NCBI GenBank assembly: GCA_951406725.2
Contig: OX597839.1
Location: forward strand, 9,610,001 to 9,674,000
Direction: 5' to 3'
From: Octopus vulgaris
Taxonomy: Eukaryota
Length of the DNA: 64,000 nt
Shown here: one piece after another, positions 1 through 64,000 of the stretch
Numbering within the stretch: position 1 is the stretch's first letter
How the letters are laid out: each line of letters starts with the position of its first letter
The notes under the pieces: generated by a model
Told to the model about the DNA's origin: nothing
Database searches by the model: none
What the model saw: only the letters and a program-made list of their open reading frames with translations
Translations under genes and position numbers: made by a program

Positions 1-646
1 CCCTCTCCTTCCACACAAATACTTATATTTACTTGTCCACTTACAAAGAAACATCAGATGTATATCCTACGTACATCCTGCAGAACACAGACTTTCCATC
101 TTTATTACAAAGAGTTAGTTCCCTTGCCTTGAGACTACTATTACCTTCTGAAAACATCACACTACATCACTGTCTATATACCAAGGGTGGGGGAAACTTT
201 ATAGTGCGGTGGGCAAAAATTTCCAAAGAAAAAGGTCCTCAGGCAGATCACAAGTTCTAACTCTCATATCTGTGTAAATCTTGTATGTATCTATGTATAA
301 TTCGATATACATTAATAAAGATAAGTTTAACACATTAATTTAACACGTAACATCTTCATTAATGTCACCACTGAATTTAGGAAGGTTTATATTACTTATG
401 AGGTATTCTATATTTTTCACTAGGCTTTGGTCGGTCTGAGGCTATAGTAGATGACACTTGCCCAAGGTGCCACATAGTGGGACTGTACCCGGAACCATGC
501 TGTTGGTAAGGAAGCTACTTATCACACAGCCACTCCTGTGCCTATACATATATATATTTTGTTTTCATGAAAGCTGCATGGTAGCATCAATAACTACTTT
601 GAAGGAATACTTCACACCTTTTCGGTAATGTTTCCACACTCAGAAC

Positions 647-779
647 ATCTAGTAAACCACACCAGATTTTTAGGTGTTTTCACTCAATAAACACTCACAA
701 TGCCTGGTCTGGGAATCGAAACCGCGATCCTCCGACTGTGAGTCCACTGCCCTAACCACTGGGTCATTGCGCCTCCACA
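647..779 (-). mobile_element. tRNA-derived SINE head (family C)
   Basis: Minus strand TGTGGAGGCGCAATGACCCAGTGGTTAGGGCAGTGGACTC...GGTTTCGATTCCC with A/B boxes; related to 11762 and 42754. Confidence 0.7.
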
Positions 780-824
<45 letters not shown>

Positions 825-826
<2 letters not shown>

Positions 827-1225
827 TCTTTACTCGTTTCAGTCATTTGACTGCGGCCATGCTGGAGCACCGCCTTTAGTCGAGCAAATCGACCCCGGAA
901 CTTATTCTTTGTAAGCCCAGTACTCATTCTATCGGTCTCTTTTGCCGAACCGCTAAGTGACGGGGACGTAAACACACTAGCATCGGTTATCAAGCAATGC
1001 TAGGGGGACAAACGTAGACACACAAACACACACACGCATATATATATATATATACATATATACGACGGGCTTCTTTCAGTTTCCGTCTACCAAATCCACT
1101 CACAAGGCTTTGGTCGGCCCGAGGCTATAGCAGAAGACACTTGCCCAAGATGCCACGCAGTGGGACTGAACCCGGAACCATGTGGTTGGTTAGCAAGCTA
1201 CTTACCACACAGCCACTCCTGCGCC
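825..1225 (-). mobile_element. Full-length tRNA-derived SINE (family A) with internal microsatellite
   Basis: Head GGCGCAGGAGTGGCTGTGTGG...GGTTCAGTCCC, TTGGGCAAGT CORE-like motif and AAAAGAGT tail; more than 15 copies or fragments in the window. Confidence 0.85.
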
Positions 1226-1348
1226 TATATATATATATATATATATGACAAGCTTCTTTCAGTTTCCATCTACTAAGTCATACAAAAAAAGGAAAATTTC
1301 TTTAGACAAATGTTTTAAAATGTCATAATATGAAACAACATGAATTAC

Positions 1349-1468
1349 CTGGACATCCTTGAGTTCCTTTTCAAGACGCATTCGTTCAGCAGTTTCTTGC
1401 TCAAGCATTTCAGATGCATGGCTGGTGGTTGTTGCTTCCTCTGCGAGGTCAGCGTTTAATTCTGAGAG
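1349..1468 (-). CDS. MYO18A: Myosin-XVIII exon (proximal coiled coil), 40 codons LSELNADLAEEATTTSHASEMLEQETAERMRLEKELKDVQ
   Basis: Acceptor ttgttattgtAG and donor CAG|GTAATT, phase 0/0, 120 nt. Resembles vertebrate MYO18A ISELTSELTDE...ETAERLRAEKEMKELQ (recalled, not searched). Confidence 0.92.
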
Positions 1469-1661
1469 CTACAATAACAAAACAGCAACATGTTTTTAGC
1501 AACAATAAAATCCATGCAATACTGGCCATAAAAGCACCATATATCTACAAGGTCTAATAGTTTTATCACTAAGATATAATACAGTAGCGAGTGTGTGTAT
1601 AGGACATATATCGTAGGAGTTGCCAGGAGCATGTGTATGTGTGTACATAAGCACAACTTAC

Positions 1662-1751
1662 TCTGGAGTCAAGTCGGTCACAGTGTAACTTGTATTCGTT
1701 CTTCTCACGTTCAACTTTTTCAAACTTCACCTTCAGTTGTTCCAATTCAGC
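1662..1751 (-). CDS. MYO18A: Myosin-XVIII exon, 30 codons AELEQLKVKFEKVEREKNEYKLHCDRLDSR
   Basis: Acceptor gtatttcAG and donor AGA|GTAAGT, phase 0/0, 90 nt. Resembles MYO18A [30 protein letters not shown]. Confidence 0.92.
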
Positions 1752-1812
1752 CTGAAATACAACAGAGATCTTGGGTCACACAAAGATATATATATATACA
1801 CACATATATATA

Positions 1813-2006
1813 GTTAATCCAAACAAGAAAACACAAAAAAACACAACAACGCGAGGACATGGAACAAATATAGTATTATTGGACGCTCAGAAAATGTTTC
1901 ATCTAGTAAACCACACCAGATTTTTAGGTGTTTTCACTAAATAAACACTCATAATGCCCGGTCTGGGAAGACAGAGGAAAAAAATCGCCAACGGTACACA
2001 CGAGGT

Positions 2007-2010
<4 letters not shown>
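1813..2010 (-). mobile_element. Short (TA)n-embedded repeat, same family as 63156-63356, centre replaced
   Basis: Both ends match the 63156-63356 copy; the hammerhead-bearing middle is missing. Confidence 0.7.
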
Positions 2011-2291
<281 letters not shown>

Positions 2292-2647
2292 AATTAACAC
2301 TGAAATACATTAAAGATCTCGGTACAGACAGTCATATAAATATAACAATGACCAGAGACAGAAGATATATACTGTTGGAGAGAGAGAAACAATATTGCTC
2401 TCACATCAATGGGACAGTGTTGCAGCTGTTGTTAAATAATAACATCCCAGATTCACATTAATATCCAGGATGTTCATATAACTGGGACAGCACAGCAGAC
2501 ACTAAATGTTAATCTGTGTAAGAGTAAGAGTAACAACTGTCCAAATATCTGGGGCAATACTGCTGCTGCTGCTATTACAAGTGCTAACATAAGGTAACAT
2601 CCTAAACTGGACATCTCTTAAGAAATAAGAAATACTCCCCCCATAAT

Positions 2648-3299
2648 CTGTGCCGGTGGCACATAAAAAGCACCATCCAAACATGGCCGATGCCAGTGCC
2701 GCCTTGACTGGCTTCTGTGCTGGTGGTACGTAAAAAGCACCATCCAAACGTGGCCGATGCCAGTACTGCTTTGACTGGCTTCTGTGCCGGTGGCACGTAA
2801 AAAGCACCATCCAAACATGGCCGATGCCAGTGCCGCCTTGACTGGCTTCTGTGCTGGTGGTACGTAAAAAGCACCATCCAAATGTGGCCGATGCCAGCAC
2901 TGCTTTGACTGGCTTCTGTGCCGGTGGCACGTAAAAAGCACCATCCAAATGTGGCCGATGCCAGTGCCGCCTTGACTGGCTTCTGTGCCGGTGGTACGTA
3001 AAAAGCACCATCCAAATGTGGCCGATGCCAGCACTGCCTTGACCGGCTTCTGTGCCGGTGGCATGTAAAAAGCACCAACCGATCGTGGCTGCTGCCAGAA
3101 TCCCCTGGCACCTGTGCTGGTGTCATGTAAAAAGCATCCACTACACTCACAGAGTGGTTGGCGTTAGGAAGGGCATCCAGCTGTAGAAACACTGCCAGAT
3201 CAGACTGGAGCCTGGTGCAGCCTCCTGGCTTCCCAGACCCCAGTCAAATCATCCAACCCGTGCTAGCATGGAAAACGGATGTTAAACGATGATGATGAT
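2648..3299 (+). mobile_element. RTE-associated 3' end with a 67-bp tandem array and (GAT)n tail
   Basis: Units start at 2648, 2715, 2782, 2849, 2916, 2983 and 3050; then the AGGAAGGGCATCCAGCTGTAGAAAC motif and GTTAAACGATGATGAT tail that also follow the RTE ORF remnant at 28265-29100. Confidence 0.75.
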
Positions 3300-3769
3300 A
3301 ATCAGTTGCTGATCTTGTACAAAGCTCAACAAGTAAGATCCAAATTGATATGTTTCTCAAACACATCCAGAAGACAAGGTTTTTGTCATTTAATGTCTGA
3401 TACCGCTTTCATTCCATTTAGCTGGTCATCTTCAACTCAGTAAAACCCACACTGGATTACTGCTCACATATATGAAACACTGGTGTTGCTATATACACAA
3501 ACATCCTGGGTCTCATACTGGAATAATGATCACACATAAGGGACAGTGCTGCTGCTATATACATATAACCTGGGTCCATACCAACATACTTCTCACATGT
3601 ATGAGACACTTACTACCATTACTTCATATACTCACCTTTTACAGAGCTTAAATGACCTATAAGATTGTTGCTGATATAAACGAGATGGTCCCACAACTAT
3701 ACATACAAAAAACATACAGCATCCCAGAGACTACAATTCTTTGTTGGGTCTACAAAGTTTAGCTGTTAG

Positions 3770-4898
3770 TCCAGATGCATTTCCACTGTCCGAAGCACAT
3801 TCCAGATGCATTTTCCACTGTCCGAAGCACATTCCAGATGCATTTTCCACTGTCCGAAGCACATTCCAGATGCATTTTCCACTGTCCGAAGCACATTCCA
3901 GATGCATTTTCCACTATCCGAAGCCCATTCAAGATGCATTTTCCACTGTCTGAAGCACATTCCAGATGCATTTTCTGCTGTCTGAAGCACATTCCAGATG
4001 CATTTTCCACTGTCCAGATGCATTTTCCACTGTCTGAAGCACATTCAAGATGCATTTTCCACTGTCCGAAGGCACATTCCAGATGCATTTTCCACTGTCC
4101 GAAGCACATTCCAGATGCATTTTCCACTGTCCGAAGCACATTCCAAGATGCATTTTCCACTGTCCGAAGCACATTCCAGATGCATTTTCCACTGTCCGAA
4201 GCACATTCCAGATGCATTTTCCACTGTCCGAAGCACATTCCAGATGCATTTTCCACTGTCCGAAGCACATTCCAGATGCATTTTCCACTGTCCGAAGCAC
4301 ATTCCAGATGCATTTTCTACTGTCCGAAGCACATTCCAGATGCATTTTCCACTGTCCGAAGCACATTCCAGATGCATTTTCCACTGTCCGAAGCACATTC
4401 CAGATGCAGTTTCCACTGTCTGAAGCACATTCCAGATGCAGTTTCCACTGTCCGAAACACATTCCAGATGCATTTTCCACTGTCCGAAGCACATTCCAGA
4501 GGCATTTTCCACTGTCCGAAGCACATTCCAGATGCATTTTCCACTGTCCGAAGCACATTCCAGATGCATTTTCCACTGTCCGAAGCACATTCCAGATGCA
4601 TTTTCCACTGTCCGAAGCACATTCCAGATGCATTTTCCACTGTCCGAAGCACATTCCAGAGGCATTTTCCACTGTCCGAAGCACATTCCAGAGGCATTTT
4701 CCACTGTCCGAAGCACATTCCAGAGGCATTTTTCACTGTCCGAAGCACATTCCAGATGCATTTTCCACTGTCCGAATCACATTTTAGATGCATTTTCCAC
4801 TGTCCGAAGCACATTCCAGATGCATTTTCCACTGTCCGAAGCACATTCCAGATGCATTTTCCACTGTCCGAAGCACATTCCAGATGTATTTTCCACTG
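3770..4898. repeat. 32-bp minisatellite, ~35 copies (TTCCAGATGCATTTTCCACTGTCCGAAGCACA)
   Basis: Head-to-tail near-identical units with no spacers. Confidence 0.97.
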
Positions 4899-4899
4899 T

Positions 4900-5432
4900 T
4901 TGACGCATTTTCCATAGTTCATTGATTTTTCCTTCACCACTTCTACATTTGCAAATTCTGTAGCACCAGCTTTCGTCACTAGTGATGACCTCCAAAAAAA
5001 AAAAGGTCTGGATCAACTTCCAACTGTTCTTTTAGTTCAGGACACATATTCAGTTGTGATTGCTTTTGATCTTCTGTGAGCAAGCAAGAAACAAATTTTG
5101 CTGCAACTCTTTTCATTTGCAGTTCCTTGCTCAAAATTAGCAGGAGCTCCATGACACATCAGTCATAGCAACAAGTTCTTTTATTGTTTGGCGCCAGTCT
5201 TCCAAGATCAGGTCATGAATTTTCATGATGTTTTCATTTGTTCAGGAGGTCAACAGTTGCCCTGAATGAAATTGGTACTCAAGTGATAAGTGACCATTCC
5301 TAAAGCATGAAAACCACTCATAAACTTGTTGTTTTGTTTATGGCAGAGGCCTTGTAAGCTATTTGCTGTTTTGGTCACTGTTTTGGCCACTAGAAAACAA
5401 AATTTTACAGAAGCACACTGTTCCTTCATGAC
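4900..5432 (-). mobile_element. Degenerate, internally deleted mariner transposase remnant
   Basis: MKEQCASVKFCFL N-terminus typical of mariner HTH; C-terminal ..VEVVKEK..KCVKQWK..; frameshifted. Confidence 0.7.
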
Positions 5433-5491
5433 AAATGGCATGGGTGCTTTATTATGTGGCACTGGCAGTGATGCCTTTTACATATACCCAC

Positions 5492-5522
<31 letters not shown>

Positions 5523-5645
5523 AAACATATATCTATATTAAACATACTGCATGTATATAACAAAAATTAGATAGAAAGACAGACAGACAAAGATAGATAG
5601 ATAGATAGATAGATAGGTATAATAACTAAAGTTTAAAGAACTGAC

Positions 5646-5789
5646 CTCTTTATTTTTTAGTTCCTCCTCAGTTTTGTGGACATTAAGTAGAGGTTTGACC
5701 CGGACATACAATCGCCACCATGGCCAGTCTCGGATAAGCATGAATTTTCTCACATTCTTCTGTATACAGCTAATGGCTGTCTGTTGTAG
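5646..5789 (-). CDS. MYO18A: Myosin-XVIII neck exon, 48 codons LQQTAISCIQKNVRKFMLIRDWPWWRLYVRVKPLLNVHKTEEELKNKE
   Basis: Acceptor ttcattccAG and donor GAG|GTCAGT, 144 nt. Contains the WPWW..L...VKPLL head-rod junction of class II/XVIII myosins. Confidence 0.95.
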
Positions 5790-5995
5790 CTGGAATGAAC
5801 AAAAACAAACAAACATAAACAAAAAGTCCTTCAAATTACAACACGAGATTTACGTTCTTAACTGAAGAAAACAATAGCTCAAAATCACTGTGTGTGTGTA
5901 CACATATAGATATAGCATAGTTACCATGGATACAGTACGAGCATTACCGGAGAAATATATACTATAATGAAAATGTGTGTGTGTACACACACACA

Positions 5996-6600
5996 AGGTG
6001 TATTTCAAAAGATTTGAGAGTTTTTCAAAAGAGACATTTATTAATTTCAAAGTACAAAACTCTAATCTCTTTCAAGGTAGGATTCTCTCCAATGCACTTG
6101 TAGTAGCACTCCAGCCACTTCATGAAGGCCCCACAGAAGTTTTCCAAAACGAAGGTGTCCAGGACCCTTGTCATTCTCAGTGTCTTCCAAATGACTGCCC
6201 TTAGGGTTTTCCTTCAGATTGGGGACTGTAGGGAGGGTGAGGGACAGTGTTGATGCCCATCTCTGTCAAGTAGTTGGTTACCAAGATGGAATTGTGGACT
6301 AGTGCATTATCCTGGTGCAGATACCCTAGATTTTTTGGATGAAATTTCTTCTCGAACTCCCTCAAGACCTCCACAAAAAACACTTTGTTGACTGTCTAGC
6401 CAGAGAGAACCCAGAGTTTATAGATGATGTTCTTGAACTTGCTTTGCCTGGCTTCTTGTGCCAGTGAAAAACAGATGCTCAGCTCATACAATTTAATCCA
6501 TAAGCAGCCTGGGGGCATTTCATAAGTTTCTGTAGCATTGTTACCCAGTTTAACACTGAATCTTATTGCACTCCTACGCCTATAATAAATTTTCGAGATA
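5996..6600 (-). mobile_element. Mariner transposase remnant
   Basis: LHQDNALVH...TVPHPPYSP motifs of the DD34D catalytic domain. Confidence 0.85.
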
Positions 6601-6880
6601 TCACTGTTTTAGGAAATAGTTGACATTAATGTTTGTCTTGACACTTAAGACCCTGTTGACGTTTATGACAGTATTAATATTGACAATACTTGATTATGAC
6701 AGTATTACCATTTGTGACGCTTGATTATGACGGTATTAAGATTTAAGATACTGCTGATATTGTTGACAGCCACTGATGTTCACATCACAGATGACATGAA
6801 AATAAACACTGCAACATGACTTACACTACTAATACTGCAACATGTGTGTGTTATATATAGACACACATCTATTTAACATA

Positions 6881-7380
6881 CCATAAATCCTTAAGTATTG
6901 TCCGCCCTTGAGTATAATACGCAGGAGATTTTTAGAGGGCTGTACCTCTGAAAAACTTAAACCTAGTGTATAATATGTACCTCTTCTCTAACTTGAGTCA
7001 AGGAGGTCTACATAACATCCTTGGTTTGTAAAAATGTATACAGTAATGTCCTTTATTATTATTACATATATAACATAATGCAAACGTGTAGCTTTTTTGT
7101 GCATTTTGTTTGCAGAAAATAAAGAAATAACAGTAATAATGTTTAATAAATGTTTATTGCAAATTATAGATGATTCTTTTATGGCTTCATTGGTTTCAGG
7201 CTTAGCTTAAGATATTTTTGCGCCCGACATTACAAAAATGCGTCTGAATAAACATTGCCGGAGAGCAAACAGAGACTCGGACATTGCTTAGAAAATAATT
7301 TTCATTTTTAACCTTGTATATAGTATGCACTAGGGATTTTGACCTTTAAATTTGGGGAAAAAATGCTCGAGGATTTATGG
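6881..7380. mobile_element. Tc1/pogo-like MITE
   Basis: TIR CCATAAATCCT / AGGATTTATGG flanked by TA on both sides. Confidence 0.7.
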
Positions 7381-8015
7381 TATGTATATGCAGTAAAGGA
7401 CGAGAGTAAAGATGAAGATAAATAAACAGCAATAACAACAACACTAACACCAGCAACAACAAAAAAAACACCACCACCACTATTACCAATACCAACAGCA
7501 ATAACAAAAACATCACCCACACCAACGTGGTTGAAACCACCAAACTAGCACGCTGCCACCATCACCACTCTATAATTATAGAGGGTTCTAGAAATAAAAC
7601 CTACAATTTAGCCATCCTGACCTCAACCTATGGTGATGCTTGTTGAATATACCAACAGTTAAGGGAAATGATTAATGGTGTATGTGGCCACCCCTGCCAC
7701 CACCCGCCACCCCCCAATACAGATAATGATTTGGGTCATTATAAAGAAACTTCTGGAAGGAAATGTAATCTTAGTAACATCTTCATTCAGTAGTGAATGT
7801 CAATATGTGTGTGTGTGTGTGTGTCTGTGTGTGTGTGTGTGTGTATGTGTGTGTAAGAACACAAGCGGAGTTTTAAAATTCATAACAGCTGTTTCAGCAG
7901 CATTTTTAATGATGAACATTTTGATTGCATCATGACAAGAATTCAATCCACCACCATCAGGTGATTTTACACAACCTACTCACTGAAATACCTAGATTCT
8001 AATAAACCCTACAAC

Positions 8016-8016
<1 letters not shown>

Positions 8017-8091
<75 letters not shown>

Positions 8092-8115
8092 CATATACAT
8101 ATACATACATATATA

Positions 8116-8161
<46 letters not shown>

Positions 8162-8203
8162 CATATATATACATATATATACATACATACATATATACAT
8201 ACA

Positions 8204-8251
<48 letters not shown>

Positions 8252-8470
8252 CATACATACATATATATACATATATATACATACATATATATATATACAT
8301 ACATATATACATACATACATATATATACATACATATATACATACATACATATATATACATACATATATACATACATACATATATATACATATATATACAT
8401 ACATATATATATACATACATATATACATATATATATATACATATATATATATACATACATATACATACAT

Positions 8471-8519
<49 letters not shown>

Positions 8520-8525
8520 CACACA
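8017..8525. repeat. (TA)/(CA)/(TACA) compound microsatellite
   Basis: Directly visible. Confidence 0.98.
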
Positions 8526-8870
8526 AGGTGGGGAAGCAAAACTTGGAATATTTTGGAAGCCTTATTTTTCATATATTCCTGAGTTTAGTAAATACTAAAA
8601 TATGGTTTTCTATTTCAGGGTGGAGGTATATAGAGTTAATTGAAGCAGAAGTTCCAGTCAAACAATCTAATATGTCCAATTAAGAAGCCAAGAGACAACG
8701 CACTGCAGATTTGCTTCATGCCAGGGTTGCAATTAGACATCTTGCTCAGACTGTTGGAGCCGCTGTGAGAACTGTTTAGAAATGTTAAGAACCAAATGAT
8801 GGATACTGGGAGCATCAAGAGAAAGTAAGGAAATGGAGACAAATAAAAAACAAGAGAATGCATTTCTTAA

Positions 8871-9329
8871 CCCTTTAGTATTCAGATTATTCTGTCAAAT
8901 GTAATACTTATGTAGAAGGCGGCGAGCTAGCAGAAACGTTAGTATGCCGGGCGAAATGAGCGGTATTTCGTCTGCTGTTATGTTCAAATTCCGCCGAGGT
9001 TGACTTTGCCTTTCATACTTTCGTGGTCGATAAATTAAGTACCAGTTACGCACTGGGGTCGATATAATCGACTTAATCTGTTTGTCTGTCGTTGTTTGTC
9101 CTCTCTGTGTTTAGCCCCTTGTGGGTAGTAAAGAAATAGTAATACTTATGTAATCAAATTGTTTTGAATTAATCATGCAAAGACATTGTAGTATTGAAAT
9201 TTTGAGGATGTGATTGTTTATTCTTAGAATGACATTGTAGGATAAGTGTGCAAAGCCAGATCTGGCCAATTTGAACATAGAACAAGTAGAATATTTTGGC
9301 CAGATATGGCTGGTTTAAATGCTAAAGGG
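8871..9329. mobile_element. piggyBac-like MITE (TTAA TSD, CCCTTTAG TIR)
   Basis: TTAA-CCCTTTAGTATT ... AATGCTAAAGGG-TTAA; relatives near 13190-13323, 35627-35700 and 44617-44841. Confidence 0.75.
8915..9138 (+). mobile_element. SINE family B with 14-bp TSD
   Basis: GGCGGCGAGCT head and GCCTTTCAT..TTCG.GGTCGATAAATTAAGTACCAG core; TSD GTAATACTTATGTA at 8901-8914 and 9139-9152. Confidence 0.85.
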
Positions 9330-10257
9330 TTAAATCTCTCAAAGCCAAAATTTCAAAAGATCCAACAACATCCATGAGAAAACTGTCTATGGACATGAAA
9401 GTTGATCCAAAGACCCTCAGAAATGCTGTACACACTGATTTACATATGGGGTCGTAAGTGAGGACCCCAAGACAACTATTGACTCATGCAATGAAAGCCA
9501 GAAAAGTGTTGTGAGACCTGAAGCACAATAGACAAACCGTCAAAATCTTTTCAGAGGAAAATATCTTTACCGTTGATGCTGTTTTAAAACATTGCAATGA
9601 TGCCTCTTTATTTGTTCAAGTCTGGGGAAAAAGTGGGGGCTGATGTTTATCATAAAGTCCTGCGGTATAAGGTTTTGCCTTGGATGAAATCTAACAACTC
9701 CAACAGTAATTATGTGTGGACCCAAGATGGTTCTCCTGCTCATATGGTGAAGAAAGTGGAGAAATCCTGTAAAGACAACTTTGCTGATTTTGGCCTGCTA
9801 CTTCTAGCTTTCTTCCAGCCCAGACTCGAACTCCCTGGACTATGCTGCATGGGGTAAATTGGAGCACTCTATCAACAGAACTTTGCATCCAAGTTTTGTT
9901 CATTTTAAGCAAATCCTGAGGGAAGAGTGGGACAACATATCTGAGTACTTCATCATGAAGAGATGTGACACCTTCAGTGCCAAACATAGGGTAGGCTAAA
10001 ATGCAGAATATGAGCCAAATAATTGACAACAATAAGCTGAAAACAGAGGTGCATGATTGCATAATGTTTCTAATATTGTTATGTAGTTATTTCGAGATTT
10101 TGCTGATATGTGTGTACGTCATACAAAGCTTTACAAAACTTGTTTTCTGCTTATTAATTACATACTCAATGAACACTATACCAGTGAATGTGTTTTACTG
10201 GCAAACTACCATATGATTTATTAAATACTAATATATATAATACTATATATAATAAGT

Positions 10258-10590
10258 GAAGGCGCATGGCTCAGTGGTTAGAGCGTCGAGCTTACGATCG
10301 TGAGGTTGTGAGCTCGAATCTCAGACCGGGCTGCATGTTGTGTTCTTGAGCAAGACACTTTATTTCACGGTGCTCCAGTTCACTCAGCTGTAGAAATGAG
10401 TTGCGACGTCATGGGTGCCAAGCTGTATCGGCTGCTGCCTTTCTCTTGGATAACACTGGTGGCGCGGAGAGAGGAGGCCGGTATGCATGGGCGACTGCTG
10501 GTCTTCCATAAACAACCTTGCCCAGACTTGTGCCTGGGAGGGTAACTTTCTAGGTGCAAGCTCATGGTCAGTGTCATGACTGAAAGGGTC
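10258..10590 (+). mobile_element. tRNA-derived SINE (family D)
   Basis: A box TGGCTCAGTGG and B-box-like GCTCGAATC; TTCTTGAGCAAGACACTT core shared with 20263-20510. Confidence 0.75.
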
Positions 10591-10661
10591 ACACACACAC
10601 ACACACACACACATATAATATGTATATAATACTCTATATATAATACTATATTAAAAACTAA

Positions 10662-10710
<49 letters not shown>

Positions 10711-10712
<2 letters not shown>

Positions 10713-11116
10713 GTGGAGGCGTGGCTGTGTGGTAAGAAGCTTGCTTCCCAAACACATGCTTCCGGGTTCAGTCCCACTTGGACAAGTGCCTTTTACTCTA
10801 GCCTGAGGCAACCAAAGACTTGTGAGTGGATTTGGCAGATGGAAATTGAAAGAAGCCTGTCGTATATCACATATATATATATATATATGTGTGTGTGTAT
10901 GTTTATGTGTGAGTCTTTATGTCTGTGTTTGTCATCCCCACCATCGTTTGACAACTGATGTTGATGTGTTTGTGTCCCCATAACTTAGCAGTTCGGCAAA
11001 AGAGATTTATAGAATAAGTACCAGGCTTACAAAGAATAAATCCTGGGGTTCAATCACTTTGACTAAATGGCAGTGCTCCAGCATGGCCACAGTAAAAATG
11101 ACAGTAACAAGTAAAA

Positions 11117-11118
<2 letters not shown>
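10711..11118 (+). mobile_element. SINE family A, diverged
   Basis: Reverse-complement similarity to 825-1225. Confidence 0.8.
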
Positions 11119-11172
<54 letters not shown>

Positions 11173-11289
11173 GTATATAAACATACATATATATACTTTC
11201 AAGGTTTAGTTTTCAGTTCACTCTTATTCAGCATAGTCCTCTAGGCCCTAACAAAGGAATTTTAAAACTGGTTGCCCATGGGAACTACT

Positions 11290-13190
11290 AGATACTGATG
11301 ATCCCACTCTTACAGTAGAACTGGAGGAGAAATTCCAGTGCACACAGGAACGTTAACAAAGAAAGCCATCTTCATGTGTGGCAGATGAGCAGGAACAATA
11401 AGCTCTAAGAACACACAGGAATTAGACTCTCTCAAATGCCTAGGAGGCACTCTTGAGGTTGTTGATAGTTTCTTTTACTTACTTGACTAAATTAGCAGAA
11501 GTGGATGATGTTCTGAAAGTATTGTTGCTAGAATTAGAATAGGATGGAAGTTCAGAGTACTATTACTTCTGTTAGCAACAAAAGGATCCTCTCTCTCAGA
11601 GAGAAAGGTATGATGCCTGTGTATGAATAGTGATACTCCATGGTAGTGAGACATAGGCTCTGAATGCAGAGGACATATGTAGACTAGTGAGGAATGTAGC
11701 TAGTATGCTTCGATTGATATGCAACATCAGGTTGTATGTATGACAAAGAACAAATGTGCTGTGGAGGCACATGGCCTAGTGGTTAGAGCAGGGGACTCGT
11801 GGTCGAGGGATCGCAGGTTTCAATCTCAGACCGGGCGATGTGTGTGTTTATGAGCGAAACACCTAAGCTCCACGCAGTTCCGGCAGAAGGTAATGGTGAA
11901 CCTCTGCTGACTCTTTCGCCACAACTTTCTCTCACTCTTTCCTCCTGCATCTTGCAGCTCACCTGCGACGGACCGGCATCCCGTCCAGGTGGGGAACCTA
12001 TACACCAAGAAACCGGCCCTTATGAGCCAGGCATGGCTCGAGAAGAAACAAACAAACAACAAATGTGCTGAGAGACATTAGAGGAATCAGATACAGCATG
12101 CAAGAGAGAGACTACATTGGTTTGGACATAAGATGCATATGAATGAAGACAGCTGTATAAAGAAGTACCAGTCGCTTCAAGTGGATGGCAATTGTGGAAG
12201 AAGGAGACCCAGGAAGACATGGGATGAAGTGGTGAGAACAGTTTTCAAGATGTTGGGCCTCATGAACAAGATGACAATGGATTGAGATGTCTGGATATAT
12301 GATGTTCTTAAGAAGACTCACCCACCTCAGCAAAACTGAGTTCTGGGAATGCTGTGTGTCCCACCTACATGTAACCTTAAAACTTTTCACATATCCTACC
12401 CCAATAAACCAAACTACATCACCTGTGTTCCACCACATCTTCATCACACTTCCTCTTTTTCATGCACTATATTATCTCCCCCTCCCCACTCCTGTAACCC
12501 AATCCAGTCCTCTTTGCCAACTGTATCATTACTATTCTTTTGTCCCCCTCAGCTTTCACCAGTCACTGCACAGCCCCTCTAACTTTGCATTCGCCTAAGC
12601 TCCCTACTTGTGCACCCTCAGCAATGTTCTTCCATTCCATTTATATTCTTGTTCCTGTACATTGAAATTATGCCTTGGCATATCGCCACCTTCTCTCTCA
12701 CTCCTTCTCACCCTTGCTCTCTCTCTCTCAGTCTCTCCCTCTCACTCTCTCCCACTGACTAAGGCAACCATGTACCTCTTCTACTGCAAGACACCCATTT
12801 CTGTCCCTCTGTCATAATCTTTCATCACGTGGCATAAAATCACCTTCTCCAATATCCGCCCCTGACCACACTCAAAGGGTCTTCATTTTGCAAGTTGCTT
12901 GGTGCCTGCAGTGGTGCTGGTGCCATGTAAAAAGCATCCAGCTGTAGAAACCATGCCAAATGAGACCTTGCCACTGCTGCTTCCATGTAAAAAGTAACCA
13001 ACCCACTCTGTAAAGTGATTGGCATTGAGGAGGGCATCCAACCATAAAAACCATGCCAAAAAACAGACTTTACCAGTGCTGGTGCCATGCAAAAAACACT
13101 TAGTCCACTCTGTAAAGTGTTTGGTGTTAGGAAGTGCATCCAACTGTAAAAATTATGCCAAAAGAGACAGTGGAGCCTGGGGTAGCTTCA
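11290..13190 (+). mobile_element. 5'-truncated RTE-clade LINE (RT C-terminus plus 3' UTR), pseudogenised
   Basis: Translated remnants LEVVDSFFYL, ARIRIGW, LHGSET, RLHWFGH and GRRRPRKTWDEVVR, with stops and frameshifts. Confidence 0.8.
11762..12057 (+). mobile_element. Full-length tRNA-derived SINE (family C) inserted in the RTE LINE
   Basis: 13-bp TSD AACAAATGTGCTG at 11749-11761 and 12058-12070; (AAAC)n tail. Confidence 0.88.
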
Positions 13191-14347
13191 AGATTTTGAT
13201 GAGGTGATTGTTTATATCTAGAATGTCATTGTAGGGTGTGTATGAGAGGCCAGACCTGGCCAGTATATAAAACAAGTAGAATATTTAGGCCAGATATGTC
13301 TGGTTTAAATGCTAAAGGGTTAATTATAGGTCTGTTGGATCTGGACTAATCTGGAGAAACAACTATGTGTGTGTGAGTGAAGACTGAAGCAAGAAGATTC
13401 TGCTTCATACCCCCCCCCCCAACACACACACCATCTCTAACTCCACTGATCTGTGAGTGCTCCCTGGAAATTGGAAGAGAGAGCCTGTTGTTCCTTCCAC
13501 CCACCCATCCAGGCCAACAAAGACATCTGGCAGCTGTTTAAATAACAATTACAACAACAGGAACTGTCAGATGGACAACATCCCATGTCTCTCAGACAGA
13601 ACCCATGTTGTTGTGATTGCTGATAGTGTGTGTGTGTGGGGGTCTGTTGTTGTTGGAAATGTGGAGCTAGTCCTCCTCACATACATGCACCTACATACTA
13701 ACACTTTAAAATACATAGATACACAAACGTATACACACAGCAAATATAAATATACATGAATGCATAATCATACACACACACACACAACATAGATGCACGC
13801 ATATATCACATATAAATACAAAAATCACTGCACATACACACACAAACACACACATGATGCAATGAGGGAACTTCCACATAATCACTTGTCCTACTAGAAA
13901 TAGTAGCCAAAATTCCTCAAGTGACACCAACCTTAATGTTTTAGGATAAAGAAAAGAATACATTAGATAAAGTAGTTCTAGACACAGTCCTAAGAAGATG
14001 GAATGGTCATGGCTGGAAACATTTTGGTGATACACCTGATCTATCGAGGTTGACGAGGGGCAAAACAAAATTCATCATGTGCACAAGACTCCTATACACA
14101 CACATGAAGTGTGTGTGAGAGAGAGAGAGAAAGAAATAGACATATATAAATATATATATAGGGAGAGAGAGAGATTCAATGAGGGAGCCTTGTAACTTAT
14201 TACCATGATATGCCTAAAGCAGCAGCTTAACTCACTCAAATTACACAGCTTAGCAAAAGGACAGGATTCAATACACATAAGAAAACAGATAAGGTGGTCA
14301 CTAATGAGATGCCTTTGATCATTGGCACATACATATATGTATATATA

Positions 14348-14392
<45 letters not shown>

Positions 14393-14397
14393 TATAT

Positions 14398-14440
<43 letters not shown>

Positions 14441-14575
14441 TACACATATATATATATATATATATATACATATATACACATATATATATTTTATAAATCC
14501 CACTGGGTCTACCTCAGGAATTCCTCAATAGCCACAACCACCAGGTGTATACCTTAGTTTTAATTAACGACTTAC

Positions 14576-14610
<35 letters not shown>

Positions 14611-15525
14611 TAACTCATGGCTTAAATATATATCTTTATACACACATATATATATACACAAATAGATATAAAAAACAAACATACATCACCATTCTACTAG
14701 TAGGTATAATATATATAAAGACACAATACATACTATCACTACCACTCTAGAAACACCAGTCTTACAAGGACACACCCCACCACTCATCACCACTACCCTA
14801 CAGGCATACCCCCCCACACACACTTTAACAATACAACTATTCTATATTACCAGTACCACCTCACATACATACCATTACTCTTGACAAACCACCACCATCA
14901 CATCTATCATCCCAGGCACACCATCACCACCCCAGGGACACAATTCTAGATACACCACCCAAACACCACTACCACCACCGCCCTGTTGACCAGACATCTC
15001 TCAGATACAACCACTACACCCACAGAGATGAGAAGTGACAACCTACCTGGTGCCATGCAGAATGATAAGCCAAAGTAGTAAACATTATTATTATTATTAT
15101 TGTAGCCAGAGAAAGCAAGAGAATAGCCATGTTGTCAGTTGAAGACTTTTACTTGATGTCTTCCTACATGAGGGAGAGTGAGAAGACAGACAGAACAGGA
15201 GGGTGGACAGTCGCAGGATGGATCAAGGGTGGTGATGGTGGTGGTGGTGGTGGTGCACAGCCACCAACGAAATACTGACAGGAAAACATAATAAGGTCAG
15301 AGTTGATGAATAAATATATTTAAGTAAAGTGAATGGAAGGCAGTGGATTGGCACAATCAGTAGAGAATCGGACAAGATGCTCTGTGGCATTTCCAGTTCT
15401 TTACATCCTGAGTTCAAATCCCACTGAGATCAAGTTTGCCTTTTATCATCTCAGAGCTGATAAAATAAAGTACAAATCCCAGGGCATTGGATTGGATAAA
15501 CTCTTAGAGAATTAGACAAAATATA

Positions 15526-15922
15526 GGCGGTGAGTTGGCAGAAACGTTAGCACGCCGGGCGAAATGCGTAGCCGTATTTCGTCTGCCGTTACGTTCTGAG
15601 TTCAAATTCCGCTGAGGTCCACCTTGCCTTTCATCCTTTCGGGGTCAATAAATTAAGTACCAGTTACGCACTGGGGTTGATATAATCGACTTAATCCGTT
15701 TGTCTGTCCTTGTTTGTCCTCTCTGTGTTTAGCCCCTTGCTGAAACAAATTTAATCAGAATGTAAACAAACCAGAAATGAGGGATCAATGTTTCATCGTT
15801 TCGGGGTCAATAAATTAAGTACCAGTTACGCATTGGGGTCGATGTAATCGACTTCATACCTATGTCTTTCCTTGTTTGTCCCCTCTATGTTTAGCCCCTT
15901 GTGGGTAATAAAGAAATAGGTA
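15526..15922 (+). mobile_element. SINE family B plus a partial second copy
   Basis: Similar to 8915-9138 and 56683-56914. Confidence 0.8.
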
Positions 15923-16851
15923 TTAGACAAAACATGTTGCAGTATTTGTTCCATCAAAGCAGTGTATCCAGGTAGGTGTAGGGGACTTGCCTGTACAAAG
16001 CTGACAATACCAAAAGGAAAGTAGCAGAAAACATTCCTCAGAAAGTACAAAGTGCTTACCAAGGAGGTTACTAAGGGTCATTCAACAACCGAATGGTACA
16101 AAGTAGCAAAGAAAGTAAACGCATCTCTGTCAGCTTCAATGATGAAGTATGCCAGTTGTTTAATCACCAGAACTACCTACAATTATTATATGCATGGTTG
16201 AGTATCCCAGAGACATACTCTTTACTCTTAACTCTTTTACTCGTTTCAGTCATGTGACTGTGGCCATGCTGGAGTACCACCTTTAGTCGAGCAAATCGAC
16301 CCCAGGACTTATTCTTTGTAAGCCTAGTACTTATTCTATCGGTCTCTTTTGCCAAACCGCTAAGCTACGGGGACGTAAACACCAGCATCGGTTGTCAAGT
16401 GATATTGGGGGGGGCACAAACATACACATACACACACACTATAATTGCCATTTGCTAATTATGATACATCCTGTAGAGATGAGGGTAATTTTAATAAATG
16501 GAGAATCTTTGTTGTATAATATTTGATATGCCAGTATTTTTCTATGTAATTCAAATATACACCACTGGCCTCTTTGGGTTATTTCCCTTAGCTCATGTAG
16601 CAAGACATCTGTTTCTGCCTCCCTGGTACCCGATCCCCTCCTCCAATGCCCCCTTCATTAGAGCAAGACACCTGTTTCTGTCTCGCTGTCACACTCTAAC
16701 CTTTCATCACAAGTTCCCCTCCTCAAATGTCCCTACCTCTCTCAAAATTCCTTATCTTGTGAGTTCCTTGGTGACTCTGCCAGTGCTGGTACCATGTAAA
16801 AGGCATCCAGTCCACACTGTAAAGTGGTTGGCATTTGGGAGGGCAGTTCAT

Positions 16852-17158
16852 TATGCAGATGACACTAGAGTTGCCATTGGTGCAATGGCAACTGAGTGCA
16901 TACATTGTAAAGCAAAGAAGTGGTCTGGAGAGACACCTGCACCGTGCTGCAGTGGTTGGAAGGTTAAACTCCATGCCATCCTCCAACCTCCAGAGCCATT
17001 GAAGAAACTGTTGTCATCAACTGACCAAGATTCCAAGCACTTCCAAAACAAAATTAGACAATACAACGCTGCACTACAGAAGACATCATTTGGAGCCACA
17101 AGAGATATAACTGAACCAGGATTCATGTAAACTTTCAAGATCCAAGGTCAGATCTATC
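16852..17158 (+). mobile_element. Helitron RepHel N-terminal fragment
   Basis: IGAM..ECIHCKAKKW..E....CCSG.KVKL....PPEPL..LL...SKHF...IRQYN..Q.TSFGA...[13 protein letters not shown] pattern characteristic of animal Helitrons. Confidence 0.85.
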
Positions 17159-17331
17159 TATCTATCTATCTATCTATCTACATCTATACATGTATATATA
17201 TTTATATGTATGTATATATATATATATATGTATATATATGCATACATATATACATGTATATATATATATATGTATACACACACACGTGTATATATATATG
17301 CATATATATATGTATACGCACAGACACACAC

Positions 17332-18097
17332 TGGATCACAGACTGGCAACTGAAACTGGCTGTGGACAAGTGTACCACCATGCATTTTGGGAGAAAAAAC
17401 CCTGCGTTCACATACTCCCTCCACAACACTGATATCAAGAAATCCTCTTGCGAGCGTGACCTAGGCATCACTGTCAGCAGTGATTTGCGTTGGTCAAAGC
17501 ATATCTCTAAGATTGTCAGGAAGGCCGAGGGTGTCTTGGCATCACTCAGCAGGTCTTTTGTTAGCCGCTCTCCAGCCATCTATTTAAAACTGTATACAGC
17601 TATGGTACGACCACACTTGGAATTCGCATCATCAGTTTGGAACCCCTATCTTGCACAGAACATTGACCTCCTGGAATCTGTCCAGAGACGTGCAACCAAA
17701 CGCATACCCTCCATCAGACACCTACCATATTCTGAGCGCCTTGTTTCCCTGGGCATGGATTCTCTGAAGCTCCGGCGTTTGGCGACGGACTTGGTAAACA
17801 CCCACAAAGTTATCAACCACCTCACCAACAACAACACTAAACACCTTTTTGATCTCCATGTGTCTAACACACGTGGACATGCCTACAAAGTCAGAAAACA
17901 ATACAGCTCCCATGACTTTCGGAAACATTTTTTCACGCTCAGAGTTGCTGAAGCATGGAATAAACTGCCTGCGTCAGTTGTTGACTGCCATGACACTGCA
18001 TCTTTTAAGGCCCTCATGCTTTCCGAAATCCGCCGAAACTTCACCTGATTATATATACACTTTAGATGAGTTGTAGTGCACCTGAGCACTGTACACA

Positions 18098-18128
<31 letters not shown>
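17332..18128 (+). mobile_element. 5'-truncated CR1-clade LINE (open 3' end of ORF2) with (ATT)n tail
   Basis: [39 protein letters not shown] and RV..AWNKLP motifs; stop at 18048. Confidence 0.92.
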
Positions 18129-18138
<10 letters not shown>

Positions 18139-18455
18139 CTATAGCCTCAGGCTAATCAAAGTCTTATGAGTGCATTCTGTACACAGAAACTGAAAGAAGA
18201 CTGCCATATATATGTGCATATTTGTATGTGTCTGTATTTGTATCTCCACTATCACTTGATAACTGATGTTGCTGTGTTTATGTCCCCATAACTTAGCAGT
18301 TCAGCAAAAGACTCTGATAGAATAAGTACTAGGCTTAGCTTACAAAGAATGAATCCTAAGCAATGCCAGGTATATCTGCTAATTAAATAATATTTAATTC
18401 TCACCAGATGGAGTACATCTTTTTGTAGATCTTACCTTTTCAGAACAGTATACTA

Positions 18456-18491
<36 letters not shown>

Positions 18492-18644
18492 TATGTATGT
18501 ATGTATGTACACAGACACACATATATGCATACACACACACAGACACACACACGATGATTACAGTGGTGGTGGTGGTAATGGTGATGATGATAATACAACT
18601 GTTAAGGAATGTGAGATGTAAAGACATCAGTATACATACAGCAC

Positions 18645-18925
18645 CATCACCCCACCCTCATCACACCCTCATGACCATCACACCCTCATGACCATCACCC
18701 CACCCTCATGATCATCACCCCACCCTCATCACACCCTCATCACCATCACCCCACCATCATCACACCCTCATTACCATCACCCCACCCTCATCACCATCAC
18801 CCCACCATCATCACACCCTCATCACCATCACCCCACCATCATCACACCCTCATCACCATCACCCCACCATCATCACACCCTCATCACCATCACCCCACCA
18901 TCATCACACCCTCATTACCATGACC
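18645..18925. repeat. CAT/CAC-rich minisatellite
   Basis: Repeated CATCACCCCACCATCATCACACCCTCAT-like units. Confidence 0.85.
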
Positions 18926-19114
18926 TACAACATTGACAGCATGATGACGACCACCACTATCTATGAGAAATAGCAACCAAATCACTCTTTATCGTCCTAA
19001 AAGAACAACACACACTGGATAATAGGGCCCCAAATATCTTCAAAAGGTGGAATGGTCATGGTTGGAACACTTTAGAACATAGGTCTGCTAAGTCAGGCAC
19101 AAAACACTAACACC

Positions 19115-19344
19115 TATTTCTTTACTACCCACAAGGGGTTAAACACAGAGAGGACAAACAAGGACAGACAAATGGATTAAGTCGATTACATCGACCCCAG
19201 TGCATAACTGGTGCTTAATTTATCGACCCCCGAAAGGATGAAAGGCAAAGTCGACCTCGGTGGAATTTGAACTCAGAACGTAACGGCAGACGAAATACCA
19301 CAAAGCATTTCGCCCGGCGTGCTAACGCTTCTGCCAGCTCGCCG
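19115..19344 (-). mobile_element. SINE family B with 15-bp TSD
   Basis: TSD CAAAACACTAACACC at 19100-19114 and 19345-19359. Confidence 0.88.
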
Positions 19345-20262
19345 CAAAACACTAACACCACCACATCACATGCATCATTTGCAAACCGCTACCACCATCC
19401 CTTACTACATATATTATCACCATATATACTACTACTACTACTACTACTACTACTATTACAACTGCTACCCTATCTTCATCACTAGCACCATCTCTTTGAC
19501 CATCTACAACACCACCCTCACTTCATACTACTACTACTACTACTACCATGACCATATAATACTATTACCACTAGTACCATCACCATATATAATACTACTA
19601 CTACTACAAATACTGCCTTAGATTCAACCCTCTTCAACACAACCATTATCTACATTATCTCCTCATACCACCTGCACCACCATCATCCTTTCTCCTCCTC
19701 CTCCTAGCACCACCACCACCAACACTAACACCAACACCATTACTTTGGCATCAATGAAGAGAGAGGGGGAGTGTTGGAGGGTGGTAATGAAAGGAAGACA
19801 TCAATTACACATTTCCTGCCTCATCATTGTAATATATTCCCATCACTAAGGACATCATTCATAAACTACACACGTCTGGGTCACATGTTAGCCCACATTC
19901 CCAAACTACGAAGTGTCTGGGTTATATGTTAGCCCCACACTTTCCAGCTTCTCTAGGTCACTCACTAGCCTGCACTCTTTATCCACCAAGTCGGGTCAGG
20001 TGTTATCCCCAAAGTCCACCTACTACATGCTTGCTTTACATCAGACCCACATCTCTACCCAGTGTATGTTGTTGCTCCCTACCCCTGAATCATCCCCCCA
20101 CCCGGTCTAGCTGATCCATAATGCATAAATACTTGACTAGATCGATAATTTCAGCTATTCCACACCTGTCCCAGTCTCGTTATCAGGACCACAACTCACA
20201 TTCTCACATGCAGTAGTCTCTCCACCATCCATAATATTTCTGTATTTCCATTGTTATTAAGG

Positions 20263-20510
20263 TGGAGGCATGTGGCTTACTGGTTAGGGTGTCAGCATCA
20301 TGATCGTAAGATTGTGGTTTCGAATCCTGGACCGGGCGATGCGTTGTGTTCTTGAGCAAAACACTTCATTTCACATTGCTCTAGTCCACTCAGCTGGCAA
20401 AAATGAGTAACGCTGCGATAGACTGGCGTCCCGCCCAGCTGGGGAACACATACGCCATAGAAACCGGGAAACTAGGCCCATGAGCCTGGCTAGGCTTTAA
20501 AAGGGTGCAT
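20263..20510 (+). mobile_element. tRNA-derived SINE (family D-related)
   Basis: A/B boxes and TTCTTGAGCAAAACACTT core. Confidence 0.75.
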
Positions 20511-20517
20511 TTATCTC

Positions 20518-20880
20518 TCTATATATAAATGGCAAAATGTCTGTGTGCGTGTCCTTTATACAAAGCCACAATTTTTCAGGTAGAGGGCTCGCACTTTCTA
20601 TGGTCATTCAAAACCGTCCAAGGGTGGTCGTGCACATCTTTACATTTCTCCAGTCACCCTGCAAAGCCATTAAAAAAATCAATAGAAGTGACTTTTTTGT
20701 GAATTTTCTATCCAAAACCCAATCAAAATGCCTGAAACTTGCTACGCCAATTGAATGCCAGCTAGCTGTATGTGATTGGTCAGGAACCGGACCTAATCCT
20801 CGGGACCGTATTCTTCCACCGCGAGGAGAGTGGATAACTGTGGCAATTCTAGAGCTAATACATGTAGCAGAAACATGTTA
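20518..20880 (+). mobile_element. Helitron-like 5' end followed by an 18S rRNA-like fragment
   Basis: Starts TCTATATATAAA (typical Helitron 5' terminus); 20831-20864 TGGATAACTGTGGCAATTCTAGAGCTAATACATG matches conserved 5' 18S rRNA sequence. Confidence 0.5.
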
Positions 20881-21415
20881 GTTGTTGTTGTTATTTAAAT
20901 ATAGGTCAGGCCAGGCTGAGCAGACTTATGGACAAAGGTGTCCCAGCCTTGACAAACCCAACTTTTGTTTTTTTATTCAGAGCCACATTCATCATCATCA
21001 TCATCGTTTAACATCCGTTTTCCATGCTAGCATGGGTTGGACGATTTGACGGAGGGCTGGCAAACCAGATGGCTGCACCAGGCTCCAATCTTGGTCTGGC
21101 GGAGTTTCTACAGCTGGATGCCCTTCCTAATGCCAACCGCTCCGAGAGTGTAGTGGGTGCTTTTATGTGCCACTGGCATGAGGGCCAGTCCAGCGGCACT
21201 GGAAACGACCTCGCTCGAATGTTTTTTCATGTGCCAGTAAGGTGATGCTGAAAGAATATCCTTCAGTTTTTTTAAAAAGACAAGAGGGAGTGATTTGAGC
21301 CAAACTTCGTTTGTATTTCTAGCAGGTTGATTAACCACATAGAAGTCCTTTCACTATAGATTGTTGTAGTGGCCGCAGTAAGATTTTGCCAAAGTGCAAT
21401 AATAACTGGACATAT

Positions 21416-21595
21416 ATTTCTTTACTACCCACAAGGGGCTAAACACTGAGGGGACTAAGTCGATTACATCGACCCCAGTGCGTAACTGGTACTTAATTTA
21501 TCGACCTCGGCGGAATTTGAACTCAGAACGTAACGGCAGACGAAATACAGCTACATATTTCGCCCGACGTGCTAACGTTTCTGCCAGCTCGCCGC
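21416..21595 (-). mobile_element. SINE family B (internally deleted) with 10-bp TSD
   Basis: TSD CTGGACATAT at 21406-21415 and 21596-21605. Confidence 0.8.
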
Positions 21596-23115
21596 CTGGA
21601 CATATGTTGACCCTCACTTCACTTTCCACACATCTAGGTCACATAAAATGAAGCCCACATTCTATTCCCAACATATCTGAGTCATCATCATCATCACCAC
21701 AGATATAAGTGATGATAACATAAACCAGTAGGTGTGACATACTTGAAAGTAGTTATCTAGAAATATCAAAGCTCACAACTTTTATAATATAATTATTTAC
21801 TTTAAGGTTACCTCACCATCAGCACAACCACCATCACCATCACCACCACCACACTGTCACCATGACCATCATTACAAATATCAGAGCTTACTGTAAATAA
21901 TTACACTTCACAAGTTGTAAGGTTACCTCACTAACAACACCATAACCATCACCACCACCACCACTACCACCTTTAACACTCTGTTACTATTAACATTACT
22001 ACCACCAACTACACTATCACTACCGTAGCCATTATCATCTCTCCCATCACACTACTACAACCATCACCACCACACCGTCCTACCACTGTCACTAACACCA
22101 CATCACTATCATCACTACTACACCAGCATCACCATCATTTATACCCTCACCAGCATCACTCTCATTACATTAGCACTACCACCAAAGCATTAATATTAAC
22201 CACTCCATTGCAATGACCATCACCCAAAATATCAGAGCTTACAAGTTTAGTCAACATTATACAGTTACATTAAGGTCACCTCACTCTTATACTCTTACCG
22301 CCACCATCAACTACAACCCCCATGGCCCTCACTATCAACAATCAATGACAGAAGGAATCAGTGTTATTTATAAAATGATGAAAATAGCATTGAAGGGTGG
22401 CAATGTAAGCTTGTATATATGTATGTATATATCTAGGTATGTAAGTATGTATATATCTAGGTATGTATGTGAATCTAAGTGTGTAAAGGACATATGTAAT
22501 TAAAATCCCCCAAAGTGTCACATAGCATTAATTGACCCTACACACACACACATACAGAGGCCAGGGACACGGACACATTCTCCTGTACACACCGACAGTT
22601 AGCCAAAAACAAGAAGAGGGGAGAATTGACACTAATATTAAATTAGACAGAGCATCTACACAAGTGCACACACACACAATATGTATGAGTGTGTGTGTGT
22701 ATGTGTTGTGGAGTGGCTGTCTAGGGCATCTGCTTGATGTGTGTACGTGATGGGGTGAGATGCCTGACATACTTAACCCCAGTAAGATAACTGGGTAGAT
22801 TGTAAAGAAATGAGACCAAATATCTCATTTTCTGCAGCCGTTACTGCTATCTGGCCACTCCAACCGATCTATTGTTGTGTGAACCATGTTGTTGCTATTA
22901 CTGCTCCAGGGCAGCTGTTATCCAGGTGACCCACAGACCCGTTCTTCTGGTTATACTATATCTTGCTGATCTTACTGAGGAAGTATACTGCACACTTCAA
23001 TATGCTGGAGTGCACTGATGCATACAACTGAACTATGACAAAAAACAGCTGGTGTTGCAACAGCAGCAAAATGACAGATAACAGGGAATGTAGAGTTTGG
23101 TCTTGAAAACCTTAC

Positions 23116-23196
23116 TGAATGATAGTACCCCTTCTTCATAGCTTGATAAATGAAGTTGGGTTGGGGCTCTGCACCCGGTGGAGTCATTGCGGGTAT
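23116..23196 (-). CDS. Candidate alternative MYO18 exon (IPA)MTPPGAEPQPNFIYQAMKKGYYHS
   Basis: Strong donor TCA|GTAAGG in phase 0, ATG at 23187, in-frame ttttttaAG acceptor at 23198-23197, IQ-like YQAMKKGY. No transcript evidence. Confidence 0.45.
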
Positions 23197-23425
23197 CTTA
23201 AAAAATGATGGAGATCATACTTCTCCAGATGTGACCACAGCTGGTTTCTTCCAGAGAGATAGAGGAGGAGGAGGGGACAAAAAAGGAAGGATGGTGATAG
23301 AGAAGGGTACATAGAGGTAAAAGTGAGAGAGAAAGGAGAGAGAGAGAGAGAATGACAAAAATGAAGAGAGGATAACTGACTTATAAGGGGTCAACAAATA
23401 CCAGTCCCAGTGAGCTGGAATGTAT

Positions 23426-23632
23426 CTTTACTCTTTTTACTCTTTTACTTGTTTCAGTCATTTGACTGTGGCCATGCTGGAGCACCGCCTTTAATCGAGC
23501 AACTTGACCCCAGGACTTATTCTTTGTAAGCCCAGTACTTATTCTATCGGTCTCTTTTGCCGAACCGCTTAGTAACGGGGACATAAACACACCAGCATCG
23601 GTTGTCAAGCAATGCTAGGGGGACAAACACAG

Positions 23633-23667
<35 letters not shown>

Positions 23668-23833
23668 CACATATATACGACGGGCTTCTTTTCAGTTTCC
23701 GTCTACAAAATCCACTCACAAGGCTTTGGTCGGCTCGAGGCTATAGTAGAAGACACTTGCCCAAGATGCAATGCAGTGGGACTGAACCCGGAACCATGTA
23801 GTTGGTAAACAAGCTACTTACCACACAGCCACT
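23426..23833 (-). mobile_element. SINE family A
   Basis: High similarity to 825-1225. Confidence 0.85.
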
Positions 23834-24310
23834 ATCAACTCCAAACCCACAGCAGGATTTGAACTCAGAGTATAAACAATCGGAATATATACTGTAAGGT
23901 ATTATATCTGCTGTCCTAACAAATCTTCCGATTCACTACCAGTTAAACATTAGTACTTCTCTTACAGTCAGCTATCAACCATTCCCTCCAGGGGCGCACA
24001 AAAGGGAGACACTGGTAAGTTGCTGCTACTGCTGCTTATAATGATGATGATGATTAGGTTCGTGATAGTGGTGATAGTGATAATGATGAAGAGGCTGACA
24101 GTGGTGATGATGCTGATGTTGGGATGACAGTGGAGGTGATTGATGAGAATGATGAAGATGATGGTAATGTTGAGTATGGCAGTTGAAACTGTAGTGGTGG
24201 TGGTGGTGATGACAGTGAAGCCAATAACTACAATGTCCATCAGCCTAGCTGGAGCAGACATAATGACTATGATGCTAATGGAGATAGTGATGATTTTGGT
24301 CTTTTTGTTC

Positions 24311-24996
24311 ATCATCATCATCATCGTTTAATGTCAGCTTTCCATGCTGGCATGGGTTGGACGATTTGACTGAGGTCTGGCGAACCAGATGGCTGCACCA
24401 GACTCCAATCTGATCTGGCAGAGTTTCCGCAGCTGGATGCCCTTCCTAATGCCAACCACTCTGAGAGTGTAGTGGGTGCTTTTACGTGCCACTGGCAAGA
24501 GGACCAGTCAGGCAGTACTGGCAACAGTCACACTCAAATGGTGCCTTTTATGTGCCACCTGCACAGGAGCCAGTCCAGCGGCACTGGCAATGAGCATGCT
24601 CGAATGTTTTTTCATGTGCCAGTAAGGCACTTCGATTGGAAAATGTTCCACTTTCCAGCCTGCGTCTTCACATTCCTCGAGGAAGTTTTCATAACGGTTA
24701 AATTTTTGAGCCCGAGCGGCGTCCATATTATAATAATAATGATAATAATGAAATTATTGTATACAGTGCTCAGGTGCACCACAATTTGTCAGACAGTGCA
24801 TATAAAGCATATGCAGTAATGTACAAATGTCTGGAAAGCGAACAATGTATGAGTCAGATACATGCTTGTGTGTGTATGGAGGAGAGAAAATCAGGTGTAG
24901 TGTTGGTGAATCTCAGAAAGCATGGAAGTTTTGAAGGATGCAGTGCTCCGACAACTAACAACTGATGCCGGCAGTTTGTTCCATGCTTCAGCAACA
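24311..24996 (-). mobile_element. Cluster of LINE fragments: RTE-type tail (24311-24626), RLE-domain fragment (24628-24726), CR1 3' end (24751-24996)
   Basis: RLE-like ARAQKFNRYENFLEECEDAGWKVEHFPIEV and CR1 [13 protein letters not shown]. Confidence 0.7.
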
Positions 24997-26223
24997 ACTA
25001 TTACAGGTGAACATAAGACAATGGTGATGATGACTGCTACTGCTGCCACTGCTATCACCATCATCATCGTTGTCGTCATCATCGCTGGCAATGTTATCAT
25101 CATCATCATCATTATCATCATAATTACTTTCAACAGCATCTCTGACAGACAATTACAGGGGAATAGCATGGTTTACCATTTTAACGTTTCCTTCCACTAA
25201 ATGGCTGGTACTTTATTTTACTGACCTTTGAAGGATGAAAGGTAAAACAGAACCAAGTGGAATTTCAACTCAGAATTAGCAACAAGACCAGATAAAGAGA
25301 CAGAAAGATTATCATCTTATCTATAGCCTTAAATAGTTACACAAACAAAATATCTGTGTAAATATATTATATATACACATCCCACACACATTACTGTTAC
25401 CATACATATGCCGCCACCACCACCACCTCTGTGTTACTCTCAACCTTGCCCTGCTTCCAAATGTTAAAGTGGAGGTGGGAGTACAACGACATCTTGTTCC
25501 AGCATCACTCTTAACACTGTTGAGGGTGGTGGTGGGGGGTGGGGAAGAGAGAAAGAGAGAAGCAAGAATGAAGGCAGCTACATCACAACAGTTGAAGAAT
25601 TGGGAAAACTAGCCTTATCTTCTTGATGAAAAGACAGAAGTGGCAGTGGTGGCCTGACACATCATTATTGAAGCTTTGATCAGGATGTGTGTGTGTGTGT
25701 GTGAGAGAGAGAGATGGAGATAGAAAGATGTGCTTCTGAAACAGCAATGTCAAACACATTACACTCATACTGGATCTCTCTCACCCACAGACACACAAAC
25801 TATCACAAAATATTACACACACACACACACACCATTACCCCACACTAAACTCAACCCATATCATACAATCACCACATCCACAATGAACTACTCACACACC
25901 ACCACCACCATCATCATCACATCTACACACACACATACATTAAGAGACAAGTGAAAGGAGAGAGATAACAAAATGATGTTAAAACAACACCACCCACCCC
26001 AGGATGTCTGAAATACCAACTGAGTTGATACCTCAGATACCATGTGTCTATCTTGTTATATGGGATATCAACACACACATTAATTAATTGATGTTTCCCT
26101 TTTTGTATAAGCATGTATACGAGTGCATATATGGGTATCATGAGTATGTTTGTGTATGCTTGTATGTGTATATAAGTGTATGTATTTATGTATGTATGCA
26201 TGTATATAGACACATATATACAT

Positions 26224-26652
26224 AGATGTTTTCCTGGGGCTAAAAGGAGTAACATCATCCCACATAGGACTGTCACTTTGTGTTCGCAAATAGACTTTAA
26301 TGCACAGTACTGTTACTACATAGCTCTTGCTCGGAGATTTAAAACTAGCTGTTTTGCTCTTTAGGAGATCAGCAACTGTGTGTCGCTTTAAAAAGTATAT
26401 ACTGTGAGTAAAAGTGAGTGGCTGCTATCTCTAGCCAGAGGTTGTCTTGTACTGACGAAGGGAAATTACCCGGACACCATTGGTCTACAGGTATCACTAC
26501 TGCTAGAAAGGGAGTAGTAGACTCCCTTGCTCACAGTATGTGGACACAGATCATGTGTCAGTAGCCAGCTGGAAAAGATGTTTCCCTGGAGCTAAAAAAT
26601 AGTAACATTGTCCTACTTAGGACTGCCACTTTGTGTTGGTAAATAGACTTTA
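26224..26652 (+). mobile_element. Retrozyme/Penelope-like unit: 352-bp monomer plus ~77-bp terminal direct repeat
   Basis: Direct repeats at 26224-26299 and 26576-26652, internal hammerhead-like fold, flanked by TA-rich microsatellite. Confidence 0.6.
26446..26491 (+). ncRNA. Type I hammerhead ribozyme-like motif (degenerate core)
   Basis: Stem I CTTGTA/TACAGG, CTGACGA core, stem II GGG/CCC, GGACAC where GAAAC is expected, stem III ACC-att-GGT, GTC cleavage triplet. Confidence 0.6.
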
Positions 26653-27166
26653 TTATATATATATATATATATAAATTGAAACCGAAATCAAAATCAAAGT
26701 GAAATTTGATGACGGGCACAAGCACCATACGAGCGTGATCGTTGCCAGCCTCGCATTACTGGCACTTGTGCCCCGTGCGAGTAGGGTGCTAAGAGCACCA
26801 TCTGAGCGTGATCGTTGCCAGAGCGGCTAACTGGCTTCTGTACCGGTGGCATGTAGGAGGCACCATTCGAGCGGGATCATTACCAGCATCGCCTTACTGG
26901 CACCTGTGCCGTTGGCATGTGTAAAAAATTTGAGCGAGGTACTGAAAAGTTGCTGGCATTTGGTAAAAGAAAATACAGGTGGATCAGTTAATTATGATTT
27001 TATTCAACATATTTTCCTCTTCAGATTCACACACTTATTGCAGTAGTTCTTCCGTCTTTCTAAACCCTGTAAAAGAACTCGGAAGGTTGGTCCCCCAACC
27101 AGGCCTTTCGTGATACCCTTAAAACCAGGAACTCTTTAGCCTTCCCTTGTGTGTGTGTTTGTATAT

Positions 27167-27375
27167 ACTCTTTACTTTTTACTCGTTTCAGTCATGTGAC
27201 TGTGGCCATGCTGGAGCACCGCCTTTAATCGAGCAAATTGCCTCCAGGACTTATTATTTGTAAGCCTAGTACTTATTCTATTGATCTCTTTTGCCGAACC
27301 GCACAGTTACAGGGACGTAAACACACCAGCATCGGTTGTCAAGCAATGCTAGGGGGGACAAACACACACAAACAT

Positions 27376-27424
<49 letters not shown>

Positions 27425-27573
27425 TACGACGGGCTTCTTTCAGTTTCCATCTACCAAATCCACTGACAGGGCTTTGGTTGGCCCGAGGCTATAGTAGAAG
27501 ATACTTGCCCAAGGTGCCACTGAACCCAGAACCATGTGGTTCATAAGCAAGCTACTTACCACACAGCCACTCC
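27167..27573 (-). mobile_element. SINE family A
   Basis: Similar to 825-1225. Confidence 0.85.
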
Positions 27574-28264
27574 TATAATACAGTATAGATGTGTGTTTGC
27601 TCAAGTAAGCAAGTGATGCACAAATCAAGTTGTAGAGAGAGAGAATATGATTAAAAGTAGTCGCACACACTCACACCCAAACAAGGAAACATATTTGGTA
27701 AGTAAAGTCCTAATTCTGCTCACTAACTAAAACTAAAGTATAGCAGCATGTCAGTTTGTCTATACCTACATACATATCTATGTACACCCCACCACAGCAC
27801 ACATAATACACGCATGCATACATACGGGGCAACTATACACACATGAACCGAAAAAGGGAACATCTTAATCTGAAGCATTTAATTAATGAGAACTTTCTGG
27901 AACTAATTAAATATTAGTTGGCACAATGACTAAATCTAAATGAAAAATAAATGAATGGAAATAATGAATACTGAATATACCTACATAAAGAAAATATGCA
28001 TATATTTACAGTTACATATTAAAATATATATATATATCATCATCATCGTCATCATCGTTTAACGTCCGCTTTCCATGCTAGCATGGGTTGGACGGTTCAA
28101 ATGGGGTCTGGGAAGCCAGAAGGCTGCACCAGGCCCAGTCTGATCTGGCAGTGTTTCTACAGCTGAATGCTCTTCCTAACGCCAACCACTCTGTGAGTGT
28201 AGTGGGTGCTTTTTACGTGCCAGACGAGTCTGGCAAACAGCCACGATGCTTTTTATATATATAT

Positions 28265-29100
28265 CATCATCATTTAACATCCATCGTCCATGCTGGTATG
28301 GGTTGGACAGTTTGATCAGGGCTGGTAAGCCGAGGGGCTGCACCTGACTCCAGTCTGATTTGGCATGGTTTCTATGGTTGGATGCCCTTCCTAACACCAA
28401 CCTCTCTCAGAGTGTAATGGGTACTTCCGTGTGCCGCCGGCAAAGGTGCAAGTTGCATGACACCAGTATCTGTCACAAATATGATATCACTTGCTTGATG
28501 GTGGTCTTCTTAAGCACAACATGTTGCCAAAGGTCACTTGTAATTGCCACCATGAGGGCCAACAGTTGAAAGGTGCTTTTTATGTGCCACTAGCATGGGT
28601 GCCAGTTACACGACACCAACAACTGCTACAACTATGATTTCACTGGGCTTGACGGGTCTTCTCAAACAGAGCCCATTGCCAAAGGTCTCAGTTACTAGTC
28701 ATTGCCTCTGTGGAGCCCGACATTCCAAGATCATGCTTCACCACCTCATCCCATGTCTTCCTGGGTCTTCTATGATTTCACTGGGCTTGACGGGTCTTCT
28801 CAAACAGAGCCCATTGCCAAAGGTCTCAGTTACTAGTCATTGCCTCTGTGGAGCCCGACATTCCAAGATCGTGCTTCACCACCTCATCCCATGTCTTCTT
28901 GGGTCTTCCTCTTCCACAGCTTCCCTCCACTTTTAGAGAGCGGCATTCTTCCCACAGCTGTCCACATCCATTTACATCCACATGACCATACCAATGCAGT
29001 TGTCCCCTCTTGCACACCACTTCTGATGCCTCTTATGCTTACACACTGACATTGCACATCCAGCGAAGAACACTAGCTTCATTTCTTTCAAGCCTGCGTA
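28265..29100 (-). mobile_element. RTE LINE 3' fragment with an internal 138-bp tandem duplication
   Basis: LHWYGHV and VEGSCGRGRPKKTWDEVV motifs; duplicated units start at 28632 and 28770; (GAT)n tail. Confidence 0.8.
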
Positions 29101-30801
29101 TGTACGATTGCATGTATGTATACGTGTATACTTGCGTGTGAGCCTGAGGTGAGGAGGAGGACAAGAGGTAGATAATGATGATAGAGATAAAGATAAGGTT
29201 CCATATCTATACAATAAATATGTTACAGTATATATGGAAGAGTGTAGTGTACAAACACACAGAATTTTCCCTTAGACACAGTTTGCTAAACAGAAATGCT
29301 AAGTGAGAGAGTAGGTGGGGGTCAAGCCATAACCCCTGATATGTTTGTTGCAAAGCTAAATATATTTGAAATATATTTATATTTTATAAACACACATACA
29401 CACACACACGTGGGTGGGTGTATGTATATTTTACAGTGTTATATATTCTTTACAAATATAGGTTTATGTATAAATATAGAAAGAGAAAAAAGTAGTGCAT
29501 AAGGTGTGTATATCAAATCTATGTCATATGTGATAACATAAATGAAAGTGCCTATACATGGCTGTATGTATAGGAATGGAATATCAAGTGTATATACGAA
29601 CAGCAGCCACTACTCTGTGATTTTTTTAGTAATTAAAATTTTACTCGCAAAATTCAAGGTACATGTAAACAGAATTACAGATCCTGAATTTTAATAATGT
29701 GTGTGTCCCAAAGAGGAAGGAAATCTCTATAATGCCTGCCATGAAAAATGCATCCAGTATACTCTGTGAAGCAGTTGCTGTAATGAAGGGTACCCATCTG
29801 AAGAAACCATGCCAAACCTGAGACAGCGGAATAAGACCCGATCCCCTGACTTGTTAGATCCTATCACACCATCCAGTCCATATCAGACAAATGATGATGA
29901 TGATGATGATGATATAAATTCCTCGTTAGGTTGTAAGAGACATGAAAAACATTTCTTTCACAATACAACCTGAATAGGGAAAAACAAGAAAAAGGACAAG
30001 AATAACTTCATTTCTCCTGAATCTATTATGAGATCCAAGCCACAATCAATCAATTTGGCTATAAAATAAATAATTGGAGAAACAACACACACCTCACTTC
30101 CGCCTTTTTCTCCAACCTCCTTTGCTCCGCTGAAAGCTTGTCATGAATATTTAACTGGATTGTCAATCAATTTGATCAGAATACAAGTGAAGTAGAAAAA
30201 AGAAGAACAACAACAACAACAGAACCTTCCCCCCCTCCCCTCTGTCATATTCTCCTGTCTTTTCTCTTTTCACCCCTGAGTCTATCAATTATGTTAAGAA
30301 ACAGTTGTTATAGCAGCAGGAAATGTTGATATTTAGATATTTATGTACTACTGATAGATGAAAGAGAGTTAGAATATGTGATGACATGTCATTTATGCAG
30401 ATCAATAATTCATATATAATATATAAATATGTGAATAGGTATCTGTGTGCTTCTGAGAGTGTATGTATAAGTATGTATATGTGTATATATATATATATAT
30501 ATGAGAGACAACCTGGCCACTGGTGGTGGTGTAACACACCATACTAATCATATCTATCGGGCACGTGGAAGAGAGTGTAATTCGGCAGGAGGACTTAAAC
30601 GATATGCAAAGGTACATGAAGCCCAGTTACAACTACAGCCAGCTATTACCAGTAAAGGTTTTAGTTGCCAATTCTGTACAAGACATTGAAGATCTTTAGC
30701 TGGGCTAAAAAGTCACATTCGATCACAGCACCAGTAACAGTTAAGCTTTGTGCAATGGCCATACTCGATAACGAGGGGGCAGCCATAATATATATATATA
30801 T

Positions 30802-31272
30802 CGAAAATCAAATTTGATGACTGGCATCCGTGCTAGTGGAGTGCTAAGAGCACCATCTGAGCGTGATCGTTGCCAGAGCAGCAAACTGGCTTCGTGCCGG
30901 TGGCACGTAAAAAGCACCATTCGAGTGTAATCGTTACCAGCGTAGCCTTACTGGCATTTGTGCTGGTGGCATGTGAAAAAACATTTGAGCATGGTCATTG
31001 CCAGTGTTGCTGGACTGGCTCCTTTGCAGGTGGCATGTAAAAAACACCATTTGAGCACGGTCGTTGCCAGTACCGCTTGACTGGCCCTCGTGCTGGTGGC
31101 ATGTAAAAGCACCCACTACACTCTTGGAGTGGTTGGAGTTAGGAAGGGCATCCAGCCGTAGAAACTCTGCCAGATAAGATTGGAGCCTGGTGCAGCCATC
31201 TGGTTCGCCAGTCCTCAGTCAAATTGTCCAACCCATGCTAGCATAAAAAGCGGATGTTAAACGATGATGATG
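30802..31272 (+). mobile_element. RTE-associated 3' end with diverged subrepeats
   Basis: Same tail family as 2648-3299; further copies near 20991, 26690, 28038, 31871, 32883, 50228, 59675 and 62200. Confidence 0.75.
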
Positions 31273-32422
31273 AGATGATGATCATATATATATAAATATA
31301 AATCAATTATAATTATCCAGGTACTTGGATGGTATTTTATTTTGTCAACTCTAGAAGGATGAAGGGCAAAGATGACTTCAGTGGGATTTGAACCCAGAAC
31401 ATAGAGGGCTGTAACTAAACATTGCAACACATTTCCCATGACACTCCAATGATTCTGTCAGTTCATAATTTTTTGGTGGGTGGGCAGAGCTGATTAAAAC
31501 ACCTCAGTATTTAGCTGGTCCAACCCATGCTAGCATGAAAAGCGGACGTTAAACGATGATGATGAGATATATATATATATATATATAAATATAAATCAAT
31601 TATAATTACCCAGGTACTTGGGTGGTATTTTATTTTGTCAACTCTAGAAGGACGAAAGGCAATGAGGACTTCAGTGGGATTTGAACCCAGAACATAGAGG
31701 GCTGTAACTAAACTTTGCAACACATTTCCCATGACACTCCAATGATTCTGTCAGTTCATAATTTTTTGGTGGGTGGGCAGAGCTGATTAAAACACCTCAG
31801 TATTTAACCGGTGTTTACTTTGTCAATTCCAGAGAGAAGCAAGGTAAAGTTGACTTTAGCAGGATGTGAACATCATCATCATCGTTTAACGTCCGTTTTC
31901 CATGCTAGCATGGGTTGGACGGTTTCAAATGGAGTCTGGGAAGCCATGAGGCTGCACCAGGCTCCAGTCTGATCTGGCCATGTTTCTACAGCTGGATGCC
32001 CTTCCTAACGTCAACCACTCCGTGAGTGTAGTGGGTGCTTTTTACATGCCACCGGCACAGGTGCCAGGGGAGTCTGGCAGCAGCCATGATCAGTTGGTGC
32101 TTTTTATGTGCCACCGGCACAGAAGCCAGTCAAGGCGGCGCGGGCATCGGCCACGTTCGGATGGTGCTTTTTACGTGCCACCGGCACAGGTATCACAACT
32201 ACTATTTCCATTTGATATTTATTTCAATGTTCATGTACTTTGAATGGGCTGGGGCTATGCGGAACTGGTGCAGGAAGCAGCCCGGGTCTTTGCAGTCACA
32301 GCATATCTCCAGAGATATGAAACACAAAGGCTTGTAATTGAATGCTATAAAGTCTTTTGTTCTCCGTTTTCCCATTCTGCCAATTCAGACTAAAAGAATT
32401 TCTTCCTCCTTTGGCAAAAGGC

Positions 32423-32453
<31 letters not shown>

Positions 32454-34265
32454 CATGCATGTGTGATGGGGAAGGTCAGGGAGTTGGGAAATGAGTTGCG
32501 GAAACTGGTGTTAAATGAAATCCAATATTTGATTGATACTTTATTGTATCAGAACACAATTGAAAAACAACAAGAGCCAAAATCCAAGTCAAACAAACAC
32601 ATGTCGACATAGTCGCTAAACAAGCTAAAAATAGCAGCCAATTTCCCCCTAAATTCAGACTGTAAAATGTGGCAAACAATAAGATATAGCAGTTCACTGC
32701 TGGACATTTCCTTTTTCATGTCTGAATATTAGTTTTGGTTGCTCTACCGACTCTTAAAGCTGCTACACTAACTTAATGATGACTGGGCACTGACGAATAA
32801 AATACTCGTTATTGCAAGTTAATTGGACTAAAAGCTATATGAAGTAATGTATTTTGCTCAAGAATACAAAATACCTCCCAAACGGAATTGAAACCATGCG
32901 TGGCCGTTGCCAGCCTCGCCTGGCCTCCGTGCCGGTGGCATGTAAAAAGCATCATCTGATCGTGGCCGTTTGCCAGCCTCGTCTGGCATGATAAAGCACC
33001 CACTACACTCATGGAGTGGTTAGCGTTAGGAAGGGCATCCAGCCGTAGAAACATTGCCAGATCAGACTGGGCCTGGTGCAGCCTTCTGGCTTCCCAGACC
33101 CCAATTGAACCGTCCAACCCATGCCAGCATGGAAAGTGGACGCTAAACGATGATAATGATGATGATGATGATTTTATGATCAAGAACCTGGTTGCTAAAC
33201 AACTAAGCTATGTGAATTCTCATTTAATTTTTTTACATTGTAAAATTTATAATATTCAGGAAATTAAATGGTATAATATAATCAAAGATACATGATGCCT
33301 GAAAAAAAATAGGCATGGTCCGAATGTTTTTTGATTGTATGTCTTGCTCTGTCAAAGGCTACCCAGGAGCTAATTGTTGACAACAACATGCCACCTAGCA
33401 CCATCGTCTACAATCTCTTCCACTCTTCTTCTCTGAAACTACCACGAGATCCAACAGGCTGTCAATCAATGATGTTAGCAAGCAGTTGTTAGAGTGGCAG
33501 GAAATGTTGATATTTAAAAGTTTATGCTTGTGAAATTGGAGAGAGAATGTGATCACATGTAGTTTAATACAGATCAATGTGTGCATGTGTGTGTGTGTGT
33601 GTGTGTGTGTTTGCAATACACACACATACACACATATGCAGAGGTGTTATAGTAGCAGGAAATGTGAGAGAGGCTGTGACTGCACTTAGCTGCAAATGGA
33701 TCAATAATCCATAGAGATTAAATGTGCAACATTGCAATACATCCACAAGCCCCTTATAAATTATAAAGGCTTTTAGCTGTTGATGCCTATTCATAAGTCA
33801 GCACCTATTCAAGCAGAATAATGAGTACAACATTCCAAGTGTGACCATCACATCTTTTACTTATATGCAAAGAACCAAGGAACACATTACAAAATGTGCT
33901 CTTTTCTTAGACAGTTGGGTTGGATATGTTTGAACAAGATTTGGCTGTTATTTCTAGGAAGCTGAGAGACCATATAGAAGCTCCTTTGGAATTGCCTTTG
34001 TGTGTGTTAGCATAATAGTGCAGTAAAAATGTATGGATACATTACTGGATTTACTGTATCACGAATGATTATCTATTTCATTGATCTCGGATCAATCTGA
34101 CTTTCTAACAATGTTCTTACAAGGAACAACATAACAGGGTTTTGCAAACTAACAACGAATTCTCTACATAGTGTTTGGTTAAGGAGCTCAGTTTGCACCC
34201 ACATGGCCTTGGGTTCAGTCCCACTGCACAGCAGCTTAGGTAAATGTCATTGCTGTTGTTGTTGT

Positions 34266-34424
34266 TATTGTTCAGGTCACTGCCTGGGAATCGAACTCGG
34301 AATCTGGGGGTTAGTAGCCCGTGCTGTTAACCACTATGCCACGGGCATATGGTGTAGTGGTTAAGAGTGCGGGCTACTAACTCCAAGATTCCGAGTTCGA
34401 TTCCAAGCAGTGACCTGAACAATA
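34266..34424. repeat. Inverted (divergent) pair of tRNA-like SINE heads
   Basis: Arms 34266-34341 and 34350-34424 are largely complementary, with an 8-nt spacer; each has A and B boxes. Confidence 0.85.
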
Positions 34425-34910
34425 TAACAACAATAATAATAATAATAATAACATCAAAAAATACCTTAGGGATGAGAACCCAGGTTCAAAATTTCCCCCA
34501 AGACACCCGATGAAGGCTTGAGGGTATATCAGCCGAAATGTATTAACAACAAACAAGATGAGAACAAATATCCGTTGAATGTAAATAATGTAAATAATGG
34601 TAATATTTTCTTTTTTGCCACTTAACCACAGGCAGTATATTACTTGTTCTTCACTTCAGTTTCACTATTGTTCTTATTTTAATGTCCTTTTTCTGAAATC
34701 TTTCATCACACATCCTGTAACCTCTTCAGTAATTCTCCATCCCCACGTGTCTCCTCCTGTCTTGTTTAGTCCATTCTCTATATTTCATATTTAGGCATGA
34801 TGTTACAACAAAAGGGCTGGGGACAAAATTAAATCCAATTTGGTTTTTGAGAAGTACTTTATCAACCCTAGTACACAACGGCAGGGGCAGCTGTGTTCTA
34901 GGGTTGATTA

Positions 34911-35268
34911 GGTGCAGGTGTGGCTGTGTGGTTCCAGGTTCAGTCCCACTGCCTGGCACCTCAGGCAAGTGTCTTCTACTATTGCCTCAGGCCAACCAAA
35001 GCCTTGTGAGTGGATTTGGTAGACGGAAACTGAAAGAAGCCCGTCGTATATATGTATATATATATATGTGTGTCTGTGCTTGCCCCCCCCCAACATTGCT
35101 TGACAACTGATGCTGGTGTGTTTACGTCCCAGTAACTTAACGCTTCGGTAAAAGGGACCGACAGAATAAGTACTAGGCTTACAAAGAATAAGACCTGGGG
35201 TTGATTTGCTCGACTAAAGGTGGTGCTCCAGCATGGCCACAGTCAAATGACTGAAACAAGTAAAAGAG
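34911..35268 (+). mobile_element. SINE family A
   Basis: Reverse-complement similarity to 825-1225. Confidence 0.85.
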
Positions 35269-36221
35269 GATGTTTTAAATACAGAAACATATTCTAGTGC
35301 AGTCGTACTCTACCAAATTATTCTACCATACACCACCTGGTGATGATGACAATGACGAAGCTGATGGTTTCTAACACAGGTGTAAAAGTACAAATTTAGA
35401 GCAAGAGATTAATTGATTAGATTGACTCCAATAATTAGTTGCTGCTAATTGTATTGCCCACTGGCCATTTCAGAAGAATGAAAAGTAAAGTCCAGCATCA
35501 AGTTGTGAACTCTGAATTCAAAGGGACATAATCAAACTATGAAAGAGGTTTTGCGCACCATGTCCACTGATTCTATGAACTTCCCACTCTTTGCTAATTG
35601 CCCATCAATGTATATTTGAATAGGGTTTAACCCTCTAGCATTCAGATTACTCTGTCAAATGTAAAGCCTGTTTAATCACATTGTTTTAAATTATTTCATT
35701 GGTCTTTACATCCTAAGTTCAAATTCTACCGAGGTTATCTTTACCTTTTTTTTTTCATCTTTCCAGGATCAAAGGAACAAAAGCAAAACAGTGCCAAGTA
35801 ATTTGTCTACTGTTTCCGTCATTCATCAATAATTCAACCAAGATTCATGATAAATAACTCGGGAGAATATAAATCTTTAAAAACAACAACCAAAGTAACC
35901 ACAACGAAAATAAACACAAACAGCAGCAGGTTTCAAATTTTTTGCACAAGGCCAGCAGTTTAGGGGGATGGGGCGAAGTTGATTAAAACGAACCCCACCC
36001 ACCCGGTCATCAACTGATACCTATTTTATAAGCCTTGAGGGGATGAAAGGCAAAATCAACCTCGACAAACTTTGGACTCAGAATGTGAAGATGGAAGAAC
36101 TGTCTGTCACTAAGCATTTCGCCCGGCATGCTAACGATTCTGCCAGCTAGTTGCCTTAACAACAGTAAATATTAGCTGCTAAGAAGTAGTACTACCACCA
36201 CCACCACAAGTAGTAGTAGTA

Positions 36222-36253
<32 letters not shown>

Positions 36254-36380
36254 TCGTTCGTTTATTGGCCACAGGGGCTAACAAAAATGAATTAAAACAT
36301 AAAGGGACAAAACACAAGATGAAATTTACAAAGGGTTTTGTCCATTTGGAAAAGATGATGATAATGATGATGATGATAAT

Positions 36381-36530
36381 TGGTGCACTTTGCACTGCAC
36401 CCAAACTGCTAGTTAAGAGATAGAGGATATCGGAACTGAGACTCGCATTGTCAACTGGTAGAACAATGCAGTCTTGTAGTCTACAAGAATCTTAAGAAAG
36501 ATTCTTCAGATCTGAAGAGACTTGTTAGCA
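36381..36530 (+). mobile_element. 3' end of an RLE-type (R4/Dong-like) non-LTR retrotransposon
   Basis: GALCTAPKLLVKR..DIGTETRIV...RILRKIL remnant next to (TAA/TGA)n repeats. Confidence 0.55.
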
Positions 36531-39500
36531 CTAAACCTCAAAACAACATCCTTGCTAACTAATACAGCACAACAACAACAACAGCAATAATAATGGAGCA
36601 ACTCTAGAATATCTCAAAATATGTCCAGAAATGATCATTTTTGATTCTTTCTCATTTGTTTTTTGTTTAACTGCTTCTCTAACATACACAAAAATATAAT
36701 ATAAGCGTTTATACACACACACGATGTGTGTGTGTGATATGGGTAGGAAACGTATGTAGTTTTCATTCTGGTTCTACATTGGGTCCCTAGGAATATTAAT
36801 TGGAATTTTCCCCTCTAAAAAGTGTTTGAGATAAAAAGAAAAAACAATAACAACAACAACAACAATAATAACAGTGCTAATAACAAAAATTACATTTTGT
36901 GTTTTGCAATGGTGAAATGAATAAACAATTAAATTTTCTTACCAGGAGATGATGGAGATAGATGACTGACAATGTTGATAATGATTATTATTATTATTAT
37001 TATGACGAATAATAAACAGAAAGCAAGGCAGGTTTGATGTGAACCCCCACTATTCACCACCACCACTAGTTCCTGGAAGAGGACAGTCAGACAGCTTACT
37101 ACTGGCACAGCTGCCCTCTTTATCTAAACATTCCTACATTTATACACACTAACATACACACACACTGTGTTTATCTAACAGTGGTGTGAGAGGATGAGAA
37201 TGAATGAGATGGCAGTGGTGTTAGCGGTAGTCTTGTTATTGTTTAGCCCTAGGCAAGTTGTGATGGAGCAGATCTATGGCCAAACATATTCACTTATATA
37301 CATTTTTTCTTTTTTATCCTGTGTAAATTTTTATCCAGTATATTATCCAGTATTCCTTTGGCAAGACAGTACAATGTAATCTAAGGGAGATTTGGCTGTT
37401 ATTTCTAGCAAGTCCAGTGACTAGTGTTAGTGGTGGAATCTTTCAGGGTTTGAACCGAGCAGAGACCAGCTTAGCCAGAAGAGATGTAATTACATATCAA
37501 ACTGCCCAGTGTGACACAACAAAGGTTTCCCGCCTCATGTGTGTAATTTGTCTATGTTCATATTCACTGTCCACTCTGTGGACACTCCACACTCCACTGG
37601 ATAATGTCCTCTGCAGCTTAATTACAGTAGGATGAGGCTGGCTTGTTGAGACACACGGACCAAGCTGGTTATAATAGGGTTTTCTTTCAAGTGTGCTGGA
37701 GAACAAACAGGGAGACGAAATGAGCAGGGGATACTGCTGCTACAGCTACTACTACTACTGCTGCTGTAGTAGTTGCTGCCACTGCCCCAAACATTCTACT
37801 GCTGCTATTAGCAGTTGTGGTAGTTGTACTTAGTATCTTCTACAGCTGTGGTTCATTCACAGAGATCAAATCACCCTGCACTTACTCTAGCCTATCTCTC
37901 TCTCTGTCTGTCTTTCTTTCTCTCTCATCTTTCCTCTACTGGAGAGATAACAGTCATGTTACTGCTGATTAAAGGATGTATCTTTGTGCCTATCTATTTG
38001 TTTATATATCTTTCTATCTATCTATCAGATAGACACTATCCACCCTTATCTATGAATGCATGTAAGCATCATATATTTATTATAATGGATATCTATCCAT
38101 TTACCAATCTAACTAGCTATCTGAGTGTGTGTGTGTGTGTGTGTGTATGTGCATGTGTGTGTGTAAATAAATAAATAAATATATATATATAATGGCGGTG
38201 CCGCAGCATGGCCACAGCTCGTGAGCTGAAACTAGATAAAATAAAATAAAATAAACAAAAAATTAAAATATATATATATGTATATATAATCCATTGATAA
38301 TTACACATACACGCATATACACAGCTTAATATGTGTGTTTGTGTATGTGTGCATGCATGTCTGTGTGTGCGTGTAAATATATATATGTATATATATCCAT
38401 CTGTCAAGCCTATAATAAACTGTATGTATAAAATAAGAAAAAGAGAAGAGTCAGAGTGAAGTTTTATCTCCTGGGTAAGTGAAAACACACAAACACACAC
38501 AATTTCTTTGTTTCTCTTTCAATATGGTGTACAAAAACATGTGTGCGTGAGTGAGTGAGTGTGCACACGCAAGCGTGAATGCATGCACATACACGCAGAG
38601 GGTATCCCTACATTATATTGATGCAGCCAGCTAGGGATGGTTGCCATAGCAGCAGGGAGATCTGGAATTCCTCAATATTACACACAGACACACACCACAC
38701 ACACTCACACAATATCCCTGGAGCTCAGCTGCTTCTGGGGTTCTGTCTGCCCCTCACATCCCACTCCCGTCCTGCCTGATACTGACCAGTTGATGCTAAA
38801 AATCTAACATCCGCTACACTCCTGCTAGGGGGGATAGGACTCAAAAGTGATGGTGATGGTTGTGGTGGTGATGGGGATCGTGAATGTTCTGGTGTTGGTG
38901 GTAGAAGCAATGGTAGTAATGATGGTTGTTGTTTTTCTTTGGAGTTGTCTTTAGCTAGCAAATATTGGAATTTTCAAAGTAAAACATTTTTGCTCCTGAC
39001 ACTCACCGCCGCCGCCGCTACCACCACCACTACCCCCTCCACATTTTGCAAAGCATAAAAGAATTTCACAATCCTGATAATGACAGACCTTTTCATCAAT
39101 GTGTGAAGAGACAGATAACACATCCACCTCTCCCTCACACACACACACACACACACACCATCACAGACATATATCGACACCTTCAATACTTATACACAAC
39201 TCCTTCACTGCACATGCACACACACAGACCTTAACCACACTCACACTTCTGCCACACATACACACATACTTCCATCATTACACATACCACCTACATACAC
39301 CACTGCCACCTCACATTATCCCCCACTGCAACTACCACCACCACCACCACCATCACCACTACCACTACCACCACCACCACCACTACCTACATGGAAAAAT
39401 AACCCCACACAACCTCCAGTATACCAATTGCCATTATCCAAAACTACTACCAACACCACAACCCTACCAAACCACTATTACCATTGCCTTACAACCACCA

Positions 39501-39992
39501 TCACCCATTTAAGGAATGACAAAAAAACCCCAATAAAATCAATACCCCACTCCCCACATACACACAACCTTCTATCACCTGTATTGCCTCAACATTGAAA
39601 TAATGACAATTATTCAATAAATAACGCTAATGAACCTTTTCAGATTCTAATTATTCAATCAATAAAAAAAACACTCCACTCCTTCCCATAAACTCTATTT
39701 TCTTTTGACGCCATCAAGAATTATCCTGATCAGTGAAATCACTTTTAACACCAAGATTATCAAATGTCTGACGAGAATTGTTCATAAAAAGATAAGCTCA
39801 GTCTATTTCAATGAGTTTTGATTCTGCTCAGATGTTTAATTCCTTTCTGGGTAATCTTTTATTTGTTTCAGTCATTAGACTATGGCCATGCAGGGGGTAC
39901 TGCCTTGGAGAATCTTTTAGTTGAATGAATTGACCCCACGACTCAATATTTTGCTAAGCCTGGTACTTATTCTATCAGTCTCCTCTACCAAA

Positions 39993-40333
39993 CTGTTTTC
40001 TGACTTTGTAAACATGTCCACAGCTGTTAGACAGGTGGAGTTTGAAAAGGTGCTCAGAGTTATTGTTTGTAAGATGGTTAATAGTTTTACGGGTGTCTGC
40101 CAAGTCAGCTGCCAGACGTCGAAGTTTCAATGTCTCCATGCCCAGAGAAGTAAGGTGTTCAGAATATGGCAAAAGCCTGATGGAGGGTATTCTCTTGGTT
40201 GCACGTCGCTGAACGGCTTCCAGACGATTAATATCCTGGGCAAGATAGGGGTTCCAGACTGGTGATGCAAATTCCAGGTGAGGTCGTACCATAGCTATAT
40301 AAAGCCGCAGATAGATAGTCGGAGAGCGGCTCA
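39993..40333 (-). mobile_element. CR1 LINE fragment
   Basis: [21 protein letters not shown]...[13 protein letters not shown]; same family as 17332-18128. Confidence 0.9.
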
Positions 40334-40776
40334 CAGTCCCATGCTAGGCAAAGACATCAGTGATTTTACCAAATGAAACTTAAAGAAGGCTGTGTGTATT
40401 TGTTGACACTGCGTGCTAGATGTAAACAAATGTTACCACCATTATAAGCAGTGTTGCTCAGCCACCATGTTGGGGACAGGTGAGGACTAGTGTCAAGAGT
40501 GCTCAGCCTGCCCCCAAACCTCAAAAATTTTGTCCTACCCATGCAAACATGGGAAAATGGGTATGATGTTGAGGACACAAATATGTCTGTGTGTGTGTAC
40601 ATGTACAAACACAGATTCTAAATATTGTGAACATACAAACTAAATATTGTATGTGTATGTGTGTATACACACATAAATATACATATATATATACACACAC
40701 ATATATATATATATACACACACGCACACACATATATGCACACACACACACATATATACACACACACACACATATAT

Positions 40777-40837
<61 letters not shown>

Positions 40838-40838
40838 A

Positions 40839-40904
<66 letters not shown>

Positions 40905-41875
40905 GTACTCTGAGTGTTTAACATAAAGGTGACTGATGATGATTGAAAAGCAAGTGAACTGTCATACTTAAGAAAATGGTTTTAAACTTTTAAAACTGCC
41001 CAGCATCGTGGAAAAGAAGAAAAGAAAGAAAAAGAATTATATGGAGGCTAACTACCTTGTCTTCTCTTTAATAAAGCGGCTGGTGCCAAAAAGTTCAGAT
41101 ATTTTGGGGGAGGGGAAGCAATGTAGATTGGTATTTCTCTCTCTCTCTCTCACACACATACACACACACTCACTCACTGTAATACTTTTGATTTGTATTT
41201 CTTAAATTTCTGACATGAAACCATGGCTATTTTAAGCAAACTGGCCCTAGATTTGAAGTCGTTATTTTATATATCCATCCATGCATTTTTTCCATTCATA
41301 TTCCTAAGAGGGTTGTGGAAGTAGAGTCACCAGGCACTTCCTCCACAGAAACCTATCAGAAGCAACTCTCATTACACTTCCCAGCTGGATTCTCAAGTCT
41401 GACCAACTGAGGCTATAGATATTAATCCAACCATCTTCTTTATTTCATTTAATTTGCCACAAGGGCATCACACAGATAGAAGCTTTGCGGGCTGGACACG
41501 GACATTAATGGGATGAATGATAATGATGCAAAAATGATGATGATGGGAGAAGACAAAAAGCACCCGCCGACTTTCGCTTCCAACCATCTTCTTACTCTAT
41601 CACTAGGTCTCCTACCAGTTCGCTTGGCTTTAGAATCCATTCCCTAACTCACCTCTTTGACATTCTAACTGAAAACATTCTAACATATTTGAAATGTTGA
41701 GTGACTCACACAGTAAAACACTTCATAATTCTACTGAGATACAATTCAAAAATAAAAGTTCTTTATATATCAGTTCATTTACTTAGTGGGAGTTGACAGT
41801 TTTTTTTTTTTGTTTTTTGGATATTCATCTGTATGGGATTGTTTCTTTATTGTGTGATATCATGATATAATTTTC

Positions 41876-42303
41876 GGATCTTTCCGGTTTGAACGGCAGT
41901 TTTTTCTAGCAGTGTCATATGAAATTGTCACCCATAATTATGACCCTAGTATCGATCTATTGCATTTCAATCTGTTTTAGGGTTAGGGTTGGTTAGGGTT
42001 AGGGGTGGGGGGAAGGGTATCTTTTTTCACAAATGTAAATAAACCCAATCTGTTTCTTAAACGAGGGACATATTCATATGGCACAGAATGTTTTCACCTC
42101 AATAGACGTCATTGATTGGTTGAAATTGCAGAAATTGAAGAAAAAAAAAAAAACAACAAATATCTTACAAACTATAGAATTTTCCCAATAAAGCCAAGAG
42201 AAAAATATGTTTTATAAACACATTCTACCAGTATACAAAGTTTAAAAGTGTTTAGTTATGTGGAAATTATTTTAAAAAACTGCTGTTCAAACTGAAAGGA
42301 ACC
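41876..42303. mobile_element. MITE with TIR GGATCTTTCCGGTTTGAACGGCAGTTTTT and internal TTAGGG repeats
   Basis: Terminal inverted repeats; second copy inverted at 48359-48758. Confidence 0.8.
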
Positions 42304-42753
42304 TAATTTTCTTTTTCAAATAATATTTATCATAGTGAAACATATTTGAAATTAGGGTGAGACACCCCTATACTGATTTCAGACAATCAGGTTGGGCAAT
42401 ACAAGAGTATCATGATATAACAATTTCCTTTAATTTCTAAGTTTTCTTCTTTCTACTATATTTTTCAATGCAGATAAACTATATTAACAATAACTTTATT
42501 ATATTTTATAATCAATATTAGTCATTATATTATATATTATTCTACAATGAAAATTCTCTTTAGTTTTCTAAATCGCTTTCAACATAATACATATGAGATT
42601 ACTGTATACAGTGCTCAGGTGCAATGCATTCTATTGGATAAAATGAAAAGGACAGAAACCAACAATAAGTCAAGAAAGAAAAGACAGCAATGATAGCTAA
42701 AAGTGCATGCAAAGTACGCAGGATAAAACACAGAAAGGTGGAACATTAAATGA

Positions 42754-42972
42754 TGTGGAGGCACATGGCCTAGTGATTAGAGCAGCGGACTCGTGGTCGA
42801 GGGATCGAGGGTTCGAATCTCAGACCGGAAGATGTGTGTGTTTATGAGCGAAACACCTAAGCTCCACACGGCTCCGGCAGAAGGTAATGGCGAAACTTCT
42901 GCTGAATCTTTCGCCACAACTTCCTCTCACTGTTTCCTCCTGCATCTTGCAGTTCACCTGCGATGGACCGGC
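42754..42972 (+). mobile_element. SINE family C, 3'-truncated
   Basis: Highly similar to 11762-11975. Confidence 0.85.
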
Positions 42973-43297
42973 GAAACAAATCTGGAGAAACAAATCTGTA
43001 GCTTACACTTAGTTGTTTGGTTAACTACCATTAGATAATGTAGTGAGAGATACACCACGTGTGAACAAAAAAGAAGCAAGCCACACATTTGATTGAAAGT
43101 GTGCTGGATCAAGACTGACAGGAGACTTTGCATCAAGGTACATCAAATAAAGTAACCTATTAGATAATGTAGTCCTAGATGCACTGTACCTAAATAAAAG
43201 ACACTACATGCAATTTACTATAGACAGATGAATGGATATGTCTGCACATAAACATACATGCATGCAGCTCAATAGATATACACTTAGCTAGCTACTC

Positions 43298-43515
43298 TCT
43301 CTTTTACTTGTTTCAGTCATTTGACTGCGGCCATGCTGGAGCACCGCCTTTAATTGAGCAACTCGACCCCGGGACTTATTCTTTGTAAGCCCAGTACTTA
43401 TTCTATCAGTCTCTTTTGCCTAACCGCTAAGTGACGGAGGCATAAACACACCAGCATCGGTTGTCAAGCAATGCAAGGGGGACAAATACAGACACACAAA
43501 CATACATATACACAC

Positions 43516-43572
<57 letters not shown>

Positions 43573-43754
43573 TATATATATATATACATATATACGACGG
43601 GCTTCTTTCAGTTTCTGTCTACCGAATCCACTCACAAGGCTTTGGTCGGCCCGAGGCTATGGTAGAAGACACTTGCCCAAGGTACCATGCAGTGGGACTG
43701 AACCTGGAACCATGTGGTTGGTAAGCAAGCTACTTACCACACAGCCACTCCTGC
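43298..43754 (-). mobile_element. SINE family A
   Basis: Similar to 825-1225. Confidence 0.85.
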
Positions 43755-44350
43755 TAGTTAGATATATGAATGGATGACAGATAGATGGGCATACACACAC
43801 TCACTAACTCATTCAAAGTGCTGCAATAACGAAGTTTATGACAGTGCCCTTTCTTGCTAATCATTGCTGAAGAGGAATGTGCTTCTATGGATGGTAATGA
43901 TAAAATGCCAGGCAGCAGAAAGAGACCAAAGTCAGGACCATATAAGAGCAGCAACAAGAATGTTATAGAAAACATGTGTGAGACTGACCTCCCGTTCATG
44001 AGACTACTATTTCCTGTCAGGTTTCAGTTTATCATGTCTATTAAGGCAAGTGAAGTCTGTAAAATTGGTCAGTTTGACCCTTGAGACATTGTTTCTCTCA
44101 TACTCAAGTGTATATGGACATAGGAAATAACGTGTACGAATTAACCCTTTAACACATGTTAAAGGGTTAATATGTATCAGAATGCATGGTTTACAACCAA
44201 GCAATATAATAGAAAGTAGTTCAATATAAAATACCTGAATAGGATGGTCATGCCTGGAGCATCTTTAATTATAGGTTTGTTGGATCAAACAGTTGCTAAA
44301 CAACACTAAAAACCCATCACCAAAATTCAGTAAATCTGATCATCTCTTTC

Positions 44351-44643
44351 ATGGCCGGTTTAAACACTAAAGGGTTAGTATATGAAGAAACCATGTAGAG
44401 GCTTTGTTGCTGTCTTGCCTAATCAAAGACATTACAGCAGTGACCATCCTGTCATCTTTTAAAGGTTTGGTTTAAGGGTAATTTGGATGATATGCTAGAA
44501 ATAGCAGCCAAATTACCCTTAAACCAAACCTTTAAAAGATGACAGGATGGTCACTGCTGTAATGTCTTTGATTAGGCAAGACAGCAACAAAGCCTCTACA
44601 TGGTTTCTTCATATACTAACCCTTTAGTGTTTAAACCGGCCAT
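44351..44643. repeat. Perfect 136-bp inverted repeat with 21-nt spacer
   Basis: 44351-44486 is the exact reverse complement of 44508-44643. Confidence 0.97.
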
Positions 44644-45023
44644 ATCTGGCCCAAATATTCTATGTTTTATAATCAAACTGGGAATATCTAGCCCCTCAAA
44701 CCTAACCTACATTGACATTAAAAAAATAAACAATCACATCATTGAAACCTCAAAGCTATGAGATAATGTATGATTAATTCAAAACAATTTGAGTGAAAAA
44801 GTATTACATTTAACAGAGTAATCTGAACACGAAAGGGTTAAAACAAGTAAATTATAATTTTGATTTTAGAACAAGAAAAACAACAACAGTAACAATAATA
44901 TCATAAAAAGGGTCAAAGGCATTATCTGTTTTCCTCTGAATGTGCCATTACAAAAAAATAAAGGGGGAGGAGGGAAAGACAGACAGACAGACAAAAACAA
45001 GAAAGCAGGAAATAAACACTTAC

Positions 45024-45152
45024 TCTTAGTTTTTCTAACTTCTTACGTCCTAGGTAACCACGGCAGCAGGCTTGGAATTTGGTAATTGTTCCTGTGATCT
45101 TCTCATCACGAGCCACTTCAAGGCTAGTAAGTGAACCAGCACGGAAGAAAAC
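45024..45152 (-). CDS. MYO18A: Myosin-XVIII exon (end of motor/converter + IQ), 43 codons [43 protein letters not shown]
   Basis: Acceptor tattacAG and donor AGA|GTAAGT, 129 nt. VFFRAG motif and IQ motif FQACCRGYL; joins in frame to the 5646-5789 exon. Confidence 0.95.
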
Positions 45153-45622
45153 CTGTAATATTGAAAATGATATATGCAATTAAGAAAGAAGTCTATCTGC
45201 TGAGTTCATAAACCTAACCATTATTGAAATCACTGTTATTAACCTTTTTGATAACAATCCCACCTGAAACTTCTGCGATGCATGTTCTATGATGCGAAAA
45301 TCTCTAGTGTTAATGTGTTTATATATAAGTTAATTTCTTCCAAAATTTATGTAAGAACCTTATATTAGTTATATTATAAACATTGGATGAATAACAAAGA
45401 AGTTGGTGATAACATGAATTGTAGATTTTTTTCAAAATTAATTGGAATATATAATAAAAACAGTGTGTTTAAATAGACACATAGTCACAGGAGGGTGAAA
45501 TCTTCAAAATTGCTGATGTGATATTGCATACAAAACATAGGCATAAATTGAAAGACAGAGAGAGAAATTAATTATAACAAACATAGGGATAAATTGAGAG
45601 AGAGGTGAGAGAGAGTGGGGAG

Positions 45623-45671
<49 letters not shown>

Positions 45672-46441
45672 TTAATTATAACAACCCCCATAGCTTGGTT
45701 GCTATTTCACTGAACCATAAAAGGATGAAATACTGAAAATGACCTTTGCAAAATTTGAACTTACAATGTAAAGTTACGTAACTAAATACCAGGCATTTTG
45801 TCTGACATTAATGATATTGAAAATTCATTACCAGTGTAATATTGATATCAAGCGCCCTTAGAATTTTAAGGGCCAGAAGTGCTTAGATCTGATTTTATGA
45901 AGAAGGATGCATAAGGTGAATATCTTCTTGGTAAGACAGTGCATTCAGAAAGGTGCTAAAAGGGCAGAGACATTGCAGAGTTAAAGGGGTTCTTTATTTT
46001 ATCTTGTCAAGGACATGACAACCTCTCTAGTCTAGTTCCATGATAAAATGCACCTAGACTATTTTGTGAAGTGATAGATGTTATGAAGGACATCTAACCT
46101 TAGAAACCAGATAAAAATGAACTTGAATGTGCTAGTGAGACATAGTAAGACTGTGCATAGATGGGCAGTAAATACAAATAAGAACTGATTCAGGATAACC
46201 CATCCAGCCCCTGCCAGTATGGGAAGCAGATGGATGATGATGACAATGATAAGACTTTCATAGAAAACAATCCTCTAAACATCTTGTTTGGGTGCACCAA
46301 AATGAGGTACATGTTTTGCTCCAGAAATGGATTTGAACTCATGATCTCTAAGCAAATAGGCCAGTTCTCCTGAACTCTCTTGCTTCTCTAATCAGATAAT
46401 GCCAGTTCAAATATGTGTATTGCATTTCTTTGACATAGATA

Positions 46442-46653
46442 CTCTTTACTCTTTTACTTGTTTCAGACATTTGACTGCAGTCATGCTGGAGCAACACCTT
46501 TAGTTGAGCAAATTGACCCCAGGACTTATTCTTTGTAAGCCTAGTACTTATTCTATCGGTCTCTTTTGCCGAACCGCTAAGTTACGGCAACGTAAACACA
46601 CCAGCGTCTGTTGTCAAGTGATGTTGGGGGGACAAACACAGATACACAAACAT

Positions 46654-46688
<35 letters not shown>

Positions 46689-46841
46689 CGACGGGCATCT
46701 TTCAGTTTCCGTCTACCAAATCCACTCACAAGGCTTTGGTCGACCCGAGGTTATAGTAGAAGACACTTGCCCAAGGTGCCACGCAGTGGGACTGAACCTG
46801 GAACCATGTAGTTGGTAAAGAAGCTACTTACCACACAGCCA
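46442..46841 (-). mobile_element. SINE family A
   Basis: Similar to 825-1225. Confidence 0.85.
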
Positions 46842-47488
46842 TACAAAGGGAATGTTTCAAGGAAGGGCATAGCATCAATATATTAGCAGTACTTATTTTA
46901 TTGGTTCCAAGGAGGTGAAGATCACCAGCGTGAGATTTGAACTCAGAATCATGATAGATGAAATTCTGTGAGGTGAATCATTTTCTATTTGCGCTTTCCC
47001 CATTTTCTTTCTACCCACAATCTACTGACAAAGATGAATATCTTTTAGTACATCAGGTCTCAGGCCACAAATTTATAGGGAGAGGTGATAGTGGATTTAA
47101 TCAGCTCTCATATATAATAGGTATTTAAGGTATTTATCAACTCGAGAGAGCCTCTATATAGACTCTCAGATGGGTAGAAATAACAGCCAAATCTTTTTAA
47201 ATCAATGCATCATCTAAACAAAAGGGGCTTATTGTAACAATGTAAGCAAAGCTATAAGACCTTTAACCATAGACTTGCTTAATTAGAGCAGACCAGGGGC
47301 TAAAAAGCAACAACAATTAAATATAAAGCTACATTTTGTAAAGATATATGTCTATCAGATATGGTCTGTATTATCAAAGAAATAGTTTATAATGAGATAC
47401 ATAAAAAAAAGAGAAAGCTAAATTTGTGTGTCTTGTTTCAGATAAGGCTTTCTTTAAAGAAGAAATGAAGGGAAATATACTTAAAATC

Positions 47489-47661
47489 GGCGTAACTTCG
47501 GTATATGTACCAGTGTAAGTACATTTCAAGAAAGTGTTTTTTTATATATGGGGGGATTTATTGTTAGGGTTAGGGTTTGTGTTAGGGGTGGGAAAAAAGG
47601 GTTTCTGTTATCTTCAGAAATGTAAACAAAGTCACGTGTGTACCTATACCGAAGGTTCGCC
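47489..47661. mobile_element. Small MITE with internal TTAGGG repeats
   Basis: Imperfect TIR GGCGTAACTTCGGTATATGTAC / GTACCTATACCGAAGGTTCGCC. Confidence 0.65.
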
Positions 47662-48358
47662 TTTTGTAATCTTTTTTCCCTGTCATTCATACTTTGTCCA
47701 TTGACAAATATCTCGCCCCTACATTTCCTGGGGATCAACTTACTCCACAAACTTCCAGATCAATTCTTCTTGAGTTTTCGCCAAAGAAAGGGTCCTGTCT
47801 TGCTTTACCTAGAACATGTCTCGCATCCCCACAAGACTTGTGGAGATTTAAAGCCAACTAACTTTAGGCATTAATATCAAACCTATTCATACTGGGGAAA
47901 GGAATTACGATTTATATCAATGTGATACGTAAATCATATTAACAGTAAGATCACACTAACAAAAAAGCGAAGATAGAAATTACAGGGTTCAAGTCAGATT
48001 TCATAGATTTCTGGAAGAAAAGTTTCTGTAGAAGATCAAAATAATCTCAAATAATAAGAGGAGAATATCAAACTAAAAGTCCGTTGATAAAGGGAAGTAA
48101 GTCCAGTTAAGGGAGGTAACTAATACAGACTGAAATCGGGTGGAAAGCTATCAAGTGATTTTGCCAATTGTCTTAAAAACGCTTTCTCTTGTGGAAACGA
48201 TAGAAATAACTTAATTTCGTTTTTGTTTGGGTTACGTGACTGTCTAAGAAACTAACCTTGGTTGATAAACACAGAAGGACGAGCAAGTGGATGGCTAAAA
48301 TAAATAAAATGTAATAGGAGTGTCATATCAATATATGACTGAAATTGAAAGGATTTTA

Positions 48359-48758
48359 GGATCTTTTCGGTTTGAACGGCAGTTTTTAACATAATTTCTA
48401 GGTAACTAAAAAATTTTAAACTTCGTATACTGGTAGAATGTGTTTATAAAACATCTTTTTCTCTTGGCTTTACTGAGAAAATTCTATAGTTTGTAAGATA
48501 TTTGTTGTTTTTTCTTCAATTTCAACCAATCACTGACGTCTATTGAGGTGAAAACATTCTGTGCCGTATGAATATGTCCCTCGTTAAAGAAACAGATTGG
48601 GTTTATTTACATTTGTGAAGAAAAAAAAGATACCCTTCCCCTCACACCTAACCCTAAAACAGATAGAAATGCAATAGATCGATACTAGGGTCGTATTTAT
48701 AGGTGACATTTTCATATGACACCGCTAGAAAAAACTGCCGTTCAAACCGAAAAGATAC
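48359..48758. mobile_element. MITE, inverted copy of 41876-42303
   Basis: Same TIRs; internal sequence is the reverse complement of the first copy. Confidence 0.8.
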
Positions 48759-49247
48759 GGATTTTATAAGAAACTAAGGGAATGAGCTCTTATTGAGCCA
48801 AATAACTCAACGAAGACAAGATGATTTAGTGTCAGTTCTCTGCAGGTCACTTTTGTCATCAAACAAGTATGAATGTTGCAGGATATCGTTTTTCTCAGTC
48901 GTGTATCACTGAAATTTGTAAGTAATGTAAGCTGACGAAAACTATTACATTTACACGCACACACACACACACACACACAATCATTGTGACATTCCGTCGG
49001 TTACGAAGACAATCATTCCAGTTGAACCGATCAACGAAACAGTTTGATCGTGAAATTAACGTGAAAGTGGCTGAGCACTCCACGGACACGTGTAACCCTT
49101 AACGTAGTTCTCAGGGAGATTCAGCGTGACAAGGTTGGCCCTGTGAATTTGGTAAACGGAAACTGAAAGAAGCCCGTCATGTAGGTCCATAGGTAAGCAT
49201 AATTGTGAAAGGTAAATTTGAGTTTATCATAACCTTTTATTACTCAA

Positions 49248-50222
49248 TGAGGGTCAGCTGAAAAGTTCATAAGCTGACCAAAATACTCTCATGCTATGTG
49301 ACCAAATGAGGTTTATTTTTCAACATAATTGCCTTTGCAGTCCACACCCTTCCATTGGTGTTGCAGTACTTAGATGCCGTTGGTGAAGAAGCTTTCATCT
49401 TGCTGGTTAAAAAAGGCATCAACAGCAGAGTACATCATCATCACTGCAATACTATTTCCCAGCCAAATGTTTTTTCAGGTTAGGGAAAAGATGATAGTAA
49501 AATGGAGCAAAAACAGGAGAATAGAAAGTATGATTGACCAGTTCAAAGCCACAGTTAAACACAACAGCCACTGAAAGCAAGGACTTGCGTTCTGGAGCAT
49601 TGTCCTGATGAAGCAAGACAGACTCCATCAGTTTTCCTGGGTGTTTGATCTTGATAGCCTTTCATAACTGCCTCAGCAAGTTGGCATAGCACTCTTCCTT
49701 GATGTTGTGACCCTTATGAAGATTGTCAATTAATGCCTTCTGCATCCCAAAAAACTGAGGTCATCACCTCCCCTGCAGATGAAATGGCTTTGGCCTTCAT
49801 TGGACCAGGTGAGGAGAGGCGTTTCCATTGCATGGATTGTCTCTCTGTCTCTGACTCAAAGTGATGAAGACAGCACATTCTGCATTAGGAAATGTTCAAA
49901 GAAACCGGCTGAATCTGCCTCAAATAACATCAGATCTTCCTGTAATGTGATAAGCCTGGTGTGCTTTTGATAAGCCTAGTGTACTTTTGATCAGGTGTTA
50001 GAAAACATGGCACCGATTAAGCAGAGACGTTCATCATGTCAAGGTCATTGTTCAGAATATTCTCAACTCTCTCATAGGATGTGCTAATAGCACTGGCTAT
50101 TTTATTTATAGTCAATTGTCTGTCATCTATCACAACATGGTGAACACAATCAATGTTTTCCTTCGTGGTGGTAGTTATAGGATGTCCCTTCACCTCATAA
50201 ATTCAACCACCCACTTTTGCAC
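49248..50222 (-). mobile_element. Degenerate mariner element
   Basis: GAGGGTCAGCTGAAAAGTTC terminus and minus-strand HQDNAP motif near 49593-49610. Confidence 0.7.
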
Positions 50223-51719
50223 TGTTGTTTGAGACCTGTCAAGCCAAGTGAAATTGTAGTTGTGGCTGATGCCAGTGCTGTCTAAGCTAGAAACCATGCT
50301 GGTGGCATATAAAAAGCACCGTTTGAGCATTGGGTCTAATGGAGACCAATACCTTTGGCAATATACTGTGCTTGTGTAGACCTGTCAAGTCAAGTTAGAT
50401 TGTAGTTGTGGCCGGTGTCACGTCAATGACACCTGTGCTGGTGGCACGTAAAAAGCACCCGCTACACTCTTAGAGTAGTTGGTGTTAGGGAAGGGCATCC
50501 AGCCTTAGAAACCCTCCCAAATCAGATTGGAACCTGGTGCAGCTTCCTGGCTTACCAGTTTTCAGTCAAACGATCTAACCCATGCCAGCATGGAAAGCAG
50601 ACATTAAACAATGGTGATGATGATATACATATGTGTGTGTGCGTGTTTGACCCCCAACACAACTTGGCAACTGGTGTTGGTGTGTTTACATCCTTGTAAC
50701 TTACTGCTTTGGCAAAAGAGACCAATAGAATAAGTACCAGGCTTTAAAAAAAAAAAGTACTGGGGGGCATTGCACATGATAGGCTAATACCAACTCTACT
50801 CACAAAGCTGTGATCAGCCTAAAGGTATAATAGAAGACACAAAGGTGTCACACATTGGAACTGAACTTGAAACCACATGGTTAGGAACCAAACATTTTAA
50901 TCAGACTGCCATACCTTTACCTATATATGTACATATAACACACACACACAAATTACTGGTGCATTAAGATTGTTTTGTTTCAATGCTATTATGTTCTTGT
51001 ATAGCATTGGCTAAAATCTCTCTCTCTCTTTCTCATATATGTATATATATATATACATATATATATATATACATATATATATAATTTATTTTACGTAATA
51101 ACATTGACACAGAACAAAAAGCCAGTAAGTTATTAATTGAACCAGCTGCCAAGAATGCATTATACATATATATATATACAGCAGGTTATTAGTATTGCTA
51201 TGCCAAAGAGAAATATTAATGTATCATCATCATCATCATCATCATCACTTAACGTCCATCTTTTGTGCTGGCATGGGTTGGATGATATGACAGGAGCCCG
51301 TCAGATCTGAAAGAAGCTCGTCGTGTATATGTGTGTGTGTGTATGTTTGTATGTCTTTTTTTGTCCCCCCACATCACTTGACAACCGATGGTGGCGTGTT
51401 TACGTCCCCGGAACTTAGCGATTCGGCAAAAGAGACCGATAGAATAAGTACTAGGCTTCAAAAGAATAAGTCCTGGGGTTGGTTTGCTCGACTAAGGGCG
51501 GTGCTCCAGCATGGCCACAGTCACATGATTGAAACAAGTAAATGAGTAAAAGAGTTATCCTGAGCAGTGATGTATGATAAAGTCAACTGATTAACCATCT
51601 GTAGTCCAAGATATTTGTCAATGGGGAAGTGATCAACACAGGCAGCTAGGGTAACTGAGACAATGTAGGTTAAATTAACTTGTATGAAGGTGGTGAGCTG
51701 GCAGAATTGTTAGAGTGTT

Positions 51720-51951
51720 AAGGTGGTGAGCTGACAGAATTGTTAGCATGCCGGGCAAAATGCTTAGCGGTATTTCGTCTGTCATTACATTCTGAGGTCA
51801 AATTCTGCCAAGGTCAACTTTGCCTTTCAGCCTTTCGGGGGTCGATAAATTAAGTACCAGTTACACACTGGATCGATGTAATCGACTTAATCCCTTTGTC
51901 TGTTCTTGTTTGTCCCCTCTATGTTTAGCCCCTTGTGGGCAATAAAGAATA
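51720..51951 (+). mobile_element. SINE family B inserted into the head of an older family-B copy
   Basis: 17-bp TSD AGAATTGTTAGAGTGTT at 51703-51719 and 51952-51968. Confidence 0.85.
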
Positions 51952-52992
51952 AGAATTGTTAGAGTGTTGGACAAAATATTTGATAGCATTTATTCCAGCT
52001 CTTAACATACTGTTAAGACTAATGAAAGGCAAATACTTTGCTTTCCATCCCTTTCGGGGCCAATAAAATAAGTATCAGTCAAGTAATAAACTTGTACCTT
52101 ACCCCCAAAATGCTTGTCTTGTGCCAAATTTTGAAACCATGATTAAATTGTCTGTCTAGGAACACAATAAAACACTCATATGAGAGAGGAATACTCTGAA
52201 ATGAAACCTGTCATGTTTGTAGTCTTTGATATTTTCTTGCTCCTGCACAATCTATTTTTGCTTGTTGGTTTAATGGTTTCAAACATTGAGTGGTAGACGT
52301 AGTTGTTTCCAACAAAAACATTTGTCATAATGAAATTTAATGTGTTAGTACATCTTTTAGTCTCTCTTTTTTTTTTTTTTTTTTTTTGCTATTTACAATT
52401 GAAAATGCTTTCCACCCACTACAAGTCATACTCAAACTTCTTGGAATCCCAAAAATAAATCATCTGGGCCATCACGTGCATCTACAGCAATGAAGTTCTG
52501 ACATTTCCAGATCGTTCTCACTTGTGAAGACATATGGAAAATATAATACAGGTAAGAGTAGTCCTGGTTCTCCAGTCAATAGCATGTTACATCCTCTGTA
52601 GAGTGTTGGTTTTGCCGTTTTGACACGTCTCTGCCCTTCTGAAAACCCATAGTAGGGAGTCACTAGAACTTAATGGAGTGGGTAGCACAAAAGGTAGCCA
52701 TTCTTGATTGTGAGTTGACAGCCACCATCTCACACATGCACACATACATGCACACAATTTCTATCAATTTCTACCAAAATCCACCAAGAAGGCACTGGTC
52801 AACACAAGACGACAGTAGAAAATATGTACCAAGGTGCTGCACTGAGAGACTAAAAAGATTCCCTTTTCCTAATCTGATTATGTCACCTTGACTGTATTAA
52901 AGATGCTGGGGGCATTGATAGAGTTAAGATGATACAACTGCATTGAGAAACCTTATTGAGTTCTCTTTTTTTCTTTTTCTTTTTCTTTTTTA

Positions 52993-53209
52993 TTTGTTTC
53001 AGTCATTTGACTGCGGCCATGCTGGTGCACCACCTTTAATCGAGCAACTCTACCCCGAGACTTATTCTTTGTAAGCCCAGTACTTATTCTATCGGTCTCT
53101 TTTGCCGAACTGCTAAGTGATGGGGACATAAACACACCAGCATCGGTTATCAAGCAATGCTAGAGGGACAATCACAAACACAGAAACACACACACACACA
53201 TACATACAT

Positions 53210-53262
<53 letters not shown>

Positions 53263-53432
53263 TATATATGACGGGCTTCTTTCAGTTTCCGTCTACCAAA
53301 ATCCACTCACAAGGCTTTGGTCGGCCCGAGGCTATAGTAGAAGACACTTGCCCAAGGTGCCACGCAGTGGGACTGAACCCGGAACCATGTGGTTTGTAAG
53401 CAAGCTACTTACCACACAGCCACTCCTGCGCC
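52993..53432 (-). mobile_element. SINE family A, full length
   Basis: Similar to 825-1225. Confidence 0.87.
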
Positions 53433-53692
53433 TGAGTTGCTACAGATTTTTTTATAAAGCAACAAGATTGATAAAAGTAATTTTGATTTGAATCAGAAAA
53501 TGTATCAAAACATGTCAGGTTATAACCCTGATATTATTGAACCTTAAGACTAAATCAATTTGAAATGCATAAACAGGTGTTCATACACAGAATCATATAA
53601 ATGGAAAGTCCAAAATCTTAGCAACTCGGTAATTTGCTCTGAAAGATGAAGTAAATAGGTGGGAAAAGATAAATCTATCTAGCAATAAATTT

Positions 53693-53910
53693 GAGGGGGC
53701 GCTGAAAAGTTCCTGGCTTTAAGGGTTTCACAAAAGGCCTGGTCGGAGGCTCAACCTTCTGAGTTTTTTTATGGAGCTTAGAAAAACTGAAGGGCTGCTG
53801 CAATAAGTATGTGAATCTGAGAGGGGAATATGTTGAATAAAATCATAATTAACTGACCCTCCTGTATTTTCTTTTACCCCAAAACCAGGAACCTTTCAGC
53901 ACCCCCATCA
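53693..53910. mobile_element. Mariner-derived MITE
   Basis: TIR GGGGGCGCTGAAAAGTTCCTGG / CCAGGAACCTTTCAGCACCCCC; related fragment near 27030-27147. Confidence 0.75.
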
Positions 53911-53970
53911 TACATCACATCACAGATAAAGAAGACAGGTAATTAATGCCTTGAATTGGTTACGGAAACT

Positions 53971-54003
53971 GCTTACCTGACAAAAACAGAAAACAGTGAG
54001 GAG
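53971..54003 (-). promoter_or_regulatory. Candidate recursive splice site (polypyrimidine-CAG|GTAAGC)
   Basis: Minus strand ctcctcactgttttctgtttttgtCAG|GTAAGC, in the sense orientation of the host gene. Confidence 0.4.
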
Positions 54004-55759
54004 TGTATTAACTAAAACAGTAGTCCAGGTAACCAACTCTGACTGAAGAATAACATCATCAGGTTCCAGAGGACACATAGTGTCATTAACTGACTGCATT
54101 CTTATTTCCAGCAGGTGCTACACTGCACAGCAGATCATTAGAATGGTGGCAGAAAATACACACCAATCTTCCTGGCAACTCACCCTTACCTCTCACCTTC
54201 ATAACACCCACTCATGGTACACATGGCTGACCAATCAATCAAGAATTGAGTACAGCAGAAGAATGTCTTTTGAGAAGGTTTTTTTTTGTTTTTTTTTTTT
54301 GTTGCTTTTTTTTTTTGTTATTCTGCCATCTATAACCAAAGTGATAAAAGGTAAAACACTTTTAGGAGTCTGAATGGAATTAAAAACAACAGTGTGCCAG
54401 AGTGGAGGAGATATACTTGCAACAGTAGCAGAAGAGAGTGGGTTGAGGAGTTTACTGTACACATACTGTTGGAACACAAAAGATTGTAAGGGTGGACGTG
54501 GCATGGTGGAAGTTTCTCATTCATACATCTGTTGATAGGAGAGAAATAGTAAATAGACATAGAGATAGACAACACAGTATTTCTTACAAGCAAATTCTGG
54601 TCGAGAAATTTATTGTTTGGAAACAGAAGAAACAATAGAATGCATTTCTTGCTTTGTATTTGGATCAAGTAGGTGAGGGTTCAAGTGTGGGGAACTACAC
54701 CTAGTTGGCAACAGTTGTTTAGCCACAGTTCAATCTTCATTAAAAGTATTCCAGCCATGACCATCCCAGCTGAGTCCTTCCATGTTTAAGACACAGGAAG
54801 TTTGATTTTATAGAAACTTGGCTGCTATTTCTAGTAAGTTGAGTGACCACATAGGCATCTTGATTAGTTTAACATTATCCGATGTGTACCTCTTTGTAGT
54901 TTCTCTTTAGTTCAATCTTCATGAAAAGTGTTCCAGCCATGACCATCCAGTCTTTTATCTATGGTCTAAGTAAGATTACGTTATATAATGTGCCCTCCAT
55001 TGTTGTTGTTATTCTTTAACCCTAGGTTAGCCATGATCCAAGTGACCTATGTTCAAAAGTGTTCTAGCTGTGATCAGTTTGTCTTTTATTTGGCACAATA
55101 TCTTGGATAACATTATGTAATGTGTTCCTCCTCTTTCAAGACGTCAGAGTGGAATTTCTAGTAAGTTGAATGACTACTTCGGTCTCCCTGCTCCCACCAC
55201 CATGAGAGGCTTATCTATCACAGATAACTTTCTAAGGTGGACTGTGGTTATTTTAAACAAGGCACTGAATGCAGAATCTCAACAAAAGCTCACAAATAAA
55301 GGAACAACTGTAAAATTGTTCTTTCATATATGAGACAATGACTACAAAGGAACAACCCTAGAAGGATGCCTCCTCCAACTGGTTACTCAATGCAATCTGC
55401 ATCCAATATATATTGCAAGCAGGGGAGTGAACTCTATCATCTCCCAGTCACAAGGCTGCCAGACTGTACGGTTTCAACCTCTTTGTGGTCATCATCGGTG
55501 GTGGGTGCTCATCTGCTAGAGATAGCAGTAGTTCACTCCAGTTTGCAATATAAGAGGAAAAAAGACAAAAACCTAAAACACCAGAAGGGAAAACGAAAAA
55601 GCATAAGGATAGAAACTGACAGAGCCAGGTTGTATGTAAAATTTACTTAAATGGTACCTTCTGACATGGAGAAACAGGAGAGGGCTGCAGGTTTGCCCAT
55701 CCCCAAACTCATTAGAACAACAAGCAGGGAAACCTGAAACAAAGCCAGCAAAAACATAG

Positions 55760-57172
55760 AGGGAAATCATCAAGCATGGATCTATAGACTAATAGTGTAC
55801 CAACTGGAAGAAGTATGTCTCAAAAGAGTAGGAAAAGAGATCAATGCATGCATTTTGCATCCTTCAAAAGGCAATATGCAGAGGCTGTGCAAACTGCAGC
55901 TATTAAACAACAGTATTTTTTTTAACATGACCCAGAAGATAATACAGCAGCTGACATGGATGCACGGGATGCAAACTCAAAGCTATGCATTCCAATGCAC
56001 AAGACCACCTCAGGTGACATGAGATGCAGGTCAAAGATCTCAAAGTAGTTGAACAGGCAGCTGAAAGATAGAGAGAAGTCTATCTTAACACGGACACTCC
56101 TAGAAATTAAAAGCAGGATCTCAAGGAGGACTCAAGCCTTATCCGGCTTTAATTTCCATAAGGCAAAATGGGAATCAATCCACAAAGAGATTCACAAACA
56201 AAACTGGTCCAACATTGAGATCTTTGACCTGCGTCTCATGAAGATTTTTCTGTCCCTGGGGAATCTTGTTTGTCAGCATGCTGGCCTTTCTTTCTGGGAT
56301 ATATTCAGCCATTTTATGTCAACAGTGTAAGCTATATGCACTAAATATATCCCAGAAAGAAAGGCCAGCATGCTGACAAACAAGATTCCCCAGGGACAGA
56401 AAAATCCTCATGAGACGCAGGTCAAAGATCTCAAGGTAGCTGAACAGGCAGCTGAAAGATAGAGAGAAGTCTATCTTAACACGGACACTCCTAGAAATTA
56501 AAAGCAGGATCTCATGAAAAGGAAAGAGCAGAGAGAGAGAGAAGGCTGTGGAAAGCATAAAAACAAATCCCAAAGCTTTCTATAAATTCGCAAAGGAAAC
56601 AGCTAGAATACAATGTAAAATAAAACCACTGTTCCAAGGAAATGACTCACTGATGGCAGACCCAGGAAGGGTAAGTGAGATAAGGCGGCGAGCTGGCAGA
56701 AACGTTAGCATGCCGGGCAAAATGCTTAGCGGTATTTCGTCTGCCGTTACGTTCTGAGTTCAAATTCCGCCGAGGTCGACTTTGCCTTTCATCCTTTCGG
56801 GGTCGATTAAATAAGTACCAGTTATGCACTGGGGTCGATATGACCGACTTAATCCGTTTGTCTGTCCTTGTTCGTCTTCTCTGTGTTTAGCCCCTTGTGG
56901 GTAGTAAAGAAATAGGTAAGTGAGATACTCAGTGAACAATTGAAAAGTGTCTTCACTTACCCCCATTGGACACATGCAGATAAAAAATCCAGCTGAATTC
57001 TTTGATATTGTAGCTCTTAAAAAGGAGGCGTCAGCCATTGGTTACATCAACATTGAGGAAACAGATGTAACAGTGGCCATAGGAGAAATGAGCTCATGCT
57101 CTGCCACTGGTCCTGATGGCTTCCCAGCTATTCTCCTATAGTCATGTAAGCAGGCTTTAGTGAAACCACTTC

Positions 57173-57176
<4 letters not shown>
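55760..57176 (+). mobile_element. Rearranged CR1/L2-group LINE ORF2 fragment
   Basis: FNFHKAKWESI, IKTNPKAFYKFAK and SATGPDGFPAILL motifs of the inter-domain/RT N-terminal region. Confidence 0.75.
56683..56914 (+). mobile_element. SINE family B, young, with 13-bp TSD
   Basis: TSD GGTAAGTGAGATA at 56670-56682 and 56915-56927. Confidence 0.9.
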
Positions 57177-57216
<40 letters not shown>

Positions 57217-57221
57217 TCTCT

Positions 57222-57416
57222 CTTTTACTCTTTTACTTGTTTCAGTCATTTGACTGTGGCCATGCTGGAGCACCGCCTTTAGTCGAGCAAATCGACCCCA
57301 GGACTTATTCTTTGTAAGCCCAGTACTCATTCTATCGGTCTCTTTTGCTGAACTGCTAAGTAACAGGGACGTAAACACACCAGCATCGGTTGTCAAGCAA
57401 TGCTAGGGGGACAAAC

Positions 57417-57447
<31 letters not shown>

Positions 57448-57631
57448 TACACATATATATTTATATACATATATACGACAGGCTTCTTTCAGTTTCCGTC
57501 TACCAAATCCACTCACAAGGCATTGGTCGACCCGGGGCTATAGCAGAAGACACTTGCCCAAGATGCCACGCAGTGGGACTGAACCCGGAACCATGTGGTT
57601 GGTTAGCAAGCTACTTACCACACAGCCACTC
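57222..57631 (-). mobile_element. SINE family A
   Basis: Near-identical to 825-1225. Confidence 0.87.
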
Positions 57632-59954
57632 TATATATAAATATAAAAAATTCAGGGTGAATACTTGATAACTGTAAGCACCTATATATGTCAGCTAGTG
57701 GTGTAGGTGATAGGGTATATTTATCAAAAGGAAAACAGGATGCAAAGGATTTTGTGGTACATATGTTTCTGGCTTTATTGAACAATTTATATCAATGCAT
57801 AATTGATATAACATGTAGGTCAACAGCCTCTCAGTACAATTCACAACATTATTGAACATTATATGGGGCAGGTTTGAGAAGAAGTTTGGGAAAAAAACAA
57901 GTTTCATTGGGAAGGTAAATCCTCATAGTCGTATACGGCATAGCAAGACACCATATATATATATATATATGTGTGTGTGTATGTGTGTCTGTGTTTGTCC
58001 CCCCAACATCGCTTGACAACAGATGCTGGTATGTTTACGTCCACGTAACTTAGCGGTTCAGTAAAAGAGATTGATAGGATAAGTACTAGGCTTACGAAAG
58101 CAGTGCTTCAGCATGGCCACAGTCACATGATTGAAACAAGTAGAAGAGTAAAAGAGTAAATAAGTTATTTTTTTATTAATTAAACATAACTAATCCTGGA
58201 ACTTTTTGATACTATCTCATAAATAAATCACCCCAATTATTCACACACAAACACACACACACACACACACAAAGCTTCCTTTCAGTTTTCATCTGCTGAA
58301 TCCACTGACAAGGCTTTGATCAGACAAGGTGCTGCAGAGTGCAACTGAACTTCAAACCGCATGGTGTGGAAGCAAGCTTCTTAATCACACATCCACACAC
58401 ACACACACACACATGCACAGATGTCTATGTTAACACATATACATGTGTGTGTGTGTGTGTGTATATAAATGACAAATAAAAATTTATGTGTAGATATAAA
58501 TACTTATATATATATTTATAGAGGCAATGAGAGAGTAATAAACATGTGGTAATATTACAGCCATTGTGATGACAGTGACCCTTGAATCTCTACACAAGCT
58601 GAGAGCAGAAAAAAAACAAAAAAAATAACAATTCTTTACCCCCCCCCCCCCCACTCACTGGCTTTCCATACATATTTCATCCAATTTCCTTAGAGGCTAA
58701 ACTAAACACAAACACAAGCATTTGTATAAATAGATAATTGATCTTTGAACAGCAACAACCTCTTGTAACACTTCTTTATATTAATTCAGCTCCACCCTAA
58801 TTATTTGCTTATTCAGAGAAATCTTTTTGACCTTCGACACAGCCTAACCAGCTGATAGGTGGGTGAAATAACTGGCCAAAATATCTCCAGGGCTATCTCA
58901 TGACTGCCACCAGCAGCTTGCTGTCAGCAAGGTTAACAAACAGTCTGCAGCATATGGATTCTATTTTGCCCATCAAATAACATTTTCTTGACGAGTGTCT
59001 TTACTTGATATTTGCTCCATAGACACAGGCATTCGTATGTAAGAAATTTGCTTCCCAATCATGTGATTTGGGTTCAGTTCCACTGCATGGGACCACTTGG
59101 GGAAAGAGATTGCTATTATAGCCCTAGGGCCAACCAAAGCTCTGTAAGTGGATTTGGTAGATGGAAACTGAAAGAAGCCCATTGTGTGTGTGTGGCTGTC
59201 CATGCTACCTTTTCACAACCAGTGTTGGTTTGTTTATGTTCCCATAATTTTGCAGTTTAGCAAAAGAGAATGATAGAATAAGTACCAGACTTGGGGAAAA
59301 ATAACTTTTGGAGTTAACTTGTTTGACTAAAACCCTTCGAGGTAGTGCTCCAGCATGGCCACAGACCAAAGAGCGAAGCAAGTAAAAGATAAATAAGAAG
59401 TAAACTAGAGACAAAGGCAGTAGAGTGATGGAAGAAATTACTTTTACAGCTTTGTTACATCACTTTGCCTTGTGCGTTCAAATCCAAACTGAGGTTAACT
59501 TTGCCTTTTATTCTGCCAGAGGAGGGGGAGGGAGTTTATAAAATGAAGTACCAGTAAAATACAAAGGTCAATTTAATCAGTTATTTTCATCACAACCCCT
59601 ACATTGCTGGCTTTGTACCAATATGAGGAAACAATATTTGTCCCAAAGCACCTCTGCAACTCAAATAAATAAATCATCATTTAACGTCCGTTTTCCATGC
59701 TAGCATGGGTTGGACAGTTCGACCGGGGTCTAGTAAGCCATGGAGGCTGCACCAGGCTCTAGTCTGATTTGGCAGTGTTTCTACAGCTGGATGCCCTTCC
59801 TAACACCAACCACTCCATGAGTGTAGTGGGTGTTTTTTACGTGCCACTGGCACAGGAGCCAGAGCAGGCTGGCAAACGGCCACAATTGGTTGGTGCTTTT
59901 ACGTGTTACCGACACGGACGCCAGTCAGGCAACGCTAATATCTGCCAAAATAAA

Positions 59955-59985
<31 letters not shown>

Positions 59986-60009
59986 TAATAATAATGATAA
60001 TAATAATAA

Positions 60010-60497
60010 ATGCCCTGATGCAGTACCAGGCAGTGGCTCTTGTGGCTTCTGATCTTAACTGATTGGAAGTGTTATCATGTACATTGTTTTGTCTTGGTAT
60101 AAAAGATGGGCTACAACAAATATTCAGCTCAGTATCACAGATTTGCTTGTCAGTTGTTTGACCATAACCAGTTGAGCATGTCCCTTAGTGGCTGGCGATA
60201 TGTACATCTCTGATCATGAGCAGTAGTGGGGGAGCATCATAGCCATGTGTTGAGAGGGATTCTTTGGGGTTTGGATAATTCACCTTTGGAAGCATGGGTG
60301 GTTCGTTCAACATTATAACTGGGCCCCACTTGTAAGGTCATGCGCTGTTTATCTTGATATATCACCATGTCGCGCACATATGGCTGTGATGCATGTGCCT
60401 AGTGTACCCTTATCAGACAGGTAGTCATGATGGGTATACTGGGCTTCGTATATTTTACCCCAGTGTCACTTTGATGGCATGCACTGCTCTCTCACTC
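60010..60497. mobile_element. Unclassified insertion embedded in (AAT)n
   Basis: Higher-GC block with AAT repeats on both sides, as expected for a microsatellite-targeting retroelement; no ORF recognised. Confidence 0.4.
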
Positions 60498-63117
60498 AAT
60501 AATAATAATGAAAATGATAATGGTTTCAAATTCTGCCACAAGGGCAGACACTGATAAATAATAACAACAACAAAAATATAATTTGTTATGAGAAATAACT
60601 TCTAGATTGACAAACTCTTCCACTCTCTATCCGTCACCATCAATCTATTTATCTCATTAATATTTACCACACTTAAGGTGACAAGCTGGCAGAATCGTTA
60701 GCATGCTGGGTAAAATGCTTAGTGGCATTTTCATCCATCCTTTCATTCCGAGTTCAAATTCTGCTGAGGCTGACATTGCCTTTCATCCTTTTGGGGTTGG
60801 TAAATTAAGTACCAGTTGAGTACTGGGGTTGATGTAATCAGCTTAACCCCTCCCCAAACTTGCTGGCCTTGTGCCAAAGTTTGAAACCATTATTGACCAC
60901 ACTTTTTATCTATATGTATTATCTCACAGATTGCTTTCATTTTGTTCAAAGCTTTATCTTCCAATGTTTACTTTTTATTATATTAAAGCTATCACATACA
61001 AAATCCCCTTTTCTAACTGAGTGAAAATGCTCAAACTTTAAACCCCTGTAACATTTTACGAAAATTTTTCTGGAATAAATGAGTCACAAACTCAGATTCA
61101 GCCTGAAAAAAACACACCAATATACCAATTTTGAATATTTTTACTTAATTTTAAAATTTCAAAATCTGTGACAGCAACAGAATTTCTCCTTATTTGTCTA
61201 TCTCTTTAATTTTTTGCTTTGCATATAATAAACTTTTCCCCTCTCTATATATTTATCACACTCTCTATAAAAGTATATAGCTCATGCTCAGTGTGTGTGC
61301 ATGTGTGTAATGAATTTCAATCGATTGACAAAGTGGTTTAAAAAAGGTAAAAGATTATTTTAACAGCAAACTTTTCTGCTTGTAAATGTTTTATCTTACA
61401 CACACATGAACTTGCTTGGTGTGAAGTGGGGGATTAAATATTTAAACTATAATTTTTTTTTTGTTGTTGCTTAAATCTCAACAATGGACCACTGGACCAT
61501 CATTTCATAAAATGTGTTTATGGAGGAAAAAAATATCTAAAAACATCAATACATGTGACAAAGAAATTAGGAAGGTACCAGGTGGTTGTGAATGTGCTAG
61601 AAACAACAGCTAAATCTCTCTTAAATCACACACCTTTTTTTATCTGAAAATTATTTTGAAATTATAAATAGAAACAAATTGCAGATTTAGACTATCTCTA
61701 TTTTAAAACTATGATTAAAAAAAAAATTCCAAAGAAGAACCAAAATTTTAGGATTTAGGGTGGGAGTGGAGGAAACCAATGCTATGCCAGTTTATATATA
61801 CATATATATAAAGCACAGGCATGACTGTGTGGTAAGAAGTTTACTTCCCAACCACATGGTTCTGGATTCAATCCTACTGCATGGCACCTTGGGCAAGAGC
61901 CTTCTACTTTTGCCTTGGGTCAATGAAAACCTTGTGAATGCAGTTCATAAATGGAAACTGAAATAAGCCTGTTGTATGTGAGTGTGTGCACATATCTTTG
62001 TGTTTGTATCCCACTACACCACTTGACAACCAGTATTGGTTTGTTTACATCTCTGTAACTTAGTGGTTCGGCAAAGAGGCCAATAGAATAAGAAAAAGTG
62101 CTGAGTTGATCTGTTCAGCTAGAAATTCTTTGAAGCAGTGCCTCAGCATGGCCACAGTCTAATGCTTAAACAAGTAAAAGATAATACATATATATACACA
62201 GACTGGAGCCTGGTGCAGCCTTCTGGCTTCCCAGACCCCGATCAAACCATCCAACCCATGCTAGCATGGAAAACGGACGTTAAACGATGATGATGATGAT
62301 GACACAAATACAGATATCATACTTTTGTCACTACTATTGCTATCATCCATGTATCTATTGCCCATGCTTCTAGCACTCATGGCCCTTACTACTTATTTCT
62401 CAATTACTACCACTCCTTCTAAATCTCACTTTACTATGCTACTAGTGTGACTAAGGATGGTAGTGGATCTCTGTTCTTCACCATACAGTGCTTCTAGTAC
62501 AACTAAGGATGCTAATACTCTCACTAACACTCTAGCCGTTTTCTCATCCTTATCACTGCTTCACCCATATTGAGACATTTACTTAAGAACCTATTTCTTT
62601 ATTACCCACAAGGGGCTAAACATAGAGGGGACAAACAAGGACAGACATAGGTATTAAGTCGATTACATCGACCCAGTGTTTAACTGGTAACCTTCCCCAG
62701 ATTCACATGTACCCCATAAACTCTACCTATACTCTCTTCTAAGTTGTTTGGTATTGACCCTCATCATTCACCATCAAGATTTATCTACCTCTTTCTATCC
62801 CTCACCCATCACATTCTCACCTCTATCCTCCCTGGTGCTGGTGTCACAATAAAATGACCTCAGTGCATTCTGTTAAGAATGGGGAGAAGAGATCTTTTCA
62901 GTCTTGTCAAAGACATGGTAACCTCCCTAGTGTTGGTGCGTCAAAAAACAAAGTGCACTCAGAAAAGTAGCTGTTGATGTTAGGAAGGACATCCAGGTGT
63001 AGAAACCAAGCCAAAATGAAACTTATAAGCAATGTGGTCATTTGATCTATTTAGGAGTGCAGCAACAAGGTATGACACCTCTACAAGCATGGAAAGTAGA
63101 TGTAAAGCAATGATGAC

Positions 63118-63155
<38 letters not shown>

Positions 63156-63159
<4 letters not shown>

Positions 63160-63356
63160 ATCCAAACATGAAAACACAAAGAGAAAACACAACAACGCAA
63201 GGACGTGGAACAAGTATAGTATTATTGGATGCTCAGCAAAGAAGGATGGTTTAACGTTTTGAGCGGAGCTCTTCGTCAGAAACATAGGAAAAGGAAAGAT
63301 CCAAAGAAAGGAAGACAGAGGAAAAAAAATCGACAACAGTACACACGCGGTCACAT
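63156..63356 (-). mobile_element. Short Penelope-like/retrozyme-like repeat carrying a minimal hammerhead motif
   Basis: (TA)n-flanked; minus strand GTTT-CTGACGA-A-GAGC-tcc-GCTC-AAAAC-GTT-AAAC at 63249-63283; same family as 1813-2010. Confidence 0.65.
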
Positions 63357-64000
63357 TTTGAATGTATATATATATACATACACATCTACATATATTCAGT
63401 CAACAGCTGAAATCTAGAGGTGCTCAATTGAAAGTCTTTATTGAGGACTAGGTCCATGGAGTAAAGAGTGGTTATAAGAGAAATCTAGGTGAGTTGATAC
63501 GAGATAGTTATACAGATAAATACAATAAGGTTTTGATATATATAAATATACATACATATACACAGAGAGACAACTAAAAAATTCATCCTCAAACCCAACA
63601 AATTCATTTACGTGTGTGTGTGTGTGTGTGTGTAGTTGTAGACAGAGTAGTAAAAGTCAAACATTGAGGAAGGAAATTTATGTGGGGTTTGGTGTAGGGT
63701 TGCAACCATCCAACTGTTGCACCCTTGCACAAACTGAACAAGATAAACAGTAGAACGCATGACAGCAAGGAGCAGGGCAGGGTTTAAAAAGAAATATGAT
63801 AATACATACATTGAACTCTGAACCATGAAGCTGGGGTCCCATTTTATAGTGGGAACGTATAAGAAGCTGAGGAATATCAACAAATTTGTTGTTGTTGTTG
63901 TTGTTAGAGTTATCTTCATCATCACTGGCAGTAGTGATCCAACAGCGAAAGTTGTTGCATATAAAATCCTTGACAGAGTATTCCAGTGACAGAGATGTGT

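Follow-up and report, generated by a model that had tools for sequence, protein, structure and literature searches.

Organization of the myosin-18 locus

The window analysed here, a stretch of 64,000 nucleotides from Octopus vulgaris, falls within the octopus myosin-18 gene, which encodes a PDZ domain, a myosin head, an IQ neck and a coiled-coil tail, and whose exons match annotated myosin-XVIIIa (Table 1). The neck exon is 100% identical to P0001, the annotated unconventional myosin-XVIIIa of O. vulgaris, a match that is not independent since P0001 possibly derives from the same genome. Once P0001 was mapped onto the neighbouring stretches, the gene resolved into 28 exons across about 280 kb, with 27 introns of very uneven size: four exceed 30 kb (66.8, 66.7, 35.9 and 39.2 kb) and the other 23 are shorter than 7 kb. 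One extra exon of the O. bimaculoides model sits within the first of the long introns (66.8 kb), and the exon that carries the first IQ site (IQ1) is flanked by the last two, of 35.9 kb and 39.2 kb (39,234 nt). Downstream, the tail exons end just short of a 100-N assembly gap at about G000:C26:9591610 (L005). Neither the following 190 kb nor a search of the genome yielded another tail exon, the distal tail of scallop used as query gave no match in this genome (G000), and the distal myosin-18 tail seems to be absent from this assembly.

Several other features were recorded along the gene. Two long plus-strand frames at 17131-18048 and 16498-17130 are presumably a LINE reverse-transcriptase tail-like and a Helitron-like fragment, and a tandem array of a 32-nt unit occupies 4502-4899 (12.4 copies, 96% matches). 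In extended coordinates, which continue the numbering of the window beyond its end, a CpG-rich frame of 70 codons follows a 323-nt CT tract on the minus strand at 154568-154359 (G000:C26:9764359-9764568) and ends at a phase-0 TGG/GTTAGT in the 67-kb intron that precedes the motor exons. It is likely the first exon of a PDZ-less isoform.

Table 1. Positions of myosin-18 exons, candidate first exons and an adjacent repeat
Feature	Position	Strand	Remark
Coiled-coil exon of myosin-18	1349..1468	-	match to P0001
Coiled-coil exon of myosin-18, 3' end approximate	1656..1751	-	match to P0001
Neck exon of myosin-18 (IQ2 and start of coiled coil), acceptor 5789	5646..5789	-	match to P0001
Candidate 24-codon coding exon, from ATG to TCA/GTAAGG (donor in phase 0)	23116..23187	-	single copy in genome
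CT-rich leader: TCAGTT 23379-23374, upstream ATG 23218, candidate AAG acceptor (exon start 23196)	23188..23390	-	
Abundant interspersed repeat, directly upstream of candidate	23435..23620		summed depth 1e5-1e7, all four read sets
Exon of myosin-18 with converter end and IQ1 (starts VFFR), phase-0 acceptor	45024..45152	-	match to P0001
3' part of likely headless first exon, Ser/acidic-rich, CT-rich leader	63810..64000, ATG at extended coordinate 64463 (L010 position 463, beyond the window)	-	

A 218-codon frame in the intron preceding the IQ1 exon

Within the 35.9-kb intron preceding the IQ1 exon, a stop-free frame of 297 codons runs on the minus strand from extended coordinate 64571 to 63681 (L010:1-571 plus window positions 63681-64000). 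An ATG at 64463, with A at -3 and G at +4, opens 218 codons that end at the donor AAT/GTATGT at 63810, in phase 0, as is the acceptor at 45152. Over these 218 codons the sense frame holds no stop, against 6 to 19 in each of the other five frames, and not one of 20,000 shuffles of the stretch had any open frame (mean of 10.9 stops per frame). Both halves of the frame are single copy, and on inspection repeats seem to account for the remaining sense frames of 200 codons or more in 164 kb. The codon score stays near zero along the frame and goes down to -0.5 in the block that holds the donor. This likely internal exon is absent from both octopus protein models examined. In composition (18% Ser, 14% Asp/Glu) the predicted peptide is like the N-termini of the motor-less relatives described below, but with fewer basic residues; no alignment between the two was found, so that homology is by position and composition only. 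Taken together, these features make 64463-63810 the likely first exon of a motor-less myosin-18, its transcription and its splice from 63810 to 45152 being predicted from sequence.

Motor-less relatives of myosin-18

With the neck exon as query, HMMER returned 746 matches, and the best 150 of them were examined. Among these 150, 33 carry the IQ1 exon preceded by at least 100 residues, and Pfam places a Myosin_head in seven of the 33, a PDZ domain only in one and neither domain in 25. The unique N-terminus is joined at the (I/V)FFR start of the IQ1 exon in 24 of these 25 motor-less proteins, the exception being P0118. Three of the 25 are named insect models, namely P0079 (Schistocerca, isoform X3), P0124 (Bemisia), which clusters with Mhcl isoforms, and P0167 (Toxorhynchites, isoform X5). 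Of the remaining 22, 20 find their best named match in an arthropod protein, P0140 in a bivalve protein (55%) and P0173 in a lemur protein; no named mollusc protein occurs among the 25 from the best 150 of 746. Some of these motor-less relatives may be gene-model errors. Another 17 of the best 150 begin with the neck exon and continue into the tail, and none of their leaders exceeds 48 residues.

It should be kept in mind that clustering hides isoforms with short N-termini under longer representatives, so that their absence among the matches is weak evidence and the comparison favours long N-termini. Two further protein searches (16 and 20 matches) returned no motor-less mollusc form, P0008 beginning inside the motor, and in the clusters of 26 proteins no short neck-starting isoform occurs among the members listed (at most 15 for each cluster). 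A literature search, in which subscription papers were thinly covered, returned no study on motor-less myosin-18 in molluscs and nothing on cephalopod initiator motifs.

The original prediction suggested that a headless myosin-18 may arise from an internal promoter in the 39-kb intron. Its general idea is well supported, though most likely with another exon, 64463-63810 joined to 45152, as 24 of the 25 motor-less relatives found among the best 150 of 746 use the junction at the IQ1 exon and not that of the candidate in the 39-kb intron, which lies one exon further downstream.

The 72-nt candidate exon in the 39-kb intron

The elements on which that prediction was built are present as described. 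On the minus strand, the ATG at 23187 opens MTPPGAEPQPNFIYQAMKKGYYHS, which ends at 23116 before GTAAGG; the candidate donor is in phase 0 and keeps the frame of the neck exon, the acceptor of which is at 5789; an in-frame AAG stands 9 nt before the ATG, so that an exon using it would begin at 23196; and the CT-rich leader contains TCAGTT at 23379-23374. The coding part is single copy, and at about 23435, some 60 nt upstream of TCAGTT, an abundant repeat begins that we take to be SINE-like.

The donor, described earlier as strong, proved middling. TCA/GTAAGG fits five of the nine U1 consensus positions, none of them on the exon side, and when donors were scored with a generic matrix, 44 combinations of an ATG frame and a GT in the 39-kb intron reached at least its score, the candidate itself being the lowest of the 44. 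In the same intron, GTAAG follows an ATG frame of 10-100 codons seven times in sense and seven times in antisense orientation. Since genuine donors of myosin-18 without G at -1 do exist (AAC/GTAAGT and AGA/GTAAGT), TCA/GTAAGG may be regarded as usable, not as strong. The coding content of the 72 nt is equally unremarkable: a log-odds codon score trained on 618 myosin-18 codons amounts to -0.29, which is the intron median, 48% of 13,488 stop-free windows of the intron scoring at least as high, and 5,696 of 20,000 shuffles of the stretch stay open. A search with the 71-residue read-through frame of the candidate (five candidates) gave no match at E<=10, and the frame is not in the protein collection. 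CpG content was considered as an exon test and dropped because it is low both at the candidate (0.14) and at the upstream exon (0.25-0.33).

Nor could we substantiate an IQ-like motif in the 24-residue peptide. The Pfam IQ profile (PF00612; cut-off, 20.3 bits) gives the true IQ1 exon 22.8 bits and does not match the peptide at E<=10, in a test that is not very sensitive, as Pfam also misses the true IQ2 of the neck exon. Position 11 of the peptide is S where an IQ motif expects R, and a motif here would be spaced from IQ2 by 19 residues, with 26 being normal. The eight residues that resemble an IQ motif score 23, whereas the peptide matches three unrelated places in myosin-18 with scores of 28, 26 and 23. 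Within the 39-kb intron a score of 23 is reached by only 2 of 26,374 8-mers on the sense strand, which favours the motif, but also by 2 of 26,355 on the antisense strand and by 3 of 271 comparable frames. The likeness is treated here as chance.

Among 24 listed read sets, four contain part of 23050-23420. Reads from four read sets were compared at this site and showed no junction of the candidate exon, although the neighbouring repeat swamped the tables of joints and loose ends. X5 has no coverage from 22594 to 23407 and X1 none at the donor, gaps that weigh neither for nor against an exon. In X1, RNA-like by guess only, a single 195-nt contig of depth 2.8 covers 23162-23320, runs unspliced through the AAG and ends 46 nt before the donor at 23116; it is a weak hint of a first exon, and pre-mRNA or DNA would look alike. 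The same contig has G in place of A at -3 of the proposed acceptor, and both X1 and X4 lack one base at 23200, which shortens the T-run by one (single contigs, depths 2.8 and 6). This base decides the fate of the upstream ATG at 23218, which opens a six-codon frame in the present genome and in X1 and X4 shares the reading frame of the candidate. In X4, from organism C, the ATG, frame and donor of the candidate are all intact. Organism C is about 2% diverged and the comparison has no power to reveal constraint: one substitution in 72 nt (missense) stands against nine in 513 flanking nt (Fisher p=1), and no indel in the 72 nt against five in the 513 flanking nt (p=0.52).

Possible roles of the 72-nt stretch

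Two readings of the 72-nt stretch deserve serious consideration. The one we favour, to which we give an even chance, combines an internal start through 64463-63810, spliced to 45152, with a 72-nt stretch that is an intronic look-alike; by itself, the stretch at 23187-23116 is somewhat more likely than not to be ordinary intron sequence resembling an exon. The other, somewhat less probable than even on the strength of its supporting points and of the intron size, is that the gene genuinely uses these 72 nt as another internal first exon, with a promoter near 23377 and a shorter headless rod made beside the upstream form.

One argument for a real exon is the rarity of its layout. In control sequence of about 748 kb, taken from the plus strand and from the minus strand outside the myosin-18 gene, a CT tract followed by an ATG frame and a GTRAG donor occurs twice (threshold 50/60) or six times (48/60). 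This corresponds to a chance rate of 0.1-0.3 in every 39 kb, rising to about 0.6 when a looser donor set is allowed; the thresholds were, however, picked after the site had been seen. The 143-nt CT tract of the candidate resembles the leaders before the likely first exons at 64463 and 154568, and a 9-mer around TCAGTT, AAGTCAGTT, lies upstream of both the candidate ATG and the ATG at 64463, as much flank being shared by 6 of 295 TCAGTT sites. This 9-mer was likewise chosen with the site in view, it also occurs at four other sense sites without sign of a first exon, and GTCAGT is a donor-like word as well. The X1 contig spans leader and ATG without a splice at the AAG but does not reach the donor. 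In organism C the ATG, the frame and the donor are preserved, but the comparison gives no signal of constraint. The candidate further sits in one of only four myosin-18 introns above 30 kb, and bivalve myosin-18 models have short alternative N-termini of 19-35 residues ahead of the motor. Against an exon speak the intronic codon usage, the middling donor, the lack of a Pfam IQ match and the neck-starting relatives (17 of the best 150 of 746), whose short leaders are what intron read-through would give. Compared with the residues before the neck in the best 150 of 746 relatives, the candidate peptide scores at most 2.

Two side observations belong here. Over about 364 kb of the myosin-18 span, AAGTCAGTT occurs six times in sense and never in antisense orientation, and it is missing from 150 kb further downstream, a bias that is possibly due to chance. 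A search of octopus intron 2 with the short bivalve N-termini as queries yielded nothing credible.

Should both candidates be genuine, two nested internal promoters flanking the IQ1 exon would yield two headless rods, an arrangement that we regard as possible but doubtful. The longer rod would have a disordered N-terminus of 218 residues and both light-chain sites; the shorter one would begin with 24 residues of its own and carry just the second light-chain site (IQ2) before the tail.

Two further readings fare far worse. It is very unlikely that the site is a weak promoter or a non-coding exon and that its transcript gives rise to no stable myosin product: the CT-rich leader, TCAGTT and the X1 contig would suit it, as would the upstream ATG at 23218, which opens six codons in the present genome and joins the candidate frame in X1 and X4, but the reading depends on one low-depth contig. 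Least probable of all, and not supported here although it had been put forward originally, is the inclusion of 23196-23116 as an 81-nt cassette exon that would separate the IQ1 and neck exons and lengthen the lever arm by an extra IQ-like segment. The in-frame AAG behind a short T-run and the phase-0 donor would preserve the frame, but against this reading count the unspliced passage of X1 over an acceptor altered at -3, the T-run one base shorter in the single contigs of X1 and X4, the lack of a Pfam IQ match and the absence of any insert between IQ1 and neck in the 71 relatives with the canonical upstream exon (among the best 150 of 746).

A predicted motor-less myosin-18 and its significance

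Returning to the favoured reading, in which the upstream frame is the internal start, it is tempting to propose that a promoter inside the 35.9-kb intron starts a motor-less transcript, the donor at 63810 of which would be spliced to the acceptor at 45152. In the product, a disordered Ser/acidic N-terminus would precede the two light-chain sites and the coiled-coil tail; through this tail the protein would dimerise and co-assemble or join filaments, and it might act as a spacer, scaffold or dampener that lacks the PDZ domain and the actin-tethering head. Myosin-18 heads are described as being without ATPase activity (PMC3122231, PMC7900500), so that a headless form would lose a tether, not a motor.

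Myosin-18 is usually treated as a full-length pseudo-motor. The longer form would extend to cephalopods a little-described motor-less class, encountered here in arthropod, bivalve-like and vertebrate-like database proteins. If a widespread motor-less form with both IQ sites is true, tail antibodies and expression counts mix two proteins, and such a form would offer a natural test of the contribution of the head. The short exon, if real, would add a rarer form with one light-chain site.

Comparison with known systems

The closest parallel is Drosophila myosin-18 (Mhcl/CG31045), a member of the same family for which PMC3122231 describes shorter isoforms without PDZ or motor domain, that is, N-terminally truncated isoforms sharing the tail. 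In the account given there, these motor-less isoforms are genome-predicted, and the 5' RACE that it describes covers the PDZ and no-PDZ forms only. The insect models P0079, P0124 and P0167, with a low-complexity unique N-terminus joined at the FFR/IQ1 exon and with both IQ sites, have the layout predicted for 64463-63810, although their motor-less N-termini are longer (576-1164 residues) and do not align to the octopus frame. The 72-nt exon would be unlike these models in that it would join one exon later and keep IQ2 only. As motor-less myosin-18 has already been predicted in Drosophila and annotated in insects, the octopus form is likely a new case of a known kind.

The original prediction had likened the octopus product to catchin of molluscan muscle myosin II and to Drosophila myosin rod protein, which are products of class-2 muscle myosin genes (PMC3912159). 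Membership of that group was rejected, the octopus gene being of class 18 and not a class-2 muscle myosin. According to the same source, myosin rod protein begins after the light-chain-binding domains, whereas the octopus products would keep one or two IQ sites. Finally, mammalian Myo18A is described in alpha, beta and gamma forms (PMC11112018), the beta and gamma forms of which have alternative N-termini, as proposed for octopus, but keep the motor-like head.
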